Positions 1 through 64,000 of a DNA stretch of 64,000 nucleotides are shown in pieces. The translations under genes and the position numbers were made by a program. How positions within the stretch are numbered: the stretch's first letter is position 1; every line of letters starts with the position of its first letter. The DNA lies in NCBI GenBank assembly GCA_030531305.1, contig JAUNNT010000001.1, positions 9,830 to 73,829 on the forward strand, given 5' to 3'. Source of the stretch: Akkermansia sp. Its GTDB lineage: Bacteria > Verrucomicrobiota > Verrucomicrobiia > Verrucomicrobiales > Akkermansiaceae. The notes under the pieces are model-generated. The model had not been told where the DNA came from and ran no database searches. It saw nothing but the letters and a program-made list of their open reading frames with translations.

Positions 1-1383
1 GTCCGCGGCGGGCATGCGGCAGGGCAGGGCGTCGCCGTCGGATTCACCGCCCAGCCAGGCGCGCTCGGCCATGGCGAGCATGCCGGGCCACTGCGCGCTG
101 TGGCGGGCGATGTTGCGCTTGTCGTCCACGCGGGTGTCCGGCCAGTTGCAGATCATCGGCCCAAGCTTCTTCTCGTCGCCGCGGGTGCTGCCGCACGGGC
201 GCATGAAGAAGTAGCGGCGCACCAGCAGCGCGGGGTCGAACAGGTTGGTGTAGCCCATGGTGGAATCGAAGCTGCGGCACACCACAGTCTCCGGCTTCAG
301 GGACTTCTCCACCATCTCGCCGCCCTCGCCCCAGCGCTGGCAGATGGAGTCCTCGCCCACGGGTAAATCCCGCGGGCCGCCCCACTGGGCGGGAATGCGG
401 CCGCGCGCGATGAGGAAGTCGCTCATGCGCTTCACGAATTCCTTGGCGTTGGGGATGCGCACCTCGTCCGCGCCCAGGTGGACGATGGGGCACATCTCCT
501 TGGGCACCTCCTTGCAGAATTCATCCAGCAGCTCCTCCAGTATCTTCATGCCTTCCTCGGTGTGCATCTTGAACCCGAAGCAGCGGTCGAAGTACGAGCT
601 GTGTCCCGGCATGTCCAGCTCCGGGATGATTTGGATGTTGCGGTCCGCCGCGTACTGGAACAGGTCGCGTATCTGCGCGTAGGTGTAGGTGTCGTTCACG
701 TCGCGCGTGCGCTTGGACGGGTCGTTGAGCACGGGGCGGCACTTGCACTGCACATGCCACGCCGGGTGGTCCGTGAGGTGCCATTGGAAGTGGTTCACCT
801 TAAAGCGCGCAGCCAGGTCGAGCTGGTGCTTCAGGCTGTCGATGGTCTGGAAGTTGCGCCCGCAGTCGTGCATGAACCCGCGCATGGCGAACGCCGGCCA
901 GTCCACGATCTCGCAGCAGGTCAGCCCCTTCTTGTCGCCCGCCACCATCTGCCGCAGCGTTTGGATGCCGTTGAACAGGCCCGCCTCCCGCGCGGCGGCA
1001 ATCTGCACGCCCTTGGCGGTGACCTTCATCCTGTAGCCCTCCGCAGCGTTCTCCGGCGCCGTGGCGGCGGAATCAATCTTGAGGATCACCTTCAGCGCCG
1101 GGGCGTCCGCCGAGCCGCGCGTCTTCACATCCCCCGCCAACCCCGCCATGGCGGTGCGCACCATGCGCCCCTTGGTGTCGCCGTGGGCATCCAGCGCTTT
1201 GCCGAACGCCAGGTTGCCCTGTTTCCACTCCACCTTCTGCGGGAAGGGCAGGAGGTTGCACGGGGCCTGAATCTCCGCCTGTTCGGGGATGGGGGACACC
1301 CATTCGGCGCGCGCCTGTGGCATCCAGGCCGCCAGTCCGCATGCCGCCAGCATGCTCATCGCTATCTTTCCGGCTTTCGTCAT
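1..1383 (-). CDS. Beta-N-acetylhexosaminidase, GH20 family (3' part runs off the window)
   Basis: Manual translation from ATG at 1383: signal-like N-terminus, then NLLPFPQKVEW, EGYRMKV..GLFNGIQTL, IVDWPAFAMRGFMHDCGRNF, FQWHLTD, matching GH20b + GH20 catalytic domains. Absent from the ORF track because there is no stop inside the window. Confidence 0.9.
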   Translation of the reverse strand, partial: MTKAGKIAMSMLAACGLAAWMPQARAEWVSPIPEQAEIQAPCNLLPFPQKVEWKQGNLAFGKALDAHGDTKGRMVRTAMAGLAGDVKTRGSADAPALKVILKIDSAATAPENAAEGYRMKVTAKGVQIAAAREAGLFNGIQTLRQMVAGDKKGLTCCEIVDWPAFAMRGFMHDCGRNFQTIDSLKHQLDLAARFKVNHFQWHLTDHPAWHVQCKCRPVLNDPSKRTRDVNDTYTYAQIRDLFQYAADRNIQIIPELDMPGHSSYFDRCFGFKMHTEEGMKILEELLDEFCKEVPKEMCPIVHLGADEVRIPNAKEFVKRMSDFLIARGRIPAQWGGPRDLPVGEDSICQRWGEGGEMVEKSLKPETVVCRSFDSTMGYTNLFDPALLVRRYFFMRPCGSTRGDEKKLGPMICNWPDTRVDDKRNIARHSAQWPGMLAMAERAWLGGESDGDALPCRMPAAD

Positions 1384-1475
1384 ACGCGCCCTAGCCTAAT
1401 GCATTTTCCCGTGCTTCGCAAGCACGTTTTGTTCTTTCCTACTACGCGTTCCCGTGGTATGGTGGGGGCATAGAC

Positions 1476-3266
1476 GTGGCAGAGGATGCAGAACAGAAAA
1501 TCCGCCTGATGGATGACGTGCTGGCGAGCCAGGTGGCCGCCGGAGAGGTGGTGGAGCGTCCCGCCTCCGTGGTCAAGGAGCTGGTGGAGAACAGCATCGA
1601 CGCCGGAGCCCGCTGCATCCGCGTGGAAATCAGCCGCGGCGGCATCTCCCGCCTCAGGGTGGTGGATGACGGCTGCGGCATGGGCCGCGCGGACGCGGAG
1701 ATGTGCCTGCTGCGCCACGCCACCAGCAAGCTGCTGGATGCGGCGGGCCTGTTCGACATCCGCCACCTCGGCTTCCGCGGGGAGGCCCTGCCCAGCATCG
1801 CGTCCGTGGCGCACATCGACATCACCACGCGCCGCGCGGAGGATGTGGAGGGCACGCGCGTGACCTGCGACGGCGGAGAGATGGAGCCGCCCATGAGCGC
1901 AGGCTGCGCCCCAGGCACGGAAATCTGCGTCACGAACCTCTTCTTCAACACCCCCGTGCGCCGCAAGTTCCTCAAGAGCGACGAGACGGAGGCCGGGCAC
2001 GTGGAGCACCAGGTGAAGCTGCATGCCCTCGCGTTCCCCAACATACGGTTCGTCTTCTCCAAGGAGGGGCAGGGCGTGTTCGACGTCCCCGCCACGCACG
2101 ACCTGCGCCGCCGCATTGCCGACTTCATCGGCCGCGAGCAGGCCGCGCGCCTGATGCGCATGCGGCCCACGGAGGCCCCCGGCGTGCGCGTGCACGGTTT
2201 CCTCATGCCGATGGCCGCCGCCAACCGCAACCGCCGCATGCAGTTCATCTTCCTCAACGGCAGGCCCATCGACGACCCCATCGTGATGCGCGCGGTGAAG
2301 GACGGCTTCGGCGGCTTCCCCACGGGGCTGCATCCCGGCCTGTTCCTGTATCTGGAGGTGGACCCCGCGCTGGTGGACGTGAACGTGCATCCCGCCAAGC
2401 GGGAGGTGCGCTTCCGCCGCCCGTCGGAAATCACGCTCGCGGTCACGGATGCCGTGGCCGCCACCCTCGCCGCCCACGCCCGCGGGGAGAGCGACACCGA
2501 GGCCCCCGCCCCCGCGCCGCAGGCACAGACGCCGCCCGCGGGCGCCCCGCGCACTCCGTTCCAGCTGCGTCCCGTGCTGGAGCCCAGCCAGGAGGAGCTG
2601 CCCCTGCCGCCCGCTCCCAAGCCGCAGCCCGCGGATGCCCCCGCGGATTCCCCCTCCGCCCCCGTGCCGCAAGAGGATGAGCCCGATCTGCCGAATTTCC
2701 GCCACATCGGCACCCTGCACAACACCTATCCCGTCTTTGAGAACAGCGAGGGCCTGGTGCTGCTCGCCCCTCGCGCCGCGCGCGAACGCATCATCTTCGA
2801 GCGCCTGCTGGCGGGCAACAAGCACCCGCTGGCCTCCCAGCGCCTCCTGGTGCCGGAGATTCTGGAGATGGACGCGCGCGACATGGGCATTGCGCTGGAG
2901 GTGAAGACCCAAATGGAGCAGGCGGGCTTCCTCATTTCACTGTTCGGGCGCAACACGCTGCGCGTGGAGGCTGTGCCGGCGTTCCTGCCGTTGCGCCGCG
3001 TGGCGGCTTTCGTGCAGGAGCTGCTGCAGCTCTTCACCCGCGGGGAAGTGCGCCTCAACCGCTCCCGCTCGCCCTTCGAGCCATTCGCCATGCAGCTGGC
3101 GCGCCAATACGCGCGGCAGGAGGACATCGAGCCCCTGCTGCAGCGTCCGCTCCCCCTGCTGGCGGAGCTGCTGCGCTGCGAAATCCCCTACTGCACCCCC
3201 ACCGGCAAGCCCACGCTCCTGCCCTTCGCCATGAGCGAGATCAACCGCAAATTCCAAGCCCAGTAA
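1476..3266 (+). CDS. mutL: DNA mismatch repair protein MutL
   Basis: GHKL motifs VKELVENSIDAG, DDGCGM, HATSK, GFRGEALPSIA; C-terminal dimerisation domain with QRLLVP clamp-binding motif. Confidence 0.95.
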   Translation: MAEDAEQKIRLMDDVLASQVAAGEVVERPASVVKELVENSIDAGARCIRVEISRGGISRLRVVDDGCGMGRADAEMCLLRHATSKLLDAAGLFDIRHLGFRGEALPSIASVAHIDITTRRAEDVEGTRVTCDGGEMEPPMSAGCAPGTEICVTNLFFNTPVRRKFLKSDETEAGHVEHQVKLHALAFPNIRFVFSKEGQGVFDVPATHDLRRRIADFIGREQAARLMRMRPTEAPGVRVHGFLMPMAAANRNRRMQFIFLNGRPIDDPIVMRAVKDGFGGFPTGLHPGLFLYLEVDPALVDVNVHPAKREVRFRRPSEITLAVTDAVAATLAAHARGESDTEAPAPAPQAQTPPAGAPRTPFQLRPVLEPSQEELPLPPAPKPQPADAPADSPSAPVPQEDEPDLPNFRHIGTLHNTYPVFENSEGLVLLAPRAARERIIFERLLAGNKHPLASQRLLVPEILEMDARDMGIALEVKTQMEQAGFLISLFGRNTLRVEAVPAFLPLRRVAAFVQELLQLFTRGEVRLNRSRSPFEPFAMQLARQYARQEDIEPLLQRPLPLLAELLRCEIPYCTPTGKPTLLPFAMSEINRKFQAQ

Positions 3267-3269
3267 CCT

Positions 3270-3773
3270 ATGAAAGAATCCCTTTATTCCGGTAAGTTCC
3301 TCAACCTGGCCAGGGAGGGCCGCTGGGAATTCTGCGAGCGCGTCAACGATACCCGCGCCGCCATGATTTTCGCCTGCACGCCCGACAACAAGGTCCTGCT
3401 GGTGGAGGAATTCCGCCCGCCCGTCGGCGCACGCTGCCTCTGCTTCCCCGCCGGGTTGGTGGGCGATGTCGCCCCCGAATCCGCCGCTGCCGCCGCCACA
3501 CGCGAGCTGGAGGAGGAGACCGGCTACACCGCCGCCGACATGCAATTCCTCTTCTCCGGCCCCAGCTCCCCCGGCCTCACCTCGGAGATGCTCTCCTTCT
3601 TCCTCGCCACCGGTCTCTCCCGCGTCTCCCAGGGCGGCGGCGTGGACGGCGAGAACATCACCGTCCACGAGGTCCCCATGGACTCCATCGACTCCTGGCT
3701 TGCCCAAAAGGATGCCGAAGGCGTCCTCATTGATGCCCGCATCTACGCCGGCCTCTACTTCCTCCGCCGCTAA
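3270..3773 (+). CDS. NUDIX hydrolase (ADP-ribose pyrophosphatase-like)
   Basis: Nudix box FPAGLVG...ATRELEEETGY; EFRPP motif upstream. Confidence 0.9.
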   Translation: MKESLYSGKFLNLAREGRWEFCERVNDTRAAMIFACTPDNKVLLVEEFRPPVGARCLCFPAGLVGDVAPESAAAAATRELEEETGYTAADMQFLFSGPSSPGLTSEMLSFFLATGLSRVSQGGGVDGENITVHEVPMDSIDSWLAQKDAEGVLIDARIYAGLYFLRR

Positions 3774-3825
3774 CGCGCGGGGCTTTTCCTTGCCATTGTG
3801 TTGGGGGCGTGGTAGGATGTGGGGC

Positions 3826-4818
3826 ATGATGAACCTGCCGATACGCCCGCGCCGGAACCGCAAGAGCGAGGTGGTGCGCGGTCTCATGCGCGAAAGCTCG
3901 CTGACCGCCTCCCACCTCATCTACCCCATGTTCGTACAGGAGGGGGATGCGGACACGCCCATCGAGTCGCTTCCGGGCTGCACGCGCTGGAGCGTGAAGG
4001 GGATTGTGGGGGAATGCCGGCGCCTGCTGGAGCTGGGCATCGGCTGCATCGATTTGTTCGCCGTGGTGCCGGAGGGCAGGAAGGACCCGCAGGGTAGCGA
4101 GGCCTGGAACCCCGAGGGCGTGGTGCCCCGCGCCATCCGCGCCATTAAAGAGGCCACCCCGCAGATGTGCGTGATGACCGATGTGGCGCTCGACCCCTTC
4201 AACACCTACGGCCAGGACGGCATTGTGCGCGAGTTCCCCGGCGGCGGGTATGAAATCCTGAACGACGAGACCGTGGAGGCCCTGGTGAAGCAGGCGCTCT
4301 GCCACGCCAGGGCGGGGGCGGACATCATCTCGCCCAGCGACATGATGGACGGCCGCATTGCCGCGCTCCGCGCCGCGCTGGATGCAGAGGGCTTTGCCTC
4401 CGTCTCCCTCATGAGCTACACCGCCAAGTACGCCTCCGCCCTGTACGGACCGTTCCGCGGCGCGCTGGGCAGCGCTCCCAAGTTCGGCGACAAGAAGACC
4501 TACCAGATGGACCCCGGCAACATCCGCGAGGCCATGCGCGAGGCCGAGCTTGACGCCGCGGAGGGCGCGGATTTCCTCATGGTGAAGCCCGCCACGCTGT
4601 ACCTTGACGTGATAGCGGAGATGCGCCGCCGCACCAGCCTGCCGATTGCGGCGTACCACGTGAGCGGGGAGTACCTGATGGTGAAGGCCGCCGCCAAATC
4701 CGGCTGGCTGGACGAGCGCGCCGCCATGATGGAGTCCTTGCTGAGCATCCGCCGCGCCGGGGCCGACATGATTCTCACCTACGCCGCGCCCGACGTGGCG
4801 CGCTGGCTCGCCGAGTAA
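3826..4818 (+). CDS. hemB: Porphobilinogen synthase (ALA dehydratase), Asp-rich Mg-type
   Basis: RPRRNR, DVALDPF, SPSDMMDGRI, MSYTAKYASALYGPFR, YQMDP, MVKP, AYHVSGEY. Start set at ATG 3826, just after the promoter. Confidence 0.95.
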   Translation: MMNLPIRPRRNRKSEVVRGLMRESSLTASHLIYPMFVQEGDADTPIESLPGCTRWSVKGIVGECRRLLELGIGCIDLFAVVPEGRKDPQGSEAWNPEGVVPRAIRAIKEATPQMCVMTDVALDPFNTYGQDGIVREFPGGGYEILNDETVEALVKQALCHARAGADIISPSDMMDGRIAALRAALDAEGFASVSLMSYTAKYASALYGPFRGALGSAPKFGDKKTYQMDPGNIREAMREAELDAAEGADFLMVKPATLYLDVIAEMRRRTSLPIAAYHVSGEYLMVKAAAKSGWLDERAAMMESLLSIRRAGADMILTYAAPDVARWLAE

Positions 4819-4823
4819 ACCCG

Positions 4824-5840
4824 ATGATCAAGGACAACACAGGCGGCCGCAAGGGCATGCGCGGGGACGGCCTGCTGGGGCTGCTGCTGGTGGTGGTCCT
4901 GGTCTTCGTCTTCCACTATTGGGGAGATGCAAAGGACGACGATGTCCAGCCCGAGCAGCCTGTGTCGCTTCAGCATGAAGAGCAGCCGCAAAACACCCCT
5001 TCATGGGAAATCCCGGAAACGGGACCCGCGGTCCGCTTCCTCATGCAGAACGTGGAGAACTACTTTGTAGAGGGCGAGCGCACCCGCAGCCGATACGTCA
5101 GCACTCCCAAGCCCGTCGCCGCCCGCGACGCCGTGGCCAAGGGTATCGCCGTCCAGGCGCCGGACATCATCGGCCTGGTGGAGGTGGGCGGCGAGGTGTC
5201 GCTCAACGACCTCCGCACCCGCCTGTCCAAGTTGGGGCGCGAGTACCCCTACCACCGCGTGCTGGAGCGCGAGGGCGAGGAACGCGCGCTCGCCGTGCTC
5301 TCCCGCCATCCCATCGTGCAGGACCGCTCCACCGCGGACTACCCGCTCTACGGCGAGCAGAACCGCAAGATGCTGCGCGGTATTCTGGACGTGGTGGTGA
5401 AGGCTCCCGACGGCCGCCTGTTCCGCATCATCGGCGCGCATTTGAAATCGCATGTGGCGGATGACGCCGCCGCGGCGGACAGCCTGCGCCAGCGGGAGGC
5501 CATCACCCTCTCCATGTACCTCCAGAAAATCGCCCGCGAGCAGCCGGGTATTCCCACCCTCGTGTACGGCGACTGGAACGACGGCCCCGGCACGCCCGCC
5601 ATCAGGCAGGTGGAGCAGGGTGTCTCCAAGGATGCCGCCATGCACCGCCTGGAACCCACGGACGCCCGCGGCGAGGGCTGGACCATCTACTACAAGTCCG
5701 GCAGGGAGTACCTGACCTACGACATGATTTTCGTCAACAAGGCGCTGCAGACCCGCATGAAGCGCGCCAAGATGGGCGTGGCCCCGCCCACGCCCAAGCA
5801 CGCCAGCGACCACCGCGCCGTCTGGTGCGAGCTCCACTAA
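4824..5840 (+). CDS. Endonuclease/exonuclease/phosphatase (EEP) family protein with N-terminal membrane anchor
   Basis: QNVENYF, PDIIGLVEV, HLKS, GDWND, SDHRAV motifs; hydrophobic N-terminal segment. Confidence 0.85.
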   Translation: MIKDNTGGRKGMRGDGLLGLLLVVVLVFVFHYWGDAKDDDVQPEQPVSLQHEEQPQNTPSWEIPETGPAVRFLMQNVENYFVEGERTRSRYVSTPKPVAARDAVAKGIAVQAPDIIGLVEVGGEVSLNDLRTRLSKLGREYPYHRVLEREGEERALAVLSRHPIVQDRSTADYPLYGEQNRKMLRGILDVVVKAPDGRLFRIIGAHLKSHVADDAAAADSLRQREAITLSMYLQKIAREQPGIPTLVYGDWNDGPGTPAIRQVEQGVSKDAAMHRLEPTDARGEGWTIYYKSGREYLTYDMIFVNKALQTRMKRAKMGVAPPTPKHASDHRAVWCELH

Positions 5841-5863
5841 CCGTCACTTCGCGCGGGGCTTCG

Positions 5864-8002
5864 TCATCCTGTGACGGCCCGCTCCTCCTCGTCCCGCACC
5901 AGCTCGCGCAGCGGCGCGTGTTCCGGCATGGAAAGCCCGGGGTCGGCGTCCAGGATGGCGTTGGCATCCCTGGTGCCGCGGTGGATGAGGCGGATGTCCG
6001 CCAGCCATTCCGGGAAGCGCACCGCTCCCAGCCCGCTCTGCGCCGTGCCCAGCACGTCGCCGGGGCCGCGGAGTTTGAAATCCTCCTCCGCAATCTCGAA
6101 TCCGTTGTTGGTGCGGCAGAGCACGTTGAGCTTGTCCAGCCGCTCGTCGCCCTTCTTGAGCTTGGAGAGCAGGATGCAGTAGCTCTTGTGCGCGCCGCGG
6201 CCGATGCGCCCGCGCAGCTGGTGCAGCTGGGAGAGGCCGAAGCTGTCCGCATCGTTGATGAGCATGATGGTGGCGTTCGGCACGTCCACGCCCACCTCCA
6301 CCACGGTGGTGGCCACCAGGATGTGCGTTTTGTTGGCGCGGAAGTCGCTCATCACGGCCTCCTTTTCGTCGCCCTGGATGCGGCCGTGCAGCAGACCGAT
6401 GCTCTCGTTCGGGAAAATGGTTTTCCAGTGTTCCAGCTCGGAGACGGCGGCGGCGTGCGCGCGCTTCTCGCTCTCCTCCACCAGGGGGGAGACGATGTAG
6501 ATCTGCCGCCCCGCCTGCAGCTCCGATTCCATGAAGGCGATGATGCGCTTCATGTGCGCGGGGTTGCGCAGGGCGGTCACTATCTCCCCGCGCCCGGCGG
6601 GCATCTCGTCTATCACGGAAACATCCAGGTCCCCGTACAGGGTGAGCGTGAGCGTGCGCGGGATGGGCGTGGCGGTCATCACCAGCACATCCGGCGCCGT
6701 GCCGGCGGAGGAGATGAACCGCTCCCTCTGCTCCACGCCGAACTTGTGCTGCTCGTCCACCACGGCCAGCCCCAGGTTCTGCGGGCGGTTCTTCTTGTAG
6801 AGCAGGGCGTGCGTACCCACCAGCAGCCGCGGCGTGCGGTCCGCCTCCGCCGGGTTGTCCAGCTGCAGGCTCCCCGTGTCGTCCGCGCGGTCGGATGTGC
6901 GCAGCGACACGCGGACATCCGTGTGCGCCAGCAGGCGGCAGAAGTTCTTGTAGTGCTGCTCCGCCAATATCTGCGTGGGCGCGATGAGCGCGGCGGTGTA
7001 CCCGCTGCCGATGCAGTGCAGCATGGCGCAGAGCGCCACCAGGGTCTTGCCGCTGCCCACGTCCCCCTGCAGCAGGCGGTTCATGCGCCGCGGGGATGCC
7101 ATGTCTGCGCGTATCTCCGCCATGCAGCGCTTCTGCGCCTCCGTGGGCGCAAAGGGCAGGGAGGACAGCAGCTCCTGCACGTAGGCGTCGTCCGTGGCGG
7201 TCACCATGCCGCCCTCCTCCCGCGCGCGGCGGCGGCGCCATGCCACGCGGAACTGCTGGGCAAAGCACTCCTGCAGGGCAAAGCGCATGCGCGCCTTCTT
7301 GTGCAGCTCCTCCTCCGCGGGAAAGTGGATATCTTGGAGCGCCTGGCGGTAGGGGTACTTGGGTGCCACGTCGTACCCCTCCGGCGCGAGCTGCGGCGGC
7401 AGCTGCTCCAGCAGCTTCCACACCAGCGTGCGGTAGGCGCGCGGCGGCATGCCCGCCATGCCGCGGTAGATGGGAACGATGCGCCCGGTGTGGATGAGCG
7501 TGGGCTGGCCCGGCGCTTCCGGCGCGGGCAGGCGTGGGCCGCCCATGGCGGCCTGCACGAGCCGTTGCCCGGCGTCCTCCTCCTCCATCTGCTCAAAGTC
7601 CGGGTTCACCATGACGAGCCTGCCGCCGTACTCCTTCACGCGGCCGTAGATGAACAGGTTCATCCCCACCGCCAGCAGCTTCGCCACGTACGGCATGTTG
7701 AACCACCGCAGCGTCAGACGCGCCCCGTGCGGGTCGTCCGCCGCCCCCACGGAAAGCTCGTAGTATTTCTTGTAGGAGAACTTCCACCCCGCCGTGTACA
7801 CATGCACCTGCAGGCACACCGTCTCACCGTTCTGCACGCCCGCCACGTCGCCGCTGCGCCTACGGTCCTCGTAGCGCCGCGGCATCCGCATCAGCACATC
7901 CCCCACCGTCTCCAGTCCCGCCGCCTGCAGCGCCTTCAGCTCCCGCGGCGCCAGCCACGGCAGCGTGCCCAGGGCGTCGCCCTGCTGTACCGGGGCGTTC
8001 AT
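5864..8002 (-). CDS. recG: ATP-dependent DNA helicase RecG
   Basis: PRRYEDR wedge domain, RLLQGDVGSGKT, VVDEQHKFG, MTATPIPRT, LHQLRGRIGRG, DFKLRGPGD. Start is ATG 8002 or TTG 8017. Confidence 0.95.
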   Translation of the reverse strand: MNAPVQQGDALGTLPWLAPRELKALQAAGLETVGDVLMRMPRRYEDRRRSGDVAGVQNGETVCLQVHVYTAGWKFSYKKYYELSVGAADDPHGARLTLRWFNMPYVAKLLAVGMNLFIYGRVKEYGGRLVMVNPDFEQMEEEDAGQRLVQAAMGGPRLPAPEAPGQPTLIHTGRIVPIYRGMAGMPPRAYRTLVWKLLEQLPPQLAPEGYDVAPKYPYRQALQDIHFPAEEELHKKARMRFALQECFAQQFRVAWRRRRAREEGGMVTATDDAYVQELLSSLPFAPTEAQKRCMAEIRADMASPRRMNRLLQGDVGSGKTLVALCAMLHCIGSGYTAALIAPTQILAEQHYKNFCRLLAHTDVRVSLRTSDRADDTGSLQLDNPAEADRTPRLLVGTHALLYKKNRPQNLGLAVVDEQHKFGVEQRERFISSAGTAPDVLVMTATPIPRTLTLTLYGDLDVSVIDEMPAGRGEIVTALRNPAHMKRIIAFMESELQAGRQIYIVSPLVEESEKRAHAAAVSELEHWKTIFPNESIGLLHGRIQGDEKEAVMSDFRANKTHILVATTVVEVGVDVPNATIMLINDADSFGLSQLHQLRGRIGRGAHKSYCILLSKLKKGDERLDKLNVLCRTNNGFEIAEEDFKLRGPGDVLGTAQSGLGAVRFPEWLADIRLIHRGTRDANAILDADPGLSMPEHAPLRELVRDEEERAVTG

Positions 8003-8017
8003 GGTCGGAACAATCAA

Positions 8018-8701
8018 TCAGCGGTTGGGGCGCCCGTTGTTGATGCAACGGTAGTAGTAGTCGATGCGCGAGAGGAACCACGCCCACTTGGGGCCGGGGC
8101 GCCCGTTGGTCATCAGCGGCGCGGGGCAGTTCTTGCGCGTCCAATGGTAGTGAGGCACCACGTGGCGCAGGTTGATGCGGAAGCGCTTCATCAGCACCGC
8201 CGTCAGCTTCGCCGCGCGGTTCCACGTGCGGTAGTGGTTCTGCCCCAGGCTCTCCGCCTCGCACATCTCGATGCCGATGGAGTTGTTGTTGCCGGCCGCG
8301 GTGCCCGCGTGCCAACCCGTCTCGTTGAGCGGCAGGTTCTGCACCACCATGTACTGGTCCGCCGTGAAATGCCAGCTGCGGTTGGAAATGGAACCGTTCG
8401 TCAGCGCGCGCGAATGCTGCAGCGCCGTGGCCGACATGGAGTGGTTCGCCGTGCTGTGGATGGTGATGAACGTGGGCCTCAGGCGCTTCGCCGCGCGGCG
8501 TGGGCGCGACTTGGGCGACATCATGCGAACCTTGATGTTGCACTCCCGCGCCAGGCGCTGCATGGTGCGCGGCACCAGCGTCTGCGTGGCGGGCGTGAAC
8601 TTGTATCCCCGCGGCGTCCGCAGGTACGGGTTCTGTATGCACCCCATCAGCCCCACCAGCGTCAGCGCCGCCACCGTGGCTATCTTTCGCATCCCTAGCA
8701 T
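8018..8701 (-). CDS. N-acetylmuramoyl-L-alanine amidase (Amidase_2), probable lipoprotein
   Basis: ITIHSTAN, SWHFTAD, WHAG, SIGIEMCE, HYHWTRKNCP zinc-amidase motifs; lipobox LMGC. Confidence 0.88.
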   Translation of the reverse strand: MLGMRKIATVAALTLVGLMGCIQNPYLRTPRGYKFTPATQTLVPRTMQRLARECNIKVRMMSPKSRPRRAAKRLRPTFITIHSTANHSMSATALQHSRALTNGSISNRSWHFTADQYMVVQNLPLNETGWHAGTAAGNNNSIGIEMCEAESLGQNHYRTWNRAAKLTAVLMKRFRINLRHVVPHYHWTRKNCPAPLMTNGRPGPKWAWFLSRIDYYYRCINNGRPNR

Positions 8702-8843
8702 GTCCCCCATTCTGCCACGCCAACCCTCCTTTGGCAAGTTTATTCATTAAGAAATCCGAAAGAAATGTATGCATGCGCATGCAGATGGCGCGCTGTCTTG
8801 GTTTCGGCTTGTCGGTGCGGCGCCGCCATGCTAGAATGACTGC

Positions 8844-10751
8844 GTGAAAGTTATTGTGGTAACAGGCGGCATTGCGTCCGGCAAGTCTACCGTCGTTGAG
8901 CTTCTGAAAGAGCTCGGCGGGGAGGGCGTGGAATGCTTCGATTGCGACGCCGCGGTGGCGGAGCTGCAGCAGAGCGGGCGTCTCTCGCGCGACCTGGTTG
9001 CCGCGTTCGGCGAACACGCGCTGGACGAGAAGGGCCAGGTGAACAAGGAGTTTCTGCGCGATTTGGTGAAGAACGACCCCGAGAAGCGCGACGAGCTGAA
9101 CCGCCTGGTACACCCGAAACTGGCGGAGATGTTCCGCGAGGCGCAGGCGGCAGCCCGCCAGCGCGGGGACGTGCACACCTTCCTGTTGGACATCCCGCTG
9201 TACTTCGAGAGCCCGGCGGTGTTCGGCGACGACGACACCATCGTGTGCGTGACAGCGGTGTCCGCGGAGACGCAGGTGGCGAGGCTGACGAAGCGCGACG
9301 GCATCGGCAAGCGCGAGGCCAAGGCGTTCATCGCCGCCCAGATGCCCACCCAGGAGAAAATCGACCGCGCCAACGTGGTCTTCTGGAACGAGGGCACACC
9401 CGACTACCTCAAGCGGCAGGTGGAGCTTTTCTATGCCACGGAGCTGGCCAGCGAGGCCAACGCCATGCACGCCCGCAGCATCGTCATCGACCTCAACGAG
9501 CTTCGCCTCAAGCCGCTCAACGAGCTGCAGCGCCTGGCCGTGGCCAAGGCCCGCAAGGGTTCGGAGAGCAAGCCGCGCCCGGAGCTGGTGGCGGAGCTGG
9601 CGCGCACCTTCCTCTCGGAGGGCAGCCAGGTGTTCGCCTCCGGCGTGCTGGAAATCGGCAAGGACAACGTGGCCTACATGCGCGACCCCGCCCGCAGCTT
9701 CCGCCCCAGCGCGGACGACCCCGTGGTGCCGCACGCTTTGGTGCAGAAGCACGGCCTGCGCGTGGGCAACAGCGTGAAGGCCCGCCTGCAGCTGCTGCAC
9801 GGCAAGGCCCCGGAGCGCTCCGTGGCCGCAGAGGTTATCACGGAGATTGAGGGCAAGCCCGCGGAGGAATACACGCAGCCCAAGGATTTCGACCACCTCA
9901 CCCCGCTCATCCCCACCAAGCGCCTCCTGCTGGAGAACCCGGACATCAAGTCCGCCGCCATGCGCGTGCTGGACATCATCACCCCGCTCGGCATGGGGCA
10001 GCGCGCGCTTGTGGTGGCGCCGCCGCGCGGCGGCAAGACCGTGCTGCTCAAGACGATGGCGCGCTCCCTGCGGGCGAACTACCCGGAGGCCACGCTGCTG
10101 GTGTTGCTGCTGGACGAGCGCCCGGAGGAGGTGACCGACTTTGAGGAATCCGTGGACGCTCCCGTGTACGCCTCCACGTTCGACGAGCCGTCCCGCCGCC
10201 ATGCGCAGCTGAGCGACATGGTGCTGGAGCGCGCCCGCCGCCTGGTGGAGCAGGGCAGGGATGTCATCATCATGCTGGATTCCCTCACCCGCCTCTCCCG
10301 CGGCTACAACGCCAACCAGACCGGCGGCCGCACCATGAGCGGCGGCCTCGGCTCCGGCGCGCTGGAGAAGCCACGCAAATTCTTCGGCGCCGCGCGCAGC
10401 ATCGAGGAGGGCGGCTCCCTCACCATCATCGCCACCTGCCTCGTGGACACCGAGTCCCGCATGGATGAAATCATCTTCGAGGAATTCAAGGGCACAGGCA
10501 ACATGGAAATCCGCCTGGACCGCGAGCTCTCCGAGCGCCGCATCTACCCCGCCATCTCCATCCCCCAGAGCGGCACCCGCAACGACGACCGCCTCTACCA
10601 TCCCGACGAGATGACGCGCATCCTCCAGGTGCGCCGCCAGCTCGCCTCCCTGCCGGGCTGGGAGGGCCTGGAGACCCTGCTGCGCAACATCGCCAAGACC
10701 CAGAACAACGCAGAGCTCCTGCTCAAAGGCTTGACCATCTCCACGCGCTAA
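8844..10751 (+). CDS. coaE-rho: Fusion of dephospho-CoA kinase (N-terminal ~195 aa) and transcription termination factor Rho
   Basis: Single 635-aa ORF. CoaE part: VTGGIASGKS, DCDAAV, HPK, DIPLYFE. Rho part: GQRALVVAPPRGGKT, DERPEEVTD, STFDEP, LDSLTRL, EFKGTGNME, RRIYPAI. Confidence 0.92.
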   Translation: MKVIVVTGGIASGKSTVVELLKELGGEGVECFDCDAAVAELQQSGRLSRDLVAAFGEHALDEKGQVNKEFLRDLVKNDPEKRDELNRLVHPKLAEMFREAQAAARQRGDVHTFLLDIPLYFESPAVFGDDDTIVCVTAVSAETQVARLTKRDGIGKREAKAFIAAQMPTQEKIDRANVVFWNEGTPDYLKRQVELFYATELASEANAMHARSIVIDLNELRLKPLNELQRLAVAKARKGSESKPRPELVAELARTFLSEGSQVFASGVLEIGKDNVAYMRDPARSFRPSADDPVVPHALVQKHGLRVGNSVKARLQLLHGKAPERSVAAEVITEIEGKPAEEYTQPKDFDHLTPLIPTKRLLLENPDIKSAAMRVLDIITPLGMGQRALVVAPPRGGKTVLLKTMARSLRANYPEATLLVLLLDERPEEVTDFEESVDAPVYASTFDEPSRRHAQLSDMVLERARRLVEQGRDVIIMLDSLTRLSRGYNANQTGGRTMSGGLGSGALEKPRKFFGAARSIEEGGSLTIIATCLVDTESRMDEIIFEEFKGTGNMEIRLDRELSERRIYPAISIPQSGTRNDDRLYHPDEMTRILQVRRQLASLPGWEGLETLLRNIAKTQNNAELLLKGLTISTR

Positions 10752-10770
10752 CCCCGCGCGCGGTTTCTTC

Positions 10771-10812
10771 CTAATTCTAATCCTAATCTTACTCCTCATC
10801 CTCATCCTAATT
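10771..10812 (+). repeat. Degenerate hexamer tandem repeat, 7 units of CT(A/C)AT(C/T)
   Basis: ctaatt ctaatc ctaatc ttactc ctcatc ctcatc ctaatt, read directly. Confidence 0.85.
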
Positions 10813-10840
10813 CCCCGTGTTCCCGCACGGGGAATTTTTT
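10809..10840 (+). terminator. Intrinsic terminator after coaE-rho
   Basis: 11-bp stem AATTCCCCGTG / CACGGGGAATT, 6-nt loop, followed by a T-tract. Confidence 0.8.
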
Positions 10841-10903
10841 CATGTCCTCTCCCCGCGATTATCCTTTACATCCCGCCGCTGTTGGTGCATCCTTGCCGCC
10901 GAC

Positions 10904-12649
10904 ATGAATTTCGCCCAACTCGGCATCTGCCCGGAAATCCTTGAAGCCATCGACATGCTGGGGTTCGAGACCCCGTCCCCCATTCAGGAACAGGCCATCC
11001 CGCCCGCCCTGGACGGCGCGGACATCGTGGGCCTCTCCCACACTGGAAGCGGCAAGACCCTCGCCTTCGCCATCCCCGCGCTGGAGAGCATCGACCCCGC
11101 GCTGCGTGCCGTGCAGGTGCTCTGCCTGGCCCCCACGCGCGAGCTCGCCGTGCAAATCTGCCGAGAGGTGGACAAGCTCGCCATGTACCTGGACGGCGTT
11201 TCCGCCGTGCCCATCTACGGCGGCGCATCCTTCGGCCCGCAGCTTTCCGCGCTCAAGCGCGGCGTGCAGTTTGTGGTCGGCACGCCCGGCCGCATCATCG
11301 ACCTCATGGAGCAGGGCGAGCTGCGCACGGACGCCGTCTCCACGCTCATCCTGGACGAGGCGGACGAGATGTTGGACATGGGCTTCCAGGAGGACATCGA
11401 GCGCATCGTGGTCTCCCTGCCGGAACAGCGGCAGACGCTCTTCTTCTCCGCCACCATGTCCCACCCCATCCGCGAGCTCATCAAGCGCATCTCGCACGAC
11501 CCGCGGGAGATTGCCGTGGAGCGCCCCGTGCTCACCGTGCCCACCTGCGAGCAGGTGGCCTACGAGGTGCTGTTCTCCTCGCGCATCGAGGTGCTCAGCC
11601 GCCTCATCGAGATGGGCCGCATGAAGCGCGGCCTGGTTTTCGCCAACACCAAGCGCGTGGTGGACGACGTGGTGGACGGCCTGCTGGCGCGCGGGTATTC
11701 CGTGGACCGCCTGCACGGCGACATGCCGCAGACTCTCCGCGAGCGCGTGATGGAATCTTTCCGCAAGGGCAACCTCAACGTCCTGGTGGCCACGGATATC
11801 GCAGCCCGCGGGCTGGATATCGACGACGTGGACATGGTGGTGAACTTCGAGCTGCCGCGCGAGCCGGAGGACTACGTCCACCGCATCGGCAGAACCGCCC
11901 GCGCAGGACGCAAGGGCAGGGCCGTCACCTTCTTCGGCAGACGCGATTTCTCCCTCATGGGACGCATCGAGCGCTTCGTCGGCACACGCATGCAGCGCGA
12001 GCAGGTCATGACCGCAGACGAGGTGGAGCAGATGCGCCGCGAGGCCCTGGTGGACGACATCCTGGAGAAGGCCGCGCGTTCCCACGAGCTGCCGGAGGAA
12101 CTGCGCGACCTGGACATGCCGGAGGAGAAGCTGATGTGCGCCATGTTCCACCTGCTGGCGGAGCGCGCCAGCCGCGAGATACAGCCCATCCCGGAGGACC
12201 GCCCCAAGCGCCATGGCCGCGTGGCGGAGGACGAGCTGCCCGTGGAGAAGGGCAACGACTGGAGCCTGCAGGAGAGCGTCACCCTCTTCATGAACGCCGG
12301 AAAGATGCTCCACATCCGCCCCAAGGACATCGCCGGACTCCTCTACAACGAGGGCGGCGCACCCAAGGGCAGCATCGGCGATATCCGCATGTTCCCCAAG
12401 CACTCCCTGATAGAGGTTTCCCCGGAGGTCGCACCCCGGCTCGTCGAGCGCCTCGCCACCGCCTCCATTTGCGGGTACGAGGTCAACATCCGCGAGGACA
12501 AGGGACGCCCCGCCCCGCGCCCCTCCTTCCGCAACAACGACGATTTCCGCCCACGCGAACGCCAGCGCCGCGACCGCGATTCCCGCGACTCCCGCAAGCG
12601 CGAAACCCGCTTCTACGACCGCTTCAACCGCCGCCCCCGCAGAGGGTGA
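10904..12649 (+). CDS. deaD: DEAD-box RNA helicase with C-terminal DbpA-type RNA-binding domain (DeaD/CsdA-like)
   Basis: Q motif PSPIQ, HTGSGKT, PTRELA, TPGR, DEAD, SAT, HRIGRTAR; C-terminal DIAG...IGDIR domain and Arg-rich tail. Confidence 0.9.
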   Translation: MNFAQLGICPEILEAIDMLGFETPSPIQEQAIPPALDGADIVGLSHTGSGKTLAFAIPALESIDPALRAVQVLCLAPTRELAVQICREVDKLAMYLDGVSAVPIYGGASFGPQLSALKRGVQFVVGTPGRIIDLMEQGELRTDAVSTLILDEADEMLDMGFQEDIERIVVSLPEQRQTLFFSATMSHPIRELIKRISHDPREIAVERPVLTVPTCEQVAYEVLFSSRIEVLSRLIEMGRMKRGLVFANTKRVVDDVVDGLLARGYSVDRLHGDMPQTLRERVMESFRKGNLNVLVATDIAARGLDIDDVDMVVNFELPREPEDYVHRIGRTARAGRKGRAVTFFGRRDFSLMGRIERFVGTRMQREQVMTADEVEQMRREALVDDILEKAARSHELPEELRDLDMPEEKLMCAMFHLLAERASREIQPIPEDRPKRHGRVAEDELPVEKGNDWSLQESVTLFMNAGKMLHIRPKDIAGLLYNEGGAPKGSIGDIRMFPKHSLIEVSPEVAPRLVERLATASICGYEVNIREDKGRPAPRPSFRNNDDFRPRERQRRDRDSRDSRKRETRFYDRFNRRPRRG

Positions 12650-12668
12650 TTGGCGCGCGGGTGAAAAC

Positions 12669-12710
12669 GGGGGTGTGGATACACGCCAACGCCCGCTTAC
12701 CAACCACCAC
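12669..12710 (+). repeat. Partial copy (3' end) of the three-hairpin dispersed repeat
   Basis: GGGGGTGTGGATACACGCCAACGC matches the ends of copies at 55258-55277 and 58995-59016. Confidence 0.8.
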
Positions 12711-12780
12711 AAAAACGCCCCGCAAGGCACTAGGCCGAGCGGGGCGGTTCATTCACGCGCGCAACGCGCGCCTAACTTTC

Positions 12781-12813
12781 AAATTGTAAATCGTAAATTG
12801 TCAATTGTAAATT
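12781..12813. repeat. Heptamer tandem repeat (AAATTGT)n, about 4.7 units
   Basis: aaattgt aaatcgt aaattgt caattgt aaatt, read directly. Confidence 0.85.
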
Positions 12814-12824
12814 ACGCCGCGGCG

Positions 12825-14147
12825 TCATTCGTTGTCGATACGGATCATGCCGTAGGAATCGCGCTTGTCGCCGTTGTCGAAGATGATGTAGACGTGGGGT
12901 TCCTTGAGCTTGGACTCGGCGGTGACGGTGTAGCTGTTGTTGCGGGGGGAGCCGGAGGCCTCGCCCTCGTGCTCGTCCTCGGAAACCAGCTCCTCGCCGT
13001 CGTAGAGCATCACCTTCTTGATGCGCAGCGGGTCCTTGCCCTTGTGGTACATGAACTGCAGGGTGTAGGAGCCGGCATCGGAAATCGGCAGGTCGCCGCG
13101 CAGCAGGATGGGCGTGTTGTCGTCCGGGATGCCGCGCGGGGTCCAGCCCTCCGCGTAGTTGAGCTTCCAGCTCCACACGTCCGGCACCACCTTGGCGCTG
13201 CGGCCCAGCAGGGATTCCGGGTCCAGCTCGGCCATGCGCTTGCACCACCGGGGAATCTGGAGGCTGCCCTTGTAGCCGCCGTCGCGGTGGAGCACGCCGA
13301 TGACGGCGGCGCACATCTCCTGCTTCTGCACGGCGGTGTAGGCGTTGTCTTCAAGCTTGCCCTCCACCTCCTTGATGACATCCTGAATGGCGGCCCACCT
13401 GGCGTCCTTGGAGCTGCAATCGGCCACCTGCTTGCGCTTCTCGCCGGCGAAGCCGAGGCCGTCGAAGGTGACGCGGCGCACATAGCCGCTCCCGTCCTCC
13501 GGGTCCAGCTCCTTGAGCTTCTCCGCCACCTTGTCCGGGCGGTTGATGCCCTCCATTGTGGCGGCCTCGCCCAGGTACTTGGCGGCCTCCGCGCCGGATG
13601 CCGCGGCTGACTTCTTCAGCAGGGCCTCCTGCTGGTGCAGCAGCTCCAGCTTGCCCGCAACGTCCGCCGCAATGTCCGCGACAGGGCGGGTGAGCATGTC
13701 CGGGCCGTACACGTCCGCGTAGTGGCGGCCGTCCTTGTCGAAGAACATGATGGCGGGGTAGGTCTCGTCATGGAACCCGCGGTTCTTCTCCGGGATGGGT
13801 CCCCAGAATGCCTCCTGCTCCTTCTTCACCTTGTCCGTGACGTTCTGGTAGACGGGCGCGAGCAGCAGGCGCGCGCTTCCAGCGGCCTTCTGGATGTCCG
13901 CGTTGGTGATCCACGCCTTGGCGAAAGACTCGCTGTAGCGGTCCCAGTCCGCGGCGTAGGCGAAGGCGATGTAGCCGTCGTCGGTGACGGATTCCTTGGC
14001 CTTGGTGAAGTTTTCCGCCTGGTTGGGGCTCTGCGCGCCTGCGGCGGGAGCGGTGGGCGGCTGCGGCTCCACGGGGGGAGCCTCTTTCTTCTGTTCGTGG
14101 CAGCCCGCCATTCCGACGGCGAGCGCGAGTATCATAAGCCTTTTCAT
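12825..14147 (-). CDS. Hypothetical lipoprotein: Cys-less thioredoxin-like N-domain and beta-sandwich C-domain
   Basis: Lipobox GMAGC; FAYAADWDRYS at the usual WCxxC position and YPAIMFFDKDG; C-terminal YTLQFMY..G...L.IKKV.L...SEDEHEG. Confidence 0.7.
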   Translation of the reverse strand: MKRLMILALAVGMAGCHEQKKEAPPVEPQPPTAPAAGAQSPNQAENFTKAKESVTDDGYIAFAYAADWDRYSESFAKAWITNADIQKAAGSARLLLAPVYQNVTDKVKKEQEAFWGPIPEKNRGFHDETYPAIMFFDKDGRHYADVYGPDMLTRPVADIAADVAGKLELLHQQEALLKKSAAASGAEAAKYLGEAATMEGINRPDKVAEKLKELDPEDGSGYVRRVTFDGLGFAGEKRKQVADCSSKDARWAAIQDVIKEVEGKLEDNAYTAVQKQEMCAAVIGVLHRDGGYKGSLQIPRWCKRMAELDPESLLGRSAKVVPDVWSWKLNYAEGWTPRGIPDDNTPILLRGDLPISDAGSYTLQFMYHKGKDPLRIKKVMLYDGEELVSEDEHEGEASGSPRNNSYTVTAESKLKEPHVYIIFDNGDKRDSYGMIRIDNE

Positions 14148-14189
14148 ATCTGCTGAATCAGTTTGGGGTTAGTCTTGCTTGCTGTCGTG

Positions 14190-16658
14190 TTACGCGGCCT
14201 TCTTGCCGTAGACGTAGATGCCGCGCAGGTGGAAGAACTCTGGCCCGCCGTCGCGGATGACGCGGATGTACTTGGCGCGCGGCCAGTCGGCCTCCGCACC
14301 CATGTCGAAGCGCATCACCTCGCCGCTGTACGGGGCGGCCGCGGGACCCACGTCCGTCCAGCTCTCACCGTCCTCGGAGACCTGGATGTGCATGTTGTTC
14401 AGTCGGCCCGTGTTGTGGCTGGTGCAGACCACCACCACGCCGGAGACCATGGCCGGGCGCACCAGCATGATGGCGGCCCAGGGGTTCTCCTCCTTGTCGG
14501 TGTGGAAGCTGCCGCCGCACTCCTTGAGCAGGCCGGGATGGCCCGCGCCGGACGGCTGGCCGAACCGCGAGGACACCGAGCTGAAGTACGGCACGCCGCG
14601 CTCGGACATCAGGCGCCCCTTGAACGGCTCGAACGAGGGCATCTTGTCCTTGGGCGCCGTGTAGTCCTTGGACAGCAGCTCCGACAGGTTGTTGAAAGAG
14701 TTCAGGTCGCGGCTGGTCTCGCAGTTCACCAGCAGCTCGCCGATCATCTTGTCGCGCGACTTGGCGTCCATCTTGGCGCCGCCCTTGGCGGAGAGCGCCA
14801 CCACGTTGGCCTCCATCATGCGCTTGGGCATGTCGCCCTGGTGCTTGGCCGCCAGCTTGGTGCCCCAGGCCAGCACCTTGGGCGCGTAGTGGCGGTTCAC
14901 AAACGTGTTGGAGAGCACCAGCGTGTAGAAGTCCAACGTCACCTGCTTCTCGTCGCCGCCGAGCTTCTTGAGGATGTCCAGCTGGGCGTTGCACATCTCG
15001 TCCGCGTGCCAGGCGTCCGGTTCCAGCTTCTCCATGCTGCGGGAGGCGCGCTCCACCGGCTTCCAGAAGTTCAGGAAGCATTCCTCCAGCTTGTCCTTGC
15101 CGTAGGATGCCGCGTTGTCCGCCAGCACCGGGTACAGGTACGTGCGCAGGATTTCCGCCGCCATCTCCGGGTAGCGCTCGGAGAGTTTGTCGCACACCAG
15201 CGTGTTGTAGGTCAGCCACGCCTCCGGCTTGGCCTTGCCGGACTTCAGGTGCGCGGCGTATTCGCGCCAGGCGAGGTAGTTGCAGGGCTGGGCGTCCACC
15301 GCGGCCTTGTAGGCTTTCACGGCCTTGTCCTTGTCGTTGATGTCGGCAAAGGCGCGGGCCACCATGCGGTAGGCGTTGGAGAGGTCGGTCTTCTTGGCGG
15401 CCTTCTCGCTCTGCATCTCGGTCTGCATGTGCAGGGATGAGTAGCGGTGCACGTCCTTCCACACGGTCCAGTGGAGGCCGCGCTCCCAGGAGAGGGAGTA
15501 GGCGGGGGTCCACACGCCGTTGACCATCACCACCAGGGCGCAGTGGGCGGGCTCGCCTGCGGTCATGGCGGGCACGCCGTTGGCGCAGGCCGCGTACGCG
15601 CCGTAGTGGGAGAGGCTGCCGCACACGCCGCCCACGTTCTGCGTGAGCAGGTAGTGGTTGCCGTCGAACATGCCCTTGAAGGGCTCGAAGTAGCCGTTGT
15701 TGTGGATGATTTCGCCGTAGATGTTGTAGAGCTTGTAGCCGCAGCGCCAGTAGCAGCCGCAGTACTTCTGCGCGGGCAGGTGGAGGTTGTCCACGGCCCA
15801 CTGCAGGGCCTCCGGCGTGGCGGAGCTGTGCATGCCCTTGGCGCCGCACACCACGCGGTACTGCCAGAAGGGCAGGGTATCGAACGACGTGTTGAGCTTG
15901 CCGGCCTTCCAGTTGCGGATGAAGTGGTCGGCGCGGGGCTCGGCGTAGGCGAACGGGTAGCCCGCCTGCGCGTATTCAAGCGCGGTGGCGGTGGCGATGT
16001 TGCGCAGCACGCCCGCGCGCCGCGCCTCCGGGTGCTTCTTGAAAATCTCGCCCAGGATGGCCAGCGCGCGGCCCGGTTGCGCGCACTCGCCGGAGAACAG
16101 GAACTGGTTGAGCCACTCGCGGTCGCTGCAGATGCGGTCCAGCAGAACCAGCAGCTGCGGGTTGTTGAGCGCTGCGTCAAGCGTCCACGGCACCTCCTTC
16201 TCCGCCTTGGCCTCCGCCAGCTTGCGGTTCAGCTCCTTCACCAGGTCGCGGCTCTCCTGGGATGCATCCGCCAGCGTGAGCATGTTGCTCTTCTTCTCGG
16301 CTATCTGCTTCTCCAGGTCCTCGATGGTCTGCGCGTTCTCCTTGGTGAACTTCGCTATGGCGGCGGAGCTGTCGCTGTCGCACTTGCTGAGCATGTAGCG
16401 CGCCATCCGCTTCCAGTTCGCGTCGTCCGCTGCATACTGGCGGAACTTCTCGCGTCCCAGGTCCGGCGCGGCTTGCGTGATGCCGTCAAGAGCGCTTCCC
16501 GTGGCCTCGCCCACTCCGGCGTCCCACACCAGCTCGTAGTCAAGCTTGGGCGCCTTCAGGAAATCCAGCACCTCCGTCTGCGTGTACAGGTACGCCGCGG
16601 CGCCTACCAGCACCACGCCTGTCAATCCTATGATTTTTCCCGTTTTCATCAGATTCAT
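14190..16658 (-). CDS. Membrane-anchored/secreted protein with transglutaminase-like Cys/His motif and C-terminal discoidin (F5/8C, CBM32-like) domain
   Basis: N-terminal hydrophobic segment; GGVCGS...ANGVPA...PAHCA; C-terminal FHTDKEENPW...IQVSEDGESW...AKYIRV...FHLRGIYVYG. Confidence 0.65.
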   Translation of the reverse strand: MNLMKTGKIIGLTGVVLVGAAAYLYTQTEVLDFLKAPKLDYELVWDAGVGEATGSALDGITQAAPDLGREKFRQYAADDANWKRMARYMLSKCDSDSSAAIAKFTKENAQTIEDLEKQIAEKKSNMLTLADASQESRDLVKELNRKLAEAKAEKEVPWTLDAALNNPQLLVLLDRICSDREWLNQFLFSGECAQPGRALAILGEIFKKHPEARRAGVLRNIATATALEYAQAGYPFAYAEPRADHFIRNWKAGKLNTSFDTLPFWQYRVVCGAKGMHSSATPEALQWAVDNLHLPAQKYCGCYWRCGYKLYNIYGEIIHNNGYFEPFKGMFDGNHYLLTQNVGGVCGSLSHYGAYAACANGVPAMTAGEPAHCALVVMVNGVWTPAYSLSWERGLHWTVWKDVHRYSSLHMQTEMQSEKAAKKTDLSNAYRMVARAFADINDKDKAVKAYKAAVDAQPCNYLAWREYAAHLKSGKAKPEAWLTYNTLVCDKLSERYPEMAAEILRTYLYPVLADNAASYGKDKLEECFLNFWKPVERASRSMEKLEPDAWHADEMCNAQLDILKKLGGDEKQVTLDFYTLVLSNTFVNRHYAPKVLAWGTKLAAKHQGDMPKRMMEANVVALSAKGGAKMDAKSRDKMIGELLVNCETSRDLNSFNNLSELLSKDYTAPKDKMPSFEPFKGRLMSERGVPYFSSVSSRFGQPSGAGHPGLLKECGGSFHTDKEENPWAAIMLVRPAMVSGVVVVCTSHNTGRLNNMHIQVSEDGESWTDVGPAAAPYSGEVMRFDMGAEADWPRAKYIRVIRDGGPEFFHLRGIYVYGKKAA

Positions 16659-16807
16659 TAAGCGGTTGCAACCATTTTACCTAACTTAACCAATTCCGCA
16701 AGCAAATTCTTCCCGCGCGCGCGAAAAATGCGGCACGGACGCGGCTGCCTGTTGGCAATTTTTCTTGTCTTTCCGCTCCTGCAATGCTAGAAAGGATGCA
16801 AGCTGGT

Positions 16808-17524
16808 ATGGATGTACACGCCGCACAGTGGATCGGCATGCGCGAGAAGATGGAAGACGCCTACGCCGTCTCCCATTTCCCGAACGGTACGATCGCCGTG
16901 GTGTGCGACGGCATGGGCGGCCACAGCCACGGTGATTTGGCCGCCCGCGCCGCGGCGGACGCCTTCTGCGCCGCCTTTGCGCGGCTGGCGGACATGGATG
17001 ACGTGCCGCGGCGCCTGCGCGTGGCGCTGGACGAGGCGAACGAGGCCGTGGGGGCGCTCCTGCTGGAGCGCGGCGGCGAATTCGGCGGCACCACGCTGCT
17101 GGCCGCATTTGTCACCCGCCATCTGCTCTACCACATCAGCGTGGGGGATTCCGCGCTCTTCCTCTGGCGAGGCGGCTCCCTCTCACGCCTGAACGAGGAC
17201 CACTCCATGCGCGGCTTCTACCAGGGCTTCGGCCCCGAGTGCGCCATGCCGGACAGCCATTGCCTGCGCAGCGCGCTCACCGGAGAGCCCCCCGAGATGG
17301 TGGACGCCCCGTCGCAGGGCTTCCCCCTGCTGCCGCACGACCGCATCATCCTGGCGTCCGACGGCGTGGAGGAGCTGCTGTTCGACTGCAACCCCAAGGC
17401 CTCCGTGCGCCGCATCCTTTCCTCAACGGATACCCCGCTGGCACCCGCCCTGGTGCAGGCCGTGGAAGCCCTGCGCTTCCCCATGGCCGACAACGTGACC
17501 ATCCTCACCCTGGACGCGGAGTGA
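16808..17524 (+). CDS. PP2C/PPM family Ser/Thr protein phosphatase
   Basis: REKMEDAY, VVCDGMGGH, GGTT, SVGDS, LASDG, DNVT motifs. Confidence 0.9.
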   Translation: MDVHAAQWIGMREKMEDAYAVSHFPNGTIAVVCDGMGGHSHGDLAARAAADAFCAAFARLADMDDVPRRLRVALDEANEAVGALLLERGGEFGGTTLLAAFVTRHLLYHISVGDSALFLWRGGSLSRLNEDHSMRGFYQGFGPECAMPDSHCLRSALTGEPPEMVDAPSQGFPLLPHDRIILASDGVEELLFDCNPKASVRRILSSTDTPLAPALVQAVEALRFPMADNVTILTLDAE

Positions 17525-17592
17525 ACATACTCGTTTTGTACAAAAGTAAACCTTGACAGCGTCATAACCATACCCTACAATCCGCGCCGCGC

Positions 17593-19104
17593 GTGGGCAG
17601 ACTGAAACAGGAAACCCTGAGCGGGGCGAAGTGGTCAATGATTTCCAAGTTGACCCTGCAACCCGTGCAGTTTGTTTTCGGGATGATCCTTGCGCGCCTC
17701 ATCTCCCCGGATGAAATGGGTATCCTGGGATTGACCGGGCTCTTTTTCGCCATTGCCTCCACGTTGAAGGAGGCCGGCCTCGGCGCGGCCCTCATCCGCA
17801 AGCAGGACAGAACGGAGGCAGACTGCAGCACGGTTTTCTGGTACAACATTGCCGCCAACCTGGTTGTTGTCGCTGTATTTTGGTATGCCGCCATCTGGTT
17901 CGCGGATTTCTTCCACCAGCCGGCCCTGCTGTGGATAACGCGCGTTTCCGCCGTGATGATGCTTCTCAACGCCACGGGGAGCGTTCACTGGACTCTCTAT
18001 GCCGCCCGCCGGGATTTCAAGACACCCGCCATCATCGGCCTTGCAACCACCCTGGCAGTTATGCCCATCACCATCTACCTTGCGTACATCGGCTGGAGCT
18101 ACTGGGCGGTGGTGATGCAGGGCGTGATGCAGGGCTTGCTGTCCCTTGCAGTTGTTTGGATCGTTTCCCCGTGGAAGCCCAAACTCGTCTTCTCGTGGCA
18201 GTCCTTCCGTGAATTCTTCAACTTCGGCATCAAGCTCTCCCTTTCGGGCTTGGTGTGGAACGTGTATGTGGAATCGCGCAACCTGGTGATCGGCAAGTTC
18301 TACTCTCCCGGCCAGCTTGCCCTGTATGATCGGGCAACCCGCCTTTGCCAGATGCCCATCTCCCTTTTACAGGGGCCGATCGACAGCATCATCTACCCCA
18401 TCCTCTCCACCGTCCAAGATGACCGGAAGCGTCTGGACCGCGCGTACCGGCAGTACATGCGCGTGCTGTTGTGCCCCTGCCTCTGGCTCATGGTCACCAT
18501 TGCCTGCAATGCGGAATCGCTGGTCCACCTGTTGTACGGCTCCACCTGGCTTCCCTGCGTGCCCTACCTGCGCATCCTCTGTTGCGGATTTGCATTCACC
18601 ACCGTCATCCGCGTGAACCACAACTACCTGATGGTTGTGGGAAGGACGGACCTGTTGTTGCGGCGGGAGGTCATCTTGCGCACTTTCGGAATAACTGCCA
18701 TGCTGGTCGGCGCCTATTTCAGCGTTGCCGCCGTCTGCTGGGCGTTTGTCATTGAAAATGTTATCAACCTTGTATTGACCGTCACCTATACGCTGAAGGT
18801 GTCAGACATGTCCGCCCGGCAGCAGATACGGGATTTCTACCCCTACCTCATCATGGCGGTCCTGGTGAACATCCCCGGTATGATGCTGGAGTATTGCAAC
18901 ACGCCGTACTACATTGCCGCCTTCCTGGGGCCTCTTTTGTCCGCAGTGTTGTACTTCCTCGTCCTGCAGCGCACCAGGGACGCCTCGTTCGGCATGATCA
19001 TGAACACCGTCTACCCCTCCAAGGTCTGGCAGAGGTTGGAAAGCAGGTTCCCGTTTCTCGCGCGGTACCGTGAGAAGCATCAGTTCGAGGTCGTTTTGGA
19101 TTAG
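17593..19104 (+). CDS. wzx: Polysaccharide flippase, Wzx/PST family (WzxC-like)
   Basis: Polytopic membrane protein; ILARLISPDEMG, GLGAALIR, ARRDFK, IGKFYSPGQLALY typical of WzxC-like flippases. Confidence 0.88.
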   Translation: MGRLKQETLSGAKWSMISKLTLQPVQFVFGMILARLISPDEMGILGLTGLFFAIASTLKEAGLGAALIRKQDRTEADCSTVFWYNIAANLVVVAVFWYAAIWFADFFHQPALLWITRVSAVMMLLNATGSVHWTLYAARRDFKTPAIIGLATTLAVMPITIYLAYIGWSYWAVVMQGVMQGLLSLAVVWIVSPWKPKLVFSWQSFREFFNFGIKLSLSGLVWNVYVESRNLVIGKFYSPGQLALYDRATRLCQMPISLLQGPIDSIIYPILSTVQDDRKRLDRAYRQYMRVLLCPCLWLMVTIACNAESLVHLLYGSTWLPCVPYLRILCCGFAFTTVIRVNHNYLMVVGRTDLLLRREVILRTFGITAMLVGAYFSVAAVCWAFVIENVINLVLTVTYTLKVSDMSARQQIRDFYPYLIMAVLVNIPGMMLEYCNTPYYIAAFLGPLLSAVLYFLVLQRTRDASFGMIMNTVYPSKVWQRLESRFPFLARYREKHQFEVVLD

Positions 19105-19122
19105 CCCCGCGTTTCCCTTTTT

Positions 19123-20151
19123 ATGAACGAATTGAGTGAACAGGAAATGGCAGGGCTCTTGCGCCCCTTGTCCCCCTTTTACTATTGGCCGAACTTCGGT
19201 AACCTGGGAGATTTGCTCATTGCCGAGGGAACACGGCAGTTCTTTGATAGGTACGGGCTGCAATACCGGGAATTCGACTCCCTTGGAACGGCTGCCCCGC
19301 TGGATGGGCGGCTTTCGCTTGTCGTTGCAGGGGGGGGCCGGTTCACGGCAAATTGGTGCTCGGCAGAGGCAGAGGAAGTCATGCTCTCCCCCATGGTGGA
19401 AACGGCCGTTGTCTTGCCGCACAGCATCAACGGTGTGGATGCGCTGATGGCCGGGCTGGGGCCGAATTGCCACTTGATATGCAGGGAGCAGGCTTCCTAC
19501 GACTATTGCACTTCCGTGAATACCGGCGCGCGCTGCCACCTTGCCGACGATATGGCATTTGCCTTGGATTTGGATGCGTTGGACAGCCACCCCCTGGATG
19601 TGCCGCTGGAGAAGCTCAACGAGGAGGAAAAGCGCACGCTGAGCCTGTTGAAGGACGGATTGCCGGAGGGGATGAAGGCATCGGTAAGATTCGCTTCCGT
19701 CCGTTCAACTATTCACGGGGAGGAAAAGCGCGTGGCTTTCCTTTTGCGCAATGATTCGGAAAAGGACGTTCCCTACTGCTCGCCCTTCACCTATGACATT
19801 TCTGTCGCCTGGCATACCAGCGGTCGCAAAATGCGCTACAACGCCAATATGCTCCTGGCGTTCGCGGATGCTGTCCGCCAGGCGGACGTGGTGGTTACGG
19901 ACCGCCTGCATGTGGCCATCATGTGCTGGAAAGCCGGGGTGGAGGTGTACATGCTGGACAACTCCTACCACAAGCTCAGCGGCGTGTACCGGAAGAGCCT
20001 GGGCAATGAGCCGTCCGTTCATCTGCTGGCAGACGGGCGCTTCACGCCGGAGCTGGAGCGTGCCTGGAGGCGCCTGAACTCCCCCGCACGCCTTCTGCGC
20101 TGGCGGGTGGGGAAATGGGGAAAACTTGCCAAGCGCCTGTTCAGGCGCTGA
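19123..20151 (+). CDS. Polysaccharide pyruvyl transferase family protein
   Basis: NFGNLGDLLIAEG, GGG, PHS, CREQAS, DDMAF, VVTDRLHVAI, DNSYHKL motifs. Confidence 0.85.
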   Translation: MNELSEQEMAGLLRPLSPFYYWPNFGNLGDLLIAEGTRQFFDRYGLQYREFDSLGTAAPLDGRLSLVVAGGGRFTANWCSAEAEEVMLSPMVETAVVLPHSINGVDALMAGLGPNCHLICREQASYDYCTSVNTGARCHLADDMAFALDLDALDSHPLDVPLEKLNEEEKRTLSLLKDGLPEGMKASVRFASVRSTIHGEEKRVAFLLRNDSEKDVPYCSPFTYDISVAWHTSGRKMRYNANMLLAFADAVRQADVVVTDRLHVAIMCWKAGVEVYMLDNSYHKLSGVYRKSLGNEPSVHLLADGRFTPELERAWRRLNSPARLLRWRVGKWGKLAKRLFRR

Positions 20152-20208
20152 CAGTCATAAGGGACTCCTGTACCACGTGTGTCCCAATGATTGCGCTTGT
20201 ACAACCGC

Positions 20209-20362
20209 GCTGGGCAGGCAGCCCATTCACGTGCAGGATTTCGCGGAGCTGGCCTTGCAGGAGGCGGTGAGCGGGGAGCGGCACCGCATCGTCAACGTCA
20301 CGGGCCCGGAAACCTACACCTTCCGCGAACTCTCCCGGCGCGCGCTCCTTCCGTCAAAATAG
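20209..20362 (+). pseudogene. C-terminal remnant of an NAD-dependent epimerase/NDUFA9-like SDR gene
   Basis: Fragment QPIHVQDFAELALQEAVSGERHRIVNVTGPETYTFREL resembles the QPIHV.D.A...GPE..T..EL tail of extended SDRs. No Rossmann N-terminus is present upstream. Confidence 0.65.
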
Positions 20363-20367
20363 GCTGT

Positions 20368-22179
20368 CTACCTGCGGCGTCTCCGCATGCTGAGGGCGGC
20401 AAGGGCAAGCAGGCCCAGCGTGCCCGTGGCGGGCTCCGGTGTCTGTGCCGTGGCGTGGAACTCAAGTTTGCCTCCCGCCGCGAGCTTCAACTCGGTGTCG
20501 TAGCCCTTCATGCCCAGCCGCACGCTGTCGACGGGGAGAATGTTCACCTGATCCCCGAAATCCAGCTGCACGGCGGCATCCTGCAGATTGAACTCCAAAT
20601 CCGTGGCGTCAAGGTACACGTCGCCCAGCAGCAAATCGCAGTGGAACATGCCCGTGAGGTCGAAGTAGTAGACGTCTGCCAGCAGCTGGTAGGTGGCATC
20701 GGAAAGGTCGATGGTCACGTCGTTCCACAGCGTGATGGTTCCGTTCTTTGCAGTGGTCGTGAACGAGTTGTCCGCACCGATGGTGAGATACCTGAATCCG
20801 ATATCCTGCGCGGCGGTGAAATCGATGTCGTCGATGCGGCTCCTCTCGGCGGATTCGCCCATGAACCAGCTGTAGCCTTGGATTTGCACGTTGTGCAGGG
20901 TGGCTTGTCCCGCCTCGCCAAGCACGGCGAGTGAGGCCTTTTTCTCCCAAACGGGTTCCTCGTCGACAACCTCGCTCCCCAGGCTGATGGAGCCGCCCTT
21001 CAGCAGCTTCAAATCGCCGCCGCCCTGTATGTCCAGCGAGCCGGTTTCCAGCTTGCCCTCCACGGTGAGCGCGTGGGTGTTCACCAGCACGCTTTTCAGA
21101 CGTCCGCCGTTGGAGAGCAGGGTGGAGTCTCCCCATGCCTGCATGGTGTTGTTTGCCCGGTGTCCCGCCAGGTCCAGCGTGCCGGCGTTCATGATGATGT
21201 CGCCGCCGTCGTAGTCGCCGAAGGCGTTGTCGGCGGCGGCGCGGAGGGTGCCGCCGTTCACCACGGTGTCGCCATGGTAGGAGTTGTAGGTGTTGGTTCC
21301 GTCGAAGTATCCGATGGTGAGCGTTTCGTTGCCCTCCTTGGTGAACCCGCCGTTGCCCTCAATTTTGTTGGTGAGCGCGCCGTTGAGGATGGAGGCGGTG
21401 TTGTCGCCGGCCAGCTCAACCCTGGAGGCGCAGGAGAAGCCGCCCAAATCCAGCGTGCCGCCCTCCAGTTTCAAATCGTTGTTGTTGGCTGCGAATACCT
21501 TGTCGTTTCCCGCCACAAGCGTTCCCTGCTGCAGCGTGATGTGACTCACGCTGTTGCTTTCCGCCAGTGTGAGCGTGCCGTCCGACACCTTCACCAGTGT
21601 GCCTTGCCCGCTGATGGAACCAACGGTGGCGGCGTCAATCTGCGCCTCCGCCCGCTCATCCACGCTGATGCTTCCCAGCGTTCGCCCGTGCACCAGCAGG
21701 GTGGCGCTGTCCGTGAATTGGATATTCTGCCCGCTGAATCCGGCCACGTAATCCGCCACCTCCAGCGTGCCGCCGCCAAGGTTCACAGTGCCTTCCACAT
21801 GGGTGTTCGGCGTTTGGATGGTGAGCGTGCCGCTGCCGCCCTTGTTCAGGTTGCCGTGGATGTGCAGGTTGGCGAAGTCGTACGCCGCCGAGAACGTGTA
21901 GTCCCCGCTTCCGTACACGGTGATGTCGTATGCGTGGATATCCTTCACATCTCCCGCAGGCGACAGTACAATCTCCCCCGCGCCGTTGCCGCTGAACTCC
22001 GCGTAGTCGTATTGCTGGAAAACCGTTGCTTCCAGGGTGCTCCCCCCCGTATTCCAGTTGGCGGTTTTGCCGACATCCCAGACGCCGTTCCCCGCGGCGT
22101 TGTCCCAGACGACGGTGCTTGCGGCGGCGTGGCCGCAGCAGGCGGCCAGCAGCAGGACGAGTGTGCGTGCAATTCTCAT
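20368..22179 (-). CDS. PEP-CTERM surface protein with autotransporter-associated beta-strand repeats
   Basis: Signal peptide MRIARTLVLLLAACCGHAAA; three K.G.GTL.L...N...GGTL repeats; C-terminal PEPATGTLGLLALAALSMRRRRR. Confidence 0.9.
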   Translation of the reverse strand: MRIARTLVLLLAACCGHAAASTVVWDNAAGNGVWDVGKTANWNTGGSTLEATVFQQYDYAEFSGNGAGEIVLSPAGDVKDIHAYDITVYGSGDYTFSAAYDFANLHIHGNLNKGGSGTLTIQTPNTHVEGTVNLGGGTLEVADYVAGFSGQNIQFTDSATLLVHGRTLGSISVDERAEAQIDAATVGSISGQGTLVKVSDGTLTLAESNSVSHITLQQGTLVAGNDKVFAANNNDLKLEGGTLDLGGFSCASRVELAGDNTASILNGALTNKIEGNGGFTKEGNETLTIGYFDGTNTYNSYHGDTVVNGGTLRAAADNAFGDYDGGDIIMNAGTLDLAGHRANNTMQAWGDSTLLSNGGRLKSVLVNTHALTVEGKLETGSLDIQGGGDLKLLKGGSISLGSEVVDEEPVWEKKASLAVLGEAGQATLHNVQIQGYSWFMGESAERSRIDDIDFTAAQDIGFRYLTIGADNSFTTTAKNGTITLWNDVTIDLSDATYQLLADVYYFDLTGMFHCDLLLGDVYLDATDLEFNLQDAAVQLDFGDQVNILPVDSVRLGMKGYDTELKLAAGGKLEFHATAQTPEPATGTLGLLALAALSMRRRRR

Positions 22180-22225
22180 GCCCCCATTGTGGCATGAAAA
22201 GCGGCGCGCGTCAAGGCGTTGGGAA

Positions 22226-23359
22226 TCAATACACGTCCTTGCGGTACTGTTTGGCGTCGCGCATGGCGGCCAGGTATCCCACGGCCTCCTCCGGGGAGTG
22301 GTTGCCCTGGGAGGAGATGATGCCGAGCAGGGCGGCCTCCACGTCCTTGGCCATGCGCATGGCGTCTCCGCACACGTAGAACACGGCGCCGGCGCGCAGC
22401 CACTTCCAGATGTCCGCGGCGTTCTGCTCCATGAGGTGCTGCACGTAGACCTTGTGATCCTGGTCGCGGCTCCATGCGGCGGAGTAGCGCATCTTGCCGG
22501 CGGCCACCAGCTCGTTGATTTCGTCCTCGTAGCAGGCATCCGTGGCCTGGTGGGGATTGCCGAAGAAGAACCACATGCCGCCTTCCGCCTTGTCGATTGT
22601 GCGCTGCTGCCAGAACGCGCGGAACGGCGCAATCCCCGCGCCCGGCCCCACCATGATGACCGGCGTGGTCGGGTCGTCCGGCAGGCGGAATCCCGGCTTG
22701 GGCTGCACGAACACTCGCACTTTGTCGCCGGGCTTCACGCGGTCCGCCAGGTAGGTGGAGCACACGCCGCCGCGCGGGCGGTCGCTGTGCTTGGGGGTGT
22801 AGCGCACGGCGCCGACGCAGAGGGAGACCTGCCCCGGCACGGCGTCCGGGCTGCTGGCGATGGAGTAGAGGCGCGGGGCGAGCTTGCCGAGGCAGCCCAC
22901 AAACTGGGAGGCGTCCGCAAAGCGGGCAGTGGTCTCCGGGTCCTCCGCCAGGTCCAGCACATCGCGGCCGTGGGCGAAGTTGCGCAGCAGCTCGGAGTCC
23001 TCGATGAGCGCGTCCAGCTTGGCGCTCTTGGCCACGGCGTTCCACTTGCTCAGCACGCCCTTCTTGATGGTGGTGATGTCGTACGCGGTGACGAGGGCCT
23101 CCCGCAGGGACGCCACGGCGCCGCCGGGCAGCGCCACGCTCTCATCCGCGTTCAGGCCCAGGCGGGCGATGAGCGCATCCACCAGCCCGGGGTCGTTCAT
23201 CGGCTGCACGCCCAGAACATCGCCCGCCGAGTACTCCAGCCCGGAGCCCTCCAGGGAGAAATCGATCTGGTTGGTTTCCTTGATGCTGCCGGGCTTGGTG
23301 ACGGGATGCACGGCCACCACGGTGGCGGGGAAAGGATTCTTGAGGCTGTACTGTTCCAT
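22226..23359 (-). CDS. CysJ-like FAD/NADPH oxidoreductase module lacking the flavodoxin domain
   Basis: RLYSIASS, GVCSTYL, MVGPGAGIAPFRAF, FFG, SRD...KVYVQ, YVCGDA..MAKDV, Y.KDVY. No N-terminal FMN domain. Confidence 0.85.
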   Translation of the reverse strand: MEQYSLKNPFPATVVAVHPVTKPGSIKETNQIDFSLEGSGLEYSAGDVLGVQPMNDPGLVDALIARLGLNADESVALPGGAVASLREALVTAYDITTIKKGVLSKWNAVAKSAKLDALIEDSELLRNFAHGRDVLDLAEDPETTARFADASQFVGCLGKLAPRLYSIASSPDAVPGQVSLCVGAVRYTPKHSDRPRGGVCSTYLADRVKPGDKVRVFVQPKPGFRLPDDPTTPVIMVGPGAGIAPFRAFWQQRTIDKAEGGMWFFFGNPHQATDACYEDEINELVAAGKMRYSAAWSRDQDHKVYVQHLMEQNAADIWKWLRAGAVFYVCGDAMRMAKDVEAALLGIISSQGNHSPEEAVGYLAAMRDAKQYRKDVY

Positions 23360-23509
23360 GGCTGTTATAGAATTGAGGCGGCGCATTGTACTCGCCTCCC
23401 TCCCGCCATGTCAAGCCAATAACATAGCATTGCGGCAAATCTTACGCCATCATGCCGCGCATCGATGGCGCGGCATGTGGGTACAGCGTCAATCCCGGGG
23501 AATCGACGG

Positions 23510-23947
23510 TTAGTGGATGATGGGCGCCAGGGCCTGCAGCAGGGCGTCCGACCCGTAGCATTCCTTGGTCACCACCGCCACCAGAGCGGTGCGGAGCTCC
23601 GCCATGGCCGGCTTGGCCTGCTCCGAGAACAGCGCGCGCTGCGCCGCAGCCGCATCCGGAGCGAGCTGCGGCAGGTTCTTGGATGCCTGCATCAGCTCCT
23701 TGTTGTGCGCCACCAGCTCCGCCACCTTGGGCGCGGCGGCATCCGCCGTGGCGGTGTCGTTGATTCCCTTCAGCGTTTCCGTGAGGTTGTTCACGTTGGC
23801 AATGAGCTCCTTCACGAACGCGGCGTGCTGCGCTTCCGGCGTGGCGGCCTCCGCCGCGGGCGCGGCGGGTGTCTGCTCGGCGGATTCCTGGGCAATGGTC
23901 GGCATGCCAAGCAGCATGCCCGCGGTAATAATGGATGCAATCTTCAT
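23510..23947 (-). CDS. Small secreted Ala-rich helical hypothetical protein
   Basis: Signal peptide MKIASIITAGMLLGMPTIA; host-like codon usage; own promoter upstream. Confidence 0.75.
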   Translation of the reverse strand: MKIASIITAGMLLGMPTIAQESAEQTPAAPAAEAATPEAQHAAFVKELIANVNNLTETLKGINDTATADAAAPKVAELVAHNKELMQASKNLPQLAPDAAAAQRALFSEQAKPAMAELRTALVAVVTKECYGSDALLQALAPIIH

Positions 23948-24046
23948 GATAATGATTCCAATTTCGTTGCCCCTATTCTGAACCTCCCTCCCTAGGTAGT
24001 CAAGAAGGAAAAATGCCGTTTTCGGTAGCGGGAATTCGCCCGTGCC

Positions 24047-25021
24047 TTACAGAATCAGCATGCAGTCCCCGTAGGAGAAGAAGCGGTAGCGCATCTCCAC
24101 CGCCTGGCGGTACGCCTCCATGATGAGATCCTTGCCCGCGAACGCGCACACCAGCATGATGAGCGTGCTCTGCGGCAGGTGGAAGTTGGTGAGCAGGGCA
24201 TCCGTCACCTTGTACTCGAATCCGGGGTAGATGAAGATGTTGGTTTCTCCCGGCCCGGCGGGCAGCGGCCGCCCGTGGCGCGCGGCGAGGGTTTCCATCA
24301 CGCGCACGCTGGTGGTGCCCACGGCGATGACGCGCTTGGCGGCCTCGATGGCGTCCGAGGTTTCCTGGGGCATGTAGAAGACCTCCGTGTGCATGCGGTG
24401 CTCCTCCACGTTGTCCACCTTGACGGGGCGGAAGGTGCCCACGCCCACGTGGAGGGTGACGAAGCTGTGGGGCACGGCGGCCAGGATTTCCGGGGTGAAG
24501 TGCAGGCCGGCGGTGGGGGCGGCGATGGCGCCTTCGTGCGCGGCGTAGACGGTCTGGTAGCGCTCCTTGTCGTCGGGGTCGCTCTCGCGGTTCATGTAGT
24601 GGGGCAGGGCGAGGCGGCCGTACTCGTCGCCCACCTGCTTGTCCCAGTGGATGTAGCGGTAGCCCTCCTCGTTGATGAGCTCCACACGGCCGGTGGCGTC
24701 GCCCACCTGCACGGTGGCGCCGAGGCGCATCTTCTTGCCGGGGCGCACCAGGCACTTCCACACCAGCTCGTCCGAGATGCCGGCGCGCACCAGCTCGATC
24801 TTGCCGTCGTTGCTGAAATAGCGTGCGGGCACCACGCGCGTGTCGTTCATCACGAAATGGTCGCCCGGCTGCACGTACTCCAGGATGTCGGAGAAGTGGC
24901 GGTGCTCGATGAGCCCGGAATCGCGATGGACCACCAGCATGCGGGAGTCCGCGCGGTTCGGCAGCGGGCGCGAGGCGATGAGCTCCTGCGGCAGCGGGTA
25001 ATCGAAATCAACGGTGCGCAT
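24047..25021 (-). CDS. queA: S-adenosylmethionine:tRNA ribosyltransferase-isomerase
   Basis: FDYPLPQELIA, NDTRVVPAR, RYQTVYA, AAPTAGLHFT, TLHVGVGTF, VGTTSVR, TNFHLPQSTL, YRFFSYGD. Confidence 0.96.
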   Translation of the reverse strand: MRTVDFDYPLPQELIASRPLPNRADSRMLVVHRDSGLIEHRHFSDILEYVQPGDHFVMNDTRVVPARYFSNDGKIELVRAGISDELVWKCLVRPGKKMRLGATVQVGDATGRVELINEEGYRYIHWDKQVGDEYGRLALPHYMNRESDPDDKERYQTVYAAHEGAIAAPTAGLHFTPEILAAVPHSFVTLHVGVGTFRPVKVDNVEEHRMHTEVFYMPQETSDAIEAAKRVIAVGTTSVRVMETLAARHGRPLPAGPGETNIFIYPGFEYKVTDALLTNFHLPQSTLIMLVCAFAGKDLIMEAYRQAVEMRYRFFSYGDCMLIL

Positions 25022-25033
25022 GGTGCGGTGCGG

Positions 25034-26389
25034 TTAGCGCGGGAAAACCTGGATGCGGCGCAGCACCTCGTCCCGCCCGAGCACCTGCATGATGGTGTCG
25101 ATGCCGGGACCGGCGTGCGTGCCGGTGAGCGCGATACGCAGAGGGAACATCATGGCGCCCACCTTGAGCCCGCGCTCCTTGGTCATGGGCTTCACCAGCT
25201 GCATGGCGGCCTCGCCGTTCCACTCCGGCAGCGCGGCGGCGGTCTCCGCAAAGAGGTCGAGCATCTCGCGCGCGTTGTCCTGCAGCTTCTGCATGGGCTC
25301 GTCCTCGTACTCCAGCACCTGCACCCACTTCACCCACGCGGGCACCTCGCTGAGCAGCTGCACCTTCGTCTGCACGCTGGGGATGGCCTCGCGCAGCTGC
25401 GGGGTGTCCTGCAGACCCGCCTGCACGCAGAAGGGCATGGCCAGCTCGGTGAATTTGGCGGGGTCCAGGCGCATGATGTGCTGCTGGTTCATCCAGCGGC
25501 ACTTGGTGATGTCGAACTTGGCGGCGTGGCGGTTCACGTTCTCCATGGAGAACGCCTCGATAAGCTGCTCCTTGGTGAACACCTCGTCCTCCGTCTTGGG
25601 ACTCCAGCCCAGCAGGGCGATGAAGTTGATGACTGCATCTGGCAGGAAGCCGTCCGCCGGGTAGTTGCCCAGCTGCGCCCCCACGTCGCGCTTGCTCATC
25701 TTGGAGCCGTCCGGGTTCTGGATGAGCGGGATGTGCGCGTACACCGGCGGCTCCACGCCGAAGGCGTCGAACAGCTGCAGGTGCTTGAAGGTGTTCATCA
25801 CGTGGTCCTCGCCGCGGATGACGTGGGTGATTTTCATCTCGATGTCGTCCACCACGTTCACCAGGTGGAAGATGTACGAGCCGTCCGTGCGCTTCACCAC
25901 CATGTCCGGCGTGTTCTCCACGTTGTTGTAGTCCACGGAGATGTCGCCGCACACCAGGTCGTGCAGGGTCATCACACCCTCGCGCTTGAAGCGGAAGCGC
26001 CACACCGTGCCCTCGCTCGTGCCGGGGATTTCGTCGCCGTTCTTGTCGCGCTTGTTGGGGGCGGGGCACTCGTACACGCGCCCCATGTCCACCAGCTTCT
26101 GGAAGTAGCGGTCGTAGATCTCGCCGCGCTGGCTCTGGTAGTACGGCACGTACGGGCCGCCCTTGCCCTCGCCCTCGTCCCAGTCCAGCCCCAGCCAGCT
26201 CAGCCCGGTGAAAATGGCCTTCATGGCGTCCTCCACATGGCGTTCCTGGTCCGTGTCCTCGATGCGCAGCACAAACGTGCCGCCCATCTTGCGGGCGAAC
26301 AGGTAGTTGAACAATGCGGTGCGGGCCCCGCCAATGTGGAGGTACCCGGTGGGAGACGGAGCAAAGCGCGTGCGTACGGACGTGTTCAT
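25034..26389 (-). CDS. gltX: Glutamate--tRNA ligase
   Basis: RTRFAPSPTGYLHIGG, LRIEDTD, VVDD..M.ITHVIRGEDH, KMSKR. Confidence 0.96.
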   Translation of the reverse strand: MNTSVRTRFAPSPTGYLHIGGARTALFNYLFARKMGGTFVLRIEDTDQERHVEDAMKAIFTGLSWLGLDWDEGEGKGGPYVPYYQSQRGEIYDRYFQKLVDMGRVYECPAPNKRDKNGDEIPGTSEGTVWRFRFKREGVMTLHDLVCGDISVDYNNVENTPDMVVKRTDGSYIFHLVNVVDDIEMKITHVIRGEDHVMNTFKHLQLFDAFGVEPPVYAHIPLIQNPDGSKMSKRDVGAQLGNYPADGFLPDAVINFIALLGWSPKTEDEVFTKEQLIEAFSMENVNRHAAKFDITKCRWMNQQHIMRLDPAKFTELAMPFCVQAGLQDTPQLREAIPSVQTKVQLLSEVPAWVKWVQVLEYEDEPMQKLQDNAREMLDLFAETAAALPEWNGEAAMQLVKPMTKERGLKVGAMMFPLRIALTGTHAGPGIDTIMQVLGRDEVLRRIQVFPR

Positions 26390-26467
26390 GCGCGCCCTTA
26401 TACACCCGCGGGACCGATTGTTCAAGCGCAAAATCTATCGGCGGAGTTGCTGTTGTGCGCCCGCGCG

Positions 26468-28333
26468 CTATTCCGCTGGGGAGGCTTTGCGGTGGCGGAG
26501 GTAGTGGGTGAATTCAATGATTTCCGGCACGCGGAAAAGGTGGCAGGCGGCGGCGTAGACGGCGGCTCCGATGATGCCGCCCACGGCCATGGCCCCAAGC
26601 CGCAGGAAGAAGTTCCATTCCGTGAAGTCCCCGAAGAACAGCAGCCGGGCCGCCAGACAGACAAGCGCCAGCACCAGCCCCGCCGCGCAGATGCGCAGCA
26701 CGCCCGGTATCAGGATGCCGCAGGACATGCCGCCCAGCAGCTTCCGCAGGTAGAAGAAGTAGAACAGGAAGTTCACCGTGGTCACCACGGAGGTGGTGAG
26801 CGCCAGGTACTGCGCCGGCATGCCGAGCACCATCACGAACATGTAGTTCAGGCCGATGGAGATGGCGCACGCCACCAAGGCCAGCATGGCCGGCGCCCAC
26901 GGCTTCTCCAGCGCCAGGAAGATGGGCTGCAGCACCTTCATTCCCGCGTAGCCCAGCAGCCCCAGCGAGTAGCACGCCAGCACGGAACCCGTCAGCATCG
27001 ACGCCTCGCTGCCGAACCGCCCGCCCTGGAAGAACACGCTGGCTATCTGCACGCCCCAGACCGACAGGAACACGGCGGACGGCACCGCGAAGAGCGCCAT
27101 GAACCGCAGCGCCTTGGCCAGGTGCTCCGTTATCTCATGCTTGCCGGAGGTGAGCGTCATGCGCGAGACGGTGGGCAGCACCACCATGCCCACTGCCACG
27201 CCGAAGAGCGCTACGGGGAGCTGCCAGAGGTGGAAGCCGCAGCTCAGCGCGGTGACGGAGCCGGGCTCCAGGTACAGCGCGAAGGAGGTGTTGATGAAGA
27301 TGTTGGTTTGCGTGATGCCCGCGGCTATCATGCCGGGCACCATCAGGCACCACACCCTCTTGGAGTAGGGGTCCACAAAGTGCAGGCCGCCGCGCAGGGA
27401 GAGGCCGATGTTCCATTCCATGCGCCAGCCCAGCTTGCGCAGCTTGGGCACCTGCACCAGTATTTGCGCCACGCCGCCCAGCACCACCGCGATGGCGAAC
27501 CCGTACAGCGCCTGCGGCCCGTAGTGCGGGTCGATGATATACCCGATGGCCGCGCCGAAAATGATGGTGGTGAGGTTGAACGCCGCGCTCGCCAGGTTCG
27601 GGATGCCGAAGATGCCGAACACGTTCAGCGCGCCCATGCACAGCGCGGAGATGGACGCCAGCAGGATGTACGGCCACATGATGCGGCACAGGTCCGTGGC
27701 CAGCCCCATGAAGTTGCGCCGCTCCAGCTGCAGCGTGCCGCCGCGGGACGTGGTGCAGAGCTGCACGTGGTCGCCGGGCTTCAACTCCTCCACCAGTTTG
27801 AGGCGGATGCACGGCTTGTCGAAGCTGATGGCGCCGCAGGGCTCGCTCGTGGTGAAGCGGGCCACCTTCACGCCGTCCGCGTCCTCGCCCATGCCCTGGA
27901 ACGTGGCGGAAAACTCGTACTCGTCCGCCAGGCTGTCCTCCGGCAGCTCCAGCGGCGGCGCGGTGAGCTCCACGTTGGCGCGCTCCGGGTAGAGAGCCTG
28001 CATGAACACGCCCGCCAGCATCACGCCGATGGCCACCAGGCATATCATGAGCGAGGTGAGCTGGCTCCACACGCGGTTGGCCAGGCGCCACGCCTTCTCC
28101 GGGTTGGTCTGCTGCTCCACCTTGCTCATCACGCTGGTGAAGCTCTGGGAGAGCGCGCCCTCCGCAAACATGTCGCGCAGCATGTTTGGGATGCGGAACG
28201 CCGTCAGGTACGCGTCCAGCGCGCCCGTGGCGCCGAACAGGCGCGTGTACACAATCTCGCGCAGCAGCCCCGTGAACCGGCAGCAGAAGATGGCGGCGGT
28301 GGCTATCAGGCTCTTTTTGTGCAGCGACGACAT
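26468..28333 (-). CDS. murJ: Lipid II flippase MurJ with a ~80-aa loop insertion
   Basis: RFTGLLRE, DAYLTAFRIPNMLRDMFAEGA, RIMWPY, QLPVALFG, PTVSR motifs. Confidence 0.92.
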   Translation of the reverse strand: MSSLHKKSLIATAAIFCCRFTGLLREIVYTRLFGATGALDAYLTAFRIPNMLRDMFAEGALSQSFTSVMSKVEQQTNPEKAWRLANRVWSQLTSLMICLVAIGVMLAGVFMQALYPERANVELTAPPLELPEDSLADEYEFSATFQGMGEDADGVKVARFTTSEPCGAISFDKPCIRLKLVEELKPGDHVQLCTTSRGGTLQLERRNFMGLATDLCRIMWPYILLASISALCMGALNVFGIFGIPNLASAAFNLTTIIFGAAIGYIIDPHYGPQALYGFAIAVVLGGVAQILVQVPKLRKLGWRMEWNIGLSLRGGLHFVDPYSKRVWCLMVPGMIAAGITQTNIFINTSFALYLEPGSVTALSCGFHLWQLPVALFGVAVGMVVLPTVSRMTLTSGKHEITEHLAKALRFMALFAVPSAVFLSVWGVQIASVFFQGGRFGSEASMLTGSVLACYSLGLLGYAGMKVLQPIFLALEKPWAPAMLALVACAISIGLNYMFVMVLGMPAQYLALTTSVVTTVNFLFYFFYLRKLLGGMSCGILIPGVLRICAAGLVLALVCLAARLLFFGDFTEWNFFLRLGAMAVGGIIGAAVYAAACHLFRVPEIIEFTHYLRHRKASPAE

Positions 28334-28352
28334 GGCGGCTCTATGTCATTCT

Positions 28353-29987
28353 TCAGCGGGTCTTGTCCGGCAGGCCCTCCTTGATCTTCTTGCTCCAGGC
28401 ACGGGCTTTTGCGGTGTCGCCCATGATGTAGCGTGTGCGGGCGTACTCGCGCACGGCGTTCTTGTACAGGCGCGGTGCGGCTGCGTCCAGCTTGGTGCGC
28501 TGGGCGTCGGAAAGCTTTTCAATGGCCTCGCAAACCTGGTAGAGCGCGGCGGAGGCGGAGCCGTCCTGCTTGGCCTTGCGCAGCATGAGCGCCAAATCGT
28601 ACTTGGCCTGCAGGGCAACGCCGTTGGTGAGGTCGGGGTTGGCGGCCTCCGCCAGGTCGCGGTTGATGCGCAGCCACTTGATGGCCTGGGCGTAGTCCTC
28701 CTTGCCCGCATAATGCTCGATGAGCGCTTGCGCCACCTTGCCGCGCGCCGAGCGGTTGGCCTGCGCTATGCGCGCGTTCGCGTCCAGGAACGTCCACGTG
28801 CGCTCCAGCAGCTTCGCGCGCTCCTCCCCCTCCGTGTGGTCGATGAGGTACGCCATGGCCGTGAAGGTGCCGGAGGGGTCGGTTTCGTGCTCCATGAGCC
28901 AGCGGTAGTTCAGCGCGGCCTTTTCCTCGTCCCGCGCGGCAAGGGCGGCCTTCACGCGGACGCGGTAGAGTTCCAGCTCCATCTGGGGTGTGAGCTCTCC
29001 GTAGCTTTCCAGGAAGGCGGCGGACTGCTCCAGCGCCTGCACGCTGCCGGCGTGGTCGCCCAGGCGCGTGCGTAGCTCGCTGAGCAGGCGGTAGCACTCC
29101 GGCAGCCTGTGGTCCGGGTCGGGGAACTCCATCATCAGGCGGCGGCAGTGCAGCAGCTTTTCCTCCAGCGTTTTCAGCCCGGCGGCGTTGAGCTTCGGGT
29201 TGTCGCGCAGCGCGCCCGCCACTTCGTCCAGCATCAGGCGGGATGCGGCGGGGCAGGGCGGCCACTTGGCGTTGTCCAGGATGTTGCGGGCTTGCTGGAG
29301 CACAGGGTCTTTCACCTCGCTCACGCTGGCGCGCAGCATTTGGAGGGAGGCTGCCTCTGCGGCCAGCTCCGGAGTGTTGAGACGCGCCATGACGGCGGGG
29401 CCGTCCAGCACGGATACGATTTTCACCGCGTTGTCCTCGCGGTTGGCGGCTATGTTGGCCTCCGCCGCGCGGCGGATGGAGCGCAGCAGCAGCGGCGTCT
29501 CCGCGGGCTGTCCCAGCAGAACCTCCTGCAGGCGGCGGTCTATCTTCTGCTCCAGCTCGAAATCCTTGTGCGCGTTCGCGGCATCCGCCAAGCGGTCCAG
29601 CGTGTCCGCCGACACCACGGTCAGAATGTCCGGTATCATCTTGGCGGCCTCCGCCCAGAGGTCGTTGTCCACCAGGCGGGAAACCAGCAGGGCGCGCAGT
29701 TGGCGCTGGGTGTCGCGGTTGCCGAGCCACCCCGTGCGGGTTTGGAAGTTGTTGGCCAGCTCTAGCAGGTGCGCCTTGTCGCCGCACAGGTCGTCCAGCA
29801 GGCGGGCGAGCGTGCCGTTGGCCTCGTAGCTGCTGGCGTTGGCGGCCTGCCCGCCTTGGGCGGCGTTGTCCGATGAGCCGTTGCGGGTCATGAGCACCCA
29901 CAGCACCAGGCTGATGACAATCAGGCTGACGGCAAGCTTGGGCAGCGTGTAGTTGTTTTTGCGGGTGGGACGGAAGCGGCTGTACAT
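28353..29987 (-). CDS. Membrane-anchored TPR-like helical protein
   Basis: Single TM segment near the N-terminus; Ala/Leu-rich helical repeats; co-oriented in the lysC-murJ run. Confidence 0.7.
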   Translation of the reverse strand: MYSRFRPTRKNNYTLPKLAVSLIVISLVLWVLMTRNGSSDNAAQGGQAANASSYEANGTLARLLDDLCGDKAHLLELANNFQTRTGWLGNRDTQRQLRALLVSRLVDNDLWAEAAKMIPDILTVVSADTLDRLADAANAHKDFELEQKIDRRLQEVLLGQPAETPLLLRSIRRAAEANIAANREDNAVKIVSVLDGPAVMARLNTPELAAEAASLQMLRASVSEVKDPVLQQARNILDNAKWPPCPAASRLMLDEVAGALRDNPKLNAAGLKTLEEKLLHCRRLMMEFPDPDHRLPECYRLLSELRTRLGDHAGSVQALEQSAAFLESYGELTPQMELELYRVRVKAALAARDEEKAALNYRWLMEHETDPSGTFTAMAYLIDHTEGEERAKLLERTWTFLDANARIAQANRSARGKVAQALIEHYAGKEDYAQAIKWLRINRDLAEAANPDLTNGVALQAKYDLALMLRKAKQDGSASAALYQVCEAIEKLSDAQRTKLDAAAPRLYKNAVREYARTRYIMGDTAKARAWSKKIKEGLPDKTR

Positions 29988-30008
29988 ACGGATGAAAAGG
30001 GGAAAGGG

Positions 30009-31676
30009 TTATCTGCGGCGGCGCGCGGCGCGCCTGGCGGGCGTGCGGCGGGCGTTGGTTCGCGCGGGCTGCGCGGCGGGAGCGGGTGCCGCAGCATCCG
30101 GTGCAGGCTCGGGTGCGGTCACGTTGGGGGTGAGTTGCTGCATGCATGCGGCGATGGCCTCCTGCACCTCCAGGGCATCCTCGCCGTCGCTCGCCACGGC
30201 GGGTGCCAGGTTCTGCCAGGCCTCCAGCGACTGCTGCCAGAGCCCGGCGTCCGCCAGGGCCTTGGCGTGGCCGAAGGCTGCGGTGCGGTAGTTCCCGCTG
30301 GTGGCGGGAATGAGCGAGAGGGCCTGTGCGTAGGCGGAAGCCGCCTGTTGGGGCTTCTTCTGCGGCTCGTAGGATTGCGCGGCGAGTATCCACACGCGCG
30401 CCAGGGACTCGCGGTCGTCCTCAAACTGGTTGGTGCGCAGGTTGAGGCACTCGTTGAAGAATCGGGTGGCCTCCTCCGCGCGCTCCAGCTTCAGCAGGCA
30501 GCGGCCGGCGCCCTCCAGCGCCTGCACGCGCAGCGCGGGCTCCTGCGTGCCTTCCAGCACGCGGTTGAAGTCATCCAGGGCGGGGGTGTGCTGCTCTAGA
30601 AGGAGCTGCACCCAGCCGCGCTGGCCGTACAGGCAGGGCCAGAAGAAGTCTGTGCGCGGCACGGCACCCTCCGCCATGCCCTCAGCGCGGTTCAGCAGGC
30701 CGAGCGCTTGCAGGTGGCTGCCGCGCTCCTCCGCAAGGGCCGCCAGTTCCCGCAGCGCGAACACGCGGCACAGCGTATCCGCCGCGCTGTTGCCCAAATC
30801 CCGCTCGCCGCTGCGCAGCAGCTTCTCCGCGCGGTCGCGTTCGCCCTGCACCAACAGCACGGCCCCGCGGCACACGCGCGCGGCGGGACTCAGCGCAGTC
30901 TCGTCCTCCCCGGCGGCTTTCAGGGCTTCCGCGTAACAGCGGTCGGCGGCCGCCTGATCGCCCGTGGCGCGGTGGATGTTGCCCAGGTAGACATTGATGC
31001 TGGAAACGAGGGTGGCGGCGTCATCCCCCAGAGGGGCGGCCTCTTTGAGAATTTCCTCCAGCTGCAGCAGCAGGTCGTCGTTCCCCTTGCCGGTGGCAAT
31101 GGCGGCGGTGGCAATGCGGGAGAGCGCGTCCGCCTGCTCCGGGGTGGACTTCTCGGCGGCGAAGATGTCGCATGCGTAGCGGTAGAAGGCGGTGGCGGTG
31201 TCCGCGTGGCGGGCATCCACCATGGCGTCACCCACGCTCAGCGCGCGCCGCGCCCACACGGCATCCTTGGGCACCTTGCGGAACAGGCCTGAGAGCAGCC
31301 GCGCCGCGTGCTCTACGCGCCCGCGCTGCATCAGCGACTGCGCCAGCAGCCACTCCGCCTCCCGCCGTATCCGCTCGTCTTGAATCCAGGAGAGCGCGGC
31401 GTCCGGGTCCTGCACCATGGTTTCCAGCTGTTCGTCGCTGGCGGTGGAGGACTGCATGAAGTTGGTGAGGTTGCTGACGGCGGCCTCGTTGAGGGCCTCC
31501 GCCACCTTGCCGGAGGCTGAAGCCTCCCGGTAGCCCTGGTTGTACCCCAGGTTGAACAGGACGTACCCTGAGCCCAGCACCGCTGCGGCCAGCAGCGCGC
31601 ACGCCGCCACCTTCACCACGGGCTTGAACTCCATGCCGCGCCCCTCTTCGGGCTGCCCTGGTTCGTCCTCCGTCAC
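30009..31676 (-). CDS. Membrane-anchored tetratricopeptide repeat protein
   Basis: N-terminal TM segment; TPR-like repeats (YLGNIH...A...Y..AL, ALEGAGRCL); GTGA start/stop overlap with lysC. Confidence 0.75.
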   Translation of the reverse strand: MTEDEPGQPEEGRGMEFKPVVKVAACALLAAAVLGSGYVLFNLGYNQGYREASASGKVAEALNEAAVSNLTNFMQSSTASDEQLETMVQDPDAALSWIQDERIRREAEWLLAQSLMQRGRVEHAARLLSGLFRKVPKDAVWARRALSVGDAMVDARHADTATAFYRYACDIFAAEKSTPEQADALSRIATAAIATGKGNDDLLLQLEEILKEAAPLGDDAATLVSSINVYLGNIHRATGDQAAADRCYAEALKAAGEDETALSPAARVCRGAVLLVQGERDRAEKLLRSGERDLGNSAADTLCRVFALRELAALAEERGSHLQALGLLNRAEGMAEGAVPRTDFFWPCLYGQRGWVQLLLEQHTPALDDFNRVLEGTQEPALRVQALEGAGRCLLKLERAEEATRFFNECLNLRTNQFEDDRESLARVWILAAQSYEPQKKPQQAASAYAQALSLIPATSGNYRTAAFGHAKALADAGLWQQSLEAWQNLAPAVASDGEDALEVQEAIAACMQQLTPNVTAPEPAPDAAAPAPAAQPARTNARRTPARRAARRRR

Positions 31677-32899
31677 TCCTGCACGGTGTTGAGGTGGAAG
31701 GCATCGTGCACCACGCGGGCGGCCTGCTCGATGTCCGCCGCGGGCACGGTGGTGGTGATGCGGATTTCCGAGGTGGCGATCATGCCGGTCTCAATCCCGG
31801 CGTCCGCCAGCGCGCGGAACATGGTGGCCGCCACGCCCGAGTTGGAGCGCATGCCCACGCCCACAACGGACAGCTTGGCCAATCCCGCCTCCGTCTCCAG
31901 CTTCGCCTCCGCGCCGAACTGCGGCAGAACCTTCTGCAGCGCCGCCTGCGCCGCGCCCAGGTCGCTCATGTTCATGGTGAGCGACTGGCGGGCGTGGCCG
32001 TCGTGCGCGGTGTTGGCCACAATCATGTCCACGTTGATTTCAGCGTCGGAAAGGGCGGAGAGGATGATGGCGGTGTAGGGGACGGGCTCGCTGATGTTGG
32101 AGATGGTGAGGCGGGCCTGGTTGCGTTCAATGGAGACGCCGCGAATGACGAGGGACTCCATGGATGGTGTTTCTTCTTGCACGATAGTACCGGGGTTGTT
32201 GTTCATGGAATTGCGGACCTCGAACACCACGCCGAATTTCTTGGCGAATTCGACGGAGCGGGCCTGCATGACTTTCGAGCCGCTGGAGGCCATCTCCAGC
32301 ATCTCGTCGTAGGAGAGTACGGGCAGCTTGCGGGCGTCCTTCACCACGCGCGGATCGCATGTGTACACGCCGTCCACGTCCGTGTAGATCTGGCACAGGT
32401 CCGCCTTCACCGCCGCCGCCAGCGCAATGGCCGACAAGTCGGACCCGCCGCGACCGAGCGTGCAGATGGCGCCGTCCGCCGCGATCCCCTGGAATCCCGC
32501 GCAGATGCAGATGTAGCCCTCGTCCAGCGCGGTGGTGACGGCTGCGGGGTCGATGCGGTGAATGCGGGCGCGGGTGTGGGAACCATAGGTGAAGATGCCG
32601 GCCTGGCGCCCGGTGAAGCTGCGGGCCTTGAAGCCCATTTCCGTGATGGCCATGCCCAGCAGGGCGATGGATTGCTGTTCCCCCGTGGCCATCAGCATGT
32701 CCAGCTCGCGTGTCGGCGGGTTCTCGGAAACCTCGTGCGCCATGCCGATGAGGCGGTCCGTCACGCCGCTCATGGCGGAGACGACGGCCACCACGCGGTT
32801 GCCGGCCCGGTGTGTTTCCACGAGCCTGCGGGCGACGTTGCGGATGCGGTCGATGCTGCCGACGGACGAGCCGCCGTATTTCTGGACGATGAGTGCCAT
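31673..32899 (-). CDS. lysC: Aspartate kinase
   Basis: VQKYGGSSV, VVSAMSGVTD, TLGRGGSD, YTDVDGVYT.DPR, two ACT domains. Confidence 0.96.
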   Translation of the reverse strand: MALIVQKYGGSSVGSIDRIRNVARRLVETHRAGNRVVAVVSAMSGVTDRLIGMAHEVSENPPTRELDMLMATGEQQSIALLGMAITEMGFKARSFTGRQAGIFTYGSHTRARIHRIDPAAVTTALDEGYICICAGFQGIAADGAICTLGRGGSDLSAIALAAAVKADLCQIYTDVDGVYTCDPRVVKDARKLPVLSYDEMLEMASSGSKVMQARSVEFAKKFGVVFEVRNSMNNNPGTIVQEETPSMESLVIRGVSIERNQARLTISNISEPVPYTAIILSALSDAEINVDMIVANTAHDGHARQSLTMNMSDLGAAQAALQKVLPQFGAEAKLETEAGLAKLSVVGVGMRSNSGVAATMFRALADAGIETGMIATSEIRITTTVPAADIEQAARVVHDAFHLNTVQE

Positions 32900-32902
32900 G
32901 GG

Positions 32903-34219
32903 TTATGCTTCTTCGTTGAGGGTTTCGATGCGGAAGACGGCGGGGTGCGGCGCAATGCCCGGGCGCTCGCCCAGCTCCGCCAGCGCCCGGCACAGCCTGC
33001 CCCACGGGCATGCGTGCAGCAGGAACACCAGGTCGCACGTCTCCTCCGCGTCCTCGTGCTCGCGCGACATGGTGGCGGAGATGCCGATGTCGTACTTGGC
33101 CAGTTCCGTGGCGATGGTGGCGATGATGCCCGGGGTGTCCGACACCTGAAAGCGGACGTAGTACGGGGTGACGGTGTCCTCCAGGGGCAGGAGGGATAGC
33201 TGCTTGGTGTAGGGGTGGAAGCCGCTGTGGTACTCCGGGTGGCGGCGTTCGCGCATGGCGAGCATCACGTCGCCCAGCACGGCGCTGGCCGTGGGGTTCT
33301 TGCCTGCCCCGCGGCCGTAGAAGATGGTCTCGCCTACAATGTCGCCGTGCACCGCAATGGCGTTGAACACGCCGTACACGTTGGAGAGCATGTGGTGGCG
33401 GGAGACGAAGCTCGGCTGCACGCGCAGTTCCAGCGCGTCGCTCTCCTCGTGGTGCCGTATCACCATCAGCAGCTTGATGTTGTAGCCCAGCTCCCGCGCA
33501 AAGTGGAAATCCACCGGGGTGACGCGCTCGATGCCGTACACCGCGATGCTCTCCGGCGAGATCGGCGTGCCGTACGCCAGCATGGCCAGGATGAGCGCCT
33601 TGTGCGCGGCGTCCCACCCGTTCACGTCCAGCGTGGGGTCCGCCTCCGCGTAGCCCTTGCGCTGCGCGGCGTCCAGGGCCTCCCGGTAGGAGATGCCCTT
33701 GCGCTCCATGGAGGAGAGGATGTAGTTGCTGGTGCCGTTGATGATGCCGGTGATGCGGCGCACATGGTTGCACACCAGGGAATTCTGCAGGCTCTGGATG
33801 ATGGGGATGCCGCCGCCGCAGGACGCCTCGAAGTACAGCGGCGTGCTCGTTTCCGCGGAAAGCCGGAACAGCTCGCCGCCGTATTCAGCCAGCAGCGCCT
33901 TGTTGCCCGTCACTACAGGCTTGTGCGCGTTCAGCGCCGCCTTCACCAGCTCGTGCGCCTCGTCCGTGCCCCCTATCAACTCGATGATGATGTCGATTTC
34001 CGGGTCCTCCACCAGCTCGCGCCAGTCGTCCGTCAGCAGCGCAGGGTCGATCTCCACGTCGCGCTTGCGGTGGATGTCGCGCACCGCCACGCGCTTCACC
34101 GCGTACGGGATGCCCGTGCGCGCCTGCAGCAAATCGTTGTTGCGGCACAGGGTTTCGTACACCCCGGTGCCCACCGTGCCCAGCCCCGCCAGGCCTATCT
34201 GTAACGCTTTGGAATTCAT
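32903..34219 (-). CDS. hom: Homoserine dehydrogenase (with ACT domain)
   Basis: GLGTVG, ELIGG, VVTGNKA, FEASCGGGIP, GIINGTSNYIL, GYAEADPT.DV.G.DAAHK. Confidence 0.96.
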   Translation of the reverse strand: MNSKALQIGLAGLGTVGTGVYETLCRNNDLLQARTGIPYAVKRVAVRDIHRKRDVEIDPALLTDDWRELVEDPEIDIIIELIGGTDEAHELVKAALNAHKPVVTGNKALLAEYGGELFRLSAETSTPLYFEASCGGGIPIIQSLQNSLVCNHVRRITGIINGTSNYILSSMERKGISYREALDAAQRKGYAEADPTLDVNGWDAAHKALILAMLAYGTPISPESIAVYGIERVTPVDFHFARELGYNIKLLMVIRHHEESDALELRVQPSFVSRHHMLSNVYGVFNAIAVHGDIVGETIFYGRGAGKNPTASAVLGDVMLAMRERRHPEYHSGFHPYTKQLSLLPLEDTVTPYYVRFQVSDTPGIIATIATELAKYDIGISATMSREHEDAEETCDLVFLLHACPWGRLCRALAELGERPGIAPHPAVFRIETLNEEA

Positions 34220-34339
34220 GCGCGGGCGATATTATACACGCTTTGTCCCCACTATTCAAGACTATATTGCGCGCGTGCGCGGCGAATGTGGGTGAAACAC
34301 ACCGTTGACAAGGCTGGCGGGCAATGGTAGTATCGGCAC

Positions 34340-34834
34340 ATGCGCAAGATAGCTACGCTGATGTGCCTGTTGGGGATAGGTCTGGTCGCCACACAGTGCA
34401 AAACGACAGAACCGATAAAGGAGGAGCCGTTCGAGCCGTCCGGGACCAAGCATATTGAAATCAACCTGGCCACGCAGAACGGCGAGCTTATCCAGGGAGA
34501 TTGCGTCATTGCAGTCTTCCCCGTCTGCACCGGCACCAAGAGCAAGCCCACCCCCACAGGCGACTTTAGAATCATCGGCAAGGATCGTTATCACGAGTCC
34601 AACCTCTACCCGAACTCCCCCATGCCCTATTTCATGCGCCTGACGGGCGACGGCATCGGCATGCACCAGGGCCCCATGCGGTCGAAGCCCTCGTCGCACG
34701 GCTGCATTCGCCTACACAAGGCCACGGCGCAGTATTTGTTCAAGGAGTGCCCCATCGGCACACTCGTGAAGATTGTGCGGCGCGATCCGCCGCCCCCTCC
34801 CTCGCCGGAGGATAAGGACAAGAAGAAGCGCTAA
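34340..34834 (+). CDS. L,D-transpeptidase family (YkuD) lipoprotein
   Basis: PTPTGDF, MPYFMRL, IGMHQG, SHGCIRL catalytic motif; lipobox-like ATQC. Confidence 0.9.
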   Translation: MRKIATLMCLLGIGLVATQCKTTEPIKEEPFEPSGTKHIEINLATQNGELIQGDCVIAVFPVCTGTKSKPTPTGDFRIIGKDRYHESNLYPNSPMPYFMRLTGDGIGMHQGPMRSKPSSHGCIRLHKATAQYLFKECPIGTLVKIVRRDPPPPPSPEDKDKKKR

Positions 34835-34837
34835 GCC

Positions 34838-36442
34838 GTGCGATGCCTGTTGACAGTCCTGCTGGCCCTGGCCGTGGCGGCCTGCGGAGACGGCCGCAGC
34901 AGCGCCGAGCGCGCAGCAGAGCAGGGGATTGTCATCGTCGGCAACAACCAGGAGCCGCAGAGCCTGGACCCGCACATGGCAACCGCCGTGGCGGACGGCA
35001 AAATCATCTGCGCCATGCTGGAGGGGTTGATGCCCGCGGAACACCCCGGCATGGCGGAAACCTGGGAGCACAACGCGGACGCTTCCGTGTGGACCTTCCA
35101 CCTGCGGGACGCGCAGTGGAGCGACGGCCGCCCCGTGACCGCGCAGGACTTCGCCTACGCCTACCGCCGCCTGCTGCACCCCGATTTCGGCGGCAAGTAC
35201 GCGGAGATGCTCTACCCCATCCGCAACGCAGAAGCCTTCAACCGCGGGCAATGCAAATGGGATGACGTGGGCGTGGAGGCACTGGATGCGCGCACGCTGC
35301 GGCTGACGCTGGAGGGTCCCACACCGCACCTGCCCAAGCTGGTGCAGCACTATACGTGGTTCCCGGTGCCCGCGCACGCGGTGGAGGCGCACGGCGGCAT
35401 GCTGGACCGCCGCAGCCTGTGGACGCGTGCGGGCAACTGGGTGGGCAACGGCGCGTACGTGCTGCACGCGCACCGCTTCAATGACTACCTGGAGGTGCGC
35501 GCCAACCCGCGCTACTGGCGCGCGGACGAGGTCCGCAACCACGGCATCCGCTTCATGCCCATCGTCAACGGCTACACGGAAACACGCATGTTCTTCGACG
35601 GCAAGCTGCACATCACCAACAACGTCCCTCCGGAGCTTATCGCCATGGCCAGGGAACGGGCAGGGGAGCAGTACTGCCAGGACCCCTACTACTGCGCCAT
35701 CTTCTACCGCCTGAACACCTCGCGCCCGCCGCTGGACAACCCGCTGGTGCGCCGCGCGCTCTATCTGGCCATCGACCGCGATTCCCTGGTGAACGACGTG
35801 GTGCGCGGCGCGGGCACCCCTGCCTACACCTTCACACCTCCCGGCGCCGGGTACTCCCTGCCGCAGCCCGCGGACGCCGCCCTCACCGAGCGGCAGCGCG
35901 AACAGATGGCACGCGATTTGCTGGCGCAGGCCGGCTATCCCGGCGGCAAGGGCTTTCCGAATCTGGAAATCATGACCACCTCGCGCGACGTGCAGCGCGT
36001 GATGGCGGAAACCGTGCAGTCCATGTGGGAGAAGACGCTGGGCATCCATGTGGAGATACGCTCCTGCGAGTGGACCGCCTACAAGGCCGCCCAGCAGAAC
36101 ATGGAGTACGACATCTCGTCCTCCTCCTGGAGCGGCGACTACCTGGATCCCGCTACCTTCGTGGATCTGTGGCGCAGCGGCGGCGGCAACAACTGCACCG
36201 GATGGGGCAATGCCGCCTGTGACGCCGCATTGGCCGAGGCCCGCGCCGCCACCTCAGAGGACTCCCGAACGGACGCCCTGCAGCGCGCGGAATCCACCAT
36301 GCTGCAGGAGTTGCCAATCATCCCGCTCTACTGGAGCAGCAGAACCTATCTCAAATCCGCAGACGTGCGCGGCTGGGTACCGCGCCTGCTGGACGACCAC
36401 CCCCTGGACGCTGTGGAAGTGGGGCGTCAACCGCAGCCATGA
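34838..36442 (+). CDS. oppA: Oligopeptide ABC transporter substrate-binding lipoprotein
   Basis: Lipobox VAAC; EPQSLDPH, WTFHLRDAQWSDGRPVTAQDF, GNGAY, W.GDY.DP.TF. Confidence 0.92.
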   Translation: MRCLLTVLLALAVAACGDGRSSAERAAEQGIVIVGNNQEPQSLDPHMATAVADGKIICAMLEGLMPAEHPGMAETWEHNADASVWTFHLRDAQWSDGRPVTAQDFAYAYRRLLHPDFGGKYAEMLYPIRNAEAFNRGQCKWDDVGVEALDARTLRLTLEGPTPHLPKLVQHYTWFPVPAHAVEAHGGMLDRRSLWTRAGNWVGNGAYVLHAHRFNDYLEVRANPRYWRADEVRNHGIRFMPIVNGYTETRMFFDGKLHITNNVPPELIAMARERAGEQYCQDPYYCAIFYRLNTSRPPLDNPLVRRALYLAIDRDSLVNDVVRGAGTPAYTFTPPGAGYSLPQPADAALTERQREQMARDLLAQAGYPGGKGFPNLEIMTTSRDVQRVMAETVQSMWEKTLGIHVEIRSCEWTAYKAAQQNMEYDISSSSWSGDYLDPATFVDLWRSGGGNNCTGWGNAACDAALAEARAATSEDSRTDALQRAESTMLQELPIIPLYWSSRTYLKSADVRGWVPRLLDDHPLDAVEVGRQPQP

Positions 36443-37362
36443 CACGCATGCTCCTCAAGCGTTTCGGCCAGGGAATCCTGGTGATTGTGGTGCTGCAGAC
36501 CATCACGTTCTTCCTGGTGCGCCAGCTGCCGGGCAACCCCTTCCTCGGCGAGCGCAAGCTGCCCCAGCACATCATGGACCAGCTCAACAACCTTTACGGG
36601 TTGGACCAATCCGCCTGGGTGCAGTACCTCAACTACTGGAAGGGCATCATCCTGCACGGCGATTTCGGTCCCTCGCTCATCCGCGAGGGCGTGCAGGTGA
36701 GCGACATCATCGCGCAGGCCTTCCCCGTGTCGCTCTGGCTGGGTGTGCTGGGCATGCTCATCGCCGTGCTGGCGGGCATCCCTGCGGGCATGCTGGCGGC
36801 GTACTGGCGCAACCGCTGGCCTGATGCGCTCATCATGCTGCTGGCCATGGCGGGCATCTGCATCCCCGCGTTCGTGATTGCCCCCGTGCTGGGAATCACG
36901 CTCGGCATGCACATTCCCGGGCTCAGCGTGGCGGGTTGGGACGATGCCCTGTGCGCCGTGCTGCCCGCGCTCACGCTCGGTCTGGTGAACGCTGCGTACA
37001 TCGCGCGTCTCACCCGCGGCGGCATGGCGGAGGTGCTTTCCGCGGACTTCATCCGCACGGCGCGCGCCAAGGGCGTGGGCGCCGTGCGCATCCTGTTCGT
37101 GCATGCGCTGCGCAGCGGTCTGCTGCCCGCAGTGTCGTACCTGGGCCCGGCGTTTGCGGCGCTCATCACGGGCTCGTTTGTGGTGGAGAGCTGCTTCCAG
37201 GTGCCGGGCATGGGCCTGCACTTCGTGAACGCCACCACCGACCGCGACTACTTCCTCATCCAGGGACTGGTGCTCTGCTACGGCGTGCTCATCGTGGCCG
37301 CCAACCTCGCCGTGGATATCGCCCTTGTGGCCCTCAACCCCAGACTCCGCTCCAACCCATGA
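36439..37362 (+). CDS. oppB: Oligopeptide ABC transporter permease
   Basis: PGNPF, YGLD, GDFGPS, EAA loop DFIRTARAKG, GSFVVE, RDY. Confidence 0.92.
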   Translation: MTRMLLKRFGQGILVIVVLQTITFFLVRQLPGNPFLGERKLPQHIMDQLNNLYGLDQSAWVQYLNYWKGIILHGDFGPSLIREGVQVSDIIAQAFPVSLWLGVLGMLIAVLAGIPAGMLAAYWRNRWPDALIMLLAMAGICIPAFVIAPVLGITLGMHIPGLSVAGWDDALCAVLPALTLGLVNAAYIARLTRGGMAEVLSADFIRTARAKGVGAVRILFVHALRSGLLPAVSYLGPAFAALITGSFVVESCFQVPGMGLHFVNATTDRDYFLIQGLVLCYGVLIVAANLAVDIALVALNPRLRSNP

Positions 37363-38297
37363 CCGAATACCAACAGGGAAACTCGCTCTGGAGCGACGCC
37401 CGCCGCCGGCTCATGAAGAACCGCGCCGCCGTGGCGTCCCTGGTGTTCCTGACCCTCATGGTGCTGGCGTGTTTCGTGCTGCCGCTCTTCCCCTGCATCG
37501 CAAACCCCAACGCCACGGATTTGAGCAACATCGCCGCCGGGTGCAGCTGGCAGCACCTTTTCGGCACCGACCAGCTGGGGCGCGACCTGCTGGCGCGCGT
37601 GCTGTACGGCGGCCGCATCTCCCTTCTGGTGGGCGTGGTGGCCACGGTGGTGTCCTTCGCCATCGGGCTGGCCTACGGGTTGGTGTCGGGCTACGCGGGC
37701 GGGCGCGTGGACGCCTTCATGATGCGCACGGTGGACGTGCTGTTCGCGCTGCCGTTCATCGTGCTGGTCATCGTCTTCTCCCTGAGCATCGAGGAGCCGA
37801 GCAAGGAGCTGACCACCTGGGTGGTGGAAACCACGGGCTGGAGCCGCGAGAGCGTGGCTCCCATCCTGGGGCTGGTGCCGCTTTTCGTGGCCATCGGCGC
37901 CCTCGGCTGGCTCACCCTCGCGCGTATCGTCCGCACCCAGACCATGGAAATCAAGGCGCAGGAGTACGTGCTGGCCGCCCGCTCCCTCGGCCTCGGCCAC
38001 GCGCGCATCCTCTTCCGCCACATCGCTCCCAACCTGCTGGGTACGGTCGTGGTCTACACCACGCTCGCCGTCCCGGGTATCATGCTCACGGAATCAACCC
38101 TCTCCTTCATCGGGCTCGGTGTCCGCGCCCCCAATTCCTCCTGGGGAACCCTCATCAAGGAGGGCGCCGACCGCATGGAGGTTTCCCCGGAGCTCCTGCT
38201 TTTCCCCGCCCTCTTCTTCTGCCTCACCCTCCTCGCCCTCAACTTCCTCGGTGACGGCCTCCGCGACGCCATCGACCCCAAGTCCGCCAAGGATTAG
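37359..38297 (+). CDS. oppC: Oligopeptide ABC transporter permease
   Basis: HLFGTDQLGRDL, GGRISL, EYVLAARSLG, HIAPN, LSFIGLG, SWG, GDGLRDAIDP. ATG 37359 overlaps the oppB stop. Confidence 0.92.
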   Translation: MTEYQQGNSLWSDARRRLMKNRAAVASLVFLTLMVLACFVLPLFPCIANPNATDLSNIAAGCSWQHLFGTDQLGRDLLARVLYGGRISLLVGVVATVVSFAIGLAYGLVSGYAGGRVDAFMMRTVDVLFALPFIVLVIVFSLSIEEPSKELTTWVVETTGWSRESVAPILGLVPLFVAIGALGWLTLARIVRTQTMEIKAQEYVLAARSLGLGHARILFRHIAPNLLGTVVVYTTLAVPGIMLTESTLSFIGLGVRAPNSSWGTLIKEGADRMEVSPELLLFPALFFCLTLLALNFLGDGLRDAIDPKSAKD

Positions 38298-38335
38298 GGC
38301 TTTTCCAACGAGGGAGCACGAGAGTTTAATATATC

Positions 38336-38389
38336 ATATCTGCAATATAAATGTTGACAAGCTTTCAGATATAGTATATAAACATATCC
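38336..38389 (+). promoter_or_regulatory. Sigma70-type promoter of hipBA with a flanking inverted-repeat operator
   Basis: TTGACA 38354-59, 17 nt, TATAAA 38377-82, ATG 7 nt later. Inverted repeat ATATCTGCAA (38336-45) / TTTCAGATAT (38363-72) brackets the -35. Confidence 0.75.
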
Positions 38390-38698
38390 ATGAAAGGGAA
38401 ATGGCCGTTGCCTGCGGGAGTAGCCGCAGCCTTGCAGAAGGTGGGGCGTGATATACGGGATGCACGCCGTCGCCGGCGTTTGACCATGGCGCTGGTGGCG
38501 GAGCGCGCCATGGTGTCGAGCGCCACGCTGTCGCGCATCGAGCACGGGGATGCCGGCGTGGGGATAGGCGCCTATGCCGGAGTGCTTCATGCACTGGGGA
38601 TGCTCTCCCTGCTGCGTGATTGCGTGGACCTGGGCCGCGACGAGGTGGGGCAGGCGCTCGATGTGGAGCGGCTGCCCATGCGCGTCCGTATGAAGTAG
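38390..38698 (+). CDS. XRE-family HTH antitoxin (HipB-like)
   Basis: GRDIRDARRRRRLT...VAERA.VS.ATL.RIE.G HTH; directly upstream of hipA. Confidence 0.88.
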   Translation: MKGKWPLPAGVAAALQKVGRDIRDARRRRRLTMALVAERAMVSSATLSRIEHGDAGVGIGAYAGVLHALGMLSLLRDCVDLGRDEVGQALDVERLPMRVRMK

Positions 38699-38702
38699 TT
38701 TT

Positions 38703-39950
38703 ATGGGAGAAAACCAGATAGGCGTGTACTCGGCATTGCCCGGCGGCGGAACTGCCATCCGGGTGGGGACGTTGTGGAGCGGCGGCAATCGCGGGCGCGA
38801 GACCGCCCGGTTCGAGTACGACTCCGCATGGATTGCCCACCCGCAGGGGTATGCGCTGGAGCCTGCCCTGCCGCTGGTGCGCGGTGTTCAATTCACCCCG
38901 CGCGGATTGTTCGGCAGCATGGCGGATTCCGCGCCGGACCGTTGGGGGCGCACCCTGATGAAGCGGGCGGAGGCTGCGCGCGCACGGGCGGAGGGTGTGT
39001 CGCCCCGCCGCCTTTCAGAGGCAGACTACCTCCTGCGCGTGAACGATGAGGCGCGTCAGGGAGCCCTGAGATACAGCCTGGATGGTGGAGTGAGCTTCAT
39101 GGACAATGATGCGGCGCGCGCCGTTCCTCCGTTGGTGGAGCTGCGCAGGCTGCAGCATGCTGTGGACAGCACGGTGGAGGACAATGCCACGGATGAGGAT
39201 TTGCGGCTGTTGCTGGCTCCCGGTTCATCGCTCGGTGGAGCCTGGCCCAAGGCGTGTGTGCGGGATGAGCGGGGACGTCTCTGCATAGCCAAGTTCTCGC
39301 GCGTGGACCAGGAGTATGATGTGGTGGCGTGGGAGGCCGTGGCGCTCAGCCTTGCGCGAGCCGCCGGCTTGAACATGCCGCCCTTCCGGCTGGAGTCCCT
39401 GCTGGTTGGCGGCAAACGCCGCCACGTCCTGCTGGTGGAGAAGTTCGACCGCGGAGCGGCTGGGGAACGCATCCCGTACATTTCCGCCATGACCATGCTG
39501 GATGCAGGCGACGGTGACCGCCGCAGCTATCTGGAGCTGGTGCAGGGTATGCTCCAGCACTGCATCCAGCCCCGGCGCGATTTACCGGAACTGTGGCGGC
39601 GCGTGGCCTTCAGTCTCATGGTGTCCAACACGGACGACCACTTGCGCAACCACGGGTTCCTGCGCCTGCAACCCGGTGGTTGGACACTTTCCCCGCTGTT
39701 CGATGTCAATCCCACGCCGCCGGATGTTTCCCCGCGGGTGTTGACCACCCCGCTCACGCCTGATGGCGGGGATGCAACCCGCGCCGCCCTCCTGGAATGT
39801 GCAGGGCAATTCTATTTGCGCGGGCATGAAGCCATGGATGCGTGGCGGCAAATCGAAAGGGCCGTTGCCGGTTGGCGCACGGTCGCGGCGGGCTTCCGCA
39901 TCCCCAGGAGGGAGCAGGAGCGTATGGCCGCTGCCTTTTTCCTTGCCTGA
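38703..39950 (+). CDS. hipA: HipA-family Ser/Thr kinase toxin
   Basis: FEY, DSAPDRWGR, GALRY, GSSLGGAWPKA, IAKF, NTDDHLRNHGFL, LSPLFDVNP. Confidence 0.92.
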   Translation: MGENQIGVYSALPGGGTAIRVGTLWSGGNRGRETARFEYDSAWIAHPQGYALEPALPLVRGVQFTPRGLFGSMADSAPDRWGRTLMKRAEAARARAEGVSPRRLSEADYLLRVNDEARQGALRYSLDGGVSFMDNDAARAVPPLVELRRLQHAVDSTVEDNATDEDLRLLLAPGSSLGGAWPKACVRDERGRLCIAKFSRVDQEYDVVAWEAVALSLARAAGLNMPPFRLESLLVGGKRRHVLLVEKFDRGAAGERIPYISAMTMLDAGDGDRRSYLELVQGMLQHCIQPRRDLPELWRRVAFSLMVSNTDDHLRNHGFLRLQPGGWTLSPLFDVNPTPPDVSPRVLTTPLTPDGGDATRAALLECAGQFYLRGHEAMDAWRQIERAVAGWRTVAAGFRIPRREQERMAAAFFLA

Positions 39951-39977
39951 GCGGGATGATGCGCCTACAATACCCGC

Positions 39978-42128
39978 ATGGCGGGAGAGAGCAACCAACT
40001 ACCGGATATACGTGACGCGCTGTACGACTACTTCGGATTCGATTCCCTGCGCACGGGGCAGGACGAGGTGGTGGAGGCCGTGATGGAGGGGCGGGATGCG
40101 CTGGCCATCATGCCCACGGGCGGCGGCAAGTCCCTCTGCTACCAGCTCCCCGCGCTGTGCAGGGAGGGCGTCACCATAGTGGTCTCCCCGCTCATCGCCC
40201 TCATGAAGGACCAGGTGGACGCCCTGCAGGCGCGCAACATCCCCGCAGCCGCCATCAATTCCTCATTGGGGGAGGACGAGTACCGCCAGGTGATGGCCGC
40301 CTTCCGCCACGGCGAGCTGAAAATCGTGTACGTGGCGCCGGAGCGCTTCTCGCAGCCGGGCTTCATGAACGCGCTGCAGAGCCAGCGGATTTCCCTGCTG
40401 GCGGTGGACGAGGCGCACTGCCTGAGCCAATGGGGGCATGACTTCCGCCCGGACTACCTGCGGCTGGGGCGTGCCCGCCGCGAGCTCGGCTACCCGCAGA
40501 CCATCGCCCTCACCGCCACCGCCACCCAGGCCGTCCGCAACGACATCCTCACCACCCTGGAGCTGCGCGACCCCGCCGTCATCATCAGCGGTTTCGCCCG
40601 CGAAAACCTGGATTTCAAAATCTCCCGCTGCGACTCGCACGATGAAAAGTACAAGCGCATCCAAGCCGTGGTGGACGAATGGAAAACCGGCATCATCTAC
40701 TGCGCCACCCGAAAGAGCGTCATCCGCGTCTTCGAGGAAATTTCCAAGCGCCATATCAACGCCGTGGCCTACCACGCCGGAATGACCGACGAGGAACGCG
40801 AGTTCTCGCAAAACGCCTTCATCTCCGGCCGCGCCGACGTCGTGGTGGCCACCAACGCTTTCGGCATGGGAATCGACCGCGCGGATGTGCGCTTCGTCAT
40901 CCACTTCGACATTCCCGGCAGCGTGGAAGCATATTACCAGGAGGCGGGCAGGGCGGGGCGCGACGGCAAGACCGCCGTGTGCGAGCTGCTGTTCAACCAT
41001 GTGGACCTCAAGACCCAGGAGTTCTTCTACGAGGGCAGCAACCCGCCCGTGCAGACCATCCGCATGCTATACAACCTGCTTTGCCTGCGCTGTGATGCGG
41101 AGACGCACGAGCTGCTGATGCCCATCGAGGCCCTGGCCGCAGAGCTGGGCGGCAGCAAGAACTCCATGGCCGTCAGCTCCGCCCTCACCGTGCTCATCCA
41201 CGCCGGCGCCGTCTCACGCTTCGATGTCCCCGGAACCAACACACGCGGCACACGCGTCACCGACCCCGCACGCCAGTTCAAGGATTTGGGGATCGACCGC
41301 GAGGCGCTGGAGGAAAAGGCTAGGCGCGACCACGCGAAAATCGACGCCATCACGCGCTACGCCTACAGCAGCAGCTGCCGACAGATGTGGATTCTGGACT
41401 ACTTCGGCGAGACGGGAAGCGCACCCTGCGGGCATTGCGACCAGTGTAGCCCGCCGGAGGCCGTGGACGCAGACGAGCTGCAGGGCGAGGAAAAGACCAT
41501 CCTCTTAAAGGCGCTTTCCGGCGTGGCGCGGGCATCCCGCCACCTGCCGGACGGCTCCTGGGAACCCATCTACGGCAGGGGGAAGATTATGGACATGCTG
41601 CGCGGCGCCAAGAACGCCAACATGCACCGCTTCCTCACGGAGCTTTCCACCTACGGCATCCTCTGCCAGCTCACGGACGCCCGCATGAAGGCCCTCTTCC
41701 GCGCCATGCACGATGCCGGACTCCTCCAGACCAGCGGCGGGGAGATGCCCCTCGTCACACTTTCACCCAAGGGGGAGGATGTTATGCTCGGCAAGCAGCG
41801 CGCCGTCGTCTCCCGCGAGGGTTGGGCCGCGCCGCAACCCGTGAAACGCACCGCCGCGCACGCGCGCTTCAGGGATATCGTCGGCATCCCCACCCTGGAC
41901 GAGGAGCTGCTGGCGCGCCTCAAGGAGCTGCGCCGCGATTTGGCCGCGGACCAGCACGTCCCCGCCTTCCGCATCATGTCCAACGAGACCCTGATGCTCC
42001 TGGCCATGTACAAGCCCACCACGCGCGAGGCCGCGCTGGAGCTCAAGCTCAAGGGCATCGGCCCGTTCACCGCCAAGCGCTACCTTTCCCGCTTCACCGC
42101 GCTAATCAAGGACTATCTCGAGCAATAG
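39978..42128 (+). CDS. recQ: RecQ-family ATP-dependent DNA helicase (Zn-binding, RQC, HRDC)
   Basis: MPTGGGKSLCYQ, VDEAHC.SQWGHDFRP.Y, YHAG, ATNAFGMGID, YYQEAGRAGRDG, CR...CGHCDQC, C-terminal HRDC. Confidence 0.94.
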   Translation: MAGESNQLPDIRDALYDYFGFDSLRTGQDEVVEAVMEGRDALAIMPTGGGKSLCYQLPALCREGVTIVVSPLIALMKDQVDALQARNIPAAAINSSLGEDEYRQVMAAFRHGELKIVYVAPERFSQPGFMNALQSQRISLLAVDEAHCLSQWGHDFRPDYLRLGRARRELGYPQTIALTATATQAVRNDILTTLELRDPAVIISGFARENLDFKISRCDSHDEKYKRIQAVVDEWKTGIIYCATRKSVIRVFEEISKRHINAVAYHAGMTDEEREFSQNAFISGRADVVVATNAFGMGIDRADVRFVIHFDIPGSVEAYYQEAGRAGRDGKTAVCELLFNHVDLKTQEFFYEGSNPPVQTIRMLYNLLCLRCDAETHELLMPIEALAAELGGSKNSMAVSSALTVLIHAGAVSRFDVPGTNTRGTRVTDPARQFKDLGIDREALEEKARRDHAKIDAITRYAYSSSCRQMWILDYFGETGSAPCGHCDQCSPPEAVDADELQGEEKTILLKALSGVARASRHLPDGSWEPIYGRGKIMDMLRGAKNANMHRFLTELSTYGILCQLTDARMKALFRAMHDAGLLQTSGGEMPLVTLSPKGEDVMLGKQRAVVSREGWAAPQPVKRTAAHARFRDIVGIPTLDEELLARLKELRRDLAADQHVPAFRIMSNETLMLLAMYKPTTREAALELKLKGIGPFTAKRYLSRFTALIKDYLEQ

Positions 42129-42205
42129 CGCCTTCCGCTGTCGGGCAACTATCGTGTTGACTCGCCCGCGCGCGCGTGTTAGAGTGCAGGGTAGAATCGA
42201 TTGCC

Positions 42206-45200
42206 ATGGCCGAAGAAGCAGAAGTACCCGCACAGAAGGATGAGGACCGCGACATGCTGGTGACGGTGAAGCCGCGCAGCCGCATGGAGAACTGGCAGTT
42301 CAAGCTGCTGGATTTGTCGCTGCGCAACAACTTGCTCAACGCCAAGATGGACGGCACGCGGCAAATCCGCCTGGTGCTGCCGAACGTGGGGGCGCTGGAG
42401 GATGCGCTGGCGGACGGCAAGGGTTTCCGCTTTGTTCCCACGGAGGATGCCGCCGCGCCGCCGGACGCCGCCGCGCTCTTCAAATCCCAAAAACTGGTCG
42501 GCTGCAAGAACGATGCCGATTTGTGCCGCAGCCTGCAGACGCTCTACAAGAACGCGCGCACCGAGCTGGAGGAAAGCGGCGCCAACACGCTCTACCTGGC
42601 GTGCGGCTTCCTGCGCTGGTACCGCAAGGACATGCCGGAGAAGCCGCTGCTGGCGCCCATCCTGCTGATCCCGGCGGCGCTGACCAGGGCGAGCGTGAAG
42701 GACGGCTATACGCTGCGCGGGTTCGACGAGGACACGCGCATCAACCTGACGCTGCTGCAGTTCTTGAAGACCGAGTACGGCATGCGAATCCCGGAGCTGG
42801 AGGGCGATTTGCCCGCGGATGCATCCGGCGTGGATGTGCCGGCGGTGTTCGGCATCCTGCGGCGCGCGGTGGAGGGGCTGGACCGCTGGGAGGTGCTGGA
42901 GGACTGCTCGCTGGGCTGCTACTCGTTCACCAAGTACCTGATGTGGAAGGACCTGGTGGACCGTCAGCAGGATTTGCTCCGCAACCCCGTGGTGGCGCAG
43001 ATCGCCAACTCCCAGCGCGGCCGCTTCCCGGAGCAGGTGCCGTTCCCGCCGCCCGCCACGCTGGACGCCGTCGACCCCTCCGAGGTGCTTGTCCCCATGT
43101 CGTCGGATTCCTCCCAGCTCTCCGCCATCATGGCGGCGGAGCAGGGCAAGAGCTTCGTGCTCATAGGGCCTCCCGGCACCGGCAAGAGCCAGAGCATCAC
43201 CAACCTTATCGCCCATTGCCTGGGGCACGGCAAGACCGTCCTGTTCGTGGCGGAGAAGGCCGCCGCGCTCAACGTGGTCTTCAAGCGCCTCAAGAAAATC
43301 GGCCTGGGCAGCTTCTGCATGCAGCTCCACTCCGGAAAGGCCAACAAGAAGGAGGCCTTCCTCCAAATCAAGGCCGCCATGGCCGCCGCCAACTCCACCC
43401 CCGAGCAGCAGCCCTGGGGCGACACCGTCCGCGCCATGCAGGACGTCCGAAACATCCTCAACGACATCCCGCTCACCCTGGGCGGCCCGCAGGCGGACGG
43501 CGGTACGCTGTACGGCGACATTGACCTGCTGGCGCTGCACGCGGGTATCGCGGACATCGCGTACCCGGCGGAGAAGTCGGCGGCGCTCACGGCGGAGGAG
43601 CGGCGTGCCATGCTGGATTCCGCGCATGAGCTCTCCCTGCGCTTCAAGCTGGTGGCGGATGCCTTCCCCGGCCCCGCGCAGGACTTGCGCGCAACGGAAT
43701 GCGACACCCGCCGCGAGGAACAACTGGCCGACACCCTGCAACGCTTTGCCGCGGGTGACGCCGCCTGGGAACAGGCGTTCGACGCCCTCGCGCAGCAGCT
43801 GGAATGCCCGGCGGACGACGCCGTGCGGGCGTCCCTGCGCGCCGCCGCCGTGTACGCGCTGCGCACGCCGGCGTTGGACAACACGGCCCTGCTGCCCACG
43901 CGGGCGTGGAAGACGCTCCAGACGCTGGGGCAGATGCTGCCGCACGCGGAGGCGTACCGCGCGGGGCGCGCGCAACTGAGTGCGCCGTACGCGAAGGCCG
44001 CCATGCTGGATGCCGAGCTGCCGGGCCTGCTGGACCGCTGCCGCCGCGCGCAGGACAGCAACGGGCTGGTGCGCTGGTGGGTGCAGTTCACCACGCGCCG
44101 CCACCTGAAAAAGCTCATCCCCGGCGGCGGTGCGCCGGACTGCCTGAACGACCTCGCCGCGCTGGTGCAGATGCAGCCGGAGTACGCCGCCCTGCAGGAC
44201 GGCGCGGACACCCTGCCGCCGTATCTGCGCGCCACCACGGACCTCACCGCCGACCATCTGGCCGCCGCGGAGCGCACCGCGCGCGCCCTGCAGGGAATCG
44301 GCCCCATGGAGGAGAACGCCGCCCTGCTCATGCAGGGAAGCGCGCCGCACGCGAGCGGTCCCGCGCTGTCCGACCTGCAGCGCCAGATGCAGCTGCGCGA
44401 TGCCCTGCTGGACGAGCTTTCCTCCCAGTTGGGAACGGATGCCAAGGCCAGGGATTTCTCTCATGCGGGGGAAGCTGCGGAATGGGCGAACGCCCTGCTG
44501 GCGCTGCGTCCCCGCTGGCGAGATCTGGCGGGCTGGAACGCGGAGGCCGCCAAGGCGCGTTCCCTGGGCAACGCGCCGCTGGTGGACGCCCTGGAGGGCG
44601 GCGCCGTTCCTGCGGAGGATGCGGAGACCGCCCTGCTGGTCAACTTGGCGCGTGCGCGCATCCGCCTGCTGGCGGACACCACGCCGCAGCTCAATTCCTT
44701 CTCGCCGCGCCTGCATGACGCGCGCATCGACGACTTCTGCCAGAAGGACGAGGCGCTGATGTCCTGCGCCAAGGCGCATGTGTGCGAGCTGCTGACGCAG
44801 CGCGCCGCCACCTACGCGGAGGACGCCACCGAGCTTTCCATCCTGCAGCACGAGATGAACAAGCAGCGCGGGCAGATGCCGCTGCGCCGCCTGCTGCTGC
44901 AGGTGCCGGGCATCATGCGCAAGCTCAAGCCCTGCTGGCTCATGAGCCCGCTCTCCGTGGCGCAATACCTCAGCACGGAGACCGAACCGTTCGATTTGGT
45001 CGTGTTCGACGAGGCGTCCCAGATTCCCGTGTGGGACGCCATCGGCGTCATCGGCCGCGGCAAGAACGCCGTCATCGTGGGCGACCCCCGCCAGATGCCG
45101 CCCACCAGCTTCTTCAGCCGCAGCCGCGACGACGACTCCGACGAGGAGGCCGCCGAGCAGGACTTGGAGAGCATCCTCGACGAGTGCCGCGCCTGCGGCA

Positions 45201-46825
45201 TCCCGGAGATGAAGCTCGCCTGGCACTTCCGCAGCAAGTCGGAGAGCCTCATCGCCTTCTCCAACATGAAGTACTACGACGGCGAGCTCACCACGTTCCC
45301 AGCACCCGTCACCGGCGACACCGCCCTGCAGTACCACTTCACCGGCGGCACGTACATTCCCGGCTCCCGCAAGCGCATCAACCCCACGGAGGCCCGCGCC
45401 CTGGTGGACCACGTGCTGCAAACCCTGCGCGCACCGGGATTCCGGTACACCGAGAACACCAGCATCGGCATCGTCACCTTCAACATGCAGCAGCAGGCGT
45501 ACATCGAGGACCTGCTGGACGAGGAGCGCGCCAAGGACCCCTCGCTGGAGCCGTTCTTCGCCGACACCAACCCGGAGGCCGTCTTCATCAAGAACCTGGA
45601 GAACGTGCAGGGCGACGAGCGCGGCGTCATCTACTTCTCCACCACCTACGGCCACGACGAGGAGGGCAAGATGTCCATGAACTTCGGCCCGCTCAACCTG
45701 GCGGGCGGCGAGCGACGCCTCAACGTGGCCGTCACCCGTGCCCGCTGCGGCCTGCACGTCTTCACCTCCATGGCGCCGGAGGACATCGACCTCACGCGCA
45801 CGGCCGCCCGCGGCGCCGCGGATTTGCGGGACTTCCTGGACTACGCCAAGCGCGGCGCGGCGGCCTACATGGCATCCAAGGCACCTGCGGGCGGCGGGGT
45901 CTCCGGGCTCACCCAGGCCGTGGCTCGCGACCTGGAGGAGCTGGGCTGGAAGTGCCACCCGAACGTCGGCATCTCTTCCTTCCACATCAGTTTGGGCGTG
46001 GAGGACCCGCGCACGCCGGGTGCCATGCTGGCGGGCATCATGCTGGACGGCACGGAGTACGCCGCCGCCAACACCGCGCGCGACCGCGACGTGCTGCGTC
46101 CCTCCGTGCTGGAGGGGCTGGGATGGCACATCCTGCATGCATGGGCGCTGGACTGGTGGCGCAACCCGCAGGAGTGCATCCGCACGCTGGATTCCCAGCT
46201 GCGCGACCTCGCGCAGCGCGAGCCGGAGCCGCCCGCCGAGCTGCCATCCCTCATCGACAGCGTGCAGGCGGACACCCCCGCCGCCGCCCCGCAACAGGAG
46301 GTCTCACGCGACCAGCTGCTCAAGGTCCCCTACATGGAGTACGAGCCGCAGGATGCCTTCCCGAATCCGGAAACAGCGTCGGACTTCACGCTGCGGCAGT
46401 TCGTGGTGCCGCTGGTGCAGCGGGAGGCCCCGCTCACCCTGGATTTCCTCTGCGAGCGCATCTGCCAGCTCACCGGCGCCAATAAATTGAACAAGGAGGC
46501 AACCGAACGCGTCAAAGACCTTGTGAAGGCATGCTGCAAGGAGGGTGACTTCGCCGCCAAGCGCGAGAAGGGCGCGGACGGCACCCAGCACACCCTGCTC
46601 ATCCCCGCCGGGGAGGACGCCCCCAAGGTGCTCATCCGCGCCCGCGGCCCGCGCCATTGGAGGGATATCCCCATCTCCGAGTACAAGGAGCTCGCCAAGC
46701 ACTTGCTCAAGGACCTCCAGGCGGAGAAGGGCACCAAGGAGCACCTGGACGCCATCGCCGCCTTCTACGACGTCACTCCCGCGGAGCGCCGCGGCTTCGA
46801 CACCTTCATCCGACAGTTCATCTGA
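42206..46825 (+). CDS. DUF4011 + superfamily I helicase + Vsr/MTES_1575-like nuclease multidomain protein (Hhe-like)
   Basis: W..KLLDLSLRN.LLN (DUF4011); GPPGTGKSQSI, AEK.AAL.VV, MSPLSVAQYL, FDEASQ, GDPRQMPPT, NVQGDER, RRLNVAVTRA; then IMLDG..Y..ARDRD..R..VL..LGW..W..DWW. Confidence 0.85.
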   Translation: MAEEAEVPAQKDEDRDMLVTVKPRSRMENWQFKLLDLSLRNNLLNAKMDGTRQIRLVLPNVGALEDALADGKGFRFVPTEDAAAPPDAAALFKSQKLVGCKNDADLCRSLQTLYKNARTELEESGANTLYLACGFLRWYRKDMPEKPLLAPILLIPAALTRASVKDGYTLRGFDEDTRINLTLLQFLKTEYGMRIPELEGDLPADASGVDVPAVFGILRRAVEGLDRWEVLEDCSLGCYSFTKYLMWKDLVDRQQDLLRNPVVAQIANSQRGRFPEQVPFPPPATLDAVDPSEVLVPMSSDSSQLSAIMAAEQGKSFVLIGPPGTGKSQSITNLIAHCLGHGKTVLFVAEKAAALNVVFKRLKKIGLGSFCMQLHSGKANKKEAFLQIKAAMAAANSTPEQQPWGDTVRAMQDVRNILNDIPLTLGGPQADGGTLYGDIDLLALHAGIADIAYPAEKSAALTAEERRAMLDSAHELSLRFKLVADAFPGPAQDLRATECDTRREEQLADTLQRFAAGDAAWEQAFDALAQQLECPADDAVRASLRAAAVYALRTPALDNTALLPTRAWKTLQTLGQMLPHAEAYRAGRAQLSAPYAKAAMLDAELPGLLDRCRRAQDSNGLVRWWVQFTTRRHLKKLIPGGGAPDCLNDLAALVQMQPEYAALQDGADTLPPYLRATTDLTADHLAAAERTARALQGIGPMEENAALLMQGSAPHASGPALSDLQRQMQLRDALLDELSSQLGTDAKARDFSHAGEAAEWANALLALRPRWRDLAGWNAEAAKARSLGNAPLVDALEGGAVPAEDAETALLVNLARARIRLLADTTPQLNSFSPRLHDARIDDFCQKDEALMSCAKAHVCELLTQRAATYAEDATELSILQHEMNKQRGQMPLRRLLLQVPGIMRKLKPCWLMSPLSVAQYLSTETEPFDLVVFDEASQIPVWDAIGVIGRGKNAVIVGDPRQMPPTSFFSRSRDDDSDEEAAEQDLESILDECRACGIPEMKLAWHFRSKSESLIAFSNMKYYDGELTTFPAPVTGDTALQYHFTGGTYIPGSRKRINPTEARALVDHVLQTLRAPGFRYTENTSIGIVTFNMQQQAYIEDLLDEERAKDPSLEPFFADTNPEAVFIKNLENVQGDERGVIYFSTTYGHDEEGKMSMNFGPLNLAGGERRLNVAVTRARCGLHVFTSMAPEDIDLTRTAARGAADLRDFLDYAKRGAAAYMASKAPAGGGVSGLTQAVARDLEELGWKCHPNVGISSFHISLGVEDPRTPGAMLAGIMLDGTEYAAANTARDRDVLRPSVLEGLGWHILHAWALDWWRNPQECIRTLDSQLRDLAQREPEPPAELPSLIDSVQADTPAAAPQQEVSRDQLLKVPYMEYEPQDAFPNPETASDFTLRQFVVPLVQREAPLTLDFLCERICQLTGANKLNKEATERVKDLVKACCKEGDFAAKREKGADGTQHTLLIPAGEDAPKVLIRARGPRHWRDIPISEYKELAKHLLKDLQAEKGTKEHLDAIAAFYDVTPAERRGFDTFIRQFI

Positions 46826-47385
46826 TGACCCAGTACTACACAGCAGAGCTTGGCGGCGAGCGCCAAGGCCCGTTCACCGCCGAACAGGTGGCGGACATGG
46901 TGCGCTCCGGCCGCATCACCGCCAACACGGTTTTCTGGCGTCCCGGCATGCCGGAGTGGCAGCGCATCGCCGCCTTCCCCATGCCCACGCAGAAATACAA
47001 TCTCGTGAACGCTACCACGGCGGGGCTGCGGCGCGTCGTGCGCTTCTCCGGCCGCTCCAGCCGCGCGGAGTTCTGGTTCTTCGCGCTCGCCGTGTTCATC
47101 TTCTTCATCGCGATCCTCATCATCAACAGCTGCATTGCCAACAGCGCCTATTTCGCCATGCAGGAAAACGTCTACACCGTTTCCTTCTTGTTCATGGTCT
47201 ACTGCGCGGTGGCATTGGTGGCCGCCGCCGTGCGCCGCCTCCACGATGCCGAGCTGACCTCCCTGCTGATGCTGTTCCTGCTCGTCCCCCTGTTCGGGCC
47301 GTTGGGGTTGGTGCCCTTCCTCCTTTTCCCCCCGCAAGACAACGCCAACCCGTACGGCGCCCGCCCCCTCGCACCCAACGAATAG
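46825..47385 (+). CDS. GYF_2/DUF4339 + DUF805 membrane protein
   Basis: RQGPFT...V...I...T.FWRPGMPEW; FSGRSSRAEFW and VRRLHDA motifs. TGATG coupling to the upstream gene. Confidence 0.85.
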   Translation: MTQYYTAELGGERQGPFTAEQVADMVRSGRITANTVFWRPGMPEWQRIAAFPMPTQKYNLVNATTAGLRRVVRFSGRSSRAEFWFFALAVFIFFIAILIINSCIANSAYFAMQENVYTVSFLFMVYCAVALVAAAVRRLHDAELTSLLMLFLLVPLFGPLGLVPFLLFPPQDNANPYGARPLAPNE

Positions 47386-47439
47386 GCCCCGGTAAAAACG
47401 TGATTGACATCATGCGCGGATTGCCGTTCAATGGTGGGC

Positions 47440-48390
47440 ATGGAATATCGCAGATGCGGGGATAGCGGGGTGCTGCTGCCGGAGGTTTCGCTCGGGCTGT
47501 GGCACAATTTCGGTGACGGTGACGACCTCGCGGAGGGGCGCGCGCTCATCGCACGGGCGCTGGAGCTGGGCGTGTGCCACTTCGACTTGGCCAACAACTA
47601 CGGCCCGCCTCCCGGCGCGGCCGAGGAAAGGTTCGGCAACCTCCTGCAAAACGAGTTCGCCGCGCACCGCGACGAGATGTTCATCTCCACCAAGGCGGGC
47701 TACCTGATGTGGGGCGGCCCCTACGGGGACTGGGGTTCCCGCAAGTACCTGGTGGCCAGCCTGAACCAGAGCCTGCGCCGCATGAAGCTGGACTACGTGG
47801 ACGTGTTCTACCACCACCGCCCCGATCCCGAGACGCCGCTGGAGGAGACCATGCAGGCGCTCATCGACATCGTCCGCAGCGGCAAGGCCCTGTACGCCGG
47901 GCTTTCCAACTACCCGCCGGAGCTGTACGCGCGCGCCTGCGCCATGCTGCGGGAGGCGCACGTGCCCTGCCTGCTGCACCAGTTCCGCATGAACCTCATC
48001 GACCGCGAGCCGGGGGCGTCCCGCCTGGCGGAGGCCGTGCGGCAGAAGACCGGCTCCATCGCCTTTTCACCGCTGGCGCAGGGCGTCCTCACAGGCAAGT
48101 ACCTGAACCGCGCCCTGCCGGAAGATTCCCGCGCCGTGCGCGACAACTCGGTCTTCCTGAACCCGGAGCGCGCCCGGCAGAACGATGCCCGCGTGCAGCG
48201 CATCGTGGACATCGCTAATCGCGCGGGCATTCCGCCCACCCAGCTGGCCCTGCGCTGGCTGCTCTGCCAGCCCGGCCTCACCAGCGTGCTCATCGGCGCG
48301 CGCCGCGTCTCCCAGCTGGATGAATGCGCCGCCGCCTCCGCCCAGCCTCCGCTGGCCGCAGACGTCCTCCAGGCTTTGGACGAGGCATAG
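47440..48390 (+). CDS. Aldo/keto reductase (L-glyceraldehyde-3-phosphate reductase YghZ/Gpr-like)
   Basis: YRRCG.SG..LP..SLGLWHNFG, FDLANNYGPPPG, STKAGY.MW.GPYG, SRKYL, YHHRPD, FSPLAQG. Confidence 0.92.
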   Translation: MEYRRCGDSGVLLPEVSLGLWHNFGDGDDLAEGRALIARALELGVCHFDLANNYGPPPGAAEERFGNLLQNEFAAHRDEMFISTKAGYLMWGGPYGDWGSRKYLVASLNQSLRRMKLDYVDVFYHHRPDPETPLEETMQALIDIVRSGKALYAGLSNYPPELYARACAMLREAHVPCLLHQFRMNLIDREPGASRLAEAVRQKTGSIAFSPLAQGVLTGKYLNRALPEDSRAVRDNSVFLNPERARQNDARVQRIVDIANRAGIPPTQLALRWLLCQPGLTSVLIGARRVSQLDECAAASAQPPLAADVLQALDEA

Positions 48391-48408
48391 TTGGCGGCAC
48401 TCACGCGG

Positions 48409-48927
48409 TTAAACCGCGTAGGGGCGGTTGGGCGTGAGGGTGAGGAAGAGCAGGGTCCACCCGGAGAAGATCATCTCCACCGCCACGAGCGTGCCGATCA
48501 GCCAGAGCGAATCCGCCGGCCAGCCCCACGTGACCATCGCGCCCAGCGCCAGGGTCACCAGGGCTCCGAGGAACCGCCAGAACGAGCCCGGCTGGTACAC
48601 CAGACCCACCGCCACCAGCAGCGCCATGCCCAGCAGCAGCGTCCACACCTGCACGGACAACACGGGCATGAGCGCCGTGAACGTGCCCAGCAGCAGGTAC
48701 ACCACGCCCGCGAGCATGTTCCACACGCGGTTGTCGATGTGGCGCATGGCGTACACCACGCGCAGCACGCCCGCGGCTATCAGCACCAAGCCTCCCACCC
48801 ATGCGGCGGAAAGCCCCAGCAGGTACGGGAAGGCCAGCAGGATGAATCCCAGCACCAGCTCCAGCGCGGCCAGCGACCCCGTCATCCACGGATTGGACAC
48901 CGTTTGCAAATCAACAGGCGCTTTCAT
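48409..48927 (-). CDS. HdeD/DUF308 family membrane protein
   Basis: Six hydrophobic segments; WP..S.WLIGTLV.VE.IF.G motif. Confidence 0.8.
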   Translation of the reverse strand: MKAPVDLQTVSNPWMTGSLAALELVLGFILLAFPYLLGLSAAWVGGLVLIAAGVLRVVYAMRHIDNRVWNMLAGVVYLLLGTFTALMPVLSVQVWTLLLGMALLVAVGLVYQPGSFWRFLGALVTLALGAMVTWGWPADSLWLIGTLVAVEMIFSGWTLLFLTLTPNRPYAV

Positions 48928-49564
48928 GCTTTCTCCCTTCCATTCGTTTCAGGGCGGCGGCCCAGTTGGCCTGGCGCAGGAACGCGTCCACGTACCCGGC
49001 GCGGTTGTTGAGGTAGCGCAGGTAGTACGCGTGCTCCCACACGTCGCACACCAGAAGCGGCTTGAAGCCCGACAGCAGGATGTCCTGGTGGCGCTCCACG
49101 CCCAGCACCGTCAGACGGCGGCTCAGGCGCTCGCGTCCCAGCACCGCCCAGCCGCTGCCCTGCACGCCCATGGCCACGCCGCGGAACACGCGCAGGAATC
49201 CGTCGTACCCGCCGAAGGCATCGTTCATGGCATCCGCGAGCGCGCCCGTGGGGCCGTCCTGCGGCTGCGGCGAGATGCTCTCCCAGTACAGGCAGTGCAG
49301 GATGTGCCCGCCGAGGTTGAAGGCAAGCTTGCGCGTGGCGGAGGCCACGGCGGTTTCGTCGTACACGTTGCCGGCCACTTTGCGGATGACTTCCGCGGCG
49401 GCGTTGGCTCCCGCCACATAGGCGGCGTGGTGGCGGTCGTGGTGGGTGCTCACCGTCCGCGCATCCAGCAGCGGCTCCAGCGCATCCGCCTCATACGGCA
49501 GCGGCGGCAGCACATAGCGGCCGTCGGCATACCCCTTTCTGCAGAGACATGATTGTTTGTCCAT
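48911..49564 (-). CDS. sod: Fe/Mn superoxide dismutase
   Basis: LPPLPY..DALEP, HHDRHH..YV, FNLGGH..H..YW, GSGW, DVWEHAYY. Confidence 0.95.
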   Translation of the reverse strand: MDKQSCLCRKGYADGRYVLPPLPYEADALEPLLDARTVSTHHDRHHAAYVAGANAAAEVIRKVAGNVYDETAVASATRKLAFNLGGHILHCLYWESISPQPQDGPTGALADAMNDAFGGYDGFLRVFRGVAMGVQGSGWAVLGRERLSRRLTVLGVERHQDILLSGFKPLLVCDVWEHAYYLRYLNNRAGYVDAFLRQANWAAALKRMEGRKHESAC

Positions 49565-49612
49565 GCCGCCTTGGACGCCCCCACTCTCACCTCTGTTGGA
49601 TAATTGGTAGAA

Positions 49613-53323
<3,711 letters not shown>

Positions 53324-53335
53324 GGGAACGGGTTG

Positions 53336-53360
53336 AAAAAATGCCCCGCCGCGGCGGGGC
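53336..53360 (-). terminator. Intrinsic terminator between nuoA and metH
   Basis: Perfect 18-bp palindrome GCCCCGCCGCGGCGGGGC (53343-60) followed on the minus strand by ATTTTTT. Confidence 0.7.
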
Positions 53361-53391
53361 GTTGGAAAGGGGGCGGAGACTCCGCGCGCAA

Positions 53392-53784
53392 TCAGAACTT
53401 GCGCGGGGCGGGGTTGCGGTGCCAGGTGATGACTCCCTTGCCCACCGCATACAGGTACGCAATCATCAGCACGCCGATGAACACGGCCATGGCGCCGAAC
53501 GCCGCGCCGTTGTTCACGACAAAGTCCTTAAAGCCCAGCGCCCACGGGTACAGGAACACAACCTCCAGGTCGAACACCAGGAACAGGATGGCCACCAGGT
53601 AGAACTTGATGGAGAACATGCCCGGCGCACCGTCGCCCTCCGGCACGTTGCCGCACTCGTACGGCACCTTCATCGCGTTGCGCATCTTCGAGCGCCGCCC
53701 GAACACGATGCTCAACACGATTATCATCCCGGCGAAGCCGAAGCCCGCCACCAACTGGATCAACGCTGAAAAATACTCCTGCAT
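53392..53784 (-). CDS. nuoA: NADH-quinone oxidoreductase subunit A
   Basis: [23 protein letters not shown]...LYPWA; three TM segments. Confidence 0.94.
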
Positions 53785-53880
53785 GGTCTGTAAGCGCGCG
53801 CATGTTACCACCCCCGCGCGCGCGTGTCAAGTTTTTTCACTGCCGGTTGCATGTGCCGCGCGGCGTGGTATAATGGGCGC

Positions 53881-54816
53881 GTGATGGGTGACGACCCCGC
53901 AGAGCAGCCCGATGTGGTGGTGGTGCGCTTCCTGGCGTTCATGGAGGCGGAGAAGAACGCGTCCCCGCGCACGCTGGAGGCCTACCGGCGCTCGCTCGGG
54001 CAGTTCCGCGGCTGGATGGGGGAACGCTTCGCCGCGTGGGAGGACTGCGCCACCGGGGATTTCCGCGCCTGGCTGTACGAGGCCTTGGAGCAGGAGCTCA
54101 AGCCCGCCACCATCCGCCTGCGCTTCGCCGCCCTGCGCTCGTTCTACCTCTACCTCATGCGCCGCGAGGGGCTGGCTTCCAACCCGCTGGAGACCCTCGC
54201 CCTGCCCAAGGCGCGCCACAGCCTCCCCGTGCACCTCAACATCTCCCAGATGGAGGAGCTGCTGGCCCTGCCGCTCAACACGCCCGTGGACAAGAAAAGC
54301 CCCGCCTGGCTGCCGCTGCGCGATGCCGCCATCCTGGAGCTGTTCTACTCCTGCGGCATGCGCTTGAGCGAGCTGGTGAGCCTGAACGAGGACGCCCTGC
54401 AGGCCGATGCCGACTGCGTGCGCGTGCTGGGCAAGGGCCGCAAGGTGCGCCTCATCCCCGTGGGCGACTACGCGCGAGAGGCCATCGAACGGTACCGCGA
54501 GCTCGCCGGGCTGGAGCCGCGGGGGCCGCTCTTCATCAGCCGCCTGCGCCGCCGCATGACCGGCCGCAGCATCCAGCTCATGCTCGACAAGTACCTGCGC
54601 ATCTCCAGCATCCCCTTCCACATCTCCCCCCACAAGTTGCGCCACACCTTCGCCACCCACATGCTGGACGCCGGGGCGGACCTGCGCTCCGTGCAGGAGC
54701 TCCTAGGCCACGCCTCCCTCTCCACCACGCAAATCTACACCCACGTCACCAAGGCACGCCTCAAGGAGGCCTACCTCAAGGCACACCCCCGCGCCGATTG
54801 GAACCAGGGGGAATAG
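53881..54816 (+). CDS. xerC: Tyrosine recombinase XerC/XerD family
   Basis: S.RTL.AY, LRD.AILELFYSCGMR.SEL, GKG.K.R, HKLRHTFATH, LLGHASLSTTQIYTHV. Confidence 0.88.
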   Translation: MMGDDPAEQPDVVVVRFLAFMEAEKNASPRTLEAYRRSLGQFRGWMGERFAAWEDCATGDFRAWLYEALEQELKPATIRLRFAALRSFYLYLMRREGLASNPLETLALPKARHSLPVHLNISQMEELLALPLNTPVDKKSPAWLPLRDAAILELFYSCGMRLSELVSLNEDALQADADCVRVLGKGRKVRLIPVGDYAREAIERYRELAGLEPRGPLFISRLRRRMTGRSIQLMLDKYLRISSIPFHISPHKLRHTFATHMLDAGADLRSVQELLGHASLSTTQIYTHVTKARLKEAYLKAHPRADWNQGE

Positions 54817-54847
54817 GCGCTCGGAGAGGTGCTGCCCTTGATTCGGT

Positions 54848-54950
54848 GCCGCCTCACGGCACCTCACCCCCTGCGGGGGCAAACGCGCTTCGCGGTTTGT
54901 CCAATCCGCCTTACCGCGCCGCAAGCGGCGCGCCCCTCCGGGGGCCGTCG
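54848..54950. repeat. Cluster of short GC-rich hairpins (REP-like)
   Basis: GGTGCCG-n5-CGGCACC, CCCC-TGC-GGGG, CAAAC...GTTTG, GCGCCGC-AA-GCGGCGC, CCCC-TCC-GGGG. Confidence 0.6.
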
Positions 54951-54956
54951 GCGGCT

Positions 54957-55066
54957 TTGGCGTGTATCCACCCCGCACAAGGCGGGGTTCCGTGGTGGGT
55001 ATGCGAGGGTGGTCAACCCCACGGTTCTACCGTGGGCTAAAAAATGTTGAGCCTCCTATGAGGCTC
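54957..55066 (-). repeat. Three-hairpin dispersed repeat, copy A (left arm of REPIN-like inverted pair)
   Basis: Reverse complement reads GAGCCTC-ATAG-GAGGCTC-AAC..TAGCCCACGG-TAGAA-CCGTGGG...CCCACCACGGAAC-CCCGC...GCGGGGTGGATACACGCCAA. Confidence 0.85.
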
Positions 55067-55164
55067 CCATATAGCCGCGCCATTCGGCGCGGAAGCGGAT
55101 GCGTTTCATCTGGCAACATGCCAGATGAAACATATTGTTGCGCGGCTCCGCCGCGCCTAGCTTT

Positions 55165-55277
55165 GAGCCACCTTGGTGGCGTCAACTTTTCCTAGCCCCG
55201 GGCGAAACCCGGGGGCATAACCACCCATGCATACCCACCACGGAACGCCCCCGTATGGGGGTGTGGATACACGCCAA
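55165..55277 (+). repeat. Three-hairpin dispersed repeat, copy B (right arm)
   Basis: GAGCCAC-CTTG-GTGGCGTC-AAC..TAGCCCCGGG-CGAAA-CCCGGGG...CCCACCACGGAAC-GCCCCC-GTAT-GGGGGTGTGGATACACGCCAA. Confidence 0.85.
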
Positions 55278-55365
55278 GGGTGGCAGCTCTCCGAGCGTTG
55301 TTTTTTTGCCGCGTTGCAATGCGGCAGTTTATGTTCCACCCATACCCCCCCCTCGGCACGCCAAT

Positions 55366-55396
55366 AAAAAACCGCCCGGCGCAAACCGGGCGGTTT
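55366..55396 (-). terminator. Intrinsic terminator of rplY
   Basis: Stem AAACCGCCCGG / CCGGGCGGTTT with an A-tract on + (U-tract on -). Confidence 0.8.
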
Positions 55397-55421
55397 CGGG
55401 TTGAATGATGATGTCTGCGCG

Positions 55422-55973
55422 TTAGGGCTTCACCACAGAGGCGAGCACCACCGTGCCGTTGTACGGCGTGGTCACGTTCGCGGGAAGCTCCACCTGCGCC
55501 ATGCGCAGGGACTCGTCCAGCTGCAGCGCGGAGATGTCCGCCTTCACGCAGCAGGGAATGTCCTTCACCGCGCACTTGACCGGCAGGTCATAGATGATCT
55601 GGCTCACCTGGCCGCCCATGGCCACGCCCGCGGGCGTGCCGGTCAGCTTCACCTGAACCTTCGTCTTCACCACGGTCTCGGGAGTCACCGCCTGGAAGTC
55701 CAGGTGCGTCACGCCGTCCTTCAGCCAGTTGCGCTGAATGTCCTTCACCAGTGCAAGAACCGCCTTGCCGTCCAGATCCAGGTTCACCAGGATGCTGTCG
55801 TTGTCGGCCTCGTTGAGCAGGACGCGCACGTCCGCGGCCTTCGCCTGCACGTTGATGTTCTCCTGTCCGTTGCCGTAGATCACGCCGGGGATGATGTCCT
55901 GGGCGCGGAGGGCGTTCAGCTTGCCGGTTCCGACTGCCTCGCGCTTGCTTACCTTGAGGGTATGCTTCGTCAT
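55422..55973 (-). CDS. rplY: 50S ribosomal protein L25/general stress protein Ctc
   Basis: R...G....ALR....IPGVIYG, LVKDIQR......H.DFQ, GTPAGV..GG, C....IP. Confidence 0.94.
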   Translation of the reverse strand: MTKHTLKVSKREAVGTGKLNALRAQDIIPGVIYGNGQENINVQAKAADVRVLLNEADNDSILVNLDLDGKAVLALVKDIQRNWLKDGVTHLDFQAVTPETVVKTKVQVKLTGTPAGVAMGGQVSQIIYDLPVKCAVKDIPCCVKADISALQLDESLRMAQVELPANVTTPYNGTVVLASVVKP

Positions 55974-56247
55974 TTTCTTATGTCTTTCTATTTTGTTTGA
56001 AATGATGGTTTGTTTGGAGTTCATCCGACGTCGGTGAGCGGCTGTGTCTCACCCGCCGGGATAGCACGCCCATGCCAGCGTGACAAAGGCGGACCCCCAA
56101 TTTAGCCCCCATTTCGGAAATGTCAAGGAAAATTCGTAAAAATCAACCTAAATTTCATGCATTCAGCCCAAAACGGTGTGGGCCGGTGTGGGCGTGCGTA
56201 ACCAATCCCACCCGTTGACACCAATCAATTCACCCACCCCCGCCAAC

Positions 56248-56276
56248 AAAAAAGGCGCAGGGGAACCTGCGCCTTT
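56248..56276 (-). terminator. Intrinsic terminator of the flavodoxin gene
   Basis: Stem AAAGGCGCAGG / CCTGCGCCTTT, 4-nt loop, A-tract on +. Confidence 0.8.
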
Positions 56277-56300
56277 CGGGAAAAATCCTGTTTGCAACCG

Positions 56301-56900
56301 TTACTTGCGGATGGTGACAATGGAATCCACCCAGTCGGTGACGGATTGCTTGGAATCGCCGATGGTGGCGCCGGGGAAGGCACCGCCCTTCAGCACGGCG
56401 GCCTTGGAGAGCAGCTCCGCGGCGTCCTTCTCGCAGCGCGCCATGCCGCCGCTGCCGTGCGTCACGAACAGCGCCACCTTCTTGCCCGTGAAGTTGTGCT
56501 TCGTCAGGAAGGTGCGGACGGGCGGCGCTATCGAGCTCCACCAGTTGGGCGTGCCCACAAAGATGAGGTCGTACTTGGTCAAATCAATGCTGGCGGGCTT
56601 GATGGCGGGGGTCTGCTCCTGCTGCACCTCGTCCTTGGCCTGTTTCACGCATGCATTGTAGTCGGACGGGTAGGGCTTGGCGGGCGTTATCTCCAGCAGG
56701 GTGCCGCCGGTGTGCTCCGCTATGTACTCCGCGGCCTTGCGCGTGTTGCCACTCCACGAGTAGTACACCACGAGCACGCGCTCCTTGTCCACCACGGGCT
56801 TTTCCGGCGCCGCGGCATCCGTCTGCTGGGCCGTGGCGTTGTCTGCTATCAGGGCTGCGGCGGCGGCCAGCGCCGCGAATATCTTGGCTATCGTTTTCAT
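56301..56900 (-). CDS. Flavodoxin (Flavodoxin_4 type) with N-terminal signal peptide
   Basis: VVYYSWSGNT, YDLIFVGTPNWW, PPV.TFL, F.THG.GG; Ala-rich signal peptide. Confidence 0.9.
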   Translation of the reverse strand: MKTIAKIFAALAAAAALIADNATAQQTDAAAPEKPVVDKERVLVVYYSWSGNTRKAAEYIAEHTGGTLLEITPAKPYPSDYNACVKQAKDEVQQEQTPAIKPASIDLTKYDLIFVGTPNWWSSIAPPVRTFLTKHNFTGKKVALFVTHGSGGMARCEKDAAELLSKAAVLKGGAFPGATIGDSKQSVTDWVDSIVTIRK

Positions 56901-57050
56901 TGAAACAGGGGGTGACGCGCGCATTTTACCAACTTGCCTGCCCCTTGCAAGCGAAATTTGAGCATGCATGTCAAAATGGCGCACAAAATTCTCCCGCCCT
57001 CCCAAGAATCGGCTTGCGGCGGCGCGGCGGGTGTGTTAGGATACGCGCGT

Positions 57051-57749
57051 ATGAATACGCGTTTCACCCACCGTTCCGCCAAAGGCTTTACCCTTATCGA
57101 GCTCCTTGTGGTCATCGCCATCCTGGCCACCATCGCCGGCATTGCCTTCCCCGTCTACATGTCCGTTCAGGAGAACGCCAAGAAGACGGCCGCCAAGAAG
57201 GGCTGCACGGACCTGGTGGAGGCCTGCACCCGATACTCCCAGGACTACAACGGCATGATGCCCTACGACACCCGCGCCACACAGCCCGACGAGCAGGACC
57301 AGATCTACCTCACCACCGAGGGCGACAAGGACGCACGCCTGATTGCCGTGCTGACCAACCGCGAGGGTGACGACGCCGACCGCATCAACACCACGCACGA
57401 TACCTACCTGCGCGCGGACGAGCAGGCCGCCAAGCTCAACGGCCTTTATGTGAAGGACGACGACATCGGCTACTACGACGCCTGGGGCAAGCCGTACTAC
57501 GTGACCATCAACGAGACGGACGAGGGCGCCTTCGACCCCTTCGACGAGAAGAACCGCGTGCGCGGCAAGAAGTGCCTCGTCTACAGCACCGGCCCCAACA
57601 TGGAGGGCGTCGCCGCCCCGCACAACACCCAGCCAAAGGCCAAGAAGTCCTCCAAGAAGGGCGGCAAGAAAAACAAGAAGAACGCCGTGGATGAGGAATA
57701 CCTCGAGCAGATCGAGGACAACATCTACTCCTGGAAGAGCGTCAAGTGA
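57051..57749 (+). CDS. Prepilin-type N-terminal cleavage/methylation protein (type II secretion/type IV pilin-like)
   Basis: KG|FTLIELLVVIAILATIAGIAFP; D.WG.PY and YS.GP motifs typical of GspG-like proteins. Confidence 0.9.
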   Translation: MNTRFTHRSAKGFTLIELLVVIAILATIAGIAFPVYMSVQENAKKTAAKKGCTDLVEACTRYSQDYNGMMPYDTRATQPDEQDQIYLTTEGDKDARLIAVLTNREGDDADRINTTHDTYLRADEQAAKLNGLYVKDDDIGYYDAWGKPYYVTINETDEGAFDPFDEKNRVRGKKCLVYSTGPNMEGVAAPHNTQPKAKKSSKKGGKKNKKNAVDEEYLEQIEDNIYSWKSVK

Positions 57750-58807
57750 ACAATCCGTTCCTTACAGACGACGTCCGCATCACGGACATCCGCCCGCTGA
57801 TTTCCCCGGCCATCCTGATGCAGGATTTCCCGGCTTCGGATGAGGCCCAGAAGCTCGTGTTCGACGCCCGCGCGGCGTTCCGCAAAATCCTCAAGGGAGA
57901 GGACGACCGCCTCGCGGTCATGGTCGGCCCCTGTTCCATCCACGACACCGTGGCGGCCATCGACTACGCCCAGCGCCTGGCGGAGGTGCGCCGCAAGTAT
58001 GAGGACGACCTGCTCGTCTTCATGCGCGTGTACTTTGAGAAGCCCCGCACCACCGTGGGCTGGAAGGGGCTCATCAACGACCCCTACATGGACGGCACGT
58101 ACAACATCAACAGCGGCCTGCGCATCGCGCGCGGCCTGCTGGTGCGCCTGGCGGAAATGGGCGTGCCCGCCGCCACCGAGTTCCTGGATGTCATCACACC
58201 GCAGTACATCAGCGATCTGGTGTCCTGGGGCGCCATCGGCGCACGCACCACGGAAAGCCAGGTCCACCGCGAGCTCGCCAGCGGCCTCTCCATGCCCATC
58301 GGCTTCAAGAACGGCACCTCCGGAAACATGCAGATCGCCGTGGACGGCATCATCTCCGCCGCTCACCCCCACAGCTTCCTCTCCGTCACCAAGCAGGGCG
58401 TCTCCGCCATCGTCTCCACCGCAGGGAACGACAGCTGCCACATCATCCTCCGCGGCTCATCCCAAGGCCCCAACTTCGGCGAGGAATTCGTCGCCAAGGC
58501 CTGGAACATCCAGCAGCGCGCAGGTATCGACAGCCGTATCATGATCGACTGCTCACACGGCAACAGCCACAAGAAGTGGCAGGAGCAGCCCGACGTCGCC
58601 GCCGACATCGCACGCCAGCTCGCCGCCGGCTCCCGGTGCATCGGCTCCGTCATGATTGAAAGCAACCTCTGCTCCGGCAACCAGAAGTGCCAAAAGCCCC
58701 TCAAGTACGGCGTCAGCATCACCGATGCCTGCATCGACTGGGACGGCACCCTCGCCATGCTCGATACCCTCGCCAAAGGCGTCCGCTCCCGCAGAAACGC
58801 CAAATGA
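57746..58807 (+). CDS. aroG: 3-deoxy-7-phosphoheptulonate (DAHP) synthase, class I alpha
   Basis: GPCSIHD, MRVYFEKPRTTVGWKGLINDP, AIGARTTESQVHRELASG, IGFKNGT, DCSHGNS, SITDACI. Confidence 0.95.
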   Translation: MNNPFLTDDVRITDIRPLISPAILMQDFPASDEAQKLVFDARAAFRKILKGEDDRLAVMVGPCSIHDTVAAIDYAQRLAEVRRKYEDDLLVFMRVYFEKPRTTVGWKGLINDPYMDGTYNINSGLRIARGLLVRLAEMGVPAATEFLDVITPQYISDLVSWGAIGARTTESQVHRELASGLSMPIGFKNGTSGNMQIAVDGIISAAHPHSFLSVTKQGVSAIVSTAGNDSCHIILRGSSQGPNFGEEFVAKAWNIQQRAGIDSRIMIDCSHGNSHKKWQEQPDVAADIARQLAAGSRCIGSVMIESNLCSGNQKCQKPLKYGVSITDACIDWDGTLAMLDTLAKGVRSRRNAK

Positions 58808-58902
58808 CCCGCCCCGCCAATTTTGAGCCGCCTTGTCGGTGACAACCTTTTCCCCGCAGGCCACGGCGTAGCTTTAGCGTAGACGGAAGGCGCGCTCTGA
58901 TA

Positions 58903-59013
58903 GAGCCACTCAGGTGGCGAACTCAAATTTAGCCCCAGGTGGAAACCTGGGGGGTGTCCCCGTACGCCATCCCACCACGTAACCCCGCCCCGTGCGGGGT
59001 GGATACACGCCAA
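58903..59013 (+). repeat. Three-hairpin dispersed repeat, copy C (plus a degenerate first-hairpin unit at 58822-58851)
   Basis: GAGCCAC-TCAG-GTGGCG..TCAAA-TTTAGCCCCAGG-TGGAAA-CCTGGGG...CCCACCACGTAAC-CCCGC-CCCGT-GCGGGGTGGATACACGCCAA. Confidence 0.85.
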
Positions 59014-59185
59014 CGCATGTCTACCCACCACCCCTGTTCCCGCCAATCAACCACCCGAAATTTTCTTCGCCCCTTACGCATTGGCATTGCGTGCCTTGCA
59101 AACCCGCCGCGATTTTTTTTGAAAAAAATGCATTTTTTGTTGTGCATTTCGCCTTTTGGGTGCTTAATGGGGTATAGACAAGCGC

Positions 59186-64000: not shown

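Follow-up and report, generated by a model that had tools for sequence, protein, structure and literature searches.

Inverted pairs of a multi-hairpin repeat in Akkermansia resemble REPINs and are associated with Y1 HUH transposase genes

The stretch of DNA that we analysed, a window of 64,000 nucleotides from Akkermansia sp., contains several copies of a ~110-bp three-hairpin repeat, which is real and forms one arm of an inverted-pair element of ~300-450 bp. Most likely, it belongs to a REPIN-like mobile DNA element that is non-autonomous and has such repeats as its arms; we infer that a Y1 HUH transposase, of subclass 1.2 of TnpA_Y1, mobilises it in trans. The initial annotation had proposed either a non-autonomous single-stranded DNA element connected with HUH nucleases or a structured RNA family, and the HUH idea is supported by Y1 genes flanked by units, by doublets from which the gene is missing, and by the co-occurrence of gene and repeat.

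The repeat and its arrangement in doublets

From 44 units of the genome we built a covariance model, R1, which matches the copies A, B and C at the positions first given for them; these three have a mean column identity of 82% in the alignment. The abundance of the repeat is far beyond chance: in the 2.31-Mb genome of this Akkermansia sp. (G000), R1 gives 81 matches and nhmmer 91 matches at E<1e-3. The copy number in this high-GC genome is ~80-90, with many units at contig ends. A scan with R1 places the repeat in 12 of 25 Akkermansia genomes and in none of 16 genomes of other families; in this set it is thus limited to the genus, and patchy there.

The arm consists of G+C-rich hairpins H0-H1-H2-H3 in series over 120-150 nt, with 5' feet of the form A(G/A)CC (GAGCC, (T/C)AGCC and (G/T)AACC), and it ends in a terminal tag, GGAT-NNN-CGCCAA. 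The inner GC-rich H0 is a fourth hairpin and precedes nearly all of the 46 listed units. The sequence GGATACACGCCAA, thought to be invariant, is so within the window; genome-wide it takes the form GGAT(ACA/TCA/TAG/GAG)CGCCAA. Two units (C65_20809 and C67_8481) are ~35 nt longer, with an inner segment (motif CGGCGTAGC...GACGG) akin to the small module CCGCAGGCCACGGCGTAGCTTTAGCGTAGACGGAAGGCGCGC listed below, and GGGGTGAC is present in some units only. The stem covariation noticed earlier holds across the 44 units: 98.7% of the cells in the three stems are paired, against 35-61% in slid controls, 10 of the 19 stem pairs show compensatory change on both sides, and none of 500 shuffles attained the observed values. 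The changes are nearly all from one Watson-Crick pair to another, with eight G:T and one A:C in 830 cells.

Most units are placed in doublets, in which two inverted arms (-,+), tags outward, surround a spacer of 55-95 bp. At least 13 such doublets are complete; the gap is 55-59 or 92-95 bp and the overall size 300-450 bp. Additional repeated modules are frequent beyond the tags: a type-1 extension is borne by ~30 unit termini genome-wide and a type-2 extension follows ~25, and ~10 tags stand alone, without an arm. The window contains one complete doublet of 321 bp, made up of arms A and B, a solitary arm C with a truncated partner, and a solo tag D, as follows.

12669-12713 (+): solo tag D, with GGGGGTGTGGATACACGCCAA at 12669-12689 (including the 3' half of the H3 stem) and a type-1 extension to ~12713; no arm body
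54809-54830 (-): outer type-2 extension (reverse complement of GGGCAGCACCTCTCCGAGCG), with a nested insertion between it and arm A
54831-54953: nested 'family 2' repeat, ~120 bp, hairpin-rich, different from the present repeat and inserted at the end of arm A
54957-55066 (-): arm A (R1 110.6 bits at 54949-55072, -); parts on the + strand: tag TTGGCGTGTATCC 54957-54969, H3 54970-54988, H2 55017-55039, H1 55049-55066
55067-55164: spacer of the A/B doublet, with H0' 55075-55092 and H0 55140-55156
55103-55131: central hairpin of the spacer, 13-bp stem, GTTTCATCTGGCA-ACA-TGCCAGATGAAAC
55165-55277 (+): arm B (R1 112.1 bits at 55159-55285, +); H1 55165-55180, TCAAC 55182-55186, H2 55193-55215, H3 55246-55263, tail GTGGATACACGCCAA 55263-55277
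55278-55327 (+): outer type-2 extension GGGTGGCAGCTCTCCGAGCGTTGTTTTTTTGCCGCGTTGCAATGCGGCAG
58825-58853 (+): truncated arm, H1 (GAGCCGCCTTGTCGGTG) and T-rich spacer only
58853-58895 (+): small repeated module CCGCAGGCCACGGCGTAGCTTTAGCGTAGACGGAAGGCGCGC, 5 matches, found in doublet spacers too
58903-59013 (+): arm C (R1 116.2 bits at 58897-59021, +); H1 58903-58918, H2 58930-58954, H3 58981-58999, tail to 59013
59014-59056 (+): outer type-1 extension CGCATGTCTACCCACCACCCCTGTTCCCGCCAATCAACCACCC

Folded as single-stranded DNA, the A/B doublet reaches -127.7 kcal/mol, against -65.1 +/- 4.5 for shuffles (z=-14). Its central spacer hairpin has 23 matches on 14 contigs and is common to doublets of the type associated with the transposase gene on contig C22, and arm B clusters (83% identity) with the right flank of the transposase gene on contig C4 and is 81% identical to the unit C4_8336. 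The family 2 repeat nested beside arm A has 18 blastn matches, spread over 15 contigs of G000, and copies also occur in the genomes G003 and G001; the type-2 module beyond it, at 54809-54830, belongs to the DNA that is missing at the empty site in G003. The units closest to arm C are C52_11530 and C31_40941 (79-81% identity), and its TCAA lies in a shifted position. What had been taken for a first-hairpin unit does have an H1, at 58825-58841, and is a truncated arm that retains the T-rich spacer. The supposed partial copy D is just a tag with a repeated extension (R1 11.9 bits, E=0.19). The statement that all copies lie 3' of genes is true inside the window and fails genome-wide: among 30 elements, by a crude ORF call, 15 are situated between convergent, 7 between tandem and 8 between divergent genes.

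Transposase genes flanked by repeat units

As the initial annotation remarked, the window holds no transposase; the cognate genes are located elsewhere in the genome. The decisive test it had suggested, a search for a RAYT/TnpA gene flanked by copies, identified the following Y1_Tnp genes.

G000:C4:7785-8258 (-): PF01797 Y1_Tnp gene, flanked by units
G000:C22:193-660 (+): PF01797 Y1_Tnp gene, flanked by units
G000:C101:2-160: partial Y1_Tnp gene, cut by the contig end, then a unit of the abundant subfamily

Units flank no fewer than three Y1 HUH transposase genes in this genome, each of which has a repeat subfamily particular to it, and these paralogues are only ~40-62% identical. The PF01797 scores of the C4 and C22 genes are 51.3 and 49 bits (cut-off 23), and the C101 gene is presumably the cognate gene of the most abundant repeat subfamily. 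The flanks of the C4 gene share only 76-89% identity with dispersed units. In the case of C22, the arms recur on ~10 contigs as left-arm/right-arm doublets at 90-96% identity; the doublet C39:3945-4305 aligns with C22 positions 1-128 and 680-831 at 90-93%, and a spacer of ~82 bp stands in place of the 551-bp core of the C22 gene. Doublets are shown, at the level of these alignments, to resemble transposase gene loci in which the gene is swapped for a short spacer.

The association extends to other genomes. Firstly, the orthologous transposase genes in G003 and G001 are likewise flanked by R1 units. Secondly, seven of eight distant Akkermansia homologues are flanked by inverted repeats of their own, of 56-161 nt; among these eight, no flanking inverted repeats were found at locus L011. 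Thirdly, gene and repeat co-occur among 25 Akkermansia genomes (table 10/2/2/11, Fisher p=0.0012): repeats occur without a detected gene in two genomes (80% and 88% complete), and the gene is present without an R1 match in two. Relative to the gene, the arms point the opposite way from those in G019, in G006 and at most loci outside Akkermansia.

Both complete G000 proteins carry the signature DH[VI]H, WQ, Y-x3-Q-x2-HH, and the partial C101 product carries the Y motif; the three Y motifs read YIARQREHH, YVITQREHH and HYIATQREHH. Of 28 homologues translated from other genomes, 25 have the full signature, two others show the Y motif on visual inspection, and the last is truncated. Subclass 1.2 has been reported without REP and mostly limited to Cyanobacteria and Bacteroidetes (Quentin et al. 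2018, PMC6006769), and the transposases described here are putative members of it, assigned by motifs and not by the authors' HMMs. They share with that subclass the signature, a size of ~150 aa, low copy number and low within-genome identity (PMC6006769). They differ in being flanked by proliferated hairpin repeats, in their hosts (Verrucomicrobiota and Acidobacteriota), and in that the C-terminal tail FQEEY..FL.K..I.YDE[KR]YVWD, conserved in non-Akkermansia homologues, is missing from the Akkermansia proteins, those of G000 among them, or has diverged there. Given this signature, and a class reported to be REP-less, the system would therefore resemble REPIN-RAYT while relying on another class of transposase and on an arm of several hairpins.

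Mobility and alternative explanations

Comparison of orthologous sites, in genomes that are 10-18% diverged and whose synteny is often broken at repeats, revealed filled and empty states: 403 bp at G000:C50 versus 25 bp at G003:C91, 210 bp at G000:C43 (6108-6317) versus 13 bp at G003:C108, and 412 bp at G000:C52 versus 25 bp at G001:C5. The extra DNA exceeds one unit or doublet since it also comprises extension modules, such as the type-1 module at the C43 site. A target-site duplication was not found: the longest string shared by the flanks is 8.1 nt for flanks of the same site, compared with 7.5 nt for flanks of different sites. If it acts like the TnpA of IS200/IS605 and the TnpA_REP of E. 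coli, the enzyme would recognise the hairpins in single-stranded DNA, for instance in the lagging-strand template, and would cut and rejoin at conserved single-stranded motifs without target-site duplication. Candidate cleavage sites are the CGCCAA terminus, where copy-to-copy homology often stops, the TCAAC following H1, and the H3 loop, at which solo tags start.

An ordinary, still-autonomous insertion sequence of the IS200/IS605 type (subclass 1.1) with gene-less derivatives (PATEs), rather than a domesticated RAYT-like system, would likewise involve Y1 HUH chemistry, hairpin ends and the lack of target-site duplications, and the enzyme is of class 1, IS200-like, with the Y-x3-Q motif. Moreover, six homologues are present in the congener G190, and two of these score identically and lie 4 kb apart. 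Nevertheless, we consider this explanation unlikely. The two complete proteins reach only 36.4 and 34.5 bits with the NCBIfam IS200 model (NF033573), below its cut-off of 55; the genes are not multi-copy and near-identical, the divergent paralogues each having their own repeat family; the arms are mutually inverted copies and not distinct LE and RE hairpins on the same strand; no tnpB adjoins the genes in the ORFs examined; and ~3 genes to ~80 units is a REPIN-like ratio.

It is also conceivable that the units are structured RNA genes or cis-elements (an sRNA like Acido-Lenti-1, a terminator or an mRNA stabiliser), with selection acting on RNA and the transposases as incidental neighbours. The repeat had been called undescribed. 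This holds only in part, since its H2-H1 module consistently matches Rfam RF01687 (Acido-Lenti-1) below threshold and other Akkermansia species reach the cut-off. The RF01687 model gives 45 matches at E<0.1 within units of the genome, all of 19-32.7 bits (gathering score 37); the best is 22.4 bits in the window and 32.7 bits in the genome, whereas G190 has scores of 40.5 and 37 bits. The likeness consists of an 8-bp stem with a 4-nt loop, followed by GGCUA, an A/U-rich linker and a second hairpin (PMC2864571), and corresponds here to the reverse strand of H2-H1; the Akkermansia arm has in addition H0, H3 and the terminal tag. Acido-Lenti-1 was annotated as a likely RNA of unknown function (Weinberg et al. 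2010, PMC2864571), and Rfam classes it as an sRNA of unknown function and not as mobile DNA. This resemblance, the strong compensatory change, the excess of G:T (8) over A:C (1) in one orientation, and the half of the elements that lie between convergent genes all agree with an RNA. However, the units are found on either strand, in inverted pairs, and therefore no single transcript orientation fits, and 8 of 30 elements lie between divergent genes. Furthermore, units flank HUH transposase genes in Akkermansia, doublets match transposase loci minus the gene, and the units break assemblies and differ in presence among species. Genuine RF01687 copies themselves tend to be found together with genes of subclass 1.2 (odds ratio 49), which they border in Verrucomicrobiota and Acidobacteriota; as RF01687, the units flank HUH transposase genes in at least 12 other genomes. 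We regard selection on RNA as a quite improbable primary explanation; the units may have a secondary role at the RNA level, as in REPs. Finally, a MITE moved by a DDE transposase through long terminal inverted repeats is scarcely credible: the doublet does have inverted termini of ~120 bp with the outermost 13-15 nt conserved, but no target-site duplications were found (strings shared at the same site being no longer than across sites), the arm-flanked genes found encode Y1 HUH proteins only, and the within-arm hairpins show a compensatory upkeep that DDE terminal repeats do not need.

Relation to REPIN-RAYT and TIRYT systems

The REPIN-like element that we favour shares several features with REPIN-RAYT systems or REPtrons (Nunvar 2010, PMC2817692; Bertels & Rainey 2011, PMC3116915; Ton-Hoang/Messing 2012, PMC3479197): a low-copy Y1 HUH gene with flanking inverted hairpin repeats, the same repeats scattered between genes in the form of inverted doublets around a short spacer, a repeat family for each gene, a patchy distribution within the lineage, and no target-site duplication. 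On the other hand, the enzyme has the class-1 motif Y-x3-Q-x2-HH instead of the class-2 Y-x3-NP (Bertels groups 2/3); the arm has three to four hairpins over 120-150 nt instead of a single REP palindrome of 20-40 nt; the hairpin feet A(G/A)CC are found and no GT[AG]G tag; the doublets measure 300-450 bp instead of roughly 70-110 bp; and the host belongs to a verrucomicrobial gut genus. TIRYTs, or TIRtrons, also have a Y1 gene within long inverted repeats that are able to form families of dimer repeats; they are mostly of subclass 2.1, with an HTH tail and the motif GGGGWSAS (Di Nocera et al. 2013, PMC3733652), and of the units described here just some carry GGGGTGAC.

Repeat units, doublets and associated modules

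Copies A (54957-55066, minus strand), B (55165-55277, plus strand) and C (58903-59013, plus strand) were described in the initial annotation as members of a repeat family with three hairpins and compensatory base changes, and the genome-wide analysis bears this out. The three copies align with a mean column identity of 82%, and, at E<1e-3, an HMM built from them matches 91 times in the genome containing the window (a draft that is 93% complete; 2.31 Mb, 109 contigs, 63.7% G+C; the window is C77:9830-73829), with many unit matches located at contig ends. RNAalifold recovered the three hairpins (H1 to H3) on an alignment (A3) of 44 full-length units. In the covarying stems 98.7% of the cells are standard pairs, and both sides change in 10 of the 19 pairs. 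None of 500 shuffles matched the observed pairing and covariation values, and pairing falls to 35-61% when the partners are slid as a control. The covariance model R1, built from the 44 units, gives the window copies 110-116 bits. The proposed partial copy D, at 12669, scores just 11.9 bits; only a solo terminal tag stands there, followed by a repeated extension. No Rfam family matched in the window at gathering thresholds.

Each of H1, H2 and H3 begins with A(G/A)CC, and nearly every unit carries on its inner side an extra G+C-rich hairpin, H0, which is variable in sequence and keeps its pairing. In unit orientation the paired cells include eight G:T and one A:C, a weak hint that this is the folding strand. 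About ten solo tags start in the H3 loop or in the 3' half of the H3 stem, and could mark a cut site or represent scars of recombination.

The main arrangement is an inverted pair, a minus-strand unit followed by a plus-strand one, with the GGAT-NNN-CGCCAA tags facing outward. A and B form one such doublet, for which the computed ssDNA fold has -127.7 kcal/mol, versus -65.1 +/- 4.5 for shuffles. The gaps within doublets fall into two classes, of about 55-59 and 92-95 bp, and the long spacers carry a central hairpin with a 13-bp stem (55103-55131 in the window; 23 occurrences in the genome). The H2-H3 segment exists in at least three versions among the units, and in the abundant short-spacer family the arms are always one of type i and one of type ii, which indicates that the copied entity is the doublet and not the unit. 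Two further repeated modules are common outside CGCCAA, and small repeats are nested within or adjoin the arms; in this mosaic make-up the elements are like BIMEs.

Some of the neighbouring repeats deserve mention in their own right. The outer terminus of arm A holds an inserted, unrelated hairpin-rich repeat of about 120 bp, family 2 (54831-54953; ...GGTGCCGCCTCACGGCACC...CCGCGCCGCAAGCGGCGCG...), which has 18 matches on 15 contigs of the genome and copies in the relatives G003 and G001. The junction between family 2 and arm A (54819-54990) reappears with 99-100% identity at a contig end (C20:32-203), which reflects either an assembly overlap or a second occurrence of the composite. The module at 12745-12830 consists of a GC hairpin, then CTAAC, then an A/T-rich stretch made up of repeats like CAATTGTAAAT. 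It is very abundant (72 blastn matches on 47 contigs), often lies right behind stop codons, and in some elements stands in for H1-H2 of an arm, joining the GGCGGGGTGGATACACGCCAA tag directly. A small module, CGGCGTAGC-n-GCGTAGACGG (58853-58895), is found in doublet spacers, and a related segment of about 35 nt lies within two otherwise normal units (C65:20809-20962 and C67:8481-8635), like a mobile hairpin of even smaller size. The minus-strand ORF 55422-56024 is closely followed, at 55368-55400, by a hairpin and T-run on the same strand, which resemble a terminator and lie outside the repeat element.

Transposase genes and their flanking arms

The initial annotation had related the repeats to elements moved by HUH nucleases, and a Y1 transposase gene flanked by copies is indeed present outside the window. 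Pfam Y1_Tnp (PF01797) matches in two places in the genome, on contigs C4 and C22, in each case with the gene between inverted units; a third gene is truncated where its contig ends.

Y1 transposase genes in the genome containing the window
C4:7785-8258, minus strand: Y1 gene, between units 7653-7772 (minus) and 8336-8456 (plus)
C22:193-660, plus strand: Y1 gene, between divergent units at about 1-125 (minus) and 677-830 (plus)
C101:2-160: third Y1 gene, cut by the contig end, followed by H0 and an abundant-subfamily unit

The arms of the C22 locus recur as gene-less doublets of a left and a right arm on about ten contigs, with 90-96% identity. One of these doublets, C39:3945-4305, corresponds at 90-93% identity to positions 1-128 and 680-831 of C22, and has a spacer of about 82 bp where C22 has a gene core of 551 bp, the relation expected between a non-autonomous derivative and a transposase locus. 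Arm B of the window falls into one cluster with the unit to the right of the C4 gene. Distant Akkermansia homologues of the gene (about 37-42% identical) are flanked by hairpin-rich inverted repeats of their own, 56-161 nt in length, at seven of the eight loci examined; none were found at the eighth (L011).

The C4 and C22 proteins are 158 aa long and contain the motifs EDH(V/I)H, WQ and Y(I/V)xxQREHH. Their scores against the NCBIfam IS200 model, 36.4 and 34.5 bits, are below the cut-off of 55, and when the C4 protein was searched against PDB sequences the sole matches were marginal ones of IS200 type (E about 0.06-0.9), with E. coli TnpA_REP not among them. Subclass 1.2 of TnpA_Y1 has been defined by DH[IV]H, WQ and YIKNQKEHH in proteins of about 148 aa with low copy number, reported as "REP: no" and found mostly in Cyanobacteria and Bacteroidetes (Quentin et al. 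2018, PMC6006769). By this motif set, the Akkermansia proteins are putative members of subclass 1.2. Classical RAYTs, on the other hand, belong to class 2, with Y-x3-NP. The Akkermansia system works like REPIN-RAYT but differs in enzyme class and in the form of the REP, and since these two defining features are not shared it is a variant of REPIN-RAYT and not a member. The principle of a low-copy HUH enzyme upholding a population of hairpin repeats is thereby met on another Y1 branch, one that lies next to IS200 and had been reported as repeat-free, which argues that a REPIN-like lifestyle arose more than once or predates the class-2 RAYTs.

Some gene loci show further peculiarities. At three loci (L010 in G019, L016 in G006 and L157 in G028) the arms surround the gene with H1 outermost; at the gene loci of G001, G003 and the genome containing the window the arms are flipped, with the tag on the outside and H1 on the inside. 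The hairpins H1 and H3 of G006 look paralogous, with GGCATAA after both. Another Akkermansia species (G190) has six subclass-1.2 genes, two of which (C24:35344-35802 and 39424-39882) score identically and lie 4 kb apart, so that the gene is not always single-copy.

Distribution and relation to Acido-Lenti-1

R1 matched in 12 of 25 Akkermansia genomes (81, 79, 27, 27, 16, 16, 9, 8, 4, 3, 2 and 1 copies) and in no genome among 16 from the order's other families; across these genomes the repeat is confined to the genus and patchy within it. A homologue of the gene is present in ten of the 12 repeat-bearing and two of the 13 repeat-free Akkermansia genomes (Fisher p=0.0012), and the two repeat-bearing genomes without the gene are 80% and 88% complete.

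Once thresholds are relaxed, every unit tested matches the Rfam family Acido-Lenti-1 (RF01687) on the reverse strand of H2-H1. The 45 matches in the genome, all inside units, score 19-32.7 bits, where the gathering score is 37, and those of the window copies are likewise below the cut-off. Among 301 Verrucomicrobiota genomes, RF01687 occurs at E<=1e-4 in 40, and in 26 of these, three further species of Akkermansia among them, it reaches the cut-off; its copies are multiple and often form inverted pairs. A subclass-1.2 homologue (E<=1e-15) is found in 48 of the 301, namely in 31 of the 40 RF01687-positive and 17 of the 261 negative genomes (odds ratio 49, p=3.9e-22, phylogeny ignored). An automatic motif search found the full signature in 25 of 28 homologues translated from other genomes; two others have Y-x3-Q-x2-HH by eye and one is truncated. 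Of 18 loci scanned, seven have RF01687 at a distance of about 60-400 bp from the gene, four of them on both sides, and coordinates place it as near to the gene at six further loci. About 16 loci in 13 genomes show this proximity, often with copies on both sides in (-,+) orientation.

A 17-base pattern scan of contigs gave mostly chance single matches, included several Akkermansia sp. MAGs, some from horse faeces, and led by chance to nine Acidobacteriota genomes. In these nine, RF01687 and the gene occur in the same four genomes and in no other; each of the four has 4-28 RF01687 copies, with scores of up to 64 bits. Two loci (G345:C18 and G346:C22) have a copy of the motif to either side of the gene, about 50-130 bp away, in (-,+) orientation.

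From this association we infer that subclass-1.2 transposases probably have RF01687 as their core recognition module, of which the arm in Akkermansia would be an enlarged version. We consider it reasonably likely that RF01687 is the REP-like module of REPIN-like mobile DNA run by subclass-1.2 TnpA_Y1 enzymes in Verrucomicrobiota and Acidobacteriota, and that the Akkermansia arm, with its three or four hairpins, is an expanded derivative. An abundant orphan Rfam family, whose function is still called unknown in papers from 2026, thereby gains a concrete, testable function, and "sRNA" motifs backed by covariation call for caution, as they can be ssDNA recognition structures. Our literature search found no paper tying Akkermansia to REP/RAYT and none tying Acido-Lenti-1 to transposases.

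Insertion sites and breaks in gene order

Filled and empty sites could be compared at three orthologous positions; the inserted DNA takes in outer modules, so that these presence/absence differences do not fix the ends of the mobile unit.

Filled sites in the genome containing the window and empty sites in its relatives
C50: filled, 403 bp; empty in G003 (C91), 25 bp
C43:6108-6317: filled, 210 bp; empty in G003 (C108), 13 bp
C52:11386-11797: filled, 412 bp; empty in G001 (C5), 25 bp

At 10 of 13 other sites the flanks are on different contigs in both relatives; relatives as a group are 10-30% diverged. Empty sites for the window's own elements, sought in G003, gave no clean comparison because synteny breaks exactly at the repeats. 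Thirty of 31 elements are intergenic and, by a crude ORF call, lie between convergent (15), tandem (7) or divergent (8) genes.

Direct repeats in the flanks are, apart from one of 15 nt at the C67 doublet, not beyond chance, which fits HUH transposition and speaks against a DDE MITE. For HUH transposition, by analogy with IS608 and ISDra2 TnpA and E. coli TnpA_REP (PMC3479197, PMC6006769), the transposase would recognise the folded hairpins in ssDNA, and a tyrosine-mediated cut-and-join would follow.

Gene order relative to G003, the closest relative (about 90% identity), is broken exactly at repeat elements, as seen when 53800-59800 is compared with its contigs C57, C73, C1, C117 and C121. 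On C57 of G003, the left-hand neighbour gene of the A/B doublet stands directly beside the gene that forms the left flank of the C67 doublet in the genome containing the window, which suggests that the repeats mediate rearrangements. The repeats account for Akkermansia contig breaks, coincide with synteny breakpoints between species and could serve as strain markers.

Downstream of copy C, the ORF 59186-60658 encodes YD/RHS-like repeats (…YDDDGNQTRIKTSTGIWDVTYNAKNRP…) and has many partial paralogues: one of 88% identity at C77:76671-77249 and, throughout the genus, multiple matches of 65-75% in each genome.
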